From Dehalococcoidia bacterium (GTDB taxonomy: Bacteria; Chloroflexota; Dehalococcoidia; Lucifugimonadales; Australimonadaceae): a stretch of DNA of 64,000 nt. Below the pieces are notes generated by a model, which saw only the letters and a list, made by a program, of their open reading frames with translations, searched no databases and had not been told where the DNA came from. The translations under genes were made by a program, and so were the position numbers. Location: the NCBI GenBank assembly GCA_965242755.1, contig OZ251500.1:1601339-1665338 (forward strand), read 5' to 3'. Positions within the stretch are counted from its first letter, which is position 1. Every line of letters begins with the position of its first letter. Below are positions 1 to 64,000 of this stretch, in pieces.

Positions 1-2
1 CG

Positions 3-665
3 TTGATGTACTACGACATCCTGCTGAAGGAGTGGGTCAAGGGCTCGCTGTCGTTGCCCGAAATTCGCCGCCTATGGGAGAAGAGCGAAGACGTCGACGC
101 CGCGCGCAGGCTACAGGTCTACTACTTCGGCGGCGACCTCTGGCAGACGCTGCCCAACCGCGCGCAAGCGGTGCTGGTGAACGCCGACCGAGCGTTCGTG
201 GCGAGGAGCGACGCGGGCAGGACGGCGGCTATTCTCAACGAACTGCGTATCGCCGCAGAGGAACTGCTGCGCGACCGCCTGTGGAAGCCGCTCATCGCCT
301 GGGCGGACGAGCAGGCGGACTACCGAAGCCCCGATTTCGCAGAGATACGCTTCGCTCGGGAGCGCGCGTACAGGAAAAGCCCAAGTTTGGAGACCTACGA
401 ACCCCTTTTGCGCGACGGCATCGGGGCCGGCCGCTTCCTTCGGGAGCAGGCCGGCGTGGACGAGAAGGGCTTGCAGTTCATCAAACAGCAGGCGGCGGAG
501 ACCCTAAGGCGGCTTCGGCAAGCGCGCAACGCCGCCGAGCATAACCACGGCCACGAGGCCGACCTCGCCGAGATACGCGACCTCTACGCCGACGCGGTCG
601 GCATTGGGCGCAAGGGCGTTCTGCCGGAGTTGGCGCGTCTGCTGGGGAAGGGGCGGGGAGCGTAG
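3..665 (+). CDS. Hypothetical protein, 5'-truncated by the window edge, with a C-terminal HEPN-like RNxxxH motif
   Basis: The open frame runs from base 3 to TAG at 663-665. Near the C-terminus, 'LRQARNAAEHNHG' fits the HEPN signature Rx4-6H (R-N-x3-H). The true start lies outside the window. Confidence 0.5.
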   Translation: MMYYDILLKEWVKGSLSLPEIRRLWEKSEDVDAARRLQVYYFGGDLWQTLPNRAQAVLVNADRAFVARSDAGRTAAILNELRIAAEELLRDRLWKPLIAWADEQADYRSPDFAEIRFARERAYRKSPSLETYEPLLRDGIGAGRFLREQAGVDEKGLQFIKQQAAETLRRLRQARNAAEHNHGHEADLAEIRDLYADAVGIGRKGVLPELARLLGKGRGA

Positions 666-711
666 GAGGCGTTGGTCGGCGCGCAAGCACCGAATCCGCC
701 CTCTCCTTCTG

Positions 712-853
712 GAGACCTTTGCATAACCTACCGTCATTCCCGCGTAGGCGGGAATCCAGGCGGCGCGGAGCGCCGCTCCTCTCCTACGTAAGCGCCCCGT
801 CATTCCCGCGAAAGCGGGAACCTACTGGACGCGGGGAGTTATGCAAAGGTCTC
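712..853. repeat. Intact copy of a ~140-bp composite MITE-like element (terminal inverted repeats plus two internal REP hairpins)
   Basis: Terminal inverted repeats are 'GAGACCTTTGCATAAC' (712-727) and 'GTTATGCAAAGGTCTC' (838-853). Internal hairpins are TTCCCGC-GTAG-GCGGGAA (737-754) and TTCCCGC-GAAA-GCGGGAA (803-820). The same element recurs at 36630-36745/37781-37860, where it is interrupted by IS30. Confidence 0.7.
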
Positions 854-925
854 TTCTGGGAGAGGGCAGCCGCGAAGCGGCGGGTGAGGGTCGCCCCGCA
901 AAGCGGCGAACGCGGGTCGCCCCCC

Positions 926-2707
926 CTACCGCTCCGGCAACTGCCACAACTCCCGAATGCCCGGCTTCATCATCGACTCCTCCGCCATCCGCTCCGCATC
1001 ACGCTCACGGTACAGCAACTCCACCTGCAACTGATTCACCAACTGCCCCTTCGCCCGCGTGATCTTCCACAATTCCGGCATCGTCCTCGTGTGCCCCTTC
1101 GTCTCGTTGCAACCGCCGCAAAGCAGTTGCAGATTCGCCGTGATGTCGAGGCCGCTCTTGACCCACGGAACCACGTGGTCAACACGCATATGACGGAAGT
1201 CCGTGCGAACGCCGCAGCCGAGGCAGTAGCCCTCCTGCCGACCGTAGAGGTCGCGCCGCTCCGCAAGCGTCCGCGGACGGCGACGCTCGGCGATGGCGGC
1301 CTCCTCCTCCGAAACCGGGCGAATCGGCTCGTCGGTCTGCCCAGGCAATTCCGCGACCCGGTGAACCTTCTTGCCGTCGGGAAGGCCGGCGGTCGCGCCC
1401 TCGACCTCCATTTCCGGGAAGGTTCCGCGCAGCCGTTTGACGACCTGGCGATACGCCTCGATGCCCATATCCATGCCGATCCACCGCCGCCCCAACTGCT
1501 CCGCCGCGACGCACGCCGTCGCGCACCCGCAGAACGGATCCAGCACGACATCGCCCGGATTGCTGGAGACTTCGATGAAACGCTCCAGCAGCGCAAGCGG
1601 CTTCTGCGTTGGGTAGCCGGTGTATTCGGCTCGACGGGTGGAGTAGTTGGTGAAGCCGATGGGGTCGAGGATGAGATTCTGCTGCGGGTTGCCGAGGTCG
1701 GCTTCGGCGTACCGCTTCAGCCCCGGCCACTTGCCCCGCTTGGGATGATGAATGAGCCCCGCCGCGTCAAGCGCGTCCAACCTGGCGTGAACGCCTTCTA
1801 TCGCGGTGTAGCCCGGAATGAACATCTCCTCTATGTAGTTCGCGTAGTCGCCCGTCAACGGAACCGACCAGACTCGCCCCATCGCGTGCACGTCGTAGGA
1901 TCTCCACGGCTGCGTGCTCGGCGCCCCCAGAGGCGCGTCGTGAAGCGGCCCCGTCAGATCGGAACTGCGGTAGCGTCCGCGCTCGTCGCTGGACGGATAC
2001 GCCCTGCGAATGGCGGGAGTGGTCTTGCGCTCTCTGATCTCCTCGCCGTTCCACGTGTAGTCGTCGCCGTTCGCGTAGAAGAGAATGTAGTCGGTGATTC
2101 GCCCAAACCTGCGAGCGTCGTTGTGCGAGGTGGCGCGCTTCCATATCAAATTGTTTAGGTAGCGCCCCGACCCGAATACGGAGTCCATAATGCTCTTGAG
2201 ATAATGGCCGGATGTGTCGTCGCAATGCAGATAGATCGAGCCGGTCGGCTTGAGAATGCGCTGCATCTCCACGAGGCGCACCGCCATAAATGTGAGGTAC
2301 CCCTGCATCGAAGGCGAGTGCGCCCGCCCCGCTCCCTCCAAAATCGGCGGCAGCGCGGGAATGACCTGCCCAATCTCCGCGACCCACTCCACCTTCCAAT
2401 TCGGGTCGTCCGGCTCCATCGTGAACACGTCCACGAACCCGACGAGCCGATCCTGAACCGCCGCGAGAGGGTCTGGCCGCTCCTGCGGGGCGGGCAGGCG
2501 AATATCCTGCAGCAGGCCGCGCTCCTCCTGCTCCGCGAGCCCGATGGGATTGAGGTAGGCCTTCCCGCTGTTGAACGGCGGGTCGAGGTAGATGAGGTCG
2601 ACGCAGGCGTCGGGCAGCGCCCGCAGCGCGGGAAGGTTGTCGTTGACGACGATCGTCCGGTTCTCGATCCCGGGCAATATCGGCGCGTTGAGGTTAGTCT
2701 CCGTCAC
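926..2707 (-). CDS. Beta-class N4/N6 DNA methyltransferase fused to a C-terminal HNH endonuclease domain
   Basis: 593-aa ORF. Motif IV 'IYLDPPFNSG' is N-terminal and motif I 'VVLDPFCGCATA' follows it, which is the order expected for a beta-class (ParB/N6_N4-type) methylase. The C-terminus 'CLGCGVRTDFRHMRVDHVVPWVKSG...NLQLLCGGCNETKG' is an HNH pattern. Confidence 0.85.
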   Translation of the reverse strand: MTETNLNAPILPGIENRTIVVNDNLPALRALPDACVDLIYLDPPFNSGKAYLNPIGLAEQEERGLLQDIRLPAPQERPDPLAAVQDRLVGFVDVFTMEPDDPNWKVEWVAEIGQVIPALPPILEGAGRAHSPSMQGYLTFMAVRLVEMQRILKPTGSIYLHCDDTSGHYLKSIMDSVFGSGRYLNNLIWKRATSHNDARRFGRITDYILFYANGDDYTWNGEEIRERKTTPAIRRAYPSSDERGRYRSSDLTGPLHDAPLGAPSTQPWRSYDVHAMGRVWSVPLTGDYANYIEEMFIPGYTAIEGVHARLDALDAAGLIHHPKRGKWPGLKRYAEADLGNPQQNLILDPIGFTNYSTRRAEYTGYPTQKPLALLERFIEVSSNPGDVVLDPFCGCATACVAAEQLGRRWIGMDMGIEAYRQVVKRLRGTFPEMEVEGATAGLPDGKKVHRVAELPGQTDEPIRPVSEEEAAIAERRRPRTLAERRDLYGRQEGYCLGCGVRTDFRHMRVDHVVPWVKSGLDITANLQLLCGGCNETKGHTRTMPELWKITRAKGQLVNQLQVELLYRERDAERMAEESMMKPGIRELWQLPER

Positions 2708-2812
2708 GGCGTCTCCGAGGGAGGGCGTTGGCCTAATCCTAGCCTAAGATGCGTCGAGCGGGGGCGCAATGTCAACGGGGGCGTGTCCGCATTCGGCGGC
2801 GCGGTAGCGGCT

Positions 2813-2940
2813 ACCCTCACCCTGGCCCTCTCCCTAGTATGGAGAGGGAATCAGACCCGTCCCGCGCCGTCACTCCCGCGTAGGCGGGAACCTACCCCCC
2901 ATGACCGTCATTCCCGCATAGGCGGGAATCCAGGCGGCGC
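2813..2940. repeat. REP-type palindromic repeat cluster
   Basis: Contains hairpin 'CCCTCTCC-ctagtat-GGAGAGGG' (about 2826-2849), 'CTCCCGCGTAGGCGGGAA' (2872-2890) and 'GTCATTCCCGCATAGGCGGGAATCC' (2906-2930). Confidence 0.7.
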
Positions 2941-2963
2941 TATCGCGCTGAGCGCCCCCGTCC

Positions 2964-3557
2964 CTACCCTTCCGCGTTGCCCCAGCGGTCGTAGTAGGCG
3001 ATCTCGGCGACGGGCTTGCGACGGCTTCCGCCGAGGTGGTCGGGCTCCTGCGGGTAGCCCATCGGAACGAGCGCCATCATCTCCCAGTTATCGGGGACGC
3101 CGAGCAGTTCGGCGACCTCGTCGTAGCAGTGCTGCCAGATCGTCGTGAGGCGCGTCCCGATCCCGAGAGCGGCGGCGGCGAGCATCAGGTTCTGGACGGC
3201 GGGGTAGATCGACGCGCCGCGGTACGCCTCGCCGCCGGAGATTGGCCACCGCTCGACGCACGCCATCACCGCGACGGGCACGTCGGCCATCGCCTCGCTG
3301 AAATGGGGCGGCTCGTCCGCCGGGCGCGACGGAGGCTCGCCGCGCGAGCGGGTCTGCGCCTCGACGTACAACTCGCCGAGTCGCCGCTTGGCCTCGCGGT
3401 CGCGGACGATGATGAATCGCCACGGCTGGCGGTTGCTTCCGCTAGGGGCGCGTGTCGCCGCCTCGATGATTCGCTCAACCGCGCCATCCGGCAACGGGTC
3501 GGGCTTGTAGTGGGCGACGCCCCTCTGGCTGCGAACGACGTCGAAGAAATCAGGCAT
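2964..3557 (-). CDS. Nitroreductase family protein
   Basis: 'RAPSGSNRQPWRFIIVRD' is a typical nitroreductase N-terminal motif. The start is placed at ATG 3557, which follows a GGGAGG Shine-Dalgarno; the track ORF begins at an upstream TTG. Confidence 0.85.
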   Translation of the reverse strand: MPDFFDVVRSQRGVAHYKPDPLPDGAVERIIEAATRAPSGSNRQPWRFIIVRDREAKRRLGELYVEAQTRSRGEPPSRPADEPPHFSEAMADVPVAVMACVERWPISGGEAYRGASIYPAVQNLMLAAAALGIGTRLTTIWQHCYDEVAELLGVPDNWEMMALVPMGYPQEPDHLGGSRRKPVAEIAYYDRWGNAEG

Positions 3558-3656
3558 TGGAGCCTCCCGCAAAAAAGTTGGCGTGGTGGGGCATTGTACG
3601 GATTCCGTCGCGCGCCCAGTTTGGTTCCCGCTCCCGCGCGGCGGCGACGCGCCGCT

Positions 3657-5309
3657 TTACTCCGGCGGGCGGAAGACGCCGAAGACGTCGCGCAGCGCGT
3701 CGCAGACCTCGCCGAGCGTCGCGTAGGACTCGACGCACTCCAGAATCGGCGGCATCAGATTCTCGGAGGGCGAGCGCGCGGATTCCGATAGGCGCCGCAA
3801 GGCCGCCTCGCTCGCGGCGGAGTCGCGCTCGCGCCGCACGCGCTCGAGGCGGGCGATTTGACGCTCCGCCGCCTCCGGGGGGATAGCCTGCAACGCGATG
3901 CGCTCCTCCGCGTCCGACGTGAAGGCGTTGACTCCGACGATGACGCGCTCGCCGCTCTCGACCATTTGGAAGTGGCGGTGCGCGGCTTCTTCGATCTCGC
4001 CGCGCTGAAAGCCGCCCTCTATCGCCGCGACCGCGCCGCCCATCGCGTCGATGCGGTCGATGTACGCCTGCGCCTGCGCCTCGATTTCGTCGGTCAGATG
4101 CTCCACGTAGTGCGAGCCCCCGAGCGGGTCAATCGTGTCGGCCACGCCGGACTCGTTGGCCAAGACTTGCTGCGTCCGGAGCGCGAGAGCCGCCGACTCC
4201 TCGGTGGGCAGCCCCAGCGCCTCGTCCTTCGAGTTGACGTGGAGCGACTGCGCGCCGCCGAGAACGGCCGCGAGCGCCTGCACCGTCGCGCGGACGACGT
4301 TCACGTCGGGCTGCTGCGCCTGCAGCGTCACGCCTGCGGTTTGCGTATGGAAGCGCAGCATCCACGATCGGGGGTCTTTCGCGCCGAATCGCCGGCGCAT
4401 AATCGCCGCCCACATTCGCCGCGCCGCGCGGAACTTGGCCGCCTCCTCGAAGAGGTTGTTGTGCGACGCGAAGAAGAACGAGAGGCGCCCGGCGAAAGCG
4501 TCCACGTCCAGCCCCGCGTCCACCGCCGCCTGCGCGTAGGCGACGCCGTTGGCCAGCGTGAACGCGACCTCCTGCGGCGCCGTCGCGCCCGCCTCGCGCA
4601 TATGGTAGCCGCTGATGCTGATCGTGTTCCAACGCGGAACCTCCGCCGCGCAGTAGGCGAACATATCCGTCGCCAGGCGGAGCGACGGCCCCGGCGGGAA
4701 GATGTGCGTCCCGCGCGCGATGTACTCCTTCAGCACGTCGTTCTGCGTCGTGCCGCCGATCTCCGTGAGCGGCGCGCCTTGCTTCCGCGCCACCGCCAAG
4801 TAGAGCGCGAGCAGCATCGGCGCCGTGGCGTTGATCGTCATCGAGGTGGTGACGTCCGCAAGCGGAATGCCGTCGAACAGCGCCTCCATATCGGCGAGGC
4901 TCGAGATCGGCGCGCCGACCTTGCCGATCTCCGCGCGCGCCATCTCGTGATCCGCGTCGTACCCCGTCTGCGTCGGCAGATCGAACGCGACCGACAGGCC
5001 GGTCTGCCCTTGCGACAGGAGAAAGCGGTAGCGAGCGTTGGAGTCCTCCGGCGTGGAGAAGCCGGCGTACTGCCGCATCGTCCAGAGCCGCCCGCGGTGC
5101 ATCGTGGGGTGGACGCCGCGCGTGAACGGATACTCGCCCGGGAAGCCGACGCGCTCCGCGTAGGCCGACGCATCCGCGTCCGACGGCCCGTAGAGCGGCG
5201 CGGCCTCAATGTCGGACTCCGTGCGGAATGCGTCTTTGCGCTCCGGCGAGCGCCGGACGGCGGGCTCGTAGGTTTCGCGCTCCCATCGGCTGCGTTCGGC
5301 GTCGGTCAT
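3657..5309 (-). CDS. Methylmalonyl-CoA mutase family, catalytic (N-terminal barrel) subunit
   Basis: '[59 protein letters not shown]' is the canonical MCM pattern. The start is ATG 5309 ('MTDAERS'). The upstream 63 codons of the track ORF translate REP repeats ('[10 protein letters not shown]'). This gene has no B12-binding domain. Confidence 0.9.
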
Positions 5310-5404
5310 AGGGGTTAGTGTACTAGGGAGGGAGGGGGAGGGGAGGGGCGCCCCGCAAGCAAAGCCGGTGAGCGGCGGGAGCGTGGCCTGGCGCGTAACC
5401 CTCT

Positions 5405-5572
5405 CCCAGAGGGGATATTTGTCGCCGCTGCCGGGCGGGTGAGGGTTCCTACCGTCATTCCCGCGTAGGCGGGAATCCATGCGGCGCGCAAGCGCCATGA
5501 TGGGGCGCGGGGCGCCCCGTCATTCCTCGAAAGCGGGAACATCCTGGGCGGCCTGAGTTACGCAAAGGCCGC
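5405..5572. repeat. REP/MITE-type repeat cluster flanking the three-gene cassette
   Basis: Contains 'CTCTCCCAGAGGGG', 'CCGTCATTCCCGCGTAGGCGGGAATCC' (5452-5478), the degenerate 'CATTCCTCGAAAGCGGGAAC' (5521-5540) and 'GAGTTACGCAAAGGCCGCC' (5555-5572). Confidence 0.7.
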
Positions 5573-6304
5573 CTACGGACGGAAACGGTCGAACTCAGCG
5601 GGCAGCGCTCGCAGCAACTGCTCCTCGGTCATGCCGTAGACGTCGTAGGTCAGCGACAACTGGTTCAGCGCCTCGATCAGCCGGGGAAGGCTGCCGGGAG
5701 GCGCGGTCGCCCTGCTCGTCCCGAGCGCGCCGCGCCGCATGCCGCCCGTCGCCCTGTCGGCGTAGAGCGTGTGCATCAGCGGAACGACGCCCTTGGATCG
5801 GAAGATCTCGGGAGATTGGACGACGCGGAGCGTGAAATGCCGCATGGCGTTGACGGGCTCGTCCAGCAGCAGCCAAGCGTCCTCTCCCCACTGCGTCCAA
5901 ACCTCGTGGGCCATCAGCAAGCGGTGATGCGAACGGTTGCGGGAGTCGCGCGCCGGGTCCACCAGGTAGGCCGCATCAGGGTATTCGCCTGTCCGCCGCG
6001 TCGGGTCTTGCGTCATCGATTCGAGGTAGAACATCCCGAGCCACGACCAGAGGTAGGGCATCGTCGCGACGTCCGGCCCCAGCGGCTCCAGTTGCGCGGC
6101 GAGGTACTGGCCCGCCTCGCGCCTGTTGGCGAAAGCGCGCTCTTCGACGCAGACCTCCGGCTCCACGGGCAGCGAGTACGTATGCTCCGTGAGCAATCCG
6201 CCCGGAAGCGGCGTCCACCCGCCGGCGCGTATCCCCGTCAGATAGTTCCGCGCGATCCGCATCCCTTCCTGCGTGAATTCGCAGACTTCAACCCGTTCGC
6301 TCAT
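5573..6304 (-). CDS. Cassette gene C: hypothetical protein, no recognised domain
   Basis: 243 aa counted from ATG 6304, which has an AGGTGA Shine-Dalgarno 7 nt upstream. A TTG at 6310 directly abuts the stop of the upstream gene. 'DSRNRSHHRLL' gives an R-N-x3-H pattern. The coding frame has GC-rich third positions. Confidence 0.6.
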   Translation of the reverse strand: MSERVEVCEFTQEGMRIARNYLTGIRAGGWTPLPGGLLTEHTYSLPVEPEVCVEERAFANRREAGQYLAAQLEPLGPDVATMPYLWSWLGMFYLESMTQDPTRRTGEYPDAAYLVDPARDSRNRSHHRLLMAHEVWTQWGEDAWLLLDEPVNAMRHFTLRVVQSPEIFRSKGVVPLMHTLYADRATGGMRRGALGTSRATAPPGSLPRLIEALNQLSLTYDVYGMTEEQLLRALPAEFDRFRP

Positions 6305-6310
6305 CGTCAA

Positions 6311-7072
6311 TCACCTTCGCCCGAGGGCAGCCTCATAGGCGTCGCTGGCGCGGAACTGCTTCTGCGCGAACGCCGCCACGGCCGCGTCTATCCACGCCAT
6401 CCGAGCGGCGCGGTCGACGTCGCCGTCCTCGCCGGACAGCAAGGGTTCATCGTGGAAGGAGCGCGCGAAGCGCAGCCATTCGCTCCAATCGCCTCCGTCG
6501 TCTTCCAAATCCGCGTCGTCGACGATGAGGGCGCGGACGAGAACCGCCCGCATCGCTTCTGGGAACACCAACCCGCGAAACGCGCCGTCATTCTGAACCG
6601 CGGCCTCAATGCCGGGCACGTTGCTGTTGAGCAGCAGCGTTGGGTTGCCGTCACGGTCGACGAAATCCAGCCGCCAGACCTCCTTGCCCAGAGCGTCGCT
6701 CGGCTTCAGCCAGAGCAACGCGCCGCGGCGCTCTTCCCTGCGCGGCCTGATGCGGTTCGCCATCGCAAGCAGCAAGCCGGATCCGTCGGACGCCACCACC
6801 TTCACCCGGAACGAGGGATTGTCCGGCACGCTGACGAGCCGGCGGTCCGGCGGAGGCGCCAGCGCGCCCACCTCGCCCCACGGGAAGCGCATCGCCATCC
6901 GCCCGCGGTACGCCTCGATCGTGACCGGCGCGTCATCGGGCAGGCCCATTCCGTCGAAATTGAGCGTCGCGTTGAACGTGGACGGCCCGCCGTCGGTCGC
7001 CTCGGTCACCTCGAACGCGGCGCGCTCCTGCTCGATGCGCCGCCGGCCCGTGAAGTTAAACCGCCGGATCAT
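6311..7072 (-). CDS. Cassette gene B: hypothetical protein, no recognised domain
   Basis: 253 aa from ATG 7072 ('MIRRFNFTG'), with GGGAG upstream. The start overlaps the end of gene A by 17 nt, and the stop at 6311-6313 abuts gene C. Confidence 0.6.
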   Translation of the reverse strand: MIRRFNFTGRRRIEQERAAFEVTEATDGGPSTFNATLNFDGMGLPDDAPVTIEAYRGRMAMRFPWGEVGALAPPPDRRLVSVPDNPSFRVKVVASDGSGLLLAMANRIRPRREERRGALLWLKPSDALGKEVWRLDFVDRDGNPTLLLNSNVPGIEAAVQNDGAFRGLVFPEAMRAVLVRALIVDDADLEDDGGDWSEWLRFARSFHDEPLLSGEDGDVDRAARMAWIDAAVAAFAQKQFRASDAYEAALGRR

Positions 7073-9050
7073 TGTCCGCTCCCTCGCCCTGCGCCGGGTC
7101 GGCGACCCGCTCCACCCGCGTAAAGACATCCCGACGCATGTCGAACCCAAGCACGGTTACCGAGAACGCCGTGGGGTCGGCGACATCCAGCAGGAGTTCG
7201 TTGCCGTCGGCCCCCGGCAGCGCTTGGCAGCCTTCGGCGCGAACTTCAAGCGCGTCCGCGCCGTGCAAGCGAAAATCGTGCGGGCTATAGGCGTTCATCG
7301 GGTTGCCGCGGGGCGTCTCATACGCGGCCCTGAGCCGGACGCGCTGCGGCGGATCGGAGACGTCGGAGGCGAAGCGCACGCGAAATCCCGTTTCCGCGCG
7401 CTGGACGTCAAAGTCCGGGTGAGAGGGCGGCTGGTCAGGGCGGTCCGGCTTCCCGTTGGGCTTGCCGTTCTTGGCTCTCCGCCGTTTGTCGCCGCGACTG
7501 TCTGCGGGGAAGATGTCGGCGAGCGCGTCCCGCTGCAACTCCACGGGCGCGGCATCCCATATGGAAAGCAGGCTGTTCGGCGCATTACGGACTTCGTCGA
7601 TCCGCCTCTTGGCCGCCACCCAGCGTTTCGCCGCGCGTTCGCTTTGCGGGAGCCACGCCGTGTGCGCGGGAGGCTCCGAGTCACGAAGCATCGCCGCCAG
7701 CGGCTCCGCCCCGTCCGCCACGAGGAGCGTCCGCGCCCTGCGCCGCCCAACGAAATCCATCTTCGTTATGGACAGGTCGCCGCGCACGTAGAAGTCGTGC
7801 CCCTGCGTCAGCGAATCGTCATGCTGGACGTAGAGACGGAAACTGGTCGGCTCCGCGCGGTCCGTCCCCTTCCGCTCCACGCTCGTCCGGACGCGAAACG
7901 CCAGCATTTCGCCGCTCTCGTACCGGGGGCGCAGCCCGGCGAGCATCGCGTGATGCTCGTAGGACGAGACGTTCCGGGGCGGCGAATGCAGTTCGACGTG
8001 CTCGCGGGGCGGAAGAGTCGCAGCGTCGCGGCACATCTCGAAGAGCCGCTGATAACTGCCCGCGCTGCGCTCGCCCTCATCGTCCAGGTTGAGATGGGCA
8101 AGGACATCGTCAATCGTGTCCGCCGTCACCTCCGTAACGGCGGAGCCGCCCTCGTCGACGGTCGCTTCCAACCGACCCGCGAGGATGGGGTAGAAGTAGT
8201 TATGCACGAGCGCCGCGAGGATTTGCCGCCGGTCTATCGGCGGGTCTCCGTCCACGCGAGGGAACGGAATGATCACGGACAATCCCGGCTCGTCCCTGAA
8301 CCGCAGGTCGAAGTCCTCGATGCACCGCTCAATGAACGGCCGGCGCGCGGGGTCGGACGCGAGCAGGGGCAATATCAGGCTGTGCTCGTCGCCGGGCTTG
8401 TCCCTTTCCCCGAGATACCCGTAAGGGTCGTGCCGCCGCCCGTCGACTTTGTGCATCGTTAAGACCGCCTGCCCCATCATCAGCGTCTCGCCGTCCGACC
8501 GGCGCCGCGCGACCGCGATGTAGGCGTTCGCATGCGATGCGTCGGGGAACACCCACTTGCCCAAGCCCCATGAGCCGCCGTCAAGGGCGGATTTGCCGGA
8601 ACGCCCCACGTTGCGGAAGAACCAGTAGAAGTGGTTGTTGTCCGCGTCCTCGTCGAACTGCAGCCAGTCGCCTTCCAGCCCGACCGTGCCTGCGTCTTCG
8701 ATTACCAAGTACGGCATCCCGCTGTTGGCGAGGCCTCGCAGAGCGACTTGCCGGCGGAAGTCGTCGTTCGGGTCGAGCCCCGCCTGCAGATGCTCCTCCA
8801 GCCCCTCGACGTATGCGGCGGCGCTGATCGCATCCAGCGGATCGTGAACGCCCTGCAGGGAGAAGCGCATGCGGACAGGCCCCGCGTAGGTTTGGTCCGC
8901 CCTCGATATGGCTGCGTCCAGCGAGTTCTGCACCGCCTCCCGAACGAGCCGCTCGTTGATCGTCTCGGCGGCGAACAACTCCCGCTCCATCGGGTCGTGG
9001 TTGATCTCCCCCGGCGTCATCGGGCGGAAATGCCAGCGCGTTTCGGCCAT
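7056..9050 (-). CDS. Cassette gene A: GHKL (Bergerat-fold, MORC/Hsp90/sacsin-like) ATPase with a long uncharacterised C-terminal region
   Basis: Motifs seen: N-box 'LVREAVQNSLDAA' (ExxxNxxD), G1 box 'LVIEDAGTVGLEG' (DxGxG) and a G2-like 'GGSWGLGKWVF'. The start is placed at ATG 9050 ('MAETRWHF') after a GAGGA Shine-Dalgarno. About 450 C-terminal residues have no motif I recognise. Confidence 0.75.
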   Translation of the reverse strand: MAETRWHFRPMTPGEINHDPMERELFAAETINERLVREAVQNSLDAAISRADQTYAGPVRMRFSLQGVHDPLDAISAAAYVEGLEEHLQAGLDPNDDFRRQVALRGLANSGMPYLVIEDAGTVGLEGDWLQFDEDADNNHFYWFFRNVGRSGKSALDGGSWGLGKWVFPDASHANAYIAVARRRSDGETLMMGQAVLTMHKVDGRRHDPYGYLGERDKPGDEHSLILPLLASDPARRPFIERCIEDFDLRFRDEPGLSVIIPFPRVDGDPPIDRRQILAALVHNYFYPILAGRLEATVDEGGSAVTEVTADTIDDVLAHLNLDDEGERSAGSYQRLFEMCRDAATLPPREHVELHSPPRNVSSYEHHAMLAGLRPRYESGEMLAFRVRTSVERKGTDRAEPTSFRLYVQHDDSLTQGHDFYVRGDLSITKMDFVGRRRARTLLVADGAEPLAAMLRDSEPPAHTAWLPQSERAAKRWVAAKRRIDEVRNAPNSLLSIWDAAPVELQRDALADIFPADSRGDKRRRAKNGKPNGKPDRPDQPPSHPDFDVQRAETGFRVRFASDVSDPPQRVRLRAAYETPRGNPMNAYSPHDFRLHGADALEVRAEGCQALPGADGNELLLDVADPTAFSVTVLGFDMRRDVFTRVERVADPAQGEGADNDPAV

Positions 9051-9119
9051 GCGGATTCCTCTGATGGGCAGATCAAGGGATGATACCCGGCCAGCATCGC
9101 GTCTGTCCATTCGCGCGGA

Positions 9120-9180
9120 GCGCCACTCCTCTCCTACGCAATCTCAGATCATTTCCGCCTACGCGGGAACCTACCGACGC
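9120..9180. repeat. REP-type hairpin between the cassette and tRNA-Leu
   Basis: 'TTTCCGCCTACGCGGGAACCTAC' (about 9151-9173) is the inverted orientation of the family core. It is preceded by 'CTCCTCTCCTACG', as seen in other copies. Confidence 0.6.
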
Positions 9181-9229
9181 AGTAGAGTTACGCCCAATCG
9201 CCCCCAACGGCGCTATAATCACCCCAAGG

Positions 9230-9315
9230 GCCGAAGTGGCGGAAGGGTAGACGCGGCGGTCTCAAAAACCGTTGAGGGCAACCTCATGCCGGTTCGAATC
9301 CGGCCTTCGGCACCA
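9230..9315 (+). tRNA. tRNA-Leu (anticodon CAA), class II with long variable arm, CCA encoded
   Basis: I folded this by hand. The acceptor stem is GCCGAAG / CTTCGGC. The anticodon stem GCGGT/ACCGT carries loop CT-CAA-AA. The long variable arm is 'GAGGGCAACCTCA', the T-arm is 'GCCGGTTCGAATCCGGC', and the discriminator A is followed by CCA. Confidence 0.9.
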
Positions 9316-9360
9316 AGCCTACGAACCTCGGCGGCGCTTCGGCGCCAAGCCTACGAATCT
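9305..9360 (+). repeat. Direct duplication of the tRNA-Leu 3' end
   Basis: 'CTTCGGCACCAAGCCTACGAACCT' (9305-9328) and 'CTTCGGCGCCAAGCCTACGAATCT' (9337-9360) match at 22 of 24 positions. Confidence 0.7.
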
Positions 9361-9421
9361 GCGGCGCCAATCCCGCCGAATCTTCCGGCGGACCTCCGGC
9401 GCCAATCCCAACCCGCGCGCT

Positions 9422-10945
9422 TTACCGCTGCGCGACCGCCTTCGGCTCCGGCGGCTGCAGGACGCCGATGTACGGCAGGTTGCGGTACCGCCCTCCGTAG
9501 TCCAATCCGTAGCCGATGACGAATTCGTCGGGGATCTCGAAGCCGACGTAGTCCAGATGGACGTTCGTCATTCGGCGGACGGACTTGTCGAGCAGGGCGC
9601 AGACGCGGAGGCTCGCGGGGCCTTTGGCCTCCAGGTGCTCCCTGAGGTAGCGCAGCGTGAGGCCGGTGTCGGCGATGTCCTCCACGACGATGGCGTGCCT
9701 GTCGGTGAGGTCGGTCGTCACGTCGCGGATGACGTCGATGCTCTCCTGGCGCTCTTCGCCGTAGTGGGTGATCTCCATAAACTCCAATTGCATAGGGAGG
9801 TTCACGGCGCGCATCAGGTCGGCCATAAAGACGACGACGCCGCGCAAGACGCCGATGAGCACGGGCTCCTCGCCCGCGTAGTCCTCCGTGATGCGCGCGC
9901 CAAGTTCCCGGACGCGCTCTTGCACGCGCGCCTCGTCGAACAGCACGCGCTCCGTGCCCTCGACCGAAACGCCGGCGAGCGGCCCGAACCCGTACTTGCC
10001 CATCAGCCGCATCAGGTCTTTGCGGTAGAGGAGTTGGACGTTCACCTCGGGGTACAGCTCCCGCACGCGCCGGAGTTTCCGGTTCTTCTGCGTGACGAGG
10101 TTCTGCTTCATCGTGGTGAGTTCGAAGTACTGGTCGTGCTCCGGCAGGTAGAAGTCGGGTGTGAACATCTCCACGACGCGGCTCCCGTCCCAGCGCAAGG
10201 GGAAGGAGCGCGGCTCGTAGAGGTAGTTGATCTGGTAGTAGTCGAGGAGGTCGGCGAACTCCTTTTCGCTGGGGTGCATAAAGGCTTTCGCGGGGCTCTC
10301 CTGCTCGCCGCGCCGCCGTCCGGCGCGGCGGCCTCCGCGTTTGGACGCGCCTTCGCCCCGAGGGGATTCCTCGCCCTCCGTCCCCGCCGGCATGCCGATA
10401 ACCGCGCCCTGCGCCGTCGCCCGCCGCTCGCCGGGGCGGAGCAACGGAGCGGCGCGCTTCTTCTCCGTAGCGGCGGAGTCGCTTGCCGCGGACGGCGCCG
10501 CAGAGTCGGCGTTCGCCCGCGAGCCGCGGCGTCCGCGTCTGCCGCGCGATGACCCGGCGGGCTGCGCCTCCTCGGATGCGGCGGGGGGAGATTCGCTTGC
10601 GGCGGGCGGCGCCGTAGCCTCGGCGTTCGCCCGCGAGCCGCGGCGTCCGCGTCTGCTGCGGGAGGACGCGGCTGGCTGCGTCTCCTCGGATGCGGGAGGG
10701 GAATCGCTTGCGGCGGACGGCGCCGCAGAGTCGGCGCTCGCCCGGGAGCCGCGGCGTCCGCGTCTGCTGCGGGAGGGCGCGGCAGTCTGCGTCTCCTCGG
10801 ATGCGGCGGGAGAATCGCTTGCGGCGGACGGCGCCGCAGTGTCGGCGCTCGTCCGCGAGCCTCGGCGTCCGCGCCTGCTGCGGGATGGCGCGGCGGGCTC
10901 GCCCTCGCGTTCGGGCAACTGCGTCTGTCCGGGTTCCTGAACCAT
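9422..10945 (-). CDS. hpt: Hypoxanthine phosphoribosyltransferase with a ~320-aa N-terminal extension (Arg/Ser-rich tandem repeats plus an uncharacterised globular domain)
   Basis: The C-terminal ~180 aa is a classical HPRT ('AIVVEDIADTGLTLRYL' PRPP loop, 'FVIGYGLDYGGRYRNLPYIG'). ATG 10945 is preceded by GGAGGAGCGG. There is no stop between the extension and the HPRT domain. Confidence 0.85.
   Translation of the reverse strand: MVQEPGQTQLPEREGEPAAPSRSRRGRRGSRTSADTAAPSAASDSPAASEETQTAAPSRSRRGRRGSRASADSAAPSAASDSPPASEETQPAASSRSRRGRRGSRANAEATAPPAASESPPAASEEAQPAGSSRGRRGRRGSRANADSAAPSAASDSAATEKKRAAPLLRPGERRATAQGAVIGMPAGTEGEESPRGEGASKRGGRRAGRRRGEQESPAKAFMHPSEKEFADLLDYYQINYLYEPRSFPLRWDGSRVVEMFTPDFYLPEHDQYFELTTMKQNLVTQKNRKLRRVRELYPEVNVQLLYRKDLMRLMGKYGFGPLAGVSVEGTERVLFDEARVQERVRELGARITEDYAGEEPVLIGVLRGVVVFMADLMRAVNLPMQLEFMEITHYGEERQESIDVIRDVTTDLTDRHAIVVEDIADTGLTLRYLREHLEAKGPASLRVCALLDKSVRRMTNVHLDYVGFEIPDEFVIGYGLDYGGRYRNLPYIGVLQPPEPKAVAQR
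10466..10885 (-). repeat. Four in-frame tandem repeats (111-114 nt) inside the hpt 5' region
   Basis: 'GAGCCGCGGCGTCCGCG' recurs at 10521, 10635, 10746 and 10857. The encoded unit is 'SRSRRGRRGSRA.AD.AAPSAASDSP.ASEE.Q'. Confidence 0.85.
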
Positions 10946-10979
10946 CCGCTCCTCCGCGCCGGACTGGGTCGTCGGGCGA

Positions 10980-13900
10980 TTATCGCACAGGCGAACGCTC
11001 CGCCGCTTGGACGGCGCCGCGCACGTAGTCCACGGTTGGCGCGACGTTGTAGTCGGAGCCGCCGAACGCCAGCGCCTCGACCGCGGCCCGCGCGGTGTCC
11101 ACGGACGTGTAGCACGGAATGCGGCGCTCCGTCGCGGCGCGGCGTATCTCGAATCCGTCGCGCAGCGCTTGGGCGACCTCCGCCACCGTGTTCAGCACGG
11201 CGTCCGCCGTTCCGTCGGCGACGATGGAGTAGGCGTTGGGCTCCGGCTCGCCGACTTTGTTGACTTCGTTGACGGCCAGCCCGAGGCCGCGAAGGAGCGC
11301 CGCCGTGCCGCGGGTCGCGTACAACTCGTAGTCCATCGCGCCGAGCGTCTTGAGCCAGGCCGCCGCGTCCGTCTTGTCTCTGTCCGCGATAGTGACGAGG
11401 ATCCGGCCGGTCGGCGGGAGCATCAGCCCTGCGGCCATGAGCGCTTTGGCGACCGCCGCGCGGGGGCTCACGTCTATCCCCATCACCTCGCCGGTGGACT
11501 TCATCTCCGGGCCGAGGTAGGAGTCCACTCCGGCGAGTTTGGACATTGAGAACACGGGCGCTTTCACGCTCGTCATCGGCGGGTCCGGCTGCAAGCCGCC
11601 TTCGCGCTCCTGCTCCGCGAGGGAGCGCCCCAGCATCACGTTCGTCGCCAGCCGCACCATCGGAATGCCGGTGACCTTCGAGATGAAGGGCACGGTGCGG
11701 CTCGACCGCGGATTGACCTCAATGACGTACACCGACGAGAGTCCGCTGTCCGCCGCGACGGTCAGGCCGAACGGCTTGCTTTCGTTCACGATGACGTATT
11801 GGATGTTGATCAGGCCGCGCGCGCCTAGCGCGATGCCGATGCGCGTCGTGTAGTCCACGATCGCGTCGCGCTCATGCGCCGACAGCCCCGCCGCCGGATA
11901 GACCGCCATGGAGTCGCCCGAATGGACGCCCGCCCGCTCCACGTGCTCCATAATCCCGGGAATGAGCGCCTGCTCGCCGTCCACCACCGCGTCCACCTCG
12001 ACCTCGCGCCCCTGCAGATACTTGTCCACCAAGATCGGCCGGCCCGGCGCGGCTTCGAACGCCCGCGCGAGGTAGCGGCGAAACTCCGTCAGATTGTCCA
12101 CGATCTCCATCGCGCGCCCGCCGAGCACGTAACTGGGGCGCACGACGAGGGGGAATCCCAGCCGCGCGGCTATCGCGTCGCCCTCCTCCGCGGACAACGC
12201 CGTGTCGCCCGGAGGCTGGGGAACGCCAAGCCGCGCCATCAGCCCGCCGAAGCGCTCGCGGTCGGACGCCAGGTCTATCGCGTCCGCCGACGATCCGAGA
12301 ATCGGCAGGCCCGCCGCGCTGATCGCCTGGCTCAGGTTGATCGCCGTCTGCCCGCCGAACTGCACAACCGACGGGGGATGCGCGCCGCCGACCTCCTCGT
12401 TCTCGATGACGTCGCGGACGCTCTCCTCGTCGAGCGGCTCGAAGTAGAGGCGGTCGCTCGTGTCGAAATCGGTCGAGACCGTCTCGGGGTTCGAGTTGAC
12501 CATAATGGAGTTGACGCCCGCCGCGTTGAGCGCCCAGGCCGCGTGGACGGAGCAGTAGTCGAACTCGATGCCCTGCCCGATCCGGATGGGCCCGCTGCCA
12601 ATGACCACCGCCTTCTCGCCGTCCAGCGGCTCCGCCTCGTTCTCCTGCTCGTAGGAACTGTAGAAGTAGGGGGTGACGGCCTCGAACTCCGCCGCGCAGG
12701 TGTCCACCATCTTGTAGACCGGCTTCAGCCCCAGTTCCTTCCGCAGCGCCCGCGCCTCCTCATGCGTCCGCCTCGTCAGCGCCGCGATAGCCTCGTCGGG
12801 CATGCCCAAGCGCTTCGCTTCCCGCATCAGCGCGCGGTCGAGCGGCTCCGTCCGCAGACGCGCCTCCATCGCGACGATGCGCGCCAACCCGTGCAGAAAC
12901 CACGGATCCACGTGCGTCGCTACGGCAAGCGCGTCAACGGACATTCCGCGCCGGAGCGCGGCGGCCATCGCCCAAAGGCGGTCGTCCGTCGGCTCGAGCG
13001 GGAGGTCCTCGGCGGGCGCCCCTTCCCACTCGGGGTCTTCCCAGAGGAGCGTTCGGCCTCCGATTTCGATGGAGCGGACGGCCTTCTGCAACGCCGCCTC
13101 GAAACTCCGGTCTATCGCCATCACCTCGCCGGTGGCCTTCATCTGCGTGCCGATGGCGCGGTCGCCGCGCGCGAACTTGTCGAACGGCCAGCGCGGCGAC
13201 TTGATGACGCAGTAGTCGAGCGCAGGCTCGAACGCCGCTTTCGTGCGCTGCGTAACCGCGTTCGGAATCTCGTCCAGCCTGCGCCCCGCCGCGATCTTCG
13301 CGGCGACCCGCGCAATCGGGTAGCCCGTCGCCTTCGACGCCAGCGCCGACGACCGGCTCACGCGCGGATTCACCTCAATGACGAAGTACTCCATCGGATC
13401 CGGCGCGCCCCCGGGCAGCGACTCCCCAACGACCGGATGCGGCGACAGCCCGAACTGGATGTTGCAGCCGCCCTCTATGCCCAGCGCCCGGATGATCCGG
13501 ATGCTCGCCGAGCGCAGCATCTGATGCTCCTTGTCGGAGAGCGTCTGGCTTGGCGCGATGACGATGCTGTCGCCGGTGTGGACGCCCATCGCGTCCAGAT
13601 TCTCCATATTGCATATCGTTACGCAGGTGTCCGCCGCGTCGCGCATCACCTCGTACTCGACCTCGCGCCAGCCGCGCATCGAGCGCTCCACGAGCGCCTG
13701 CCCGATGGGGCTCGCCGCCACGCCGCTCGCCGCGACCGCCTCCAACTCCTCCCACGTCGTCGCGAAGCCGCCGCCCGTCCCGCCGAGCGTGTACGCGGGG
13801 CGCACCACGAGCGGCAGCCCCAGCGCGCGCCCCGCCTCCATCGCCTCCGCCGCCGAATTCGCCACGACGCTCGGCGCCGCGGGCTCCCCAAGCCGCTCCA

Positions 13901-14306
13901 GCAACGCGCGGAACAACTCCCGATCCTCCGCCGTCTTGATCGTCTCGATGGACGTGCCGAGCAGCCGCACGCCGTGCCGCTCCAGCGCTCCCGCCTCGTG
14001 CAGCGCGACGGCCAAATTCAGCCCCGTCTGCCCGCCGAGCGTCGGCAGCAGACCGTCGGGACGCTCCCGCGCGATGATCCGCTCCAGCGTCTCCACCGTC
14101 AGCGGCTCGATGTAGACCGCGTCCGCGACCCCCTCGTCCGTCATAATCGTCGCGGGGTTGGAGTTGACGAGGACGACCGAGACGCCCTCCTCGCGGAGCG
14201 CCTTGCAGGCTTGCGTGCCGGCGTAGTCGAACTCGGCGGCCTGCCCAATGACGATGGGCCCGCTGCCGATGACCAGCGCCTTGCGAATAGGCGGGCGCGG
14301 GGCCAT
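10980..14306 (-). CDS. carB: Carbamoyl-phosphate synthase large subunit
   Basis: 'KALVIGSGPIVIGQAAEFDYAGTQAC' plus duplicated ATP-grasp halves and an MGS-like C-terminus. The start is ATG 14306 ('MAPRPPIRK'); the upstream part of the track ORF is non-coding. Confidence 0.95.
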   Translation of the reverse strand: MAPRPPIRKALVIGSGPIVIGQAAEFDYAGTQACKALREEGVSVVLVNSNPATIMTDEGVADAVYIEPLTVETLERIIARERPDGLLPTLGGQTGLNLAVALHEAGALERHGVRLLGTSIETIKTAEDRELFRALLERLGEPAAPSVVANSAAEAMEAGRALGLPLVVRPAYTLGGTGGGFATTWEELEAVAASGVAASPIGQALVERSMRGWREVEYEVMRDAADTCVTICNMENLDAMGVHTGDSIVIAPSQTLSDKEHQMLRSASIRIIRALGIEGGCNIQFGLSPHPVVGESLPGGAPDPMEYFVIEVNPRVSRSSALASKATGYPIARVAAKIAAGRRLDEIPNAVTQRTKAAFEPALDYCVIKSPRWPFDKFARGDRAIGTQMKATGEVMAIDRSFEAALQKAVRSIEIGGRTLLWEDPEWEGAPAEDLPLEPTDDRLWAMAAALRRGMSVDALAVATHVDPWFLHGLARIVAMEARLRTEPLDRALMREAKRLGMPDEAIAALTRRTHEEARALRKELGLKPVYKMVDTCAAEFEAVTPYFYSSYEQENEAEPLDGEKAVVIGSGPIRIGQGIEFDYCSVHAAWALNAAGVNSIMVNSNPETVSTDFDTSDRLYFEPLDEESVRDVIENEEVGGAHPPSVVQFGGQTAINLSQAISAAGLPILGSSADAIDLASDRERFGGLMARLGVPQPPGDTALSAEEGDAIAARLGFPLVVRPSYVLGGRAMEIVDNLTEFRRYLARAFEAAPGRPILVDKYLQGREVEVDAVVDGEQALIPGIMEHVERAGVHSGDSMAVYPAAGLSAHERDAIVDYTTRIGIALGARGLINIQYVIVNESKPFGLTVAADSGLSSVYVIEVNPRSSRTVPFISKVTGIPMVRLATNVMLGRSLAEQEREGGLQPDPPMTSVKAPVFSMSKLAGVDSYLGPEMKSTGEVMGIDVSPRAAVAKALMAAGLMLPPTGRILVTIADRDKTDAAAWLKTLGAMDYELYATRGTAALLRGLGLAVNEVNKVGEPEPNAYSIVADGTADAVLNTVAEVAQALRDGFEIRRAATERRIPCYTSVDTARAAVEALAFGGSDYNVAPTVDYVRGAVQAAERSPVR

Positions 14307-14547
14307 GGCGTCTACTCCCGCGCTCGCGCCGTTATTCGGTCTAGTCGTTTCCACTTCTCCGTCGCCGCGTCTCCTGACGCTGATTCCGAATGATACGCCA
14401 TCCGCGGCGTTGCCGTTCAATGCCGCAAGGAACAGCGGCGCCTCTGACGGATGCATCGCGTAACCGAAGCCGGCGCCGCGTCAGGAGCCCGGCGGGCGAC
14501 GCGAAGCGCCGCCCCTCTCTTGCGTAACGCCGCGTCATTCTTGTAGA

Positions 14548-14568
14548 TGTCAAGTAAATTCGTTGACA
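14548..14568. promoter_or_regulatory. Perfect palindrome TGTCAA-N9-TTGACA in an AT-rich patch upstream of carB
   Basis: 'TGTCAAGTAAATTCGTTGACA' lies about 240 nt upstream of the carB start, in an intergenic region that is otherwise GC-rich. It could be an operator and/or a -35 element on either strand. Confidence 0.3.
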
Positions 14569-14681
14569 GAATCACAGGGCTTGGATGGGCATTGCCTCCC
14601 AATCCTAGTCCGGCCAGCGCACGGGCGGAAGGCGCATTGTATGCGCGGAGGCCCGTCGCGCCCCGCCGTCGCAACGCCCTC

Positions 14682-15944
14682 CTAACCCCTCAGCAGGCGC
14701 TCGAATCTCGCGGCGGAGCGGTAGGGGCCGACCACGGAGAGCCGGCAGCCGTCCGGGCCGAGGTAGCGGCACGCCGCATCCGTGACGTCCTCCGCCGTTA
14801 CGCTCCGTATCCGCGCCACGACCTCGTCGGGGGTGCGGACTTCGTTCCGCAGCAGTTCCTGCCCGCCCATCCAGCCCATCACGGCGCGGGTGTCCTCCAA
14901 GCGCAGCCCCAGCCGCCCAATGGAGTACTCACGCGCCCGGGCGAGTTCCTCCTCCGTCACGCCCTCCTGCATTTTGGCGAACTCGGCGCGCGCGGCGCGA
15001 ACGCTCTCGGCGGCTTTGGCCGTGTCCACGCCGCAGCCGACCACGAGCGCGCCGCAGTCGCGGTAGTGCATCACGCTGCTGTGCACGTCGTAGGCGAGCC
15101 CCCGCCGCTCGCGCAACTCAAGGAACAGCCGGCTGGTCATGCCCTCGCCGAGCGCCGCGTTGAGCATGCCGACGGCGTACATGTCTTCGGCGTTGGCGGA
15201 GGGAGCGTTCACCGCCAAGCAGACGTGCGCCTGGTCGGTCTTGCGATTGCTCCACTCCACGCGGACGCCGCCCTCCGGGACGCTCGCCGGATGCATCGGA
15301 AGCGCATCGCCGGAGCGCTCGCCGCCCAGCAGCGCGCCGACCTTCTCGACGACCTCCTCGTGGGAGACATTGCCGGCGACCGAGACGACCGTGTTCGCCG
15401 GAACGTACTGCCGCGCGTGGTAGTCGGCGAGCTGCCCGCGCGTGAGCGCGCCGACCGACTCGCGGGAGCCGCCGACGTCGCGCCCCATCGGCTGGTCGGG
15501 CCAGAGCGCGCGGTCGATGAGGAGGTCGGCGAGCGCGTCGGGCTGATCGTAGGTCATCGCCAACTCTTCGAGGATGACGCCGCGCTCGCGCTCGATCTCC
15601 TCGTCGGCGAGGAGCGGGGCGGCGTACATATCCGCGAGCACGTCGAGCGCGACGTCGAAGTGGTCGCGGGCGACTTTCGTGTAGTAGAGCGTGGCCTCGC
15701 GGTCGGTGGAGGCGTTGATGACGCCGCCGACGGACTCGATGGCGCCGGAGATCATCGGAGGATCGGGGCGTTTGGCCGTGCCTTTGAAGAGCATATGCTC
15801 CAGGAAGTGGGACGCGCCGGCGAGGGAGTCGTCCTCGTAGCGCGACCCTGCGCCGACGAATATCCCCGTGGAGACGGAGCGGACGTGGGGCATCGCGCTC
15901 GTGAGCACGCGAAGGCCGTTCGGCAAGACGCTGCGTTGGTGCAA
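14682..15944 (-). CDS. M16 (pitrilysin/insulinase) family zinc peptidase
   Basis: Inverted zinc motif 'HFLEHMLFKGT' (HxxEH) near the N-terminus; 420 aa. Confidence 0.85.
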   Translation of the reverse strand: MHQRSVLPNGLRVLTSAMPHVRSVSTGIFVGAGSRYEDDSLAGASHFLEHMLFKGTAKRPDPPMISGAIESVGGVINASTDREATLYYTKVARDHFDVALDVLADMYAAPLLADEEIERERGVILEELAMTYDQPDALADLLIDRALWPDQPMGRDVGGSRESVGALTRGQLADYHARQYVPANTVVSVAGNVSHEEVVEKVGALLGGERSGDALPMHPASVPEGGVRVEWSNRKTDQAHVCLAVNAPSANAEDMYAVGMLNAALGEGMTSRLFLELRERRGLAYDVHSSVMHYRDCGALVVGCGVDTAKAAESVRAARAEFAKMQEGVTEEELARAREYSIGRLGLRLEDTRAVMGWMGGQELLRNEVRTPDEVVARIRSVTAEDVTDAACRYLGPDGCRLSVVGPYRSAARFERLLRG

Positions 15945-16039
15945 ATCGAATCTCCTCTGATTCGGCGGGATAGGCCATTATACGCTTGCGCCGGGCGGCA
16001 AAGGCGGAGGTTCCGCTTGCGATCTCGGATAACGCGCCG

Positions 16040-17941
16040 TCATTCCCGCGCAGACGGGAATCCGGCAAGCGCGCCTACCGCGAATCGCTCGCCGGCGGGC
16101 GGATGCCCTCCTCCCCAGCATACGAGGCTGCCGTCGGGCCGCAAGGCGCAAGTGTCTTGCCAGTCGCAGCTGATCGACGTAAACCGCTCGCCTTCCGGCG
16201 GCGACGTCTGACCCGCGCCGCCATCTCCCCAGCACGCCGCGCTCCCGTCCGGCCTCAGCCCGCATGCGTGGTCGCCGCCCGTGCTGATCGCCGTGAACCG
16301 CTCATCCTGGGGCGCCGACAATTGGCTTATCGGGTCGCCTAACAAGTTTTCTCCCCAACACAAGGGAGAGCCGTCGAGGCGCAGCGCGCACGTATAGTCG
16401 AATCCGGCGCTGATCATTGCAAACCGCTCGCCTTCCGGCGGCGACGCGCTCCCGGAATCGTTGTTTCCCCAACACGCGGCGGAGCCGTCGGCGCGCAGAC
16501 CGCAGGCGTAACTCAACCCGACGCTGATAGCCGTGAACCGCTCGCCCTCCGGCGGCGACAAGTCGCCCCAGTCATCTTCCATCGGCCCCCAACACACAGG
16601 GGAGCCGTCGGCGCGCAGACCGCACGTATGGACTCCGCCCGCGCTGATCGCCGTGAAACGCTCGCCTTGCCACAATTCCGGGTATGGGTAGAGGCCCTCA
16701 TCCCCCCAGCAGGCGGGGCTGCCGTCGTCCCGCAGCGCGCAGAAGTGCAAGAGCCCGCTGCTGATGGATGCGAAACCGGAGGCGAAGCGTTCGTCGTCGT
16801 CGGGCGGCGGCGACCATATTTCAGCCCCAGCCCAACAGACGAGGCCGCCATCGGCGCGCAGACCGCACTTATGCCCGCCTCCGTTGCTGATCGCCGTGAA
16901 CCGCTCATCGGCCGACGGCAAGGCTGCTCGGCCTCCCCAGCAGACGGCGGCGCCGTCGGCGCGCAGACCGCAGACATGCCCGCCGCCGGCGCTGATCGCC
17001 GCGAACCGCTCGCTCTCCGGCAAGGCTCCGAAACTATCGAACCCCCAGCAAACCGGACTGCCGTCTTGCCGAAGGGCGCACGTGTCCAACGACCCGCTGG
17101 CGATCGCCGCGAACCGTTCGCCTTCCGGCGGGGCGATGCCGTCGGTGTTTCCCCAGCAAACCGGGCTTCCGTCGGGTCGCAGCGCGCAAACGTGCCCTCC
17201 TCCCACGCTGACCGTGATGAATCGCTCATCCTCCGCCGGGGGCGTCCCGGGAGTCCATCCCCAACAAACGAGCGTCCCGTCGGGCCGGAGCGCGCACGTT
17301 TGACCGCCCCCTGCGCTGATCATCGTGAACCGCTCGCCCTCGGGCGGCGACGCTTGTCCTTCGCTGTCGCTTCCCCAGCACGCCGCGCTGCCGTCGAGGC
17401 GCAGCGCGCATGTATGGGGCCAAAAGGGAGACGTCCCGCCGCTGACCGCCATAAACCGTTCGCCCTCGGGCGGCGACGCTTGCCCCGCGTCATCGGCTCC
17501 CCAGCAAATGAGCGTCCCGTCGGGGCGCAGCCCGCAGGAGTGCGCTACCCCTGCGCTAATCATCGTAAATTGCTCGCCTTCGGGCGGCGACGCTTGCCCT
17601 GCGCTATTGTCCCCCCAACACGCGGCGCCGCCGTCCGGCCGCAGCGCGCACGTATGGCCACCGCCGCTGCTCAGCGTCGTTGCATTGAGCGCGGGAGCGA
17701 CCGGGGCGGGCGAGGTGGGCGTGGGAGCGGCGGGCGTGGCGGTCGCGGATGCCGCGGAGGCGGTCGGCGCGCGAGGGACGGCGGACGTGGTTGCCGCGGA
17801 TGCGGCGGGCGGCGTAGGAGACGGCGCGACGGGCACCGTAGCGGGCGCGGATGGAGCGTCGGTCGGCGTCGCGTCGGAGTCGCAGGCGGCGACTGCGAGG
17901 AGCGCGAACGCGGCGAGAAGGGGGACGGCTAGTCGGAGCAT
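16040..17941 (-). CDS. Secreted lipoprotein made of about 14 RCC1-like (beta-propeller blade) repeats
   Basis: The signal peptide has lipobox 'LLAVAAC'. Repeats of about 39 aa read 'GG.H.CGLR.DG...CWG....GQ..PP.GERF..IS.G'. The last codons ('FPSARE') are read from a REP element at about 16035-16070. Confidence 0.8.
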   Translation of the reverse strand: MLRLAVPLLAAFALLAVAACDSDATPTDAPSAPATVPVAPSPTPPAASAATTSAVPRAPTASAASATATPAAPTPTSPAPVAPALNATTLSSGGGHTCALRPDGGAACWGDNSAGQASPPEGEQFTMISAGVAHSCGLRPDGTLICWGADDAGQASPPEGERFMAVSGGTSPFWPHTCALRLDGSAACWGSDSEGQASPPEGERFTMISAGGGQTCALRPDGTLVCWGWTPGTPPAEDERFITVSVGGGHVCALRPDGSPVCWGNTDGIAPPEGERFAAIASGSLDTCALRQDGSPVCWGFDSFGALPESERFAAISAGGGHVCGLRADGAAVCWGGRAALPSADERFTAISNGGGHKCGLRADGGLVCWAGAEIWSPPPDDDERFASGFASISSGLLHFCALRDDGSPACWGDEGLYPYPELWQGERFTAISAGGVHTCGLRADGSPVCWGPMEDDWGDLSPPEGERFTAISVGLSYACGLRADGSAACWGNNDSGSASPPEGERFAMISAGFDYTCALRLDGSPLCWGENLLGDPISQLSAPQDERFTAISTGGDHACGLRPDGSAACWGDGGAGQTSPPEGERFTSISCDWQDTCALRPDGSLVCWGGGHPPAGERFAVGALAGFPSARE

Positions 17942-18251
17942 AGGGGGAGTGTAGCACGCTGCTGCAGCCCCTTTCGCGGCGCGGACGCAGCGCTCCGTTG
18001 CTCCCCGTAGCGTTGCAAGTTGGTTCCTCCAGGGTATGTTGGGCTAGGGATAGAGTTTGTCCCAGCCTCGCGCCGACCTTCTCCAGACATAGGGCGGGGT
18101 CTCGTTGTCTAGTATGGCGGTTATCTTGCGCCAAGCGAACGCCAATTCCCTGACTTTCTCCCATGACGGCGCGTTGCCGCCTGGGAGAACGAAGACCCTT
18201 GCGTAACTGCATCTGGCGATGAGGGAATTTTGGGGGAGGGTGCCACCTGGC

Positions 18252-18911
18252 CTACCATCCGCGCGGTTTGGAGAATGTCCCGTCCGAGTCCGTGAGGCGG
18301 TCGGGGAACTGGCAACTCGCCAGGAGGGAAGCGTTGATGCGGTGGACGACGCGGGACGACGCCCGCTGCATCTCCCAAACCCCTCGCCGCGCCCCGCGCT
18401 GAGGGTTGATGACGACGACTTCTTTTTCGAAATCGTCTCGAACCATCCGGACAGGCAGGGCGAGGTCGGAATCGTTGGAAATCATAACGGCGCGCTCGTA
18501 CTCGCCGTTGAAGCAATCCATGAGGAGATGGGATGCGATGTTGACGTCCGTGCCCTTCTCCTCGCTCCTCTGGATCTGCACCTTGAGCGGCGAGGCTGCG
18601 GCGGAATCGCCTTTCGGCCCGTACGCGAACGGATATTGCGGGTACTGTCCTTCGCGGTCTTTGAACTTGCCCTCGACGATGCTCAGTCCGTTGATGGTGC
18701 GGAGCGCCCGAAGGTAGACCTGTTGCCGGCTTGGCGCGTCGGGGCTATCGCTGCGGCTCTTGATGGGGGCGGTGAAGTACTTAATGCGGTTGATGGATGC
18801 GTCGGGAAGGAGCGCGCGCGCCAGAGACTCCGGGTTCAGCCACTTGTAGGGCGTGTTGCGAACGGCGCCGTAGTAGAGGTTGAATCCGTCAATGTAGACG
18901 TTGGTTCGCAA
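18252..18911 (-). CDS. NYN/LabA-like (PIN-related) ribonuclease domain protein
   Basis: 'VYIDGFNLYYG' at the N-terminus and 'EKGTDVNIASHLL...AVMISNDSDLALPV' match the NYN acidic-residue pattern. Long non-coding flanks on both sides. Confidence 0.7.
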   Translation of the reverse strand: MRTNVYIDGFNLYYGAVRNTPYKWLNPESLARALLPDASINRIKYFTAPIKSRSDSPDAPSRQQVYLRALRTINGLSIVEGKFKDREGQYPQYPFAYGPKGDSAAASPLKVQIQRSEEKGTDVNIASHLLMDCFNGEYERAVMISNDSDLALPVRMVRDDFEKEVVVINPQRGARRGVWEMQRASSRVVHRINASLLASCQFPDRLTDSDGTFSKPRGW

Positions 18912-19086
18912 GGCGTCCTTTAAATGCGACGACCGCTCCGAAGAGCGGCCTCGCTACTCGGGGCCTCGGCGCCCGAGGGGGTAATCCCTACCTTAACAGG
19001 CCATGAGGCGCTTGTCAAGCGCTGCAGGACACGGATTTCGTTACGGAAAGCCGCTCGAAGGCGCCTGACCTAGCGCCGCGCTCCCC

Positions 19087-20373
19087 CTACCCAGGCTCCA
19101 GCGTTCGCTGGCCGCCCATGTATGGGACGAGCGCGTCGGGCAAGGGGACGGAGCCGTCCAATTCCTGGTAGGTCTCCAGGAGGGCGATGATGAGGCGCGG
19201 GAGGGCGAGGCCGGAGCCGTTGAGCGTATGGACGAGTTCGGGGCGCGCGCCGTGCTCTCTCCGATGGCGAATGTTGGCGCGCCGCGCCTGAAAGTCCGCG
19301 CAGTTGGAGCACGAACTCACCTCGAGCCACTCGGCGGACGCGGGCGTCCAGATCTCGACGTCGTAACTCATCACGGACGGGAAGCTGAGGTCGCCGGAGC
19401 AGAGTTGCAGAATGCGGAAGGGGAGGCCGAGCCCGCGCGCGACGTCGGAGGCGTGCTCGACGAGTTCGTCAAGCGCGGCGGGCGAATCCTCCGGCGCGGT
19501 GAACTGGTACATCTCGACCTTTTCGAACTGGTGCAGGCGCTTGAGGCCGCGCGCTTGGGATCCCGCCGCGGCGCGCTCCCGCCGGAAGCAGGGCGTGTGC
19601 GAGACGTACTTGATGGGCAGCGATCCCGGCGGCAGGATCTCGTCCGCGTGCAGGCTCGTGAGGGGAACCTCCGCGGTGGGGATGAGCCACAGGTCCTCTT
19701 CCGCGTCGCGGTAGAGCGCGTCGGCGAACTTGGGAAGGTTGCCGCTGTTCCGCATCGTTTCGCCGAGCACGAGGAAGGGGAGGCCGCGCTCCTCGTAGCC
19801 GTGCCGCTCGCGGTGGAGGTCGATCATCCATTGGACGAGCGCGCGCTGCAGCCGCGCCCCGGTTTCGCCGAGCGCGTAGAACATTCGCCCCGACACTTTC
19901 GCGCCGCGCTCGAAGTCCGTGACGCCGAGCGATTCGGCGAGTTCCCAGTGCATTCGCAGGGGGAAGCCGTAGGAGCGCCGCTCGCCCTCTTCGCGGACGA
20001 CGACGTTGCCCGTTTCGTCGGGCCCGTCGGGCACGGCGTCCGCGACGACGTTGGGGAGCGTGAGCATCGCGTCGTGGAACGACGACTCCAGGGCGCGCGC
20101 CTCGTCGTCGAGGGCGCGGGCGCGCTCGCCCATCTTCCGCGCCTCTTCCTTGCGGGCGTCCGCTTCGTCCAGCGCGCCGCTTCGCATCAGCGCGCCGATC
20201 TCGCGGCTCGCCTCGTTGCGGCGCGACCGCAGTTCCTCGAGTTCGCTCAGCGCCTCGCGGCGGCGGGCGTCCATCGCGGCGAGTTCGCCGACGACCGCGT
20301 CGTCCTCGCCGCGGCGGCGCAGCGATCGCTCGATCGTCTCCGGGCTGCGGCGCAGCAGATTCGCGCTCAGCAT
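19087..20373 (-). CDS. serS: Seryl-tRNA synthetase
   Basis: N-terminal coiled coil followed by class II motifs ('GLKRLHQFEKVEMY', 'NGSGLALPRLIIALLE'). Confidence 0.95.
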   Translation of the reverse strand: MLSANLLRRSPETIERSLRRRGEDDAVVGELAAMDARRREALSELEELRSRRNEASREIGALMRSGALDEADARKEEARKMGERARALDDEARALESSFHDAMLTLPNVVADAVPDGPDETGNVVVREEGERRSYGFPLRMHWELAESLGVTDFERGAKVSGRMFYALGETGARLQRALVQWMIDLHRERHGYEERGLPFLVLGETMRNSGNLPKFADALYRDAEEDLWLIPTAEVPLTSLHADEILPPGSLPIKYVSHTPCFRRERAAAGSQARGLKRLHQFEKVEMYQFTAPEDSPAALDELVEHASDVARGLGLPFRILQLCSGDLSFPSVMSYDVEIWTPASAEWLEVSSCSNCADFQARRANIRHRREHGARPELVHTLNGSGLALPRLIIALLETYQELDGSVPLPDALVPYMGGQRTLEPG

Positions 20374-21887
20374 TCCGCCTCTCCGATCCCGCGCTCCTCG
20401 GTTTGACGCTCCTCAATTTGGCGCACCTGGGGGAACAGCATCACGTCTCTGATCGTCTTTTGCCCCGTCAGCAGCATCACGAGCCGGTCTATTCCGATGC
20501 CTAGCCCGCCCGTCGGGGGCATGCCGTGCTCCAGCGCCGTGAGGAAGTCCTCGTCGAGCCGGTCGAGGTCTTCGCCCTGATAGCGTATCCGCATATCCTC
20601 TTGCTCAACGAGCCGCGCGCGCTGGACATCGGGGTCGTTGAGTTCCGTGAACGAGTTGGCGATCTCCATCCCGGCGGCGAACGCCTCGAAACGCTCCGCG
20701 TAGCGCGGGTCGGCGGGGCTCGCTTTGGCGAGCGGCGACATCTCGACCGGATAGTCCACGAGGAACGTCGGCTGGATGAGTTTCGGCTCGACGAACGCGC
20801 TGACGAGTTTGTCTATGAGCCTGCCGCGGCTCTCCGCGTAAGTCGCCGGAACGCCGAGCGCGCGCATACGCTCGGCGAGCGAGGCCGCGTCGGGGCAATC
20901 GTCCAGATTCACGCCGGCGAAATCGGCCACCGCGTCGCGGAGGGAGAGGCGCGCCCAGGGCCCCGCGAGGCGGATGACCTCGCCGCCGCGCTCGACGTTC
21001 GTTCCGCCGACGGCCTCGAGCGCGGCCTGCGGGACGAGCGTCTCCACGAGGCGCATCACGTCGTTGTAGTCCGCGTAGGCTTCGTAGGACTCCAGCAGCG
21101 TGAACTCGGGGTTGTGGTCGGCGTCTATGCCTTCGTTGCGGAAGACGCGCCCGATCTCGTAGACCTTGTCCATGCCGCCCACGATGAGGCGCTTCAGGTA
21201 GAGTTCGGTGGCGATGCGGAGGAAGAGTTCGCGGTTCAGCGCCTTGTGATGCGTTTGGAACGGCTGCGCCATCGCGCCCGCCGCGACCGGCGTCAGCACG
21301 GGCGTGTCCACCTCCAGATAGCCCCGCGCGTCGAAGAACGCCCGCACCGCCGCGAGGATCCGGCTCCGCGCGCGCATCGTCTCGTGAACTTCGCGGTTGG
21401 CGATCAGATCGAGATAGCGCTGCCGGTAGCGCTGCTCGACGTCGCGCAGGCCGTGATACTTCTCTGGGGGCGGACGCAGCGCCTTCGCCAGCAGCGCGAC
21501 GCTGTCCGCGCCCAGCGACGCCTCGCCCGCCTTCGTCCGCAGCATCGTCCCGGACGCGCCCACGAAGTCGCCGAGGTCGAGGTCGTCCAGAAGCGCGTAG
21601 CCGTCGCCGAGCGCGTCGCTCCGGATGAAGAGTTGCAGTTTGCCCTCCGAATCCTCGACGTCGGCGAACGACGCTTTGCCCATGCGGCGAATGCGCGCGA
21701 GGCGCCCCGCGACGGCGGCCTCCGGGGCGGGCTTTCCCGCGGCCTCCGCCTCCGCGAAGGCGCGCGCCGCCTCCGCCGTCGTATGCGACCGGCGGAACCG
21801 CGGGGGGTACGGGTCTACGCCGCGCTCGCGCAGCCGCTCCAACTTGGCGCGGCGGCTTGCGAGCAACTCGTCTCCGCGTTGGGGCAT
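20367..21887 (-). CDS. lysS: Lysyl-tRNA synthetase, class II
   Basis: 'FRNEGIDADHNPEFTLLE', 'ANSFTELNDP' and 'GLGIGIDRLVMLL'. Overlaps serS by 7 nt. Confidence 0.95.
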   Translation of the reverse strand: MPQRGDELLASRRAKLERLRERGVDPYPPRFRRSHTTAEAARAFAEAEAAGKPAPEAAVAGRLARIRRMGKASFADVEDSEGKLQLFIRSDALGDGYALLDDLDLGDFVGASGTMLRTKAGEASLGADSVALLAKALRPPPEKYHGLRDVEQRYRQRYLDLIANREVHETMRARSRILAAVRAFFDARGYLEVDTPVLTPVAAGAMAQPFQTHHKALNRELFLRIATELYLKRLIVGGMDKVYEIGRVFRNEGIDADHNPEFTLLESYEAYADYNDVMRLVETLVPQAALEAVGGTNVERGGEVIRLAGPWARLSLRDAVADFAGVNLDDCPDAASLAERMRALGVPATYAESRGRLIDKLVSAFVEPKLIQPTFLVDYPVEMSPLAKASPADPRYAERFEAFAAGMEIANSFTELNDPDVQRARLVEQEDMRIRYQGEDLDRLDEDFLTALEHGMPPTGGLGIGIDRLVMLLTGQKTIRDVMLFPQVRQIEERQTEERGIGEAEC

Positions 21888-21926
21888 CGGCCTCTCTCCG
21901 AAAGCGGGCTTGCCGCCCGGCGGTCT

Positions 21927-22400
21927 CTACTGAACGGAGACGATCTTCATAGACTGCGACCCGGAGGGCGTGGCGAACTCCACCGTGTCCCGCGCCTTCT
22001 TCCCCAGCAGCGCCCTTCCGAGCGGCGACTCGTTGGAGATGCGCCCGTCGCCGGGCGACGCCTCCGTGCTCCCGACGATGGTGTAGGTCGTCTTCCCCCG
22101 CGCCGACCGCACCTCGACGATGGAGCCGACCTCCACGACGTCCGACTTCGCTCCGGCTTGGGAGTGATCGGGGATGATCACGGCGTTGGCGATCATGGAC
22201 TCCAACTCTTGGATGCGGCCCTCGACGAACGCCTGCTCGTTCTTCGCCTCGTCGTACTCCGCGTTCTCCATATCCCCGACGTCCTTCGAGTCGTGGATGC
22301 GCTCGGCGACCTCTTGGCGGCGCGCGCCGCGGAGTTTGTCCAATTCCTCCTCCAACTCGCGCAGACCGGCGGTCGTCAGATACACGCTATCGGAGGCCAT
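21927..22400 (-). CDS. greA: Transcription elongation factor GreA
   Basis: 157 aa. 'LTTAGLRELEEELDKL...ENAEYDEAKNEQAFVEGRI' and the C-terminal FKBP-like domain are as in GreA. Confidence 0.95.
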   Translation of the reverse strand: MASDSVYLTTAGLRELEEELDKLRGARRQEVAERIHDSKDVGDMENAEYDEAKNEQAFVEGRIQELESMIANAVIIPDHSQAGAKSDVVEVGSIVEVRSARGKTTYTIVGSTEASPGDGRISNESPLGRALLGKKARDTVEFATPSGSQSMKIVSVQ

Positions 22401-22608
22401 CGGTCACCTCGGGAGAAGGAATGCGCGGGAGAAGCCGCGCGCCGGCGCCCGCCGGGGGGACGCGAACGCTGCGGCGGCATAGCCTATTCTACCCCGTGGG
22501 GGGCGCCGGGCGCAAACGGGGGCGGGGACGGGGGGGATGCCGTGAAGCGGCGGCGGCGGGTGAGGGTTACCGCGCGCCGCGCCCCGCCCTGCCCGCGAAA
22601 GCGGGAAC

Positions 22609-24918
22609 CTACTTGAGCGAATGCCTCATTTCCCCAACGGGCAACTCCGCGCTCCATACCTCCCCTACCCCGCTGACGTATTGCCCTGTTCGGATGGACT
22701 CGATGGGGTAGTCGGGGAGCGTAACGCGGGCGAGGCACTTGCCGTCGAAATGCCCGCCCCGCAAAAAGAATTTGAAGCCAAGGTTGTCGAAGCCATGCCC
22801 GCGCCGCCCTCTCGGCAGGTCGTCTAATCGCTCCGGCGTAACGTGCAGGAAAAAGCGCGTCTCTGTGTCCGCCGGGCTGCACGGCTGCTTCGCGTAGACC
22901 AACGCGCTGCCGCCGAGGTAGATGTCAAACTCGGCTCGCGCAAGGGGCTCGCCGGAGACGGCGCTTCGCCACCGCGCCCTCCATGCGTCAGGGTTCAGGA
23001 CGGAGGTGGATTCCCACAACGGCGTTTCCGCGGATGCCCGGATGCCCGGCAGCAATTGTCCCGTCCGGATGGACGCAGTTGGATAGGAAGGGAGAGGAAC
23101 GGAAGCGACGCACTTGCCGTCGAAAACCGCGCCGTGACCAGGAAAGGAGAAACTGCGGTCTTCATACCCGAAACGCGCCCACATAGCGGGCAGGTCGGGC
23201 GGGCGATCAGGGACGACCCACAATCGGAAGCGGCCGGTCGTCGCATCGGCCTCGCCGCAAGGCTCTTTGACGTAAACCAGCGCGCCGTCCAAGCGGTGGA
23301 CGGCGAATTCGGCGCGGATGATCGGACCGCTCGACCTTGACGCGGCGTAGGCTGCCCGCAGATCGGCTTTACGAGAGACGGACATCATCGCGCTGCCGTA
23401 GACGCTCAGCGCGCGGAGCGCGCGCGCCTCGTCCGCCGCGGGTCCGTACGCGAAGGTAAGCGCGTCGGCGTCCGGCGCGGTGGAAACGCGCTCCCTGTCT
23501 GCGTCAGGCAGGATCCGCGCGTTGCGCTCCAGCATGCCGTCGAAGCCGGACATATTCACGTTCACCTGCGCGATTGGGTCGCGGTCGAGGAGCCATTCGA
23601 GCGCTTGCCGAGCCGGGTGCCGCCAGTAGTCCATCGTGTACTGGGAGCCCAGATGTTCCGGAGTCGTTCTATCCACGAAAAAATTGAAGAAGACCTGCTG
23701 GTTCGGATGGAGCAGCGCCATTGAAATGAGCGTCGCGGCCAACCCCGCGCCCGCCGCCCCGTAGGCCGCCGCCCGCGCTTGCCGGAACGCCGAGGCGAGC
23801 CATCGCAGCCCGAACAGAGCCAGCAGAGAGAACGGGGCCCAGAGAAAGTGCCAATGCCGCCACCCGTTGTAGACGTTGAAGTCCAGAGCGATGACGGCGA
23901 GAGCGGGCGCAACGACGCAGCCGAGCGCCAGCGCGCCGAAGCGCAGGCGCGTGTTCCGAACCGTCCCCATCGGCGCTCTGACCGCCCCCGCCAAAACCGC
24001 CGCCGCGCCGACCGCCCCCAGCAGCAGCGCGAACGGCGGGCTCGTGATGGAGAACCATTTCGGCAGATAGTCCGCGGGGAACTCCACGCTGGAATAGACC
24101 TTCCCGCTGAAGAGTTCGACGGCGATGGTCGGTTGAGCGGACAGGACCGACCACCATTCAATAGAGCGTCCAACCGGGTCGGCCCAGAGGAATGGCGCTA
24201 GCGCGTAGGCCGCGAGCGCGCCGGCTAGCGCGAAGCCCGCCGACGTCAGGATGATGCGCTTGCGCTCCGCCCACCCGGACGCGAAGGCGAGGTCGAGCGC
24301 GCGCATCGCAAGAATTCCCGCGACCAGAACGATGCCCATTATGCGGAGGTTGAGGAGCATCCCCGCTCCAACGCCCAGCAGAACAAATGCGGGAAGCGTG
24401 TTTCGACTGAACGCCCGATGCGCGAGGTAAAGCGAGCCGATGAATCCCACGAGGTGCGGAATGTCGTAATTATTGAAGAACGAATGCGCGTGCAAACGCG
24501 GATGCAGCAGGAAGGACAGCATGGCAAGCAAAGCGAGGGGGCGGTTGCGGAACAAACGGAAAGCGAGGAGACACGCGAAAAGCCCGCCCGCCAGAAAGAA
24601 GAGGTGCGCGATCAGATGACGGGCGAGGTAGATGCCTCGGCTGTCATCCAGCCCAGACGCGCGCTCGGCGAGATGGAGAGGCCCCTGGAAGATGCCGCCG
24701 TAGAACTTGTCGTGGCCTATGTTGAGGGCATCCAGATCCCCTTGAAGGTAAGCGATGTTCAGCAGCCAAATGTTCCGAGCGTAGGACTCGTCAACCGTCA
24801 CTCCGTAGTCGTCGAGGACGGCGAGGCCGGCGATCAGAAACAGCGCGAGCGCGAGCAGCGCGCCCCAGTGCGGCGCGAGCGCCGCCCGCAACACTGAGCG
24901 CCGCGCGGCGGAGCGCAT
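22609..24918 (-). CDS. GT-C-fold (PMT_2/ArnT-like) polytopic membrane protein, paralog 1, with two copies of a C-terminal Cys-containing module
   Basis: The start is ATG 24918 ('MRSAARRSVLRAALAPHWGALLALALF'). There are many TM helices and the first loop reads 'LDDYGVTVDES'. The C-terminus carries two copies of '...LVY.K.PC...D...RF.L...P....DLP......G......F.F...G..FDGKC.A.V.LP.YP...IRTGQ'. Confidence 0.7.
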   Translation of the reverse strand: MRSAARRSVLRAALAPHWGALLALALFLIAGLAVLDDYGVTVDESYARNIWLLNIAYLQGDLDALNIGHDKFYGGIFQGPLHLAERASGLDDSRGIYLARHLIAHLFFLAGGLFACLLAFRLFRNRPLALLAMLSFLLHPRLHAHSFFNNYDIPHLVGFIGSLYLAHRAFSRNTLPAFVLLGVGAGMLLNLRIMGIVLVAGILAMRALDLAFASGWAERKRIILTSAGFALAGALAAYALAPFLWADPVGRSIEWWSVLSAQPTIAVELFSGKVYSSVEFPADYLPKWFSITSPPFALLLGAVGAAAVLAGAVRAPMGTVRNTRLRFGALALGCVVAPALAVIALDFNVYNGWRHWHFLWAPFSLLALFGLRWLASAFRQARAAAYGAAGAGLAATLISMALLHPNQQVFFNFFVDRTTPEHLGSQYTMDYWRHPARQALEWLLDRDPIAQVNVNMSGFDGMLERNARILPDADRERVSTAPDADALTFAYGPAADEARALRALSVYGSAMMSVSRKADLRAAYAASRSSGPIIRAEFAVHRLDGALVYVKEPCGEADATTGRFRLWVVPDRPPDLPAMWARFGYEDRSFSFPGHGAVFDGKCVASVPLPSYPTASIRTGQLLPGIRASAETPLWESTSVLNPDAWRARWRSAVSGEPLARAEFDIYLGGSALVYAKQPCSPADTETRFFLHVTPERLDDLPRGRRGHGFDNLGFKFFLRGGHFDGKCLARVTLPDYPIESIRTGQYVSGVGEVWSAELPVGEMRHSLK

Positions 24919-24965
24919 CGGATGCACGGGCGGAGCGGGGACGCGGGGCCCGCCGATGCGCCGCC

Positions 24966-26123
24966 CTACGTGTCCCGCTCGCTCGTCGGCCCGACCTCGC
25001 CGGTGCAGTAGGGGATGAACGCCTTCATCCGGCAGGGCGCGCCGTGCTTGGCGAGCTCCGACTCGAAGATGCGGTGAATGTCCGGATCCTCGTCCTCGTA
25101 CTCGATCTGCATCCCGCCTTCCTTGATGCTGACGTTCGACTCGCCCCACTGGCTCGGCTGGCCGTCGCCGCTGCGAAGCGCGAGGTAGCGCGCCGGCTCC
25201 GACCCCGTGTTGAAGTGCTGATGGAACGTCGCCTCCGCCGGCACGATCACCATACCGCCCTTCTTCCACGGCGCGATCTCGTAGTTCCTCTTCTCGTTGT
25301 CCCACCAGAGCGCGGAGAAGCCGACGCCGCCGAGAATCACCAAGTGCGCGCCCGGCCCATGCCGGTGCCCCTTCTTGTACGTGCCGACGGGAAACTCGGA
25401 GATATGCGTCCCCGTCACGTTGCCAGCGAGGTCGAAATGCGTGTTGATGCCGCCCGCGCCCCGGTCGCGGTACTTCCACAGCCGCATCACGTCCGCGTTC
25501 GGCACGAAGTTCGTCTTCCACATCGTCCCGAACTTCGTCCCCTTCCGCTGGTAAAGCGTCCCCTGCCCGTTGAAGAAGTCCTCGTCCTCGCCGGAGAACC
25601 TGTCCGTGAACCGGAACGGGTTGCCGAAGACGAACTCGTCGCTGCGGAACAGCCGCATCACGGGCGGCGCGTTCGTCATCGAGACGTACCGGGCGGGCTC
25701 CGTTCCGCTCCCGTTGAAATGCTGGTAGCGGGCGTTGAGCGGAATCACCAGCAAACTGCCCGCCGCCCACTCGAACGTCGCCTTCTGCCCCTCCTCCAGC
25801 CACACGCTCGTCGCGCCGCGTCCGGAGACGACGTACATCACCTCCTCGTACATATGCGACTCGGGCTCCGACTTCCCGCCGGGCTTGATCTCGACCAGGT
25901 GGGCGTCGTTGGGGAGTTGGGGGTTCGGAATGTTGATGACGGCGCCCTTGCCGCCCTTGCGCTCCCAGTCGCCGAGGTCGACCTCGTTGAGGTCTTCGAA
26001 CTTGTACTCGACGATGCGCTTGACCCCTTCGCGCTCGATCCAGTCGAAGTAGGGGTCGCCCGCCTCCCACATATCCATCTTCTCGGGGATTTCCGCTTCC
26101 CGCAGGTCCGCCGTCGTCGTCAT
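24966..26123 (-). CDS. Bicupin protein (dioxygenase-like), paralog 1
   Basis: Two cupin barrels. The second has 'GTYKKGHRHGPGAHLVILGG' and 'ATFHQHFN' (His-rich metal site). The start is ATG 26123, 8 nt after GGAGG. Closely similar to 46093-47259. Confidence 0.8.
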   Translation of the reverse strand: MTTTADLREAEIPEKMDMWEAGDPYFDWIEREGVKRIVEYKFEDLNEVDLGDWERKGGKGAVINIPNPQLPNDAHLVEIKPGGKSEPESHMYEEVMYVVSGRGATSVWLEEGQKATFEWAAGSLLVIPLNARYQHFNGSGTEPARYVSMTNAPPVMRLFRSDEFVFGNPFRFTDRFSGEDEDFFNGQGTLYQRKGTKFGTMWKTNFVPNADVMRLWKYRDRGAGGINTHFDLAGNVTGTHISEFPVGTYKKGHRHGPGAHLVILGGVGFSALWWDNEKRNYEIAPWKKGGMVIVPAEATFHQHFNTGSEPARYLALRSGDGQPSQWGESNVSIKEGGMQIEYEDEDPDIHRIFESELAKHGAPCRMKAFIPYCTGEVGPTSERDT

Positions 26124-26330
26124 AAGCATCGCCTCCGCCGTCCGGTTGCGGCGTATTCTACCCCAATCGCCGGGAACGCAACCGCGCAAGCCCTCTTCGC
26201 CGGCCCGCGCCGTTCCGCAGGCGCAGCGCGGTGGGGCGCCCTACCCCTGCCCGCGCCGGTGCTCCCCTATCTAGCCGTTTGTCGTCATTCCCGCGTAGGC
26301 GGGAATCCAGGAGGTATGCCGGACGCGGGG

Positions 26331-26618
26331 CTAGTGGCGGAGGTTGACCTGCGCCGCGCCTTCCCCGCCGCGGTCGGGATGGGCGACATGAAAGTTGTCG
26401 ACGTACTGCAGAACGCCCGCGTCGTCCCGCAGAAGGCGCAGCGTTTCGCGGCGGACAGGCCCCGTTCCGTCGCCGCCCTGCCCCTTGCCGTGAATGATGA
26501 ACACGCGGAAATGCTCCGCCCGGTACGCCCTATTGAGGAACTGGACGACCTTATCGCGGACATCGCCCACGCGGGCGCTCATCCGCAGGTTCAGTTCGTC
26601 GGGCGCTTTGCGCGACAT
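26331..26618 (-). CDS. Stand-alone Smr (MutS2 C-terminal-like) domain protein
   Basis: 95 aa. 'ELNLRMSARVGDVRDKVVQFLNRAYRAEHFRVFIIHGKG...' matches the Smr layout (L.L.g......a.......l......g.....iIHGkG). Confidence 0.7.
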   Translation of the reverse strand: MSRKAPDELNLRMSARVGDVRDKVVQFLNRAYRAEHFRVFIIHGKGQGGDGTGPVRRETLRLLRDDAGVLQYVDNFHVAHPDRGGEGAAQVNLRH

Positions 26619-26732
26619 GCGGCTCTCCCATCGTAGGCGCGCGCATCAGGCGCGGCGGCGATTGTACTGCGCCCGTGCCCGCGTTGTGTTATACTCCATA
26701 CTTGATACTTGGCCGAAAGTGCCGAAGGCGAC

Positions 26733-27740
26733 ATGATGGACAACAGCGAACTAGACTCCGACTTACTCCAGGCGGCGGCGAACGCGGATACCTCGACGGT
26801 CGCGGATCTCCTCGACCGTGGCGCGGACATCGTCGCAAAGAGCGATGACGCTGGACGCCGCTGCATTTCGCGGCGTCGAACAACGCAGCCCCTGCCGTGG
26901 CCGCCCTGTTGCTCGCCCGCGGCGCGGACATCGAAGCAAGAGACGAACTCGATTGGACGCCGCTGCACCGTGCGGCGGCACACAACGCAGAGCCCACCGT
27001 CGCCGCCACCCTTCTCGACCGCGGCGCGAACGTTTATGGTGACATCGGCGATGGGTGGACACCCTTGCACCTGGCGGCGAAGAACAACCCAGAGCCCGCC
27101 GTCGCCGCCATCCTCATTGACCACGGCGCGGACGTCGAAGCAAGGATCGACAATGGCTGGACTCCTCTGCACGTTGCGACAATACGCACCCCCAGGTTCC
27201 GCCGTCGCCGCTTTGCTCCTTCACCGGGGGGTGGATATCGAAGCAAGAGACGAATACGGGGGGACGCCTCTGCACTATGCGGCAGCGCACAACAAAGAGC
27301 CTGACGTGGTCGCTCTTCTCCTCGAACGTGGCGCGGACATCGAAGCAAGAAACGAATTCGGTGGGACGCCGCTACACGAGGCTGCAAGGAGAAACGCAGA
27401 GCCAGCCGTCTTCGCTCTTCTCCTTGACCGAGGGGCGGACATCGCAGCAAGAGACGAATTCGGTGGGACGCCGCTGCACCGTGCGGCAGAATCCAATGCT
27501 GCGCCCGCCGTGGTCTCCCTTCTCTTGAAGCGAGGGGCGGACATCGCGGCAAGAGACGAATCCGGCATGACGCCGCTGCACCGTGCGGCAGAATCCAATG
27601 CTGCGCCCGCCGTGGTCTCCCGTCTCTTGAAGCGAGGGGCGGACCCTGACGCTCTTGCGAATGATGGGAGTACGCCCTACGACCTCGCCCTTGGTCGAGA
27701 GAAGCCGAACGAGAAGGTCGCGCGCTTGCTGCGGAGGTGA
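26733..27740 (+). pseudogene. Ankyrin-repeat gene carrying two compensating frameshifts hidden inside an uninterrupted ORF
   Basis: The frame of ATG 26733 gives ankyrin sequence only at 26733 to ~26850 and ~27185 to 27740 ('GGTPLHYAAAHN...LLLERGADIEARNEF'). Between those points the ankyrin reading ('WTPLHFAASNNAAPAVAALLLARGADIEARDELDWTPLHRAAAHN...') is in the frame of ORF 26897-27304. Confidence 0.75.
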
Positions 27741-27762
27741 GGGGTTCGGTTGGGAAAAATGC

Positions 27763-27791
27763 TTGACAAAGGCGCGACGACCTGGTTACAT
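27763..27791 (+). promoter_or_regulatory. Putative sigma70-type promoter for the SIR2 gene
   Basis: TTGACA (27763-27768), 17-nt spacer, TTACAT (27786-27791), located just after the ankyrin stop. An AAGGT Shine-Dalgarno lies 7 nt before ATG 27838. Confidence 0.4.
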
Positions 27792-27837
27792 GGCATCGCC
27801 AAGCGCGGGAGAGCCCCCCGCAGATAAGGTAAAGTCC

Positions 27838-29436
27838 ATGCCTCCAATGAAACAGCGCGACACCAGGCACCTGATCGACCAGATCATCAACCGTAGCGAG
27901 GGCGTGCCGAGCTACGCTCTCCTCTTGGGGGCGGGAGCGTCGGTCACTTCGGGCGTCAAGACTGCCGAGGAGATGGTTCGGGACTGGAGAAGAACTCTGT
28001 ACGAGCGCGCGCTGGTCGACCAGCCCCTCCTCGAGTGGGTCGACATCCAGCCGTGGTACGGGGAGGGGGAGTACGGTCGCTTGTTCGAAATCATGTACGA
28101 TACGCCGCGCCAGCGGCGGATCGCAGTGGAAAACCTCGTGGAGAAGGCGCAGCCCGGTTGGGGATACGCCTACCTCGCCAACTTGCTGGAGCACAAGTAC
28201 TTCGACATCGTGTTCACCACGAATTTCGATGACTTGCTGAGCGAAGCCTGCTATCGCTACACGGACTCCACCAGGCCGTTAGTCGCCGCTCACGACTCGG
28301 CTATGAGGAATCTTCGCGTAAATTCCGCCAGGCCTAAAATCGTCAAAATGCACGGAGATTTTCTATATGACAGCATCAAGAACACGCCTGACGAAACAAA
28401 GTCTCTGGAAAGCAATACAGAGGATAAACTCAAACAGTTCTCCCGCGAATACGGGCTGGTGGTAGTCGGATACAGCGGACGAGATGCTTCCGTGATGAAT
28501 GCACTGAAAGGCGCATTGCGTGACAAAAATTCGTTCCCGAGTGGAATCTATTGGTGCATGCATAAACATGCACAAGACGCTTCATACAGGCTGCAGGAGA
28601 TTGCCAAGGATAAGCGCGTCTTTGTTGTCCGCGTGGACGGGTTTGATGAGTTAATGGCTGAGATCAACGATGCCACGGGGAAAGGTCTGCCCGTTGGACT
28701 ATCGGAGCCTTACAAGTTTACACGTGATCGTGTCAGTATTCTCTACGATGCCAACCCTCTTGCTCTATCTCACCCAATCGTCGATCGAGATGCATCTAGC
28801 ATGCGCGAGGCTTTCTGGAGGCTGCCGGACGAAATTGCTAACATTTTGCCGTTCCCTGTACTAGCCATGCGAGCAGAACATGTTGGAGACCAACAAACTG
28901 CGCTCCGCTGGTGGAGACAAGAATACGAGTTGGGTAGGAAACTGTCAGCTGCCCAAAGTATCATGCGCATCCTTGTGGATGTTGGCGAGTTTGATGAACT
29001 CAGGAAGTTCGTTGAAACAGCTCCAACCACAGTTGACGCAACATACTACCTCTTGCTTGCAGGGGACAATACGGCGGTCATTCGGCGTGCAGACATCGAA
29101 ATTCTTAGGAATAAAGATCTCGAACTTCCGCTTATTAACAAAGCAATCGCCTTTAAGCGGTTGAGGCATTTCGATGAGATGGAAAACGAGCTCGCAATAC
29201 TAGAGGCGCAGATCCGTAGTGGGCGCGCTGATCCTTCAATCGCCCTGCAAGCAGGCATCGCGGCGCTCCGAGGTGTTCGCGCTGATATGATGCGCTTCCT
29301 TCGGGAGGCTCTATATCTGCGCCAAATCACCGTAGATCAGGCGCGGGAGTTCCCTGTGTTTGAAGACTACCGCGAGGACGAGGCCTTCCAAGCCCTGTTG
29401 TCCTCTTACGAGGCTCACGCCGACGAACGCGGCTAG
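27838..29436 (+). CDS. SIR2_2-type (defence-associated sirtuin-like) NAD-binding domain fused to a C-terminal TPR-like helical domain
   Basis: 'ALLLGAGASVTSGV' (GAGxS), 'VFTTNFDDLLSEA' (TTNxD), 'KIVKMHGDF' (catalytic His) and 'LVVVGYSGRD'. The C-terminal ~230 aa is helical-repeat-like and ends 'FPVFEDYREDEAFQALL'. Alternative starts at 27790 and 27847 are possible. Confidence 0.8.
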   Translation: MPPMKQRDTRHLIDQIINRSEGVPSYALLLGAGASVTSGVKTAEEMVRDWRRTLYERALVDQPLLEWVDIQPWYGEGEYGRLFEIMYDTPRQRRIAVENLVEKAQPGWGYAYLANLLEHKYFDIVFTTNFDDLLSEACYRYTDSTRPLVAAHDSAMRNLRVNSARPKIVKMHGDFLYDSIKNTPDETKSLESNTEDKLKQFSREYGLVVVGYSGRDASVMNALKGALRDKNSFPSGIYWCMHKHAQDASYRLQEIAKDKRVFVVRVDGFDELMAEINDATGKGLPVGLSEPYKFTRDRVSILYDANPLALSHPIVDRDASSMREAFWRLPDEIANILPFPVLAMRAEHVGDQQTALRWWRQEYELGRKLSAAQSIMRILVDVGEFDELRKFVETAPTTVDATYYLLLAGDNTAVIRRADIEILRNKDLELPLINKAIAFKRLRHFDEMENELAILEAQIRSGRADPSIALQAGIAALRGVRADMMRFLREALYLRQITVDQAREFPVFEDYREDEAFQALLSSYEAHADERG

Positions 29437-29442
29437 AGACTG

Positions 29443-29527
29443 TTGACTTGCTACCGTGGCAGGTGTAGCATGGTTGATTATAGGAGGTGGAACGATGAAC
29501 GGTCGCCCCCCCCACCCGTGGGAATAG
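29443..29527 (+). promoter_or_regulatory. Promoter-like element plus consensus Shine-Dalgarno and a 10-codon mini-ORF (probable relic of a hicA start)
   Basis: TTGACT (29443-29448), 17 nt, TAGCAT (29466-29471). AGGAGG (29482-29487) lies 7 nt before ATG 29495. The ORF 'MNGRPPHPWE' stops at 29525-29527 and is followed by hairpin GGAGCGC-GTAG-GCGCTCC (29527-29544). Confidence 0.35.
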
Positions 29528-29592
29528 GAGCGCGTAGGCGCTCCCGTTGCAGGTGGCGCTAGCCACTGGGTGCTTCGCTGAATCACCCACGA

Positions 29593-29691
29593 ACCTACAT
29601 CGGCCTCGTGCACAAGGACGCGGGCAGCGACTACGGCGTGCGCTTCCCCGTCCCGCCCGTCTGCGTCGCGCCGGGCGTGACACTGAAGGTG
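29593..29691 (+). pseudogene. HicB-like antitoxin N-terminal fragment
   Basis: 'TYIGLVHKDAGSDYGVRFPVPPVCVAPGVTLKV' resembles the HicB N-terminus (..vlhKdedS.YGV.fPDlPGCfsaGdTlee). There is no ATG, and the frame runs on into the antisense of the permease gene. Confidence 0.4.
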
Positions 29692-29731
29692 CGCCCCCCC
29701 TCGACGGGCTCCGCCGCCGCCCCCCCTACCC

Positions 29732-30568
29732 CTATCCGCGCCGCCGCCATCGGGCGGCGGCGAGCCGCCCGCGCAGCGCGCTCCACGCCAGCGCCGCAAG
29801 GAACGCTCCCGCCGACGTCAGCACGACCGACGGCCCCGACGCGACGTCCAAGTGCCAACTCGCGTAGACGCCGCCTAGCCCGCACGCCGCTCCGATGCCC
29901 GTCGAGAGCAGCGCCATTCGGTTGAAATCGTTCGTGAGCAGCCGCGCCGCCGCCGGCGGAATCACGATGGCCGCCGCGATCATCGTCACCCCCAGCGTCT
30001 GCAGCGACGCCACGATCACGGCGGCGAGCGTCAGCGAGAACAGCGCGTCCACCCACGCCGTCGGCACGCCGTAGAACGCCGCCGTCTCCGGGTCGAACGT
30101 CGTGAAGAGAATATGCTTGTAGCCGACGAACACGCCGACCGCCGCCGCCGCGCTGACCGCCGCGAGCGCGAGCACGTCGCCCCCGCCGACCGCCAGGATG
30201 TTGCCGAAGAGCGCCGCGTCGAAACTGCGCGTGAACGTCGGGAAGCGGCTGATGAGCGCGACGCCGAGCGCGAAACTCGCCGTCGTCACGATCCCAATCG
30301 CCGCGTCCTCGCCGATCTTCCTCTTCCGCGCCGCAAGGTTGATCAGCATCGCCGACGCGAACCCCCACGCGCTCGCGCCGAGGAAGAAGTTGACGGACAG
30401 CATATAACTGACGACCGCTCCGCCGAAGACGGCGTGCGACAGGCCGTGCCCGACGTAGGCCATTCGCCGCAGCACGACGTACACGCCGATGAGCCCGCAC
30501 AGCCCGCCGGCGAGCGTCGCCGCGACCGCTCCGCGAACGAAGAAATCGTACTCAAACGGCGCCAGCAT
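29732..30568 (-). CDS. Metal (Zn/Mn) ABC transporter permease, ABC-3 (ZnuB/MntB-like) family
   Basis: 278 aa and polytopic. 'FEYDFFVRGAVAATLAGGLCGLIGVYVVLRRMAYVGHGLSHAVFGG' is typical of the ABC-3 family. Confidence 0.85.
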   Translation of the reverse strand: MLAPFEYDFFVRGAVAATLAGGLCGLIGVYVVLRRMAYVGHGLSHAVFGGAVVSYMLSVNFFLGASAWGFASAMLINLAARKRKIGEDAAIGIVTTASFALGVALISRFPTFTRSFDAALFGNILAVGGGDVLALAAVSAAAAVGVFVGYKHILFTTFDPETAAFYGVPTAWVDALFSLTLAAVIVASLQTLGVTMIAAAIVIPPAAARLLTNDFNRMALLSTGIGAACGLGGVYASWHLDVASGPSVVLTSAGAFLAALAWSALRGRLAAARWRRRG

Positions 30569-30581
30569 CCCCGCTACCCGT

Positions 30582-31196
30582 CTACCCGCCCGCGCCGCCG
30601 ACCGCCGATTTCAGCGTCGTAAGCCTACGCGCCGCGTCATCCCACATACTGTAGAATTTGGCGGGCGTGACGATTTCCCGGTCTTGAACGTCGCGGATAG
30701 TTAGCGTCCATTTGTAGGCTTGGCTGTCCTTCCTCAACGTCATCTTCTTCGGCGTTGCCGTCCACCGATCATCCGGTTCGTCCCATGGTAGTTCCGACGG
30801 CAACTCGATCGTTCCGTAGACCGCATCAGGGGCGATGTCGATCAGCGCGAGAATGTCGCAGTCGCGGTTGCGGGGCAAGTTCTCATGCTGGAAGGTCTGC
30901 GTCTTCTTCCCCATCGTCGCCGTCTTGACCTCGGCCGTTATCTCGGGCTCTCCGAGTCGCGCCACTTTGATGTCCCACTGCTTGTCCTGCGGATTCGTTT
31001 GAGCGTTTTGCACGACGGAGTCTCCCCTGTCCTGCAGCAAGCGCGACACGAACAACTCCCCGACGTTGCCTCTGGCGTCTATTTCCAGATCAAGCATCTC
31101 TGCGAACGACGCGCCGGTGAACGGGCTTGGCCGCGCGTCCTTCGCCGCGCGAATAGCCCGTATCAGTCTGTCCTTGATTCGGTCGTTCGCCGTCAT
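30582..31196 (-). CDS. Putative type II restriction endonuclease (PD-(D/E)xK-like)
   Basis: 204 aa from ATG 31196, which overlaps the methylase stop (ATGA). 'WDIKVARLGEPEITAEVKTAT' gives a D...E-x-K pattern. GC is lower than in the flanks. Partner of the adjacent methyltransferase. Confidence 0.55.
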   Translation of the reverse strand: MTANDRIKDRLIRAIRAAKDARPSPFTGASFAEMLDLEIDARGNVGELFVSRLLQDRGDSVVQNAQTNPQDKQWDIKVARLGEPEITAEVKTATMGKKTQTFQHENLPRNRDCDILALIDIAPDAVYGTIELPSELPWDEPDDRWTATPKKMTLRKDSQAYKWTLTIRDVQDREIVTPAKFYSMWDDAARRLTTLKSAVGGAGG

Positions 31197-32356
31197 CGGC
31201 GGAATCCTCCCGCGGCGACCACGCCCTCTATGAGGCTCGTTCGCAGGTTTAGCGCGCCGTTCGTGGATCGGAAGGCGACGCTCTCCCAATCGGCGGATCG
31301 GAGCAACCGCGCGATTTCGCTCGCGCATCGTTTCGCCGCGACGCCGTACCCTCTTCGATGGGGCAACTCGTCGAATGTATCGTAAGCCCGCATGCCGTTG
31401 TAGCAGGTGGACGGGAGATAGACGTCGCATTTGTGCAGCATCGCCTTGTTTCTCGTGCTGGATGGAGCGCCGCCGTCGGACAAGGAATAGACCCTGACGT
31501 AGTCCGAAACGTCTGGGCGGGAGGCGGGCGGGATTCGTTCCCTTCCGACCTTCGTCCACACTTGAAACACCGTGGCGACTTCCACGTCCCTCCCGTCCGG
31601 ATATTGGAACGAGTCCGGCGGCAACGGCTTGCTGAGCGCCAGGGCGTAGCGCGAGTCCACTCGCTTGCTAGCCGCCCCTTTGCCGTCGCTCTCAAACGAC
31701 TGCGGGAGAATGAACCCGACGATGTCGGCGAATTCCGCCGAGTGGTTAATGAACTTCAGCGCGAGGTGACCGCGGAGTCCGAACGGCGGGTTGCCGACCA
31801 CGACGCACCGGAGCCCTTCGCGAGGCCGCCATGCCAGGTAGTCCTGATAGACCAGTCCCTGGTGCGGCACGATGTCTATGCCGGTGCGCCTATCCGATGG
31901 GAGGACGTTGTAGAAGCAACCCGAGCCGGCGGACGGGTCAATGAAATGGTAGTCGTCGGGGTTCGCCCCGAGCGTTCCGACCATCGTTTCGTTGAGCATC
32001 GCCACGCAGGACTCGCCTACCTCGGGTTTGGTGTAGAAGGCGTCCACGTCGCGCGGAGCGGGCGATCCGATTGCGACGGAGGCGCCGCGCATAATGCGCT
32101 CGATGTCGCGAACGTAAGCGGGAGGGACGCGGTTGGTTTCCCTCCAGCGGCGCAAGGTTCCCTTATGCAACCCCAATCGGGCGGCGGATTCGTCCACTCC
32201 CAGCAGACGCTCCATCTTGCGGTAGAGGGCTAGGGGAGCAGTCGCATCTGTGGCAGGGAAGGAGCCGTATATCGCGCCCGGGTTGTCCAACTCAAGGAGC
32301 GTCCTGCTGGGGAAGGGGGGCGCGTTGAATGCGGAGTGGTCTGTTCCGGCTTCCAT
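31193..32356 (-). CDS. N6-adenine DNA methyltransferase (gamma-type motif order) with an N-terminal HTH-like segment
   Basis: Motif I 'FIDPSAGSGCF' precedes motif IV 'VVVGNPPFG'. The N-terminus 'GVDESAARLGLHKGTLRRWRE' looks like an HTH. Confidence 0.8.
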   Translation of the reverse strand: MEAGTDHSAFNAPPFPSRTLLELDNPGAIYGSFPATDATAPLALYRKMERLLGVDESAARLGLHKGTLRRWRETNRVPPAYVRDIERIMRGASVAIGSPAPRDVDAFYTKPEVGESCVAMLNETMVGTLGANPDDYHFIDPSAGSGCFYNVLPSDRRTGIDIVPHQGLVYQDYLAWRPREGLRCVVVGNPPFGLRGHLALKFINHSAEFADIVGFILPQSFESDGKGAASKRVDSRYALALSKPLPPDSFQYPDGRDVEVATVFQVWTKVGRERIPPASRPDVSDYVRVYSLSDGGAPSSTRNKAMLHKCDVYLPSTCYNGMRAYDTFDELPHRRGYGVAAKRCASEIARLLRSADWESVAFRSTNGALNLRTSLIEGVVAAGGFRR

Positions 32357-32530
32357 CCCCCCATCCTTTCTGCAAGTCTAGTCCGCTCGCCGCGAACTCA
32401 TCCCCAACAAGGTCTTCCTTTGATTATAGGCGCTAGCGGCGCGTCAATCCCGCCGCCGCCGTCGCGCCGAGGGCAATCGTAGGCGAGAGCGAAGGGCGGC
32501 GCAAGGGGAGAATGTCCGATTGGGGATAGG

Positions 32531-33370
32531 TTACGCGGAGGTCTCCCGATCCGCATGCGCCGACGACCCGAAGCGGTGCGGCGACTCCGTGACCATCGTC
32601 ATCCCCTCGTGCTCGATCACGCGCAGATCGGCGCCGTAGGCGCGCTTCAGCGCGGCGGGCGTCAGCGCGTCCCGCGGCGGCCCGTCCGCGACGACGCTCC
32701 CGTTTAGGCAAACCACGCGCGGGAGGTGCGCCGCCACCGCGTTGATCTCGTGCGTCGTCATCAGGATCGTCACGCCCTGGTGGTTGAGGTCGTGCAGGAG
32801 ATGCAGCGCGTCGTCCCGCGTCTTGATGTCCACCCCCATCACCGGCTCGTCCAGCAGCAGCAGGCGCGGACTGCTCGCCAGCGCCCTCGCAAGGAACACG
32901 CGCTGCCGCTGCCCGCCCGACAACTCGCGGATGTGCCGCTTGGCCAGCCCTGCGATCCCCAGCCGCTCCATCATGCCGAACACGGCCTCTTTGTCGCGCT
33001 TGCTGCGCCACGGCAGCGCCCAGCGCTCCGCCGTCCGCCCCATCAGCGCCGCTTGCTCCACCGTGACGGGGAACCGCCAGTCGATCGTCTCGAGTTGCGG
33101 AACGTAGCCCGCGCGGGGACGCCGCTCCCGAACCGAGCGCCCCTCGACGAGCGCGTCGCCTTCGAACAGCCGCGCCGCGCCCAGCAGCGTCCGCAGCAGC
33201 GTCGTCTTGCCGGCGCCGCTCGGACCGAGCAGCCCCACGAACTCCCCGCGCTCCACGGTCAGATTCAGTCCGCTCAGCACGGGCGGCGACCCGTCGTAGC
33301 CGCACGCCGCTCCGCGCAACTCCACGACCGGAGCGCCTCCCTGCGGCTGATGCGGCGACGGATGCAGCAT
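32531..33370 (-). CDS. Metal ABC transporter ATP-binding protein (ZnuC/MntA-like)
   Basis: Walker A 'GPSGAGKTT', signature 'LSGGQRQR', Walker B 'LLLLDEP'. The start is ATG 33370; the upstream part of the track ORF overlaps the binding-protein gene out of frame. Confidence 0.9.
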   Translation of the reverse strand: MLHPSPHQPQGGAPVVELRGAACGYDGSPPVLSGLNLTVERGEFVGLLGPSGAGKTTLLRTLLGAARLFEGDALVEGRSVRERRPRAGYVPQLETIDWRFPVTVEQAALMGRTAERWALPWRSKRDKEAVFGMMERLGIAGLAKRHIRELSGGQRQRVFLARALASSPRLLLLDEPVMGVDIKTRDDALHLLHDLNHQGVTILMTTHEINAVAAHLPRVVCLNGSVVADGPPRDALTPAALKRAYGADLRVIEHEGMTMVTESPHRFGSSAHADRETSA

Positions 33371-33378
33371 TCGCCCAT

Positions 33379-34443
33379 CTACTGCGGATACGCCGCGCCG
33401 CCCGCCGTTTGGAAGGCGGGACTCGCGTCGAATCCGGCCAGCGCGTCCGCGCTTCCGCCCAGCGCCGGAACCATCGCCTCGACGTTCGCCAGCATCAGCC
33501 CGGCGTAGGAGTGCCGCGGATCGCCCGGCTTCCCGGGGAGGTCGTCGTCGCGCAGCCCGGCCACGAACGCCGCTCCGCCCTCCGCCGCGACGCGCTCCAT
33601 CACCCGGCTCGGAAACACCGCGGAGCCGAACACAGCCGGAACGCCCGTCTCCCGAACCTGCTCGATGAGCGCGGCCACGCTCCGCGCCGACGGCTCCGTG
33701 AAATCCGACGGCTGAACCGCTGCGATGACCTCCAGCCCGTAGCGCCGCGCGAAATACGGGAACGAATCGTGATAGGTCAGCAATTTGCGGTTCGCGGGCG
33801 GAATCGTCGCAACCGCCTCCGCGATGCGCCGGTCGAGTTCCTCCAGCCGCTCGCGCAGGCGCTCGTAGTTCGCCGCGTAGGAGTCGGCGTTCGCGGCGTC
33901 CAGAGCGGAGAGTTCGTCGCGGATCAGGGCCGCGTAGCGCAGCGCGAGCGGCGGGCTCGTCCACAAGTGCGGATTCGGGCGCCCCTCCGACTCCGGGAAC
34001 GACGCGTCGAACGCCCACTCGCTCCGCGCGAGCGCCCGGTCGCCGAGCGGCAGAATAACCGCGCCGTCCTTCTTGCTCGCCTGCGCCATCGCCAGCGCCG
34101 GCTCTTCAAGGAACAACCCGTTCAATACGATGAGGTCGGCTTCCGCCATCACGCGCGCCGCCGACGGAGCGGGCTCGAACGTATGCGAGTCCGCGCCCTC
34201 CGGCACGACGCCCTCAATCTGGACGAGACCGCCGCCGACGCTCTCCGCCAAACTCGTGATCGGCGACACCGTCGTCACGACGCGCAGCCGTCCGTCCGCG
34301 TCCTCTCCCGCCGTCGTCGCCGCGCCGCAACCGGCGGCCGAGAGCGCGAGCGCAAGCGCGAGCGCGGCGCGGAAACGCCCCGTTCCGCATCGCGCCCGCC
34401 ATCGCCGTCTGCGAACGAATAGAGAAGCCAACGCCGCGAACAT
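33379..34443 (-). CDS. Metal ABC transporter substrate-binding lipoprotein (ZnuA/TroA family)
   Basis: Signal peptide with lipobox 'LSAAGC'. 'LRVVTTVSPITSLAESVGG....VPEGADSHTFEP' is the typical cluster-9 SBP pattern. Confidence 0.85.
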   Translation of the reverse strand: MFAALASLFVRRRRWRARCGTGRFRAALALALALSAAGCGAATTAGEDADGRLRVVTTVSPITSLAESVGGGLVQIEGVVPEGADSHTFEPAPSAARVMAEADLIVLNGLFLEEPALAMAQASKKDGAVILPLGDRALARSEWAFDASFPESEGRPNPHLWTSPPLALRYAALIRDELSALDAANADSYAANYERLRERLEELDRRIAEAVATIPPANRKLLTYHDSFPYFARRYGLEVIAAVQPSDFTEPSARSVAALIEQVRETGVPAVFGSAVFPSRVMERVAAEGGAAFVAGLRDDDLPGKPGDPRHSYAGLMLANVEAMVPALGGSADALAGFDASPAFQTAGGAAYPQ

Positions 34444-34566
34444 CGAGGGAAATGCTAATGCGAATAGCCGCGCATAGCAAGATTGGGGGAGGGTCGGCGC
34501 GCGCCCCGCCCTGTCCGCGTAGGCGGGAATCTCAATGGGGCTTTGTTTAGGCGCGCCTAAGCGCGC

Positions 34567-35844
34567 TTACCCGGCGGGCTTGCGGACGGGCGCGGCGAGC
34601 GCGAACGCTCCGAACGCGACGACGAACACCCCCGCGAACGTCGCGAACGCCGCGTCGTAACTCCCCGTCAAGTCCCATATCCGCCCCGCGAAGACGGGGC
34701 CGATCATGCTCACGCCCGCCATAATCGGCGCGGCGAATCCCCGTATCGCGCCGAACGACCGCCTCCCGAAATAGTTGGCGAACAGCATCCGGCTCACCAC
34801 CGTCCACACCCCAAGCGCGTTGCCGAACACGACGCTGAACAGCGCCGCCATCGCGAACGACGACGCGACGGTCGCTAGCCCCATCGAAACGCTGAAGAGC
34901 GCGGCGGAGATCACCGCCAAGTAGCGCGTGTGGACGCGCTCCATCATGAGTCCCCAGCCGAACACGGAGAGCGCGGCGACGACGAGGTAGACCGTGAGCG
35001 CGTTGACCGCGGTCTGCTGCGATAGCCCCTTGTCCTGAAAACTCGCGGTGATGTGGAGATTCGTCGCGTTGACGGCGAGCACGACGGCGGCCTGCCCGAC
35101 GATGAGCGCCCACAGCGTTCGAGTGCGCTTCGCCTCCGCGAGGCTCCACAGCGTCTCGCCCGCCGCCTCCGACGTCTCGCCGACGCGAACCTCCGCCGTC
35201 GGCTGCTGGCCGTCGGGCAGGAGTCCGTAGTCCTCCGGGCGGCGGCGCATATAGGCGGCGCTGGGCAGAACCATGGCGAGGAAGGCGAAGCCGGCGAGAG
35301 CGACCCACGCCTCGCGCCAGCCGAAGTGGACGATCACTAGTCCAATGGGAATGGGCATAATCGCTTGGCCCGTCCGCTGACCGACGCCGAGCAGCCCGAC
35401 GACGCGCCCTCGCTTCCTAACGAACCACGAGGCGAGCGCGACCATCGTGCCGAGTTGCGCTCCCGCCGCCGCCGTGCCGCGCGCCACGCCGAACAGCCCC
35501 CAGAAGTGCCACGCCTGCGTCATCGCCGCAAGCCCCGCCATGCAGCCGACGATGATCATTCCGGAGACGACCATCACGCCGCGCGCGCCCCGCCGGTCGA
35601 GCGCCCTGCCCACCCACACGGAGCACACGCCCCCCAAGCCCGACCCTAGCGCGAAGCCGACGCTGATAGACGTGGCCGACCAGCCCAACTCGTCCTGAAT
35701 GGGGCGCAGGAAGACGCCCATAATCGGGCCCTGCATCGGGACGCTCGCCGCCGCCGTCAGCATCGAGGCGGTCATCACCGCCCAGCCGTAGTAGACGCCC
35801 CGGAACGGCCAGAGTCTCGATATGCGGGGCTGGGGAGTCGTCAT
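34567..35844 (-). CDS. MFS transporter
   Basis: About 12 TM segments with the MFS loop motif 'GRALDRRGARG'. The start is ATG 35844 ('MTTPQPRIS'; an alternative is 35862). The upstream 300 codons of the track ORF are low-complexity read-through of repeats. Confidence 0.8.
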   Translation of the reverse strand: MTTPQPRISRLWPFRGVYYGWAVMTASMLTAAASVPMQGPIMGVFLRPIQDELGWSATSISVGFALGSGLGGVCSVWVGRALDRRGARGVMVVSGMIIVGCMAGLAAMTQAWHFWGLFGVARGTAAAGAQLGTMVALASWFVRKRGRVVGLLGVGQRTGQAIMPIPIGLVIVHFGWREAWVALAGFAFLAMVLPSAAYMRRRPEDYGLLPDGQQPTAEVRVGETSEAAGETLWSLAEAKRTRTLWALIVGQAAVVLAVNATNLHITASFQDKGLSQQTAVNALTVYLVVAALSVFGWGLMMERVHTRYLAVISAALFSVSMGLATVASSFAMAALFSVVFGNALGVWTVVSRMLFANYFGRRSFGAIRGFAAPIMAGVSMIGPVFAGRIWDLTGSYDAAFATFAGVFVVAFGAFALAAPVRKPAG

Positions 35845-35993
35845 CGCGCGCACGGCAACCATATCACGCGCGGCGAGAGGGAGGGGGCGGGCGACCCTGC
35901 GGACGGCGGGCGTGGCGCGGGAATGACGGGCCGCACGGGGCGGGGCGGCGCACAGAGCCTTTCCGCCCTCTCCTTCCGTAGACCTTTGCGTAA

Positions 35994-36602
<609 letters not shown>

Positions 36603-36724
36603 CCCTTGACACGCAACACAGTTGCTCTCCCGATGGGAGACCTTTGCATAACCTACCGTCATTCCCGCGTAGGCGGGAATCCAGGCGGCGCGCAGCGCCG
36701 CTCCTCTCCCACGTAAGCGCCCCG

Positions 36725-37735
36725 TCATTCCCGCGAAAGCGGGAATGTGGATTCACACTGGAAGCGCAACAGTTCCGGACGACCCCAGAATACCTCAGAC
36801 GGCGTCTGGTAGCCCAGCGCCGAGCGCGGCGTGTTGTTGTAGCGCGACGCGCACAACGTCAACTCCTCGTCCGGCACGCCGTCCAAGTTCGTCCTCCGCG
36901 GCAACTCCCGCCGCAGACGCCCAATCGCGTTCTCCACTCCCCCCTTCTGCCACGGCGACCGAACGTCGCAGAAGAACGTCTCAACTCCCAACTCATGCAA
37001 CTCGTGATGCCGGGCGAACTCCGTCCCGTTGTCGAACGTCACGCTCCGCCGCATCTCCATCGGCAGCGTCCCCATCACGGCCAGCATCGCGCGCGCAACC
37101 GCCTCGGCGCCCTTGTTCTCCGGCCGCTGCAGGAGCGTGTGCCGCGACGCCCGTTCGTGCAGGACCAACAGCGCCTGCTTCTTCACCCCGAACAGCATCG
37201 TGTCCGCCTCCCAGTGGCCGAACTCAACGCGGTCCGCCGCCCTCGCAGGCCGCTCCGACAGAGGCCGCCTCGCCTTGATGAACAGGGCGGAACTGCGGCC
37301 CTTGCGCGAGCGGCGCCCCCGCGTCGCCTTCCGCTTCGGCAGGAAGTTCCGCCAGTCGTAGTCCTTCGTCCTCTTCACCTGCGCCGCGATGAACCGGTAG
37401 ATGCTCTCGTGGGAGATCACCGGCCTCCCCATCTCCAACGCGAGGCGGCCGGACACTTGCGGCGGCGACGCGCCCCACGCCATGCGGCGCAGGACGGCCT
37501 CGCGCAGGAGATCGTCGCGGTCGAGGCGGGGGCCCTTCCACCGCCGCGCCCGCGCCTTCTCGTCCGCCTTGGCAGCCTTGTACTCGCCCGCGCTCATCGC
37601 GTTGCGGTTGATCTCGCGAGAGATCGTCGATGGCGAGCGATCCAGATTTGTAGCGATTTCCCGGATCGGGCGCCCCTCTTGGTATAGGCGGGCAATCGCG
37701 CAGCGTTCCTCGATGTCGATGTGTCGGTATCCCAT
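36725..37735 (-). CDS. IS30-family DDE transposase
   Basis: 336 aa with an N-terminal HTH ('IREIATNLDRSPSTISREI') and catalytic region 'GHWEADTM...VTFDNGTEFA...PWQKGGVENAIGRLRR'. The ORF reads through the terminal IR, and its last 7 codons and stop come from flanking repeat DNA. Confidence 0.85.
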   Translation of the reverse strand: MGYRHIDIEERCAIARLYQEGRPIREIATNLDRSPSTISREINRNAMSAGEYKAAKADEKARARRWKGPRLDRDDLLREAVLRRMAWGASPPQVSGRLALEMGRPVISHESIYRFIAAQVKRTKDYDWRNFLPKRKATRGRRSRKGRSSALFIKARRPLSERPARAADRVEFGHWEADTMLFGVKKQALLVLHERASRHTLLQRPENKGAEAVARAMLAVMGTLPMEMRRSVTFDNGTEFARHHELHELGVETFFCDVRSPWQKGGVENAIGRLRRELPRRTNLDGVPDEELTLCASRYNNTPRSALGYQTPSEVFWGRPELLRFQCESTFPLSRE

Positions 37736-37780
37736 GGCTCCACCACCTTGCTCTGGCGTTGCGCTTCGTTTGTGAATCCA
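36746..37780 (-). mobile_element. IS30-family insertion sequence (about 1.03 kb) inserted in a REP hairpin
   Basis: Imperfect terminal inverted repeats 'TGGATTCACACTGGAAGCGCAAC' (36748-36770) and the reverse complement of 'GTTGCGCTTCGTTTGTGAATCCA' (37758-37780). The flanks '...GCGAAAGCGGGAA' and 'GGGAACCTACTGG' reconstitute the intact repeat seen at 803-830, with GGGAA duplicated. Confidence 0.75.
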
Positions 37781-37979
37781 GGGAACCTACTGGGGCAGAG
37801 GAGTTATGCAAAGGCCTCCGATGGCGAGTGAGGGGCGCCCCGCTCGCCGTCCTATTGCGCCCCCTCCCCTAATGCGACAGCAGGCCATTGCGCGGTCGCG
37901 GCGGCGGCCGGTAGGTTTGCCGTTGATGCTGTTGCAAGACGCGCGGCGATGCGCTACCATGAGAAAGGACGGAGAGGGC

Positions 37980-38978
37980 ATGACGGATTCGACCTATGCG
38001 ATAGAAGCGACTGACTTGCACCGCGATTTCGGCGATGTGCGCGCCGTCAAGGGCGTGACGCTCGCGGTGCGCCGAGGGGAGATCTACGGCTTCCTAGGGC
38101 CCAACGGCGCGGGGAAGACGACGACGCTCCGCATCCTCACGACGCTGCTGCTCCCGTCGAGCGGGTCGGCGCGAGTGGCGGGGCACGACGTCGTCTCCGA
38201 CGCGATCAACGTTCGCCTGAAGATCGGCACGGCGCTGCAGGACGTTGGGCTCGACGCGAAGCAGACGGGGCTGGAGTTGCTGCGCCTGCAGGGGTCGCTC
38301 TACGGGCTCTCGCGCCGCGAAACGAACCGGCGGATCGAGGAGTTGGAGCACCTCGTCGACATCGGGGACGCGATCAACCGCCTCATCGGGACGTACTCCG
38401 GCGGCATGAAGCGGCGTCTGGACTTGGCGGCCTCGCTGATCCACGCGCCGGAGGCGCTCTTCCTCGACGAGCCGACGACGGGGCTCGACCCGATCAGCCG
38501 CTCGCGGGTGTGGGAGTACGTGCGGGCGATCAACAAGGAGATGGGCGTGACGATATTCCTGACGACGCAGTACCTTGAGGAGGCGGACGCGCTCGCCGAG
38601 CGGGTCGGGATCATCAATCACGGCGTGCTCTCCGCCGAGGGCGCCCCCGCCGAACTCAAGCGCGCCGTCGGCGCCGACGTCATCGTCGCCAACGTCGCGG
38701 ATCCGGAGCAGGCGCGAGCCGCCCTGGACCGCGTGAACTCCATCCAAAAGGTGGACGCCTACGAGAACGAACTCTCCATCTCGACGACGGACGGCGCCGC
38801 GCTCGTGAGCGACGTCGCGCTCGCGCTCAATCAGGCGGGCGTCGGCGTGAACTCGCTCACGCTCCGGACGCCGACGCTCGACGACGTGTTCCTGCAGATC
38901 ACGGGCGAGCGCATGGAGGCCGACGCGGAGTCGACTCAGAGGGAGAGCGAGCGGCAGGCGCTGGAGGCTGCGGTATGA
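37980..38978 (+). CDS. ABC transporter ATP-binding protein (DrrA/ABC-2 type exporter)
   Basis: Walker A 'GPNGAGKTTT', signature 'YSGGMKRRL', Walker B 'ALFLDEPTTGLD'. The start is ATG 37980 after GGAGAGGG. Confidence 0.9.
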   Translation: MTDSTYAIEATDLHRDFGDVRAVKGVTLAVRRGEIYGFLGPNGAGKTTTLRILTTLLLPSSGSARVAGHDVVSDAINVRLKIGTALQDVGLDAKQTGLELLRLQGSLYGLSRRETNRRIEELEHLVDIGDAINRLIGTYSGGMKRRLDLAASLIHAPEALFLDEPTTGLDPISRSRVWEYVRAINKEMGVTIFLTTQYLEEADALAERVGIINHGVLSAEGAPAELKRAVGADVIVANVADPEQARAALDRVNSIQKVDAYENELSISTTDGAALVSDVALALNQAGVGVNSLTLRTPTLDDVFLQITGERMEADAESTQRESERQALEAAV

Positions 38979-39802
38979 GCGCGGTCGCGGCGAGGCCGAT
39001 GACCAACGTCGTCGCCAAGCGCGCCGGGTTCCTTCGGGACGTCGGCAGCCTCGGCGGGCGGGCGCTGCGCTCCATTCCCCGCGATATGGAGGTGTTCGTC
39101 CCCGCGCTCATCATTCCCGTGTTCTTCTTCGCCATCAACGTGGGCATGATGCAAGACCTCCTCGAGGGCTCTCCGTTCGGCGGGGCGACGCCGAGCGACT
39201 TCGACTACAAGGCGTTCCAGATTCCGGTGGCCGTCCTGTTCGCCGTGACCGGCTTGAGCCGCGCCAACGTGATGGTCTTGGACATTCAGAGCGGCTATTT
39301 CGACCGGCTCGCGCTGACGCCGATGAACCGGCTGGCGATGCTGCTCGGCTTTATGGTGGCGGATATGGCGCTGGCGGTCGCGATGTCCATTCCCGTGCTC
39401 ATTCTCGCGTTCGCCATCGGCGTGGACTTCGCGACCGGGCTCCTCGGCGTCGTCGCGCTGCTGGCGCTCACGCTGGTCTGGGCGGTCGTCTACAACGGAT
39501 TCACCTACGCAATCGCGCTCAAGACGGGCAATCCCGCGGCGGTGAACACCAGTTTCATCATCTTCTTCCCGTTGGTGTTCCTGACGCCGCTGTTCGTGCC
39601 GCAGGAGACGATGACGGGTTGGATGGCGACGATCGTGCAGTACAACCCGGTGACCTACGTGCTAGGCGGGATGCGCGCGCTCATCAGCGAGGGCTGGATG
39701 CTGAGCGACCTCTTGGCGGCGGGCGCGGGCGTCGGCGTCGTCGGCCTGGTGACGATCCCCCTAGCGACGCTCGCGCTCCTCAGCCGCATCCGTCGGGGGT
39801 AG
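38975..39802 (+). CDS. ABC-2 type transporter permease
   Basis: 275 aa with about 6 TM segments. It overlaps the ATPase gene stop by 4 nt (ATGA). Confidence 0.85.
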   Translation: MSAVAARPMTNVVAKRAGFLRDVGSLGGRALRSIPRDMEVFVPALIIPVFFFAINVGMMQDLLEGSPFGGATPSDFDYKAFQIPVAVLFAVTGLSRANVMVLDIQSGYFDRLALTPMNRLAMLLGFMVADMALAVAMSIPVLILAFAIGVDFATGLLGVVALLALTLVWAVVYNGFTYAIALKTGNPAAVNTSFIIFFPLVFLTPLFVPQETMTGWMATIVQYNPVTYVLGGMRALISEGWMLSDLLAAGAGVGVVGLVTIPLATLALLSRIRRG

Positions 39803-39915
39803 GGGAGGCGCTTTCGCGGGCAGGGCGGGGAACCCGCGCGCGGCGGCGGGCCGAGCGGCGGCGTGGCGGAGGGGGCGGCGCTCGCGCCGGCGTCGGCGAG
39901 GGATGGGCGAGCCGC

Positions 39916-41754
39916 CTGGCGCGGAACCCCCAGGCGTACTACGCGGCATGCGCCGTCTTGATCGCCGTCGCGGCGCTGCTGCGGTTCTACGATCTCGCGG
40001 GCGACTCCGTGTGGTACGACGAGGCCGTCGCGGCGTTGAATTCGAGGGGCGGGCTCGCGGAGGTTCTCCCGAATACGCGCGCGTTCAACTCGTCGCCGAT
40101 CCTCTATCCGTTGATCCTTTGGGCGGCGCAGGCGGTCGAGAGTTCGGCGTTCAGCATTCGTTTGGTTCCCGCGACGGCGAGCGTGCTCACTGTCGCCGCG
40201 TTGCTCTTGCTGGCGCCTCGCGTGGGGATTGACCGGCGCGCGGCGTTTATCGCGGCGCTGCTCGCCGCAATCGCGCCGCAAGCGGTGACGCACGCGCAAG
40301 ACGCCCGCGAGTATTCCGTGGACGCTTTCGCCGCGGTTTTGATCATCATCGGCGTCTTGGCGTTCTTCAGATTTCGCGGATTGGTCAAGCGGAACGCGCT
40401 GCTGTGCGGGGCGTTGTTCGCGGCTCCTTTAACGCAATATGGGCTCGTTCTGTTCGGAGCAGCGGCGCTGGGGACGATAGCGATAGAGCAGGCGAGGCGG
40501 CTGCGAACCGGCGAAGGCGCGTCGAGCGAACCAGAGCCGACGACGAGCGTCAAAAGGGAACTTGCGGCGTTCGCGATACCCGTCGCCTGTTTCGCGGCGA
40601 GTTGCGCGCTGAGCTACGCGGCGACGCTGCGCTATCAATGGACTGGAGGCGAAGGCGCATTAGGCGGCTATCTCGCGCCTCATCACTACGCGGGATCGTA
40701 CTCCGACGTCATCGGCATGGCGCAATTCGCCTTTGGGCGCATTTGGATTCTCTTGCAATACCATCTGCCCGCAATCGTGGCCGGAGTCGCGGTCGCGGCT
40801 TTCGCCGCGTCGCTGATCCCCGCGCTGAGGAAGACGAGATTTCCTATCGTCAACACGCTCTTGCTGGCGTCGCTCGGCGTCGCGTTGGCGGCCGCGTTTT
40901 TGCGCGTCTATCCCATCGACTTCATCCGGCAATCGCTGTACTTGGGGCCTATCGTCTATCTCGCGGCCGGGCAAAATCTGCAGTCTCTGATGGATCATCT
41001 CCGCCCCAACGCGCGCTGGGCCGCTTTCGCGCTCGCTATTGGCGCCATCCTTGCGACGGGCGCGACTACGTTCAGGGACAACGCGCCGTATCGGGAGTTC
41101 GAGGACATCAACTCCTTATTCGAAGTATTGGACGAACGGTTGCGGGAAGGCGACGTCGTCTACGTAGAGGCTCCGGCGGTCCCCGTAGCGCAGTTTTATC
41201 ACGAGCGGAAGCCGGACAACTGGCGGTACGGCGCATGCGATGTCGATGTCTCTTATCAGGGGTGCATTCAGGATATGCTCAGGGCGACGGAGGGCGGAGC
41301 CAAGCGCCTATGGATTCTGTCGACGCATAGGCGGACTTACGACTGGCGGGACTTGCGGGAATTGGACCCGCGGATCCGCGTCGAACTCGCGCGCGAGGCG
41401 TGGTTCGCCGATCTCTATCTCGTGGAGCGCATCGGCGTTCTGCCGTGGTCGTTCTTCAAGGTTGACGTTGAGGAAAACTCGCTTGTCTACCGCAAGAATC
41501 CGTGCGAATCCGCCGAACTCGAGCCGCGCTTTTTCGTCCGCGTGTTCCCGGTGAACGGCAATGCGCTCGCAGAAGAGCGGAAGCGGAGCGGCTACGACAA
41601 TTTCAGTTTTCGTTTCGATGAGTTCGGCGCATTGAATGGCGGGGAATGCATCGCCAAGCGCCCGCTCCCCGACTACGAAATCCGCCGGGTGGAGACGGGC
41701 CAATTCATTGAAGAGGGCAACCTCTGGGCGGTCCGGATCGCCGTCGGCGAGTGA
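39916..41754 (+). CDS. GT-C-fold (PMT_2/ArnT-like) membrane protein, paralog 2, one C-terminal module; start codon unresolved
   Basis: 'LLRFYDLAGDSVWYDEAVAAL' is the typical first-loop motif, followed by many TM helices. The C-terminal module is 'LVYRKNPCESAELEPRFFVRVFP...GYDNFSFRFDEFGALNGGECIAKRPLPDYEIRRVETGQ'. No in-frame ATG or GTG lies between the upstream stop (39802) and the first TM segment; only CTG 39916 and TTG 39958 are available. Confidence 0.6.
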   Translation: MARNPQAYYAACAVLIAVAALLRFYDLAGDSVWYDEAVAALNSRGGLAEVLPNTRAFNSSPILYPLILWAAQAVESSAFSIRLVPATASVLTVAALLLLAPRVGIDRRAAFIAALLAAIAPQAVTHAQDAREYSVDAFAAVLIIIGVLAFFRFRGLVKRNALLCGALFAAPLTQYGLVLFGAAALGTIAIEQARRLRTGEGASSEPEPTTSVKRELAAFAIPVACFAASCALSYAATLRYQWTGGEGALGGYLAPHHYAGSYSDVIGMAQFAFGRIWILLQYHLPAIVAGVAVAAFAASLIPALRKTRFPIVNTLLLASLGVALAAAFLRVYPIDFIRQSLYLGPIVYLAAGQNLQSLMDHLRPNARWAAFALAIGAILATGATTFRDNAPYREFEDINSLFEVLDERLREGDVVYVEAPAVPVAQFYHERKPDNWRYGACDVDVSYQGCIQDMLRATEGGAKRLWILSTHRRTYDWRDLRELDPRIRVELAREAWFADLYLVERIGVLPWSFFKVDVEENSLVYRKNPCESAELEPRFFVRVFPVNGNALAEERKRSGYDNFSFRFDEFGALNGGECIAKRPLPDYEIRRVETGQFIEEGNLWAVRIAVGE

Positions 41755-41783
41755 CAGGGGGCATTGCCCGCGAGGAACCGCGC

Positions 41784-42581
41784 TCACTCCAAGCGGACGT
41801 TCTTGGCGTAGTCGTAGTCGGGCGAGACGTCGCTTGCGAACTCCCAAACGACGCGGCCCGGACGCCAGCCTTCGCCGAACGCGGCCTCGAAAAACGCGAG
41901 GATCTCCTCCCACGCGGCGGCGGTCGCGTCGGGGCGGTAACGCCCCGGCATCGTGTCGTTGAACCATCCGTGCGGCGCGCCCGGGAAGATGCGGATGCGG
42001 TAACTCTTGCCCGCCCGCTCAAATGCGTCGCGGAACGCGCGGATGCTTTCGACGGAGATGACGTGGTCGGCCTCGCCGAAGAGGCCGAGCACAGGGCAAT
42101 TGAGCGCGGCGATGAGTTCGCTCGCGGACGCGGGCTGCTCCGGCGTCGGGCGCCGGTCAGGGCCGTCCACGCCGCCGTAGAGCGCGACGACCGCCGCGGC
42201 GTCGTTGCGATGCGCCGCGTACAGCATCGGCTGCCGTCCCGTCTGGCAGACGCCGATGATCCCGATGGCGTCGCTCCGAACGCAGTCGAGTCCGCGCAGG
42301 AAGGCGATGGTCTCGTCGAGGTCGGCGACCGCCTCGTCGTCGCGTATTTCGACGCGCGCCTCGCCCTGGGCAAGGGCGGCGCGGTCGCCGTCGAAGCGAT
42401 GGAAGAGGTCGGGGCAGACGCCGAAGTAGCCCGCGCCGGCGAGCCGCTCCGCCATATCCTTCGGATGCTGGACGACGCCGTAGCGCTCGTGCAGCCACAT
42501 CACGGCGGGGCGCGGGTCGTCCGCCTCCGGCCGCGCGACCCAAACGCTCATCCCGCTCGCCATCCGATGCTCTTCCAGCAT
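41784..42581 (-). CDS. Dienelactone hydrolase family (alpha/beta hydrolase) protein
   Basis: 265 aa from ATG 42581, 5 nt after GGAG. 'IGIIGVCQTGRQP' is a nucleophile-elbow-like segment, and 'FPGAPHGWFND' carries the C-terminal His typical of DLH. Confidence 0.7.
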   Translation of the reverse strand: MLEEHRMASGMSVWVARPEADDPRPAVMWLHERYGVVQHPKDMAERLAGAGYFGVCPDLFHRFDGDRAALAQGEARVEIRDDEAVADLDETIAFLRGLDCVRSDAIGIIGVCQTGRQPMLYAAHRNDAAAVVALYGGVDGPDRRPTPEQPASASELIAALNCPVLGLFGEADHVISVESIRAFRDAFERAGKSYRIRIFPGAPHGWFNDTMPGRYRPDATAAAWEEILAFFEAAFGEGWRPGRVVWEFASDVSPDYDYAKNVRLE

Positions 42582-42768
42582 TTGCTCCGCTCCTCGCCGA
42601 CGATTTGGCGTTAGTGTACCGCCTTTGTTCCGCCATTGCCGGTCTTCCGCGGCGTGTCCAATCAAGCGCCGGCAGGCGATGCGACGCGGGACGCCCACTC
42701 GCTCGTGGCGCGTTCGATCTCCATATAATGACATTGACCACGCGCAGTGACGGAATCCTGACATACCT

Positions 42769-45432
42769 ATGACATTATTACCCCACCTCTCGAAAAATTT
42801 GGCGAGCGCGCCTATGAAAGCGCTTGCGCCGCATTGGGGCGCGCTCTTGGCGCTTGCGCTCTTTCTGGTCGCGGGCCTCGCCGTTCTTGATGACTACGGC
42901 ATCACCGGGGAATACGGGGATGAAGCCATACAGCGACGGATTGCGCAGACGAACCTCCGCTACCTTGCAGACGGCGACCTCGCCGCCTTCCGTGCAGGGG
43001 CCCGGAACAACGCTGTCGAAACCTACGGCATCGCTTTCGAATTGCCTGTCCTGCTCGTTGAGCGCGCCTTCGATTTGGAGGGCAGTCGCGCGGTCTATCT
43101 GAGTAGGCATCTGCTCACGCACTTGTTCTTTCTCGCCGGGGGGCTCTTCACGTATCTCGTAGCCAGGCGGCTGTTCGGCGCCCGGCTCCTCGCGCTTACG
43201 GCAATGCTCATTTTTCTCTTGCACCCGCGTCTATTCGCGCACTCGTTCTTCAACGGCAAGGATATTCCGTTCTTGGTCGCGTTCGTCGTCGCGCTCTACC
43301 TAGCGCACAGGGCGTTCAGGCGCGGGACGGTCGCCGCGTTCGTTCTGCTGGGCGTCGGCGTCGGCATACTCTTGAACCTCCGCACTATGGGCGTCGTTCT
43401 CCTCGCCGCGATTCCGTCGCTGCGCGCGTTGGATTTCGCCTTCGCGTCGGGATGGGCGGAGCGCAAGCGCATTCTCGTTACGGCGGGGGCGTTCGTATTG
43501 GCGGCTGGGCTGGCCTTTTTCACGTTGCTGCCGTACCTGTGGACGGATCCGATTGGACACGTCGCGGAGTGGTGGACGGTCCTGGCGGACTATCCCTACA
43601 AGCCTGAGGCGTTGTTCCGGGGGGCGCTCGGACGGAGCGTGGACTTCCCCGAATACATCCCCGTCTGGTTCTCAATCACGAGTCCGCCGTTCGCGTTGCT
43701 CTTGGGGCTCGTCGGCGGGGCGGTCATCCTCCTCCGGTCGGCCAAGTCCCCGCGCGAGGCGTTGCGGAACACGCGGCTGCGGTTTGGGCTGCTGCTGGCG
43801 GGCTGCTTCACGCTGCCGATCCTCGCCGTGATTTCGCTGGACGCCAATATCTACCACGGCTGGCGGCACCTGTATTTCTTGTGGGCTCCGTTCTCCGCGC
43901 TGGGCGCGTTCGGGCTGCAATGGCTGGCCACGGCTCTCCGGCGGGCGCGGCTGTCGCAGGCGGCGTTCGCCGCGGTTGGATTGGGCGTCGCCGCGACGCT
44001 CGCTTCGATGGCGCTCATTCATCCAATGCAGCTGGCCTACTTCAACCCGCTCGTCGACCGGGTTGCCCCGGAGCGGCTGCTGTCGCAGTACACGATGGAC
44101 TACTGGGGCTACTCGCACCGGCAAGCGGTCGAATGGCTCGCCGACAACGCCCATCTCATATGGCCGCCGGCGTCCGCGATAACGGGAAACTCGGACGCGC
44201 TGAGCCGGTACAACGCAGCGTTTTTGCCGGAGTCGGCGCGGGAGCGCATAGCCAAACCGCCGGGCTTCGGCGCGTTCGCCATAGGAGGAGGGGAGACAAG
44301 AGCGCGCCCCGACCTCGCTCTGCATCGAGTGCGCGTCTACAACAACACGATTCTAACCATAGAGCGCAAGGCCAATCTTCGCGAAGCCTACGCGGAAACC
44401 CTAGCCCAAGAGCCTATTCTCGACGCCGTCTTTGCAGTCTACCGCGCGGATGATTCGTTGACGCTGGTCAAGGAGCCTTGCGCCCCGTCGTTCGTAACGG
44501 AAACGGGTTTCCTATTGCGGATAACCCCGGACGATGCGAGCGATTTGCCCGCCGGCGGGCGGAGCAAAGGTTTCGACGTTTCGAGATACCCGCTCACGCA
44601 ACGCGGAGCCTTCTTCGACGGCAGGTGCGTCGCGTCGGTTCCTTTGCCCGGCTATCCCATCAAAGAGATTGACTTCGAATGGAGCCCGGAACGGCTGGAC
44701 GCCGCCGCCGCGCGCAATGCGATGAGCCGCGCGAAAGCGGATGGGCGTCTGCTGGCGCGCTCTGCCTACGACGTCCACCTAACCGCCGGCGAGCTCGTCT
44801 ATATCCAAGAGCAATGCGACCCACTCGAGACGGAGCGCCCGTTCCGCGTAAGCGTGTTCCCTGAGCGCGTGGGCGATCTGCCGGAGCAATGGCGCGGACG
44901 CGGCCATGAGCGATACTGGTTCGCTTTCCATGAGCATGGCGCGCTGTTGGATGAGGGCGCGTGCGTCGCGCTGTTCCCCTTGCCGGATTACCCCATCGCC
45001 GGGATCCGGACGGCGCAGTACGTAGAGGGCGGGGACGATTTGTGGGAGGCGGCGTTCTCCGCCAACCCGGAGCGCTACGCGGCGGCCTACCGCGTCGTCG
45101 CGGGAAGCGAGCCGGCGGCGCGGAGCGTGTTTGACGTCCACATCGCGGACGGCGACCTCGTGTACGTCAAGGAACCGTGCGAGCAGGCGGACACCGAGGC
45201 GAGATTCTTTCTGCATATCGTTCCCAAGCGCGTAAGCGATTTGCCGGAGGCGCGGCGGGAGTTGGGTTGGGACAACTTGGATTTCCGGTTCTTTCTGAAT
45301 GGGGCGCGGTTTGACGGGAGGTGCGCGGCGCGGGTCGCCTTGCCGGACTATCCCATCGCGAGCGTTCGGACGGGGCAGTACGTCAGCGGCGCGGGGGAGG
45401 TTTGGAGCGCGGAGTTTGCCGTGGCGCGGTAG
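42769..45432 (+). CDS. GT-C-fold membrane protein, paralog 3, with three C-terminal modules
   Basis: The N-terminus 'KALAPHWGALLALALFLVAGLAVLDDYG' is nearly identical to paralog 1. Three tandem modules lie at about 44420-44700, 44750-45060 and 45120-45429. The last reads 'LVYVKEPCEQADTEARFFLHIVPKRVSDLPEARRELGWDNLDFRFFLNGARFDGRCAARVALPDYPIASVRTGQY'. An alternative start is ATG 42814. Confidence 0.72.
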   Translation: MTLLPHLSKNLASAPMKALAPHWGALLALALFLVAGLAVLDDYGITGEYGDEAIQRRIAQTNLRYLADGDLAAFRAGARNNAVETYGIAFELPVLLVERAFDLEGSRAVYLSRHLLTHLFFLAGGLFTYLVARRLFGARLLALTAMLIFLLHPRLFAHSFFNGKDIPFLVAFVVALYLAHRAFRRGTVAAFVLLGVGVGILLNLRTMGVVLLAAIPSLRALDFAFASGWAERKRILVTAGAFVLAAGLAFFTLLPYLWTDPIGHVAEWWTVLADYPYKPEALFRGALGRSVDFPEYIPVWFSITSPPFALLLGLVGGAVILLRSAKSPREALRNTRLRFGLLLAGCFTLPILAVISLDANIYHGWRHLYFLWAPFSALGAFGLQWLATALRRARLSQAAFAAVGLGVAATLASMALIHPMQLAYFNPLVDRVAPERLLSQYTMDYWGYSHRQAVEWLADNAHLIWPPASAITGNSDALSRYNAAFLPESARERIAKPPGFGAFAIGGGETRARPDLALHRVRVYNNTILTIERKANLREAYAETLAQEPILDAVFAVYRADDSLTLVKEPCAPSFVTETGFLLRITPDDASDLPAGGRSKGFDVSRYPLTQRGAFFDGRCVASVPLPGYPIKEIDFEWSPERLDAAAARNAMSRAKADGRLLARSAYDVHLTAGELVYIQEQCDPLETERPFRVSVFPERVGDLPEQWRGRGHERYWFAFHEHGALLDEGACVALFPLPDYPIAGIRTAQYVEGGDDLWEAAFSANPERYAAAYRVVAGSEPAARSVFDVHIADGDLVYVKEPCEQADTEARFFLHIVPKRVSDLPEARRELGWDNLDFRFFLNGARFDGRCAARVALPDYPIASVRTGQYVSGAGEVWSAEFAVAR

Positions 45433-45518
45433 GCCGTTGCGCCCCGTCGCGGCGCCTGCGCGCCGACTGGATTCCCGCCTACGCGGGAATGACGGGAGGT
45501 ATGCAGCCTCCCTCCCCC

Positions 45519-45947
45519 CTACCCCCGCGACAACTCCTCCAGCGGAGGCTCCGGCATGCCCGCGCTCCACGTCGGGTCGCGCAACTCCAGGCGGTTGCCG
45601 CTGGGGTCGAAGAAGTACAACTCGCGCCCGGTGAAGTGGCCCTTCGCCCGGTAGACGAGGCTGTCCACCCGCACGCCCTTCTCGCGGAAGAGCCGGCAGG
45701 CGCGCTCGAGCGTCTGCGGCGTCACGGTGAATGAGTGGTGCACCCCGGGCGGCGAGCCGCCGACGGGCGTCGTCTGCGCGCACAGCAGAATGTTCGTGTC
45801 GCCCGTGCTGAAGCACGACATCGAGTCGTTGGCGAGCCGGCCCTTCGACTCCAGCCCCAGCAGTCCGCCGTAGAACGCCTCGGACTCCGCGAGGTCGTCC
45901 ACGGGAATGGACCAGTGCGTCAGCCCCTCCACGCTCAACTCCGCCAT
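45519..45947 (-). CDS. VOC (glyoxalase/bleomycin-resistance/extradiol dioxygenase) family protein
   Basis: 142 aa. 'LTHWSIPVDDLAESEAFYGGLLGL' and 'RELYFFDPSGNRLEL' are typical VOC beta-alpha-beta-beta-beta modules. Confidence 0.8.
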   Translation of the reverse strand: MAELSVEGLTHWSIPVDDLAESEAFYGGLLGLESKGRLANDSMSCFSTGDTNILLCAQTTPVGGSPPGVHHSFTVTPQTLERACRLFREKGVRVDSLVYRAKGHFTGRELYFFDPSGNRLELRDPTWSAGMPEPPLEELSRG

Positions 45948-46010
45948 CGCCTGCCTCCTTCGTTCGTCCGCCGACGTTCGTCCCGCCGCAGCCGCGCCGC
46001 CGTTCCGCGT

Positions 46011-46130
46011 TCCGCCGTTCCGCGTTCCGCGGGCTAGCCCGGGAGCGCGGTTTGAATTGCGTCCGCGCCGCCGTCGTTCCGCGCTCCGCGCGTTAGCCCG
46101 GGAGCGCGGTTTTGAATTGCGTCCGCGCCG
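46011..46130. repeat. Tandem duplication (about 59 bp x2) covering the 3' end of the bicupin gene
   Basis: 'TAGCCCGGGAGCGCGGTTTGAATTGCGTCCGCGCCG' (46035-46070) is repeated as 'TAGCCCGGGAGCGCGGTTTTGAATTGCGTCCGCGCCG' (46094-46130). It is preceded by 'CGCCGTTCCGCGTTC' x2. Confidence 0.7.
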
Positions 46131-47259
46131 GGAAGTAGCGGCGCATATCCGGCCTCGCGCCGCGCTTCAGGCACTCCTCCTCGAAGAGGTCGAGCACGAG
46201 CGGATTCTCGTCCTCGTACTCCACCTGCATGCCGCCCTGCTTCTGGCTCACGTCGCCCTTGCCGGAGCCCGCGAACGGCGTGTGCAGGCCGGCCGCCGTT
46301 CCGCCGGAGCCGTAGCCGAGCGCCATATAGCGCGCCCGCCGCGACCCGGTGTTGAAATGCTGGTGATAGCAGGCGTCGCTCGGCACCACGACCATCGCCC
46401 CCACCTTCCAATCCGCCTTCGTCATGTCCGACATGTCCTCCTCATGCCACAGCAGCGAGTAGCCCGCGTCGCCGCTCAGGATCAGCAGGTGCGCGCCGGG
46501 GCCGTGCCGGTGCCCCTTCTTGTACGTTCCGACGGGGAACTCCGACACGTGCCCTTTCATCGCGTTGCCCGCCATCTCGAACATCGCGTTGATCCCGCCC
46601 GCGCCGCGCCCCTCCCACGAGTAGAGCGGCATATCGGGCACGTTCGGAATGAAACTCGCGTCCCACACCCGCCCGCTGTACAGCGTCCCATTCCCGCTGA
46701 AGTAGTCGTCCTCGCCCTTGAACCGCTTGGAGAACGTGAAGTCGTTGTTGAAGATGAAGTCGTCGTCCTTGAACAGCCGCATCGTGAAGGGCGCGGTCGT
46801 CACCGACAGGTAGCGCGCCGGCTCCGTTCCGCTGCCGTTGAATATCTGATACGAGGCGTTGAGCGGGACGGCGAACAGGCTGCCCTGCTTCCACTCGAAC
46901 GTCCGCTTGGGGCCGCCGCCCGTCCAGACGCTCGCGGCGCCGCGCCCGCCGACGACGTAGATGATCTCCTCGTAGAGGTGGCGCTCCGGCTCCGACGACC
47001 CGCCGGGCCTGATCTCGACCAACTGCGCGTCGTTGATGAGCACGGGGTAGGGAATGTTGAGCGCCGCGCCCTTGCCGCCCTTGCGCTCCCACGGCCCCAG
47101 TTCGACCTCCGCCAGGTCTTCGAAGGCGTACTCCTCGATGACCTTGACCCCTTCGCGGGCGAGCCACGCCCGGTACGGGTCCTCGAGGATCAACTCATCA
47201 AGCGCGCCCTCGGGCTCGGCGGCGCGCAGAATGTCGCGGTCGGCGTCCATCGTCGTCAT
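46093..47259 (-). CDS. Bicupin protein (dioxygenase-like), paralog 2
   Basis: The start is ATG 47259 ('MTTMDADRD') after GAGGAGAGGA. 'GTYKKGHRHGPGAHLLILSG' and 'ACYHQHFN' are present, and it is collinear with 24966-26123 over its whole length. Confidence 0.8.
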   Translation of the reverse strand: MTTMDADRDILRAAEPEGALDELILEDPYRAWLAREGVKVIEEYAFEDLAEVELGPWERKGGKGAALNIPYPVLINDAQLVEIRPGGSSEPERHLYEEIIYVVGGRGAASVWTGGGPKRTFEWKQGSLFAVPLNASYQIFNGSGTEPARYLSVTTAPFTMRLFKDDDFIFNNDFTFSKRFKGEDDYFSGNGTLYSGRVWDASFIPNVPDMPLYSWEGRGAGGINAMFEMAGNAMKGHVSEFPVGTYKKGHRHGPGAHLLILSGDAGYSLLWHEEDMSDMTKADWKVGAMVVVPSDACYHQHFNTGSRRARYMALGYGSGGTAAGLHTPFAGSGKGDVSQKQGGMQVEYEDENPLVLDLFEEECLKRGARPDMRRYFPARTQFKTALPG

Positions 47260-47416
47260 AGCATCCTCTCCTCGCGGCGGGTTCACCGCGCATAGTAGCA
47301 GGAAATGAGCGCGCAAGCGGGCAGGCGCAAGTTGGCCCGGCGCCCCCTTGACCTTCAGCCGCGGCTGGCTTACCTTACCCCTGCGCGGCGGACGCCGCCC
47401 GGAAGGAGGACGCGCT

Positions 47417-48418
47417 ATGGTCAACGCGGAGCCGATGCGGCTGGAAGTCTCGGTGGGATACGCCTCTATGACCTACGAGATCGTCAGGCCGCTGATGGAG
47501 GGGCGCGTCAAGATCGAAGGCGTCGAACTCGACCCGGTCGAGGAGCTCGGCCCGACGCCCGCGAGCGACTCGCGGATGAAGACGGGCGACTTCGGCCTGT
47601 GCGACCTCAATATGGGCTACTGGCTCGCCGCCATCGACCAGGGCTGGGACATCGTGGGACTCCCCCTCTTCGTCAAGCGCAAGAGCGCCCACTGGTATAT
47701 GATCGTCCGCAACGACCGGGGCATCGGCGGGCCGAAAGACCTCGAAGGCAAGCGCATCGCCACCCGCTCCTTCCGCTCCGCCATCGTGACGTGGTGCCGC
47801 GGGCTCCTGAAGCGCCGGCACGGCGTGGACACCTCCACCTTCCGCTGGCTGGTGACCGACGCCGAGGACTACTTCCCCATCTACGACAAGTCCGCGAGCG
47901 TCGAAACCGTGCAGGACGGCAAGGTGAGCGTGAAAGACCACCTGCAGCGGCTGCTCGACGGCGAGGTGGACGCCTTCCTCGGCGACGTCTCCGACCCCGA
48001 ACTGTTCGGCTGGGTCGCGAGCGACTCGCGCATCCGGCGCCTCTTCCCCGACTACGAGGAGGAAGACCTCCGCCTCTGGCGCGACGAGAGCGTCTTCACG
48101 CCCGTCCATATGATGGTGATGAGCGGGAAACTCGACCGCGAGCGCCCCGATCTGGCGATGCGCGTCTACGACGCCTTCGAGCGCGCCAAGGCGCAAGCCT
48201 ACTACGACCTGCTGCGCGACCGGGGCAGTTTCTCCGTGATCTACCTCCGCGAGCGCGTCGAGGAGCAGTTCAAGAAGTGGGGCGACCCGTTCGTCTACGG
48301 CATCGCCGCCAACCGCCGTATGCTCGACTGGTACATCGACATCAGCCGCGAGCAAGGCATCATGGCCAAGCGCTACGCCTTCGACGAGGTCTTTTCCCCG
48401 GGGGTGCTGGGGACGTAG
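47417..48418 (+). CDS. PhtD-like protein (4,5-dihydroxyphthalate decarboxylase / NMT1-type periplasmic-binding fold family)
   Basis: The start is ATG 47417 after AAGGAGGA. 'LMEGRVKIEGVELDP....' and 'GGPKDLEGKRIATRSFRSAIVTWCRGLLKRRHGVD' resemble this family. Assigned from memory of the family pattern only. Confidence 0.55.
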   Translation: MVNAEPMRLEVSVGYASMTYEIVRPLMEGRVKIEGVELDPVEELGPTPASDSRMKTGDFGLCDLNMGYWLAAIDQGWDIVGLPLFVKRKSAHWYMIVRNDRGIGGPKDLEGKRIATRSFRSAIVTWCRGLLKRRHGVDTSTFRWLVTDAEDYFPIYDKSASVETVQDGKVSVKDHLQRLLDGEVDAFLGDVSDPELFGWVASDSRIRRLFPDYEEEDLRLWRDESVFTPVHMMVMSGKLDRERPDLAMRVYDAFERAKAQAYYDLLRDRGSFSVIYLRERVEEQFKKWGDPFVYGIAANRRMLDWYIDISREQGIMAKRYAFDEVFSPGVLGT

Positions 48419-48485
48419 CGTCGGCGGCGCGCCGGCGGTGGGGCGCCGCGCGCCCCGTCCCCCAGCCATCCCCGCCTCCACGCCC

Positions 48486-48765
48486 TGACCGCGAAAGCGG
48501 GAACCTACTCCCCGGTCCCGTCATTCCCGCGTAGGCGGGAATCCAGGCGGCGCGGAGCGCCATGACGGGGCGCAAGCCTCGTCTCCAAGTCATCCCCGAG
48601 GCCACGTCATTCCCGCGAAGCGGGAATCTAGTCCACACGTCCGTCATTCCCGCGCAGCCGCGAACCCACCCGCCACGCAAGCGCCATGAGACAGGGCGCC
48701 ACGCGCCCCGTCCCCAAGCCATCCCCCCACCGCCCATGTCGTTCCGCGTAGGCGGGAACAACTGG
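48486..48765. repeat. Cluster of five REP hairpins
   Basis: Hairpins at about 48488-48505 (GAAA loop), 48519-48545 (GTAG), 48605-48628 (shortened GAA-type loop, 'TTCCCGCGAAGCGGGAA'), 48641-48665 (degenerate) and 48738-48760 (GTAG). Spacing is irregular. Confidence 0.7.
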
Positions 48766-48838
48766 CCGCCTGAACGACCGGAGACATGGGTAACGCTAGC
48801 CCGGATACATAGGTAACGCCCTGACGGGGGTTTTGATT

Positions 48839-49649
48839 AGGTACAGACCGGGAACATAGGTAACAGAAACCCGGATACATGGGTAACGCCTCGGCGATGA
48901 TGCGCATCAGCACATCAAGGAGGACCAATGTTGCCCTGGATCAATACCACCGCCGTAGACCAGCGCCGCGCCCTCGTCGCCGCTTGGATCGCAGGCGACG
49001 CCCCCATCGCCGAACTCGCGCGGCGGTTCCGCGTCTCACGCAAGACCGCCCACAAGTTCATCAACCGCTTCAACAAGCTCGGCGACGCCGGCCTCCACGA
49101 CCTCCCACGCGCTCCACGCAACCCCCGCGCCACAGACCCCAATCTCGCCGCGATGATCGTCGACGCCAAGCGGAACGCCCCCCTGCTCGGCCCCAAGAAG
49201 ATCATCCCAACCCTCCGCGGCGCCCATCCCGACCTGCCCTGGCCAACGCCCTCCACCGCCGGCGCCATCCTCGACCGCGAGGGTCTCGTCAAGCGCCGCA
49301 AGCGCTCACGCCGCTCCCCTCCCTTCGCAGACCCCTTCGCCAATGTCCAAGCCCCCAACGACTGCTGGGCCATCGATTTCAAGGGCTGGGCGCGGACAAG
49401 CGACAGCGCGCGCCTCGACCCCCTTACGCTCATCGACGCCGACTCCCGCTTCCTCATCGCCTGCGAGGGGCTCCCGCGCCCAACGCTCGCCTGCGTCCTC
49501 CCCGTCGTCGATAAGGGCGCGGCGCTGGTCTACGGCGGTGGTATTGATCCAGGGCAACATTGGTCCTCCTCGATGTGTTGGGATGCATCATCGCCGAGGC
49601 GTTACCCATGTATTCGGGTTTCTGTCACCTATGTTCCCGGTCTGTACCT
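48839..49649. mobile_element. IS481/IS3-type IS remnant bounded by 136-bp inverted copies of its own 5' end
   Basis: The left arm (48839-48974) and the reverse complement of the right arm (49514-49649) align with 8 mismatches in 136 positions. Each arm holds the IS end, the Shine-Dalgarno and the first 16 codons ('MLPWINTTAVDQRRAL'). Subterminal 'CCGGATACAT(A/G)GGTAACGCC' motifs repeat at 48800 and 48871. Confidence 0.7.
48928..49512 (+). pseudogene. Truncated DDE (rve-type) transposase, IS481-like
   Basis: HTH 'IAELARRFRVSRKTAHKFINRF', then the beginning of the integrase core 'NDCWAIDFKGW...LTLIDADSRFLIACEG'. Similarity is lost at the junction with the inverted arm (about 49513). Confidence 0.7.
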
Positions 49650-49745
49650 GAGGGCAGCCCCGTCCCGTCGCCCATCCTCGTAGGCTGGTGAGCCATGACG
49701 ACGAACCCTCGGCAGCGCAAGACGGGGCTACCCCCCCCCGCGGGG

Positions 49746-51383
49746 TCAGCCCACCGGGAGTTCGTGCTGCGCCCCCTCGCGGAGGACGCGGGAGGCGGCG
49801 TGGGCGAAGGCGCGGAAGAGCGGGTGCGGCTGCTCAGGGCGCGAGCGAAACTCCGGGTGAAACTGCACGCCCACCATAAAGGGATGCTCGAGGTCTTCGA
49901 CGATCTCGACGAGGTCGCCGTCGGGAGAGAGCCCGGACGCGAGGAGCCCGGCGGTTTGGAGGGGCTCGCGGTAGGCGTTGTTGAATTCAAAGCGGTGGCG
50001 GTGGCGCTCGTTCACCAGGTCGGCCCCGTAGGCGGCGGCGGCTTTGGAGCGCGGCGTCAGCGCGCAGGCGTAGTCGCCGAGGCGCATCGTGCCGCCCATT
50101 TCGTTGACGTTGCGCTGTCCGGGCATCAGGTCAATGACCGGATGAGGCGAGTCGGGGGCGAATTCGGTGGAGTCGGCGTCGGCGAGGCCGAGGACGTTGC
50201 GGGCGCGCTCAATGACCAGCGCCTGCATGCCGAGGCAGAGGCCGAGATAGGGCAGTTCGCGCTCGCGGGCGTATCTGGCGGTTTGGACCATCCCCTCCAC
50301 GCCTCTGGGGCCGAAGCCGCCGGGGACGACGACGCCGCGGGCTTCCTCGAGCCAAGCGTGGGGTCCGTCGCGCTCGACGTCCTCGGAGCGCACCCATTGG
50401 ACGTCGAGGCTACGCCCGGCGTCGAGCGCGGCGTGGCGGAGGGCTTCGCGCACGGAGAGGTAGGCGTCGGGAAGATCGGCGTATTTGCCGACGACGGCGA
50501 TGGGGAGGCTGCCGCCGGGATCGGCGGCGCGCTCAATCATCGCGCGCCAGCCGTCGAGCCCGGGGCCGGCGGCGGCGGGGAGCCCCAGTTCGCGGACGAG
50601 GAGGTCGCCGACGCCTTCCGCGTCGAGGGCGAGGGGCGCCTCGTAGATGTTGGCGAGCGTCTCCATCGGAATGACGGCGTCGGGCTGCACGTCGCAGAAG
50701 AGCGACACCTTCTCCTTGATGGAGGAGGGAATGGGGTGATCGGAGCGGCAGACGATGGCGTCGGGCTGGATGCCGATGGCGCGGAGTTCCTTGACGGAGT
50801 GCTGCGTGGGCTTCGTCTTGAGTTCGCCGGTCGCGCCGATGTGCGGAAGGAGCGTCACGTGCATGTAGAAGGCGTTGCGATGGCCGACCTCGGCGCGCAT
50901 TTGCCGGATCGCCTCGAGGAACGGCTGGCCCTCGATGTCGCCGACGGTGCCGCCGACCTCGACGAGGACGACGTCGGGCGCGGGGGGCGCGGCGGCGCGG
51001 CGCATAAAGGCTTTGATGACGTTGGTGACGTGGGGGACGGTTTGGATAGTGCCGCCGAGATGGAGGCCGCGGCGCTCCTCGCCGATGAGTTGCGTGTAGA
51101 CCTGGCCGGCGGTGATGTTGGAGTTGCGCGTGAGTTCAATGTCGATGAAGCGCTCGTAGTGGCCGAGGTCGAGGTCGGTTTCGCAGCCGTCGCGCGTCAC
51201 GAAGACCTCGCCGTGCTGATAGGGCGACATTGTGCCGGGGTCGACGTTGAGGTAGGGGTCGAGTTTTTGGACGGCGACGGAGAGGCCGCGGCTTTTGAGG
51301 ATGCGCCCGATGGCGGCGGCGCAGATGCCCTTGCCGACGGAACTGACGACGCCGCCGGTCACGAAGACGTAGCGCGTGGTCAT
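49746..51383 (-). CDS. pyrG: CTP synthase
   Basis: 'YVFVTGGVVSSVGKGI', a GATase domain with 'GLCLGMQ', and 'HRHRFEFN'. Confidence 0.95.
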   Translation of the reverse strand: MTTRYVFVTGGVVSSVGKGICAAAIGRILKSRGLSVAVQKLDPYLNVDPGTMSPYQHGEVFVTRDGCETDLDLGHYERFIDIELTRNSNITAGQVYTQLIGEERRGLHLGGTIQTVPHVTNVIKAFMRRAAAPPAPDVVLVEVGGTVGDIEGQPFLEAIRQMRAEVGHRNAFYMHVTLLPHIGATGELKTKPTQHSVKELRAIGIQPDAIVCRSDHPIPSSIKEKVSLFCDVQPDAVIPMETLANIYEAPLALDAEGVGDLLVRELGLPAAAGPGLDGWRAMIERAADPGGSLPIAVVGKYADLPDAYLSVREALRHAALDAGRSLDVQWVRSEDVERDGPHAWLEEARGVVVPGGFGPRGVEGMVQTARYARERELPYLGLCLGMQALVIERARNVLGLADADSTEFAPDSPHPVIDLMPGQRNVNEMGGTMRLGDYACALTPRSKAAAAYGADLVNERHRHRFEFNNAYREPLQTAGLLASGLSPDGDLVEIVEDLEHPFMVGVQFHPEFRSRPEQPHPLFRAFAHAASRVLREGAQHELPVG

Positions 51384-51578
51384 CGGGCCGCTCCGCCCGG
51401 AGCGCGGGAGAGGAGCGCAGGAGAGGGAGAAGAGACGGCGCGCCGGAGGCGTCCGGGAATGGGGCTTGGGCGCGAAGCGATGCGTTGCACGGACGCGGAT
51501 TGTAAGGAGTCGGGGGGCGGCGCGTCAAGCGGGGGCGGGGCGATTTCGCCGGCGCTAGGCGGCGGCGGGACCGCTCCG

Positions 51579-52316
51579 CTACCGACCCTCGCTCAGGCGG
51601 ACGATGAGCCATTCCGGGAGGCCGGCGGCCTCCATCGCGCGCTGCGTGGAGCGGACGTCGTAGGCGGCGCTGCGGAGCGACAGCGTCCGCGCCTCGCTGT
51701 CGTAGATAGCGTAGGCGGCGCGAGGATCGCCGTCGCGGGGCTGGCCGACGCTGCCCGGGTTCGCGATGATGCGCCCCTCGCCGCGCTCCGCAGTCCGCTC
51801 GGGGCGGACGGGATTCCGCCGCAGGCCGCCCTCGAATACGCCGTCGCGGTTGACGAATTGGAAGTGCGAGTGGCCGACGAGAATGTCAGGCGTGGGCGCG
51901 AGGTCGAGCGCCTCTTGCGCGTCGGACGTGAAGCCGAGGTAGTCCCATAGCGGCGCGGCGGGCGAGCCGTGGACGAGCGTGAAGCCGTCAATCTCCAGCG
52001 TCTCAGGGAGGGCGAGGAGATACTCGCGCGTCTCGTCGTCCAGCCGCGCGGCGTTCCACTCGTCGGCGATGCGGCAATCCTCGTTGAAGTCGGCGAGGCT
52101 CATTAGCCCGACGGTTCCCGCGTCGTGGTTGCCCATCACGCAGACCGCGCCCAGCGACCGCAGGAGGCGGACGGTCTCGACCGGCCGCGGGCCGTAGCCT
52201 ACGACGTCGCCCATGCACCACGCGCCGTCGAGCGGCCCGTCGGCTTCGGCGGCGCGGACGACGGCCTCGAGCGCGGCGAGGTTGCTGTGAATATCGCTGA
52301 CGATGAGCGTTCGCAT
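51579..52316 (-). CDS. Metallophosphoesterase (calcineurin-like, YfcE/MJ0936 type)
   Basis: 'LIVSDIHSN', 'GDVVGYG', 'GNHD' and 'GHSH' motifs appear in the canonical order. Confidence 0.85.
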   Translation of the reverse strand: MRTLIVSDIHSNLAALEAVVRAAEADGPLDGAWCMGDVVGYGPRPVETVRLLRSLGAVCVMGNHDAGTVGLMSLADFNEDCRIADEWNAARLDDETREYLLALPETLEIDGFTLVHGSPAAPLWDYLGFTSDAQEALDLAPTPDILVGHSHFQFVNRDGVFEGGLRRNPVRPERTAERGEGRIIANPGSVGQPRDGDPRAAYAIYDSEARTLSLRSAAYDVRSTQRAMEAAGLPEWLIVRLSEGR

Positions 52317-52432
52317 ATCGGGGATGTTACCGCGCGTCGCGATGGTCGCGTTGGCCTAAGCGCGAACGCCGCGGCGTTCCCTCGAAAGCGGGATACTACT
52401 GGGGCGGAGAATTGCGGCGTCGCATTCCCGCC

Positions 52433-53020
52433 TTACGCGCCGAAGACCTCGCGGACGGCGCAGGAGAAGCCGGGGAGGACGTCGTGGCCGTCAAGCGCGC
52501 CGCTCTCGTCAAGCGTGACGACCGGATGGCCGTCGCGGTGGACGTCGATGAGGCGCTCCTCCGGGCGGACGACCCAGACGAGGCGGACGCCGTAGCGCAG
52601 CCACATCAGCGCTTTGTCGTTGACGGCGGAGAGGCGGTCGGTGGGCGAGACGATCTCGACGACGAGGTCGGGGGCGACTTCGGCGTAGCCGGGAACGTCC
52701 GCGCCCGAGGGGATCTTCTCCGCCGAGAAGAAGGCGACATCGGGCTCGCGGACGGTGTCGGGGTCGCGCTCGAGCCGGACCCCGGAGTCGGAGCCGGCGA
52801 GAACGCCGAGTTTCTTGGGTTTGACGAAAACGCCCAACAGGACCGCCAAGTTCACCGCGATTTGGCCGTGCCGGAGTCCTGCTGGCATCGTTTCGCTCAA
52901 CGCTCCTCTGATGAGTTCGCCGCAGACGCCGTCGGAGTAAAGGCGGAGGAGGTCGTCCGCCGTGAGGAGTTCGCTGGCCGTTTGGGGCGCTGCCCGTATT
53001 GCGGTTGCGGTGGTCATCAT
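52433..53020 (-). CDS. Uma2 (DUF820) family PD-(D/E)xK putative endonuclease
   Basis: 'ELIRG.L..MPAGLRHGQI', 'REPDVAFF' and 'APDLVVEIVSPTD' match the Uma2 D...E-x-(S/K) pattern. Confidence 0.8.
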   Translation of the reverse strand: MMTTATAIRAAPQTASELLTADDLLRLYSDGVCGELIRGALSETMPAGLRHGQIAVNLAVLLGVFVKPKKLGVLAGSDSGVRLERDPDTVREPDVAFFSAEKIPSGADVPGYAEVAPDLVVEIVSPTDRLSAVNDKALMWLRYGVRLVWVVRPEERLIDVHRDGHPVVTLDESGALDGHDVLPGFSCAVREVFGA

Positions 53021-53267
53021 CGCTTGCCTTCGGAGAGGTCTGCTGGGGAGTATAGCACGGGGTAGGGCGCCGCCTACGCGGGCATAGCGGCAACCCGCGC
53101 GCGCCGCTGCGCTGGCGCGGCCCTCGCCCGCCGCTGCGCGGCTGCCCTCTCCAGAAGGAGAGGGTGGGGGCGGCGCTCCGCGTCGACTGGGTTCCCGCCT
53201 ACGCGGGCAGGGCGGTAGGAGAGGGGCCGGGTGCGCGGGGGCGCCGCCCCGCCGCGCAAGCGGGCGC

Positions 53268-53411
53268 CTACCTTGCGTCAGTCTCCTCCCGCCCTTCGTC
53301 GTCGGGGGCGGCGCCTGCGAAGAAATGCCGCAGCACGACGTAGAGGACGGCGGACGGCGCGAAGACGACGCCGAACGCTATGGCGTAGGCCGTCAGGTAG
53401 AAGTCATTCAT
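53268..53411 (-). CDS. Possible 47-aa single-TM peptide, overlapping the stop of the upstream membrane-protein gene
   Basis: I translated this by hand: 'MNDFYLTAYAIAFGVVFAPSAVLYVVLRHFFAGAAPDDEGREETDAR'. The ATG at 53409-53411 forms an ATGAATGA overlap with the upstream stop. It is below the length cutoff of the ORF track. Confidence 0.3.
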   Translation of the reverse strand: MNDFYLTAYAIAFGVVFAPSAVLYVVLRHFFAGAAPDDEGREETDAR

Positions 53412-53802
53412 TGCCGTTGCCCTCGCCAAGCGCTCGCCGCGCGATCAGCGTCCGCCGGTGCCTCCGCTCGGCGCAGTGCGCCTCCTCCAGCAATATGACC
53501 GCGGGGAACAGGCCGATGACTCCGGCCCCCGGCAAGAAATTATCAATAGTCAATACGATCATAGCCGCCAAGGGAATGGATGCGACGGCGGCTAGGCTGA
53601 GGAGCAGTTTGCGCCTCTTACCCCCTCTGGAAGCGCGCAAAATCAAAATCATTACGGCGATCGCAAGCAGCGGAAACGGCATGAGTTTCAGGAATATGTC
53701 GGCGTTCCTTTGCACGGAGTAAATCGCCATGACGGTGAACAGAGGGACCGCCAGCCCTTCGAAATAGATGAAGTACAGCGCGATTTTCAGCGGCAGATTC
53801 AT
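53404..53802 (-). CDS. Hypothetical 4-TM membrane protein
   Basis: 132 aa with four hydrophobic segments. It starts 18 nt after the stop of the MTase-Mrr gene on the same strand. Visibly lower GC than the surroundings. Confidence 0.5.
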   Translation of the reverse strand: MNLPLKIALYFIYFEGLAVPLFTVMAIYSVQRNADIFLKLMPFPLLAIAVMILILRASRGGKRRKLLLSLAAVASIPLAAMIVLTIDNFLPGAGVIGLFPAVILLEEAHCAERRHRRTLIARRALGEGNGNE

Positions 53803-53820
53803 TGTTCGCCCGCGACCCGT

Positions 53821-55290
53821 CTACGGGATTAGTATCTTGCTCTGCGTGTCGCCGACGAGGGAGCGCGGGTCGACAGGCGGCAGTTTCGGGCGCTCGCCGT
53901 GCAGCAGCATTTCCTGGACGCTCAAGACCTGCATGCGCGGATACTCCACCGCGCCCTCCTCTTGCGTCGTGATCGTGACGCGCCCTTGCTCGGCGGCGAA
54001 CACGCGCAACGACTCATTGGGCGGATACAGGCTCACCATAATTGACATTGGCGCGTGCGCGCCGCCGTTGACCATAGCGGTCTGCGTTCCAAGCAGCCTT
54101 TGCATATCGGGCCGCCCGACCGTTCCGCGGCGCATCTTCACTTGTATGGGAATAACGATCGTCTTCTGGTTGCCGAGGTCGGCGGCGCCGAAGTAGCGGG
54201 CGTCCACGCCGCCGTCTCCGGTCTTGCGCTCGTTGGGGACGGCGTTGAGGAGCGCGGCGACGCGGTCTTCCGCCCATGCCCAGCCGGGGATGCCGTCCTC
54301 GACGTCGTCGCGTTGGGCGCGCGCGCGCCGTTCGAAGTCCTCCCAGTTGAACTCGTCCCAGGTGAGGCCGTAGACAATTGGGGCGAACGCTTCGCCTCGC
54401 GATTCCAGACGCTGCTGCATCACGCGCACGGCGATGCCGCTGATGTCCACGCCGAGGTACTTCCTGCCAAGCCCTGCGGCCGCGTCGGCGGCTGTCCCGC
54501 AGCCGCAGAACGGGTCCAGCACGAGGTCGCCGGGGTTGGAGGACGCCGCCACGATTCTCTCGACCAGTTCGCGCGGCTTTTGCGTCGGGTAGCCGACGCG
54601 CTGTTTGGACACGTTAATGACCGGTTTGATGTCGTCCCAAACGTCCCGGACGTAGACGTCGGCGTAGTAGTTGCCCTCTTCGTCGACGTTCGGGGTGAAG
54701 AACGGCTTGTCGTAGTAGACCCGCTCTTGGAGCGGGCGATGGCGGTACGCCGAAGACTTCACGTAGAAGAAGATCGTGTCGTGCTTGCGAGGCCAGTAAT
54801 TCTTGCTGACTCCGCCCGTTCTGTACCCCCACGCGATTTCGTTGCGGAACTGCTTCTCCCCGAATATCGTGTCCATCAGCATGCGGAGATAGGCGTTGGC
54901 GTGCCAGTCGCAGTGGAGGTAGATTGCTCCCGCCGGCTTCAAGACGCGGCGCATCTCGGCGAGGCGGCGCCCCATAAAGACGGCGTAGGCCGCCATCGGC
55001 GACTTCTCACCCGCCTGCAGGCGAACCCCGCGCAGGCTGTCGCGCAGTTGACCGTGCGGCAAGGCGTCAAAGGCGTTCTGCGTCTCCACCGTCCAGCGCC
55101 AGATGTCGCGCAACTGCTGCTTGACAAGTCCCGCGTCCCCGAACGCCGCCACGTAGAACTGGTTGCTGTTGAAAGGCGGATCCAGGTAAATCAGGTCAAC
55201 GCAGGCATCCGGCAAGGCGCGGAGAACGTCAATGTTGTCCGCGCAGACGAATGCGTTGCCCGCAAGGTAGTCAAGGCTCCGATTGACCAT
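53821..55290 (-). CDS. Beta-class N4/N6 DNA methyltransferase fused to a C-terminal Mrr-like (PD-(D/E)xK) restriction endonuclease domain
   Basis: 'LRALPDACVDLIYLDPPFNS' is identical to the 926-2707 paralog over this stretch. 'LVLDPFCGCGTAADAA' is also present. The C-terminus 'GDGGVDARYFG....IVIPIQVKMRRGTVGRPDMQRLLG' resembles the Mrr catalytic core (D...QxK). Confidence 0.8.
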   Translation of the reverse strand: MVNRSLDYLAGNAFVCADNIDVLRALPDACVDLIYLDPPFNSNQFYVAAFGDAGLVKQQLRDIWRWTVETQNAFDALPHGQLRDSLRGVRLQAGEKSPMAAYAVFMGRRLAEMRRVLKPAGAIYLHCDWHANAYLRMLMDTIFGEKQFRNEIAWGYRTGGVSKNYWPRKHDTIFFYVKSSAYRHRPLQERVYYDKPFFTPNVDEEGNYYADVYVRDVWDDIKPVINVSKQRVGYPTQKPRELVERIVAASSNPGDLVLDPFCGCGTAADAAAGLGRKYLGVDISGIAVRVMQQRLESRGEAFAPIVYGLTWDEFNWEDFERRARAQRDDVEDGIPGWAWAEDRVAALLNAVPNERKTGDGGVDARYFGAADLGNQKTIVIPIQVKMRRGTVGRPDMQRLLGTQTAMVNGGAHAPMSIMVSLYPPNESLRVFAAEQGRVTITTQEEGAVEYPRMQVLSVQEMLLHGERPKLPPVDPRSLVGDTQSKILIP

Positions 55291-55396
55291 AGCCGGCTTC
55301 TCCGCAGCGATCTCGCATTGGACTATACCCTAAGGAGCCGCGATGCGCCATAGGGCGATGTCCCGTCATACTGACTGCGGCGCTACGACGGGCCGC

Positions 55397-55600
55397 CTAG
55401 CCCTCGGCGGGCTGGGCGGCGGAGTCCTGGGCCAGCCGCGCCTCCAGTTCGGCGATGGACATGCTTTCGCCGCGGGCGAGTTGGCGTTCGCTCTCGCGGA
55501 TCTGCGCCATCATCTCGGGGTCGGTCGAGACGTCGAGCGTGGCGAGGACGTCCAGCAGTTGCTCGTACTCTTCCCAGGGCGCAATGGCGACCAGGGGCTT
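55397..55600 (-). pseudogene. Phd/YefM-like antitoxin fragment lacking an N-terminus and start codon
   Basis: Hand translation of the minus strand gives 'KPLVAIAPWEEYEQLLDVLATLDVSTDPEMMAQIRESERQLARGESMSIAELEARL...'. The frame is open only from 55651, with no ATG/GTG/TTG before the conserved part. Confidence 0.35.
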
Positions 55601-55866
55601 CCCGCCTGCGTCATCGCCTGCTCCGTTGTCGCCGCTAGCCCCGGCCGCGCCTCATTATACGGGCCATGAGTCGGTGTATGTCGTCGGGAGTACGCCAAGG
55701 CATACCAGGCGCGATTGCGCGCTTGGGCGCGCTCGCCTATCCTATGCAGCGACGGATCAGCGCTTGCGCGGGCTTGCCTTGCGCTCAGCGGCGCTCATGC
55801 GCGCTCGGCTGCGCTGATCATTGCGCCCGCGCATTCCTATGCGCTGAGACGCCGGAGGCAACGCTG

Positions 55867-57111
55867 TTGAGCGCTTTGATCGAACAAGACCCGGAAGTCG
55901 CGGAGGCGGTGCGGCAAGAGGCGGAGCGCCAGCGCCGCAACATCGTGCTCATCGCCTCCGAGAACTACGCGAGCCGCGCCGTGATGGAGGCGCAGGGCTC
56001 CGTCCTAACGAACAAGTACGCCGAGGGCTATCCGGGGCGGCGCTACTACGGCTCCTGCGAGTTCGCGGACGCGGCGGAGCGCCTCGCCATAGACCGCGCG
56101 AAGGAACTCTTCGGCGCGGAGCACGCCAACGTGCAGCCCCACGCGGGTGCGGCGGCCAATATGGAGGCCTACGCCGCCCTCTGCGAGCCCGGCGACGCGA
56201 TTATGGGGCTGCGGCTCGATCAGGGGGGGCACCTCACGCACGGCAGCCCCGTCAACTTCTCCGCCAAGTTGTACGAATTCGCGTCCTACGGGCTCGATCC
56301 GGAGACGGAGCGGCTGGACTACGACGCCATCGCGGAGCAGGCGCGTGAGCGCAGGCCGAAGATCATCGTCGCGGGGTTCACCGCCTACTCGCGCTCCATA
56401 GACTTCGCGCGGTTCGCCGAGATCGCGGAGGAGGTCGGCGCGACGCTGATGGTGGATATGGCGCACATCGCGGGGCTCGTCGCGGCGGGCGCGCACCCCT
56501 CTCCGCTGTCCCACGCCGCGGTGGTGACGAGCACGACGCACAAGTCGCTGCGCGGCCCGCGCGGGGCGTTCATCCTCTGCGACGAGGAGCGCCGCCGGGC
56601 GGTCGACCGCGCCGTGTTCCCCTACGCGCAGGGCGGGCCGTTTATGCACGCCGTCGCCGCGAAAGCGGTTTGCTTCGGCGAGGCGCTCCGCCCCGATTTC
56701 GCCGACTACGGACGGCAAGTCGTCGAGAACGCCCGCGCAATGGCGGCGGCGCTGGAGGGCGAAGGGCTGCGGATCGTCTCCGGCGGCACGGACAACCATC
56801 TGATGCTCGTGGACTTGCGCCCCGCCGGATGGACGGGGCAGGACGCGGAGGCGGCGCTTGGCGGCGTAGGCGTCACGGTGAACAAGAACGCCATTCCGAA
56901 CGACCCGCAGCCCCCGCGGGTGACGAGCGGCTTGCGGATCGGGACGCCCGCCGTGACCTCGCGCGGCTTCGGCGTCGAGGAATGCCAAAAGGTCGCGCGA
57001 CTCATCGCGCGGACGCTCGGCAGCCGCGGCGACGCCCCCGCGCTGCGCGCCGTCGCCGACGAGGCGGCGGACCTCGCCTCGCGCTTCCCCGCGCCGGGGC
57101 TGGACTACTGA
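55867..57111 (+). CDS. glyA: Serine hydroxymethyltransferase
   Basis: '[37 protein letters not shown]' and '[13 protein letters not shown]' (PLP lysine). The start is assigned to TTG 55867, 8 nt after GGAGG (55854-55858). The upstream 67 codons of the track ORF are not GlyA-like. Confidence 0.92.
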
Positions 57112-57287
57112 GGAGCGGGGGGTGGGGGGGCTCCGGTAGGTTCCCGCTTTCGTGGGCATGACGGGGCGCCGTGGTGGGCTTGGGGACGGGGCGCTCCGCG
57201 CCGCGTAGCGGCGGGGGCGGGGCGTGCGGCGGGGGCGATGGCGGCGTGGCGCTTGACGCCGGGGCAAGCGTCGTGTAATAAGAGGCT

Positions 57288-58637
57288 ATGATGACGCAAG
57301 CGACCTTGGAAACGCCTATCGCTCCGGCGGACGCTACGCCCGACGCAGCGGCCGCCGCCGCTTGCAGTTTCCGCGACCCCGCGTTCGCGGCCAACCGCGA
57401 CGCTCCGGTTCATCGCTGGGCGCCATGGATCGCAGGGTTCTCCAAACAGTTCGTCGAAGACGCCCTTGACCGCCATGCTCCCGGCTATAGCGTCGTGCTT
57501 GATCCGTTCGCGGGAGTCGGCACGACCCTCTTGGAAGCCGACCTCGCAGGCCATGAGTCCGTCGGATTCGAGATCAACCCTTACGCCGCGTTCGCTTGCC
57601 GAACCAAACTCGCCGCTCACCGGGTGGATTCGTCAAGGCTGCGCGAGGCCGCCGACGCATTCGCCGCGTTTGGGGAAGCCGCCGGCGCGAACGGCGTCGA
57701 ACCGCGTTCCGCTCCTCCGGCGGGCTTTCGCACTCGAACGCCGTTCTACAGCCCGAACGTGCTGCGGAAGACTCTGCTGGCATTGGATTTCGTCGGAACT
57801 TTGGACTGCCCTCAGACAGCCGACCTCTTCAAACTTGCGTTCGCGTCGACGATGGTGCAGTACTCCAACTATTCCTACGAGCCCAGCCTGGGCCGCAAGT
57901 CGACCGCAGGGCGCCCCGACGTGGACGATTTCCCCGTTTTCGACGCGGTCGCATCCAAATTGTCCGATATGGCCGACGACGCTGACTGGAGCCGCCGCGC
58001 CCGCTCGCGGCCCCAGCGCTCCGACGGGAGCGTATTCGCCCAATCATTCTTTGACGGCTACCGCAGCATCCCCGCGCAAAGCGTTGACTTGCTCGTCACC
58101 TCGCCGCCTTACTTGAACAACTATCACTACAACCGCAACACGCGCCCCCAACTCTACTGGCTTGGATTCTGCGAAACCCCGCGCGATTTGAAGCGGCTGG
58201 AGGCGATGAACTTCGGAACCTACTGGCAGAACGCTCGGGAGCGGGGCATTGTGGAAGTCGCTCCGTCCGTCGGAGACCCCGCCATACGGGATGCGGTCGC
58301 CGAAGTGCGGGAGAAGAACCCTGAGCGGGGCATCTACGGCGGCAACGGCTGGGCGAACTACGCCGCCCAATACTTCAACGATTGCGGGAGGTTTATGGAA
58401 GGCGCGAAGTGGTGCCTCCGACCCGGAGGGACTGCCCTAGTCGTGATAGGCAACAGCATTCTGCAGGGCGTGCATATCCCCACCGACCGCTTTCTCGCGG
58501 TCATCGCCGAACGGAGCGGGTTGAACGCCGTGCAAATCCATTCGCCGCGGGACGCGCGCGTCGGAAGCAGCATCGTCAACGCCCGCGTCCCAGGGAGCGG
58601 ACGCCTCTACGAATCCGTCGTGGAATTGCGCGCCTGA
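57288..58637 (+). CDS. DNA methyltransferase with an SPPY catalytic motif (N4-cytosine or N6-adenine type)
   Basis: Motif I 'VVLDPFAGVGTTLLEA' lies near the N-terminus and motif IV 'DLLVTSPPYLNNY' about 200 aa later. Confidence 0.8.
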   Translation: MMTQATLETPIAPADATPDAAAAAACSFRDPAFAANRDAPVHRWAPWIAGFSKQFVEDALDRHAPGYSVVLDPFAGVGTTLLEADLAGHESVGFEINPYAAFACRTKLAAHRVDSSRLREAADAFAAFGEAAGANGVEPRSAPPAGFRTRTPFYSPNVLRKTLLALDFVGTLDCPQTADLFKLAFASTMVQYSNYSYEPSLGRKSTAGRPDVDDFPVFDAVASKLSDMADDADWSRRARSRPQRSDGSVFAQSFFDGYRSIPAQSVDLLVTSPPYLNNYHYNRNTRPQLYWLGFCETPRDLKRLEAMNFGTYWQNARERGIVEVAPSVGDPAIRDAVAEVREKNPERGIYGGNGWANYAAQYFNDCGRFMEGAKWCLRPGGTALVVIGNSILQGVHIPTDRFLAVIAERSGLNAVQIHSPRDARVGSSIVNARVPGSGRLYESVVELRA

Positions 58638-59209
58638 TGCTCTACGATCCGCTCACCTACGACAACTTGATGATGGGGCTCGTCGTCCATTTCCAGAAAC
58701 AACCGCAACACTCGCTCGGAGAGGCGGCGTCCATCGAAGGGCCGGGCGTCTACGCGCTCTACTACACAGGCGCTCTGCCCGCCTACGCCCCGATAGCGTC
58801 AAGCGAATCGCCGATATACGTCGGCAAGGCGGTCCCGCCTGGTTCACGGAAGGGCGACGCCGTTGACGCGGCTGTCCCCGCCCTCCGGCGCAGAATCAAC
58901 GAGCACGCCAAGTCCATCGGGCAGGCCGTCAACCTCGACGCCGACGACTTCCGATGCAGGGCTCTGGCGGTCGAGCCCGTATGGATAACGCTTGCGGAGC
59001 GGTTCCTCGTTGACCATTTCCGCCCCGTCTGGAACCTCAGCCTAGACGGATTCGGCGACCATGACCCTGGGTCGGGCAGGCGGAACAGCGAGCGCAGTTG
59101 GTGGGACACGATGCATCCCGGCCGCGCCTGGGCGTCGCAATTGCGGAGCGTCAAAACCCCATCCGCCGCCGAGGAGCGCGTCCGCGCCTTCTGGCAACCC
59201 GACGCCTGA
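58637..59209 (+). CDS. GIY-YIG restriction endonuclease, Eco29kI-like
   Basis: 'GPGVYALYYTG......SPIYVGKA' (GIY...YIG), then 'RRRINEH' (R-x3-H), then later conserved E and N residues. The ATG overlaps the methylase TGA by 1 nt (TGATG). Confidence 0.72.
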   Translation: MLYDPLTYDNLMMGLVVHFQKQPQHSLGEAASIEGPGVYALYYTGALPAYAPIASSESPIYVGKAVPPGSRKGDAVDAAVPALRRRINEHAKSIGQAVNLDADDFRCRALAVEPVWITLAERFLVDHFRPVWNLSLDGFGDHDPGSGRRNSERSWWDTMHPGRAWASQLRSVKTPSAAEERVRAFWQPDA

Positions 59210-59304
59210 TGCCGAATAAGGGGCGTTTTACCGGCTCTGGATCAGACGGAACCGCCGTTTGCTGGGGCAACGGGTAGATTTCGTCGAGAGGCATAGGAGG
59301 CAGG

Positions 59305-60594
59305 ATGGCGTCCGGGTCCCCGCAGGCTCCGAAAACCGATCTCACGCGCCTTTTGCTCACGCTGCACTTGCCTGCGATTTCGATGGGGCTGGGGCTCGGC
59401 GTCACCGTGCCGGTGCTGCCGGAACTGACGAAGGAGCTCGGCGTCGGCTTGGAGGCCGCGTCGCTCGTTTTCGTCGCGCAACTCGTCGGCACGCTCGCCG
59501 CGCCGCTGCCGACCGGCTATCTGATCGACCGGCTTGGGCGGCGCCGCGTTCTGCTCGCCGGCCCGCTCGTCACGGCGGCGGCCTCTCTTCTCGTGGCGAA
59601 AGTCGCCGTAGACGGCTCGTACTACGAATTGCTGGTCTACCGCTTCATCGCCGGGTGGGGCGAGCAGATGTGGATGCTCAGCCGCATCACGGTGATCGCG
59701 GACACGGGCGCGTCGTCGCAGCGGGGCAAGCAGGTCACGAGCATGTTCGGCGTGCAGCAGATCGGCAACCTGACCGGCCCCGTCATCGGGGGCGTCGCGG
59801 CGGTCGCCTGGGGCTTGTGGTCGCCGTTCGTTATGCACGCCGCCATCGTGCTCCTCGCGATTATTCCCAGTTTCTACGTTCTCCGCGAGTCAGCCCCGGA
59901 CCGGCGCGAACGCTCCCCGGCTTCCGCGGCGAGCGCCGGAGGCGGCGCCGCCCCGAACGCAAGCGCGGAGGCGGGCGTTTGGCGGCGCTTGCTCGTTCCG
60001 CCGCTGCCGGCGGTGTTCGCCGTGCAGTTCCTCGCGAATGTGACGCGGGGCGGCATTTTCGGGGGCGGCGTGATCGTGCTCTACGCCGCCTACGCCTACA
60101 ACCTCGAGCCCGACGAACTCGGCTATCTGCGGGGCGCGATGGCCGCCGCCGGCATTCCCATCATCTTCGCGGGCGGCTACGTGATGGACAGATTCGGGCG
60201 GAAGTACACCATCGTGCCAGGCCTCATCCTCTCGGCGTCGGCGATGGGCTTCCTCGCGGCGACCGCCTACTTCGACGCCTCCTACGCATGGTTCGTCGCG
60301 GCCTTCACCGCCGTGCATATGGCGGTCAACGTCATCTCCGGCAATATGCAAACGCTTGGAACGGACGTCGCTCCGGTCAACGCGCGGGGGATGTTCTTCG
60401 GCGTCTCGCGGACGGTGGCGCAGAGCGGGGCCGCGCTCAGTCCCGCGAGTTTCAGCGCGTTCACGGCCATCGCGGGGTCGGCGGCGGCCTTCTCGTTCCT
60501 CGGCGGAGCCGCCTTCCTGGGCGCGCTCATCGTGATCTTTCTCGTGCCGGAGACGCTGCGGCGCGCCGAGCCGGGGAGGGGCGCGGCGGGATAG
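59305..60594 (+). CDS. MFS transporter
   Basis: 12 predicted TM segments with the loop motif 'GYLIDRLGRRRVLL'. Confidence 0.8.
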   Translation: MASGSPQAPKTDLTRLLLTLHLPAISMGLGLGVTVPVLPELTKELGVGLEAASLVFVAQLVGTLAAPLPTGYLIDRLGRRRVLLAGPLVTAAASLLVAKVAVDGSYYELLVYRFIAGWGEQMWMLSRITVIADTGASSQRGKQVTSMFGVQQIGNLTGPVIGGVAAVAWGLWSPFVMHAAIVLLAIIPSFYVLRESAPDRRERSPASAASAGGGAAPNASAEAGVWRRLLVPPLPAVFAVQFLANVTRGGIFGGGVIVLYAAYAYNLEPDELGYLRGAMAAAGIPIIFAGGYVMDRFGRKYTIVPGLILSASAMGFLAATAYFDASYAWFVAAFTAVHMAVNVISGNMQTLGTDVAPVNARGMFFGVSRTVAQSGAALSPASFSAFTAIAGSAAAFSFLGGAAFLGALIVIFLVPETLRRAEPGRGAAG

Positions 60595-60607
60595 GGGGGT
60601 AGGGGGC

Positions 60608-60722
60608 AACCCTCACCCGCCGCTTCGCGGCTGCCCTCTCCCAGAGGACCTTTGCATAACCTACCGCCTGCCGGCGTAGGCGGGAATCCATAGACGGCGC
60701 GCAAGCGCCGCTCCTCTCCCTG
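60608..60722. repeat. Composite REP/MITE-type repeat copy
   Basis: 'ACCCTCACCCGCCGCTTCGCGGCTGCCCTCTCCCAGAGGACCTTTGCATAACCTAC' followed by a degenerate hairpin 'CGCCTGCCGGCGTAGGCGGGAATCC'. Confidence 0.7.
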
Positions 60723-60744
60723 CGCCCTGCTAGAATGAGGGGTT

Positions 60745-62700
60745 ATGCCGACTGAAACGTCATCGCTCGCCTCGCGGGTCGCTGGACGCCTTCGGCTCGA
60801 GCGCTTCCTCATCTTCATTTGCTTCGCCGCTCTTCTGGGCTTCGCGCTTACGCTTGCGCGGCAAGCGGCGCACGGCGTCGGTTTGCAACACGATTCGGTC
60901 AATTACATCATCGTGGCGCGGAACTTGCTCGAGGGGGAAGGCTTCACTGAGCTTTACGGCAGGCCGTACACCTTCTGGGCTCCGCTCTACCCAATGGCGC
61001 TTGCAGGGACGGGACTGTTCGGAGCGGACCCGCAGGACGCCGCCGGTCCGCTCAACGCGGCGCTGTTCGGGCTCACCGTCGCCGCGGCGGGGATTTGGCT
61101 GAAGAATCGTCTAGCGTCGCGGCTTCTCGCGGCATGGGGCATTTTGGCGATTGCGTGCGCGCTTCCGCTATTGTGGGCCGCGTCTTACGCACTGGCGACG
61201 CCGATGTTGATTCTGTTCACGACGCTGGCATTAATCAGCGCCGACGGCTACCTTCGCAACGGCAAGTTCTCTACGCTGGCTCAGGCCGCGCTATGGTCGG
61301 GCCTTGCGGCGGTTAGCCATTATATGGGGGGAGCGGTTATCGTCTGCGTAACGCTGTTCTTGATCTTTCAGAGGAACGCCGTTCCGATGGAGCGGGCGGC
61401 GCGAGTCGCTGCTTACGGCGCAATTGCTTGTCTTCCCATAGGTCTCTGGATGGGGTATAACTTCCTGCGAATTGGCGACGCGACGGGCAGCAAGTTCCTT
61501 GTTGATTACTCGCTGTTCGACTTAGTGAGCGACATGATCGCGCTCATCACGATGTGGGTTTTCATCAACTTGTTCGTCGATAGCCGGTACGGAGAATTTG
61601 CCCAGTGGCCCATTGCCGCCGTTGCAATCGGCGCGTGCCTTTTCGCCGCCGCGGCCGCCTTCGCGCTGATTTTGTTCAAGACGGCGCGGACTCCTGCTGG
61701 ATGGGCGGAATGGCGGCTTTTCGCCTCCTATGGCGTTGTCTACGCTAGTTGCTACCTCTTCGCCGCGATGTTGGGGTACACTTGGCACGGGGTGCAGGAA
61801 CGCCATATCATGCCGCTCTATCTCCCGTTGTTCATTGCTATGATCATTGCGCTAGACCGGCTTCTTCCGCGCATGATTAACCGGGGAGGAAGATGGCGAA
61901 CTTCCGCCGTTTTCCTGGGGGCGTCGCTATGCTGCTGGCTTGCGCTCGCTGTGGCTCTTCAGCCGCTGGCGATACGCGAAGCGAGCGCTCACGGCGTCGG
62001 AGCGTACGGTTCCCCGTATCTACGCAATTCAGAACTCATCCGCCATGTTCAGCGCAATCTCGATGGAACGTATGTGCATACAAACAACCATTTCGGCGTG
62101 TACGCCGTCACCAGGGGTTCGATACTCCCTTTCTGGGCGCCAAAGGAATGGAAAGAATTTGAGCAATGGATTCAGACTGTTCGAAACGGCGATTCCATCG
62201 CGTGGTTTCATAGGTTGCCCGGCGACTACACTGCCGCCGACCTTCGCGGGCACCAGGGAGTTGAAATCGTTTTCGAAGCGCACGACGGAACTCTGTTCAG
62301 AGTCAACAGAGTCTACGACCCGCGTCCGGCTTACAACGCCGCCTATGAATCCGTCGGCGCGACCCCGCCTGTCGCCCGCTCGGTCTTCGATCTCCATCTC
62401 GACGGACGAACGCTCTTCTACGTCAAGTCGCTTTGCGACCGAGAGGAAACGGAATCGCGCTTCTTCCTTCATATCATTCCCGTCGACGTGAACGACTTGT
62501 CTGATGACCGCGAACGCTTGGGCTTCGACAACCTGGATTTCTCGTTTGAGGACTCCGGGGCGCGGTTCAACGGGACTTGCCTTATCGGCGTTGCTCTGCC
62601 CGGCTACCCTATCGACGAGGTCGCAACCGGTCAATTCGAAGGCGAGGAGCGGCTTTGGGAAGAGCGGTTTCTCTTCCCGCATTTATCACAGCACCCGTAG
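60745..62700 (+). CDS. GT-C-fold (ArnT-like) membrane protein, paralog 4, one C-terminal module
   Basis: 'DSVNYIIVARNLLEGEGF' is an ArnT-like first loop, followed by many TM helices. The C-terminal module is 'LFYVKSLCDREETESRFFLHIIPVDVNDLSDDRERLGFDNLDFSFEDSGARFNGTCLIGVALPGYPIDEVATGQF'. Confidence 0.7.
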   Translation: MPTETSSLASRVAGRLRLERFLIFICFAALLGFALTLARQAAHGVGLQHDSVNYIIVARNLLEGEGFTELYGRPYTFWAPLYPMALAGTGLFGADPQDAAGPLNAALFGLTVAAAGIWLKNRLASRLLAAWGILAIACALPLLWAASYALATPMLILFTTLALISADGYLRNGKFSTLAQAALWSGLAAVSHYMGGAVIVCVTLFLIFQRNAVPMERAARVAAYGAIACLPIGLWMGYNFLRIGDATGSKFLVDYSLFDLVSDMIALITMWVFINLFVDSRYGEFAQWPIAAVAIGACLFAAAAAFALILFKTARTPAGWAEWRLFASYGVVYASCYLFAAMLGYTWHGVQERHIMPLYLPLFIAMIIALDRLLPRMINRGGRWRTSAVFLGASLCCWLALAVALQPLAIREASAHGVGAYGSPYLRNSELIRHVQRNLDGTYVHTNNHFGVYAVTRGSILPFWAPKEWKEFEQWIQTVRNGDSIAWFHRLPGDYTAADLRGHQGVEIVFEAHDGTLFRVNRVYDPRPAYNAAYESVGATPPVARSVFDLHLDGRTLFYVKSLCDREETESRFFLHIIPVDVNDLSDDRERLGFDNLDFSFEDSGARFNGTCLIGVALPGYPIDEVATGQFEGEERLWEERFLFPHLSQHP

Positions 62701-62770
62701 GCTCCCGCTTTCGAGGACAGGGCGACGGGGTTATGCAAAGGTCTCCATCGGGAGAGGGCGGGGAGGGGGG
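62700..62770. repeat. REP/MITE-type repeat copy, inverted orientation
   Basis: 'GCTCCCGCTTTCGAGGACAGGGCGACGGGGTTATGCAAAGGTCTCC...GGGAGAGGGCGG'. Confidence 0.65.
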
Positions 62771-62772
62771 CG

Positions 62773-64000
62773 CTACGGGTAGGAGACGATGCCCTCGATG
62801 ACGTGGACGGGCTCGCGGTAGTGGACGACGCGCGGGTCTTCGACGGTTTGGGCGAGCGACGCGCCGGGCGGCACCATCGGGTAGACGTTCTCCTCAGGGG
62901 CGACGCGGAAGTCGAGGAGGTAGGGGCCGCGATGGGCGGCGGCGGCGGCGAGCGCGAAGCCAACGTCCTCTTTCTCGTCGACGCGCCTGCCGGGAATGCC
63001 GTAGGCGGCGGCGAGTTGCGCGTAGTCGGGGCCGCTCATCGAGACGGACTTGTAGTGATGGTCGTAGAACAACTCCTGCCACTGGCGCACCATGCCGAGG
63101 TAGCCGTTGTTCATAATGCAGATTTTGACGGGGAGGCGCTCTTGGGCGATGGTCGCGAGTTCCTGGAGCGTCATTTGGAAGCCGCCGTCGCCGCAGATTC
63201 CCCAGACGGTGGAGTTGGGGCGGGCGACCTGCGCGCCGATGAGCGCCGGCACCTCAAAGCCCATCACGCCGAGCCCGCCGGAGGACACGAAGGAGTTGGC
63301 GTTGGGCATAAAGAGGAATTGGGCGGCCCACATCTGATGCTGGCCGACGCCGGTGACGACGACGGGGGCGTCGTCGTGCTCGACGAGTTTGTTGAGTTCG
63401 CGCAGGACGTATTGGGGCGTCATCGAGTCGCTGTCGGGCACGTCGAGGCTGGGGTGCTCGAGTTCGAGGTCGCGCATGCGCTCGAGCCACGGCGTTCGCG
63501 CGTTGCGCTCGAGGAGGGGGAGGAGCGCTTCGAGGGCGGCTTTGACGTCGCCGACGAGCGCGACGTCGGCCTTCACGTTCTTGTTGATTTGGGAGGGCTC
63601 GATGTCGAGGTGGATGATGCGGGCGTTGGGGCCGAAGGTGCCGGGCCTGCCGATGACGCGGTCGTCGAAGCGCATGCCGACGCCGACGATGAGGTCGGAC
63701 TCGGTGGTCGCGGCGTTGCTCCAATACATGCCGTGCATGCCGATCATGCCGTAGCCGAGCCGGTGGTGGCGGGGGAAGGCGGATGCGCCGTGGAGCGTGT
63801 TGAGAGTTGGGGCGTTGGTTTTCTCCGCGACGTCGTAGAGGGCGCTCCATGCGCCGGAGATGTGGACGCCGTGCCCTGCGATGAGGAGGGGGCGCTGCGC
63901 TTCGTTGATGAGGCGGGCGGCTTCGCGGACGCTTTCGGGATCGGGCGCGGGGCGGGAGCCGCCGACGCTGCCGTCGGGCGTGAATTCGGAGGAGTACTCG
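62773..64000 (-). CDS. ilvB: Acetolactate synthase large subunit (biosynthetic AHAS), 5'-truncated by the window edge
   Basis: 'GMIGMHG', 'VVTGVGQHQMWAAQF', 'SGGLGVMGFEVPALIGAQVA' and 'GDGGFQMTLQELAT' (ThDP motif). I hand-translated 63748-63999 and the same frame stays open to the window end ('...RPLLIAGHGV...'). Confidence 0.9.
   Translation of the reverse strand, partial: EYSSEFTPDGSVGGSRPAPDPESVREAARLINEAQRPLLIAGHGVHISGAWSALYDVAEKTNAPTLNTLHGASAFPRHHRLGYGMIGMHGMYWSNAATTESDLIVGVGMRFDDRVIGRPGTFGPNARIIHLDIEPSQINKNVKADVALVGDVKAALEALLPLLERNARTPWLERMRDLELEHPSLDVPDSDSMTPQYVLRELNKLVEHDDAPVVVTGVGQHQMWAAQFLFMPNANSFVSSGGLGVMGFEVPALIGAQVARPNSTVWGICGDGGFQMTLQELATIAQERLPVKICIMNNGYLGMVRQWQELFYDHHYKSVSMSGPDYAQLAAAYGIPGRRVDEKEDVGFALAAAAAHRGPYLLDFRVAPEENVYPMVPPGASLAQTVEDPRVVHYREPVHVIEGIVSYP

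Follow-up and report, generated by a model that had tools for sequence, protein, structure and literature searches.

An apparent distant sister branch of the phage-defence candidate PDC-M33: a three-gene cassette led by a GHKL ATPase

The MORC/paraMORC proteins are large GHKL ATPases encoded together with small uncharacterised partners in conflict-type contexts. Prokaryotic members of the group have been linked to restriction-modification (R-M) (Iyer, Abhiman & Aravind 2008, as cited in PMC12137116). In VcSduA, a Shedu variant from Vibrio cholerae, a GHKL domain and a DUF4263 nuclease are combined in a single polypeptide, with the N-terminal GHKL domain proposed to gate the downstream effector and an anti-phage phenotype that is ATPase-dependent (PMC12137116). 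The described system closest to the locus analysed here is PDC-M33, a PADLOC phage-defence candidate (cassette CAS_00129) that is one of 145 listed by its authors and is defined by its embedding in BREX, DISARM or type I R-M loci (Payne et al. 2024, bioRxiv 10.1101/2024.01.29.577857). It is composed of the GHKL protein PDC-M33A together with PDC-M33B and PDC-M33C, the last corresponding to Pfam DUF6339 (10.1101/2024.01.29.577857).

The window, the 64-kb stretch of DNA analysed, contains a cassette of three minus-strand genes, A (7056..9050, 664 aa), B (6311..7072, 253 aa) and C (5573..6304, 243 aa), with the boundaries already assigned in the sequence-only reading, and all peptides quoted there (three in A, one in C) are present. 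The starts at 9050, 7072 and 6304 are favoured over those of the longer mechanical ORFs (9110, 7150 and 6310) because the N termini of homologues align there. Read directly from the sequence, A and B share 17 nt, and a gap of 6 nt separates the B stop from the C start. Junctions are equally tight in all eight gene-called homologous loci, ranging from a 20-nt overlap to a 2-nt gap for A/B and from a 4-nt overlap to an 11-nt gap for B/C. A candidate operon promoter (9080..9109, minus strand), sigma-70-like with the form TGGACA-18-TATCAT and 10/12 consensus matches, is the sole site of its kind in 5300-9450, and its -10 element ends 30 nt upstream of the ATG at 9050. A GC-rich hairpin (5547..5573, minus strand) starts from the last base of the C stop codon, and the RNA fold of the minus strand over 5440-5580 has an energy of -72 kcal/mol (z=-3.6). 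This hairpin probably marks the 3' end of the operon, with REP-like hairpins coming after it; as it lacks a T-run it is not a canonical intrinsic terminator.

Genes A, B and C lie next to one another in constant order in all 44 related genome loci and are the only gene families common to all of them, the flanks being otherwise unconserved. The three proteins keep pace with one another in their divergence (76/80/79% in locus L001 and 37/36/34% in L026, for example). B and C are obligate partners of A, made from one translationally coupled transcript; the coupling first proposed in the sequence-only reading is upheld, and the trio is co-inherited in all 44 loci. Word-index searches returned at least 792 homologues of A (~660-690 aa in size), 116 of B and 228 of C, and a profile search with B returned 2162 representative clusters, nearly all of them stand-alone proteins of ~250 aa. 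These numbers, together with the high-confidence models of A and C, indicate that all three are real genes and not GC-rich shadow ORFs. No Pfam/NCBIfam model fits A, B or C, in agreement with the earlier failure to assign a domain to B or C, and none of the three has a recognisable nuclease, NADase or membrane domain, as had also been noted for canonical effectors of these types.

From the N to the C terminus A is built from a GHKL (Bergerat) ATPase domain, a transducer-like middle region, a basic disordered linker and an Ig-like β-sandwich. The AF2 model (pLDDT 86.7, pTM 0.73) is matched in Foldseek to Topo VI-B (E=3e-9), TRAP1 (E=2e-7) and the ATPase region of GyrB (E ~1e-5), with alignments covering ~500-760 columns. 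GHKL motif I, the N-box REAVQNSLDA (aa 37-46; 8913..8942, minus strand as for all features of A), has R37, E38, Q41, N42, L44, D45 and A46 invariant in 111 A sequences, and the E/N/D positions are invariant in PDC-M33-type relatives too; E38 is the putative catalytic base and N42 a putative Mg2+ ligand. In motif II, the G1 box IEDAGTVGLEG (aa 117-127; 8670..8702), E118, D119, G124, L125 and G127 are invariant, with D119 as a putative adenine contact. The ATP-lid region FYWFFRNVGRSGK is followed by motif III, the G2 box GGSWGLGKW (together 8547..8630), the peptide GGSWGLGKWVF being aa 158-168. Residues F141, W143, F144, F145, R146, N147 and K153, and further G159, S160, W161, G162, G164 and K165, are invariant here in the 111 sequences, and the low pLDDT of aa 140-170 is in line with a mobile lid. 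The invariance of motifs I-III and the Topo VI-B match uphold the earlier assignment of A as a Bergerat-fold protein, and A is, by sequence and model, a divergent GHKL ATPase of catalytically competent appearance with a Topo VI-B/Hsp90/GyrB-type transducer-like middle region.

Outside the ATPase domain A carries a family signature, LRDSEPPAHTAW (7653..7688), with the pattern LRxxEPPxHxxW. L455, D457, E459, H463 and W466 are invariant in the 111 sequences, as are the E and H in the Arthrobacter, Halomicrobium, Enterococcus and Rhizobium relatives; the motif could have a catalytic, metal-binding or interface role. The basic linker RGDKRRRAKNGKPNGKPDRPDQPP (aa 517-540; 7425..7496) has pLDDT <50 and a pI of 10.4 compared with 5.3 for the whole protein, and it varies in sequence yet is found in every homologue. 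The C-terminal domain (~aa 545-650; 7101..7418) is all-β with a pLDDT of 90-97 and gives weak Foldseek matches to CTLA-4 and to p53- and CP2-DNA-binding-type sandwiches (E=0.01-0.05).

A shares with Topo VI-B, Hsp90/TRAP1 and GyrB/Topo II the Bergerat fold with its invariant motifs and the α/β middle region that follows it, and its top Foldseek matches to Topo VI-B, Hsp90/TRAP1 and GyrB (E=3e-9 to 1e-4) have a probability of 1.00. It differs from these GHKL ATPases in that sequence identity is ~9% and the global TM only ~0.3, no Pfam HATPase family is matched at the HMM level, and A has a signature motif, basic linker and Ig-like C terminus of its own; A has neither a Toprim or Spo11 partner nor an Hsp90-type C-terminal domain. 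The sequence-only reading had likened the trio to MORC/paraMORC systems, with which it shares the combination of a large GHKL ATPase and small uncharacterised partners. That label is not supported for A: there is no HATPase_c_3 or MORC HMM match, and the 41 significant Foldseek matches include no MORC or MutL structure, those of Topo VI-B, Hsp90 and GyrB being nearest. With VcSduA, A has in common an N-terminal GHKL ATPase domain, whereas VcSduA has a recognisable PD-(D/E)xK nuclease in its one polypeptide and A is accompanied by separate proteins in which no effector domain can be recognised.

B has a conserved N terminus, MIRRFN(F/Y)TxRxRI, an EVWRLDF motif and an acidic loop in its C-terminal half, and has no match in Pfam, PADLOC, PHROG or PDB sequences. 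The AF2 model of C is mostly helical and confident (pLDDT 88.7, pTM 0.86), with no structural relative (best Foldseek E=3.7 in the PDB and 1.9 in BFVD) and no Pfam match. When C is compared by hhalign with four DUF6339 proteins an alignment of 222 columns with P=1.2e-3 is obtained (controls 0.09-0.58), and the LWxWL and (H/N)RL motifs are collinear, suggesting that C is possibly a very divergent DUF6339 protein. The segment DSRNRSHHRLL (aa 120-130; 5915..5947, minus strand) had earlier been taken as an RNxxxH pattern like that of HEPN RNases. In the C alignment the Arg of RN and the first His vary and only the final (H/N)-R-L is conserved, R128 being invariant and L129 near-invariant, except that R128 is replaced by Tyr in the L032 clade; it is elsewhere the sole near-invariant Arg. 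As the R and H of RNxxxH are not conserved and the confident model has no structural match, to HEPN or otherwise, the HEPN reading was rejected.

Comparison with PDC-M33 indicates, at the level of sequence and gene order, that the trio is a distant, divergent sister branch of this catalogued candidate. Both consist of three co-directional overlapping genes in the same order, encoding proteins of ~630-670, 235-345 and 230-275 aa. The ATPase region of A (aa 6-218) matches the PADLOC PDC-M33A model with E=4e-14, and other members of the branch reach 6.5e-23; the likeness extends outside the ATPase domain to the LRxxEPPxHxxW motif, and C resembles PDC-M33C in the motifs and hhalign score described above. 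A true member of the family is encoded on Rhizobium leguminosarum pRlX5 (A 3e-53, B 4e-21, C 6e-27). PDC-M33 trios are found on plasmids of Arthrobacter, Deinococcus, Halomicrobium and E. faecalis, adjoining genes for a Dcm-Vsr-type II REase, Shedu, an ISL3 transposase, resolvases, AIPR and a HEPN_Swt1-DUF3320 protein; the trio branch differs in having no adjoining HEPN_Swt1-DUF3320 or AIPR gene. The PDC-M33 models are matched solely by the ATPase region of A. With thresholds relaxed to E<=1 or E<=10, B and C of the trio branch still match neither the PDC-M33B and PDC-M33C models nor Pfam DUF6339, so PADLOC would not call the system, and homology of the two B proteins is not supported by hhalign (P=0.58). 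The earlier view that the trio may not be among named systems is only roughly right, in that a distant candidate with the same architecture is catalogued. A search of IMG/VR viral contigs gave no relatives, and plasmids gave distant relatives only.

The mixing of phyla in the A tree, the variable site, the tandem duplication of C and the split A point to a mobile accessory system, most likely one of defence. Chloroflexota, Gemmatimonadota, Actinomycetota and Gammaproteobacteria are intermixed in the tree, the genes flanking the cassette in the window are shared by 0 of 55 loci, and a copy of 83% identity lies at another chromosomal site. One copy of A is interrupted by a 1.2-kb insertion, frameshifted copies also occur, and the tandem arrangements A-B-C-A-B-C-C and A-B-C-C-C are each present in one genome, with the C copies intact and diverged. 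The closest family members are overwhelmingly from sponge-symbiont MAGs. Common neighbours within 10 kb are TA pairs, N6/N4 MTases with or without ResIII, transposases, an NYN nuclease and a sacsin-like ATPase with a helicase, and in the window an MTase-HNH fusion is located 2.9 kb from the cassette. These symbiont genomes are in general rich in TA, R-M and transposase genes, which weakens the argument from neighbours. The immediate neighbours in the trio branch are mostly housekeeping genes and the GC content of the cassette equals that of the genome, both weighing against a defence reading.

As a distant sister of PDC-M33 the trio is probably directed against phages or plasmids. The conflict or defence role suggested in the sequence-only reading is the best reading of the cassette given the homology to PDC-M33 with its plasmid defence islands, the A tree and the varying chromosomal site. 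In its full form, a self-contained, horizontally mobile, ATP-dependent three-protein anti-phage/plasmid system, this reading is judged somewhat probable. A selfish or addictive module, or one of inter-element or inter-bacterial conflict (for example TA-like stabilisation or plasmid maintenance), in which a toxic partner is regulated by the ATPase and selection is for something other than phage defence, would fit a mobile, patchy and duplicated cassette with frequent TA neighbours, plasmid-borne relatives adjoining resolvases and recombinases, and no recognisable effector. However, a set of three proteins totalling ~1160 aa, one of them an ATPase of 664 aa, is unusual for a TA or stabilisation module, the occurrence of PDC-M33 in BREX/DISARM/R-M loci and beside Shedu and R-M is a pattern typical of immune genes, and relatives are absent from viral contigs, making this explanation unlikely.

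A housekeeping nucleic-acid machine, with A acting on the host chromosome in DNA topology, repair or chromatin organisation as MutL, Topo VI or MORC do and B and C being structural, is considered quite improbable. The Topo VI-B and GyrB ATPase-transducer modules as closest structures, the housekeeping neighbours with no compositional anomaly, and a basic linker and Ig-like domain that could bind DNA are in its favour, but there is no Toprim, Spo11 or endonuclease partner, B and C are without a Pfam match, and the chromosomal position differs even at 83% identity; the phylum-mixing tree, the disrupted, frameshifted and tandem copies and the plasmid-borne relatives also argue against it. An Hsp90-like protein-remodelling ATPase with two dedicated co-factors, for protein quality control or processing of symbiosis factors in sponge-associated bacteria, is suggested by the TRAP1/Hsp90 matches and the sponge-symbiont origin of the closest members and is very unlikely, as the same architecture in Rhizobium, Arthrobacter, Deinococcus, Enterococcus and haloarchaeal plasmids is not sponge-specific, no Hsp90 family HMM matches, the context of the sister branch PDC-M33 is defence-like, and the transducer-like region of A is followed by a disordered basic linker and an all-β Ig-like domain, unlike the helical dimerisation domain that forms the C-terminal part of Hsp90.

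In an anti-phage/plasmid system A would form a nucleotide-gated clamp, dimerising through the N-terminal domains when these have ATP bound, as other transducer-domain GHKL proteins do, and its basic linker and Ig-like domain may bind a ligand, either nucleic acid or phage-derived. The transducer region would link B and C to the binding and hydrolysis of ATP, with E38 as base and Mg2+ held by N42. The unmatched fold of C and its intact, diverged tandem paralogues in some genomes make it the likelier specificity or effector subunit, and B is more likely an adaptor bridging A and C. Given the lack of any recognisable nuclease, NADase or membrane domain, killing or blocking would be achieved either by a new activity in B, C or the signature motif of A, or by an enzyme-free, ATP-driven entrapment of target DNA.

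The cassette is flanked by a methylmalonyl-CoA mutase gene (3657-5498) and tRNA-Leu(CAA) (9230-9315), the housekeeping mutase and tRNA named in the sequence-only reading, and adjacency to a tRNA is not a feature of the system. REP-like hairpins are present on either side (5458-5475 and 9152-9169) as had been described; they do not bracket the cassette specifically and are generic intergenic repeats, as the hairpin occurs in 21 copies across the 64-kb window compared with 0.83 expected.

The three open reading frames of the cassette are on the minus strand at 7056-9050 (A, 664 amino acids), 6311-7072 (B, 253 amino acids) and 5573-6304 (C, 243 amino acids), where the sequence-only reading had placed them, and all the peptides which that reading quoted are found in the translated frames. 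Longer mechanical versions of the frames exist, starting at 9110, 7150 and 6310; the shorter starts match the N termini of the aligned homologues. The region contains a single sigma-70-like site (TGGACA-18-TATCAT, 9109-9080), which ends 30 nucleotides upstream of the A start codon (ATG, 9050). Read from the sequence, the overlap of A and B is 17 nucleotides and the B stop codon is separated from the C start by 6 nucleotides, as first described, and B and C are read in one frame. A GC-rich hairpin starts at the final nucleotide of the C stop codon. The cassette is located between a methylmalonyl-CoA mutase gene (3657-5498) and a tRNA-Leu(CAA) gene (9230-9315), in agreement with the housekeeping mutase gene and tRNA-Leu first described as its neighbors. 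Long shadow ORFs are common in this genome because its GC content is about 68%; despite this background A, B and C are real genes. A word-index search returned at least 792 homologues of A, 116 of B and 228 of C. When 1.84 billion representatives were searched with a B profile, 2162 clusters (50% identity) matched, almost all of them free-standing proteins close to 250 amino acids long. For both A and C the AlphaFold model is confident. The cassette is not a compositional island, its GC content of 0.66-0.69 being equal to that of the flanks.

A, B and C form an obligate trio. A pattern scan using one genome per species yielded 44 loci, and in all 44 the three genes are adjacent on the same strand in the order A>B>C (tblastn), confirming the co-occurrence that a functional unit had been expected to display. 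When the ORFs of these loci are clustered, no family besides A, B and C is present in every locus; further recurrent clusters are antisense shadows or are confined to subsets of close relatives, and no conserved fourth gene was found. The identities of the three proteins move together, examples being 76/80/79% for A/B/C in one related locus (L001) and 37/36/34% in another (L026). In the eight gene-called loci the A/B junction ranges from a 20-nucleotide overlap to a 2-nucleotide gap and the B/C junction from a 4-nucleotide overlap to an 11-nucleotide gap, and translational coupling is therefore conserved.

The Bergerat/GHKL ATPase identity proposed for A is borne out by invariant motifs and by structural matches. 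In the N-box (motif I, ExxxNxxD), whose Glu is catalytic and whose Asn binds Mg2+ in this superfamily, Glu-38, Asn-42 and Asp-45 are invariant in 111 homologues and are kept in distant relatives, and the same 111 sequences have invariant Asp-119, Gly-124 and Gly-127 in motif II (DxGxG; G1) and Gly-159, Gly-162 and Gly-164 in motif III (GxxGxG; G2). The AlphaFold model (pLDDT 86.7, pTM 0.73), in which the ATP lid flanked by motifs II and III (amino acids 140-170) has low pLDDT, gives 41 Foldseek matches at E<=1e-3, all of them GHKL proteins with a transducer domain. These include Topo VI-B (E=3e-9), TRAP1 (2e-7, with the TRAP1/Hsp90 group at about 1e-7 to 1e-4) and the ATPase regions of GyrB and Topo II (about 1e-5). 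Motifs and model together show A to be a predicted member of the GHKL ATPase superfamily. No Pfam, NCBIfam or PHROGs family matches A at E<=1, and the PDB sequences hold no convincing relative by protein or family profile; the curated HATPase_c-type HMMs miss A because the family is too divergent. The more specific MORC/paraMORC label, which would call for a HATPase_c_3-type GHKL module with an S5 fold, is not supported, as there is no HATPase_c_3 match and no MORC or MutL chain is present among the 41 significant Foldseek matches. Membership of Topo VI, a type IIB topoisomerase whose A subunit has Toprim and 5Y-CAP (Spo11-like) domains, is likewise not supported, with no Toprim or Topo VI-A Pfam match at E<=10 in B or C or in 33 and 34 of their homologues. 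Outside the ATPase core the motif LRDSEPPAHTAW (amino acids 455-466) is invariant, and a disordered, basic linker (amino acids 517-540, pI 10.4 compared with 5.3 for the whole protein) is present together with a C-terminal domain that is all-beta and Ig-like in the model and its Foldseek matches.

B has no match in Pfam, NCBIfam, PADLOC, PHROGs or the PDB sequences (homologues included for Pfam), and the 33 B and 34 C homologues find nothing in the family databases, with Pfam searched to E<=10. No Pfam, NCBIfam or PHROG family was found for C, and its profile finds nothing among the PDB sequences. The AlphaFold model of C is mostly helical (pLDDT 88.7, pTM 0.86) and has no structural match, the best E values being 3.7 in PDB and 1.9 in BFVD. 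An RNxxxH pattern in C had been likened to the HEPN RNase signature, an assignment that would require a conserved Rx4-6H catalytic motif and that fails on conservation, since neither the Arg of the RN pair nor the His after it is constant in the sets of 34 and 104 homologues. Only the closing (H/N)-R-L of this stretch is conserved; the one near-invariant arginine, Arg-128, follows the His and is replaced by Tyr in the clade of locus L032. A HEPN helical-bundle fold was likewise rejected, the confident model matching no HEPN protein, and both lines of prediction indicate that C is not a HEPN protein. In one B homologue (P0134, 275 amino acids) an N-terminal DUF6364 (antitoxin-like) segment replaces the conserved MIRRFN start; the probable cause is a start codon called in the wrong place or fusion to an antitoxin gene lying upstream.

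The sole database signal for the window trio is the match of A to the PADLOC model PDC-M33A (E=4e-14), limited to amino acids 6-218 of A and profile positions 5-208 of 627. Bona fide PDC-M33A members score about 5e-47, the Enterococcus faecalis protein over profile positions 3-479 and the Deinococcus protein, an N-terminally truncated ORF, over positions 179-618. A and PDC-M33A have in common the motif LRxxEPPxHxxW, which is outside the ATPase domain and supports homology over the full length, and A is accordingly described as a predicted homologue of PDC-M33A with the LRxxEPPxHxxW region included. The PADLOC models for B and C match no tested member of this branch (C at E<=1), and DUF6339 (PF19866), the third protein of PDC-M33, has no Pfam match at E<=10 among 34 members of the C family. 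Alignment of C with four DUF6339 proteins using hhalign gives P=1.2e-3 at a probability of 19% over 222 columns; of the four cross-comparisons made this one scores best, the three controls giving P=0.09-0.58. The alignment places LWSWL on LWxWL and HRL on RLWW with the motifs collinear, and a link between C and DUF6339 is suggestive only. The two systems are alike in the A>B>C gene order, in matching gene sizes and in coupled junctions. As the PADLOC models miss B and C, the cassette is therefore treated as a putative divergent sister branch of PDC-M33 and not as a callable member.

Tblastn of plasmids finds distant relatives of A, and downstream of each there is a pair of small genes that overlap. 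In Rhizobium leguminosarum TP16 the pRlX5 trio (NZ_CP140867.1, about 1,015,900-1,019,500) aligns over the full length (A 3e-53, B 4e-21, C 6e-27) and by these alignments is a true member of the window's family. PDC-M33 proper is represented by the trios of Arthrobacter, Deinococcus, Halomicrobium and Enterococcus, the third gene in each being Pfam DUF6339 and the Deinococcus trio scoring 5e-47, 7e-28 and 9e-24 against the A, B and C models. These PDC-M33 plasmid loci are defense islands. Beside the trio the Arthrobacter plasmid has Dcm, Vsr, a type II REase, a HEPN_Swt1-DUF3320 protein, Shedu and an ISL3 transposase; the Deinococcus plasmid has Dcm, Vsr and a protein matching the PADLOC TmtA and PDC-S36 models; the Halomicrobium plasmid has a cytosine methyltransferase; and the E. 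faecalis plasmid has AIPR and a recombinase. The gene directly upstream of A varies among the PDC-M33 loci, being a HEPN_Swt1 plus DUF3320 protein in Arthrobacter (L050, 4414-5544, minus), the protein matching the TmtA and PDC-S36 models in Deinococcus (L048, 4142-5287, minus) and the AIPR protein in E. faecalis (L047, 4695-5885, plus). This variable gene may be a fourth, effector-like component, and in a difference with PDC-M33 the window's branch lacks it. PDC-M33 has been described as cassette CAS_00129, which comprises three families and is listed with a count of 98; it is one of 145 candidates defined by their position inside BREX, DISARM or type I R-M loci (10.1101/2024.01.29.577857). 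No mention of PDC-M33 or DUF6339 was found in the text of the papers searched, and the literature on GHKL/Bergerat proteins and defense returned VcSduA, SLFN-pAgo and CapK and not the system in the window.

The cassette is mobile. The genes flanking it in the window are common to none of 55 loci, and a copy 94% identical (L056) occupies the window's own site; an 83% identical copy is at a different site. The closest relatives are from Dehalococcoidia, Longimicrobiales and Ca. Palauibacter (Gemmatimonadota), Ca. Hopanoidivorans cymbastelae (Acidimicrobiia) and the gammaproteobacterium RHO1_bin_70; at 33% identity or more the A proteins are almost all from uncultured MAGs, several with sponge-derived taxon or bin names. 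Phyla are intermixed in a neighbor-joining tree of A, with the gammaproteobacterial copy clustering with Palauibacter, two Dehalococcoidia copies with the Acidimicrobiia copy and another with a Longimicrobiales copy, a pattern suggestive of an exchange of genes among members of the sponge microbiome. No relatives were found on IMG/VR viral contigs. Two loci have expanded cassettes, A-B-C-C-C in OY730226.1 (L035, 12880-15272) and A-B-C-A-B-C-C in OZ241365.1 (L032, 10001-18626). The tandem C copies are all intact, are 72-81% identical in the former and 57-63% identical in the latter, and retain the family-invariant residues; the two A copies of the latter are 57% identical. In another locus (L030, 10975-12200) the A homologue is split between amino acids 320 and 317 by an insertion of about 1.2 kb, probably an IS element. 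Frameshifts in A or B at three loci (L041, L022 and L007) could be pseudogenes or long-read sequencing errors.

The REP clusters that had been thought to bracket the cassette are not specific to it. The REP-like palindrome TTCCCGCnnnnGCGGGAA has 21 copies in the window compared with 0.83 expected, scattered over the intergenic regions and often paired (sites include 737-754, 5458-5475, 9152-9169, 36662-36679 and 48524-48541), and is a general intergenic repeat; the hairpins are excluded as a cassette boundary. Integration linked to a tRNA gene was rejected as well, 39 of 42 related loci having no tRNA gene in the stretch examined and only one (L044) having a tRNA near the cassette, about 0.7 kb downstream.

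Of the eight gene-called contexts of this branch, one of which (L056) is the window's own site in a 94% identical genome, six by raw count have a gene of the R-M, TA, transposase or nuclease kinds at a distance of 10 kb or less. Neighbors in this range are often TA pairs, transposases and N6/N4 methyltransferases, the last with ResIII in some cases and alone in others, and also an NYN nuclease and a helicase paired with a sacsin-like ATPase. Housekeeping genes prevail among the neighbors of this branch; co-location with known defense genes is clear in the PDC-M33 sister branch. The NYN-domain nuclease gene (L052, 8966-9574, minus) is divergent and directly upstream of an A gene whose product is 75% identical, and a gene of this type is absent from the window. 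In OZ252088.1 (L045, 917-5389, minus) a sacsin-like protein of 799 amino acids and a DEAD/ResIII/SNF2 helicase of 685 amino acids, 5 kb from the trio, could be a further ATPase-helicase conflict pair, the ATPase being assigned from a weak SACS match alone.

The cassette shares its architecture with a candidate resident in defense islands, and the best-supported reading, narrowly probable on balance, is a mobile ATP-dependent three-protein system against foreign genetic elements. In such a system A would dimerize in a nucleotide-gated manner and its linker and Ig-like domain would engage a ligand, B would be an adaptor and C a specificity or effector subunit, the last because C is the duplicated and diversified part. 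No effector chemistry is visible in A, B or C. An unlikely alternative is that the mobile trio, with TA pairs among its neighbors, is a selfish or addictive module. Also improbable is GHKL-clamp immunity of a kind functionally analogous to eukaryotic MORC silencing, in which an effector enzyme would not be needed: the A dimer would entrap or compact invading DNA using ATP, through the basic linker and Ig-like domain, B would be an adaptor, and C, for whose fold no relative is known, would serve as a specificity subunit that diversifies fast, and this would account for the intact tandem C-C-C arrays. The whole would be transferred horizontally among sponge symbionts belonging to four or more phyla. 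A housekeeping DNA machine, a reading to be set beside the topoisomerase matches of A, is quite doubtful for the cassette, and an Hsp90-like remodeler is very improbable even with TRAP1 among the structural matches.

The architecture is not categorically new because it is already catalogued as the PDC-M33 candidate; the branch is nevertheless one missed by current models, with three unannotated proteins of which one has an unmatched fold. If the cassette is indeed a defense system, it would represent a widespread GHKL-ATPase immune architecture (2162 clusters for the B profile alone) in which two of three proteins have no recognized domain and one confident fold is unmatched in PDB and BFVD, and since no known effector chemistry is visible its mechanism would be new. 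If it is not, it is still a large conserved protein family. Current tools overlook the whole branch, the PDC-M33 models catching only the ATPase. Together with the link to PDC-M33 the branch roughly outlines a superfamily across Bacteria and haloarchaea and gives culturable carriers in Rhizobium leguminosarum pRlX5 and Arthrobacter agilis pAAG24-152. With the closest relatives concentrated in sponge-symbiont genomes and phyla mixed in the A tree, the cassette is a marker of gene exchange in that microbiome.

Several other features of the window and of L056 are apparent. An N6/N4 DNA methyltransferase fused to an HNH endonuclease (926-2707, minus, 593 amino acids; PADLOC MTase_II E=1e-50) is 2.9 kb from the cassette, and the gene is also present in L056. 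The interval between the phosphoribosyltransferase gene and A is about 370 bp in the window and contains the tRNA-Leu gene; L056 has in this interval a transposase fragment (DUF772, 3094-3321) and 1.3 kb of extra sequence. The phosphoribosyltransferase-domain protein (9422-10945, minus) has a long N-terminal extension and carries about four tandem repeats of about 36 amino acids (..SRSRRGRRGSRxSADxAAPSAASDSPxASEE..); a spike in GC content to 0.72-0.74 (10000-11500) falls in the same place as the repeats. Eukaryote-like repeat proteins such as RCC1-repeat proteins are common in sponge symbionts, and the window encodes an RCC1-repeat protein of 633 amino acids at 16040-17941 (minus; RCC1_2 E=7e-70).
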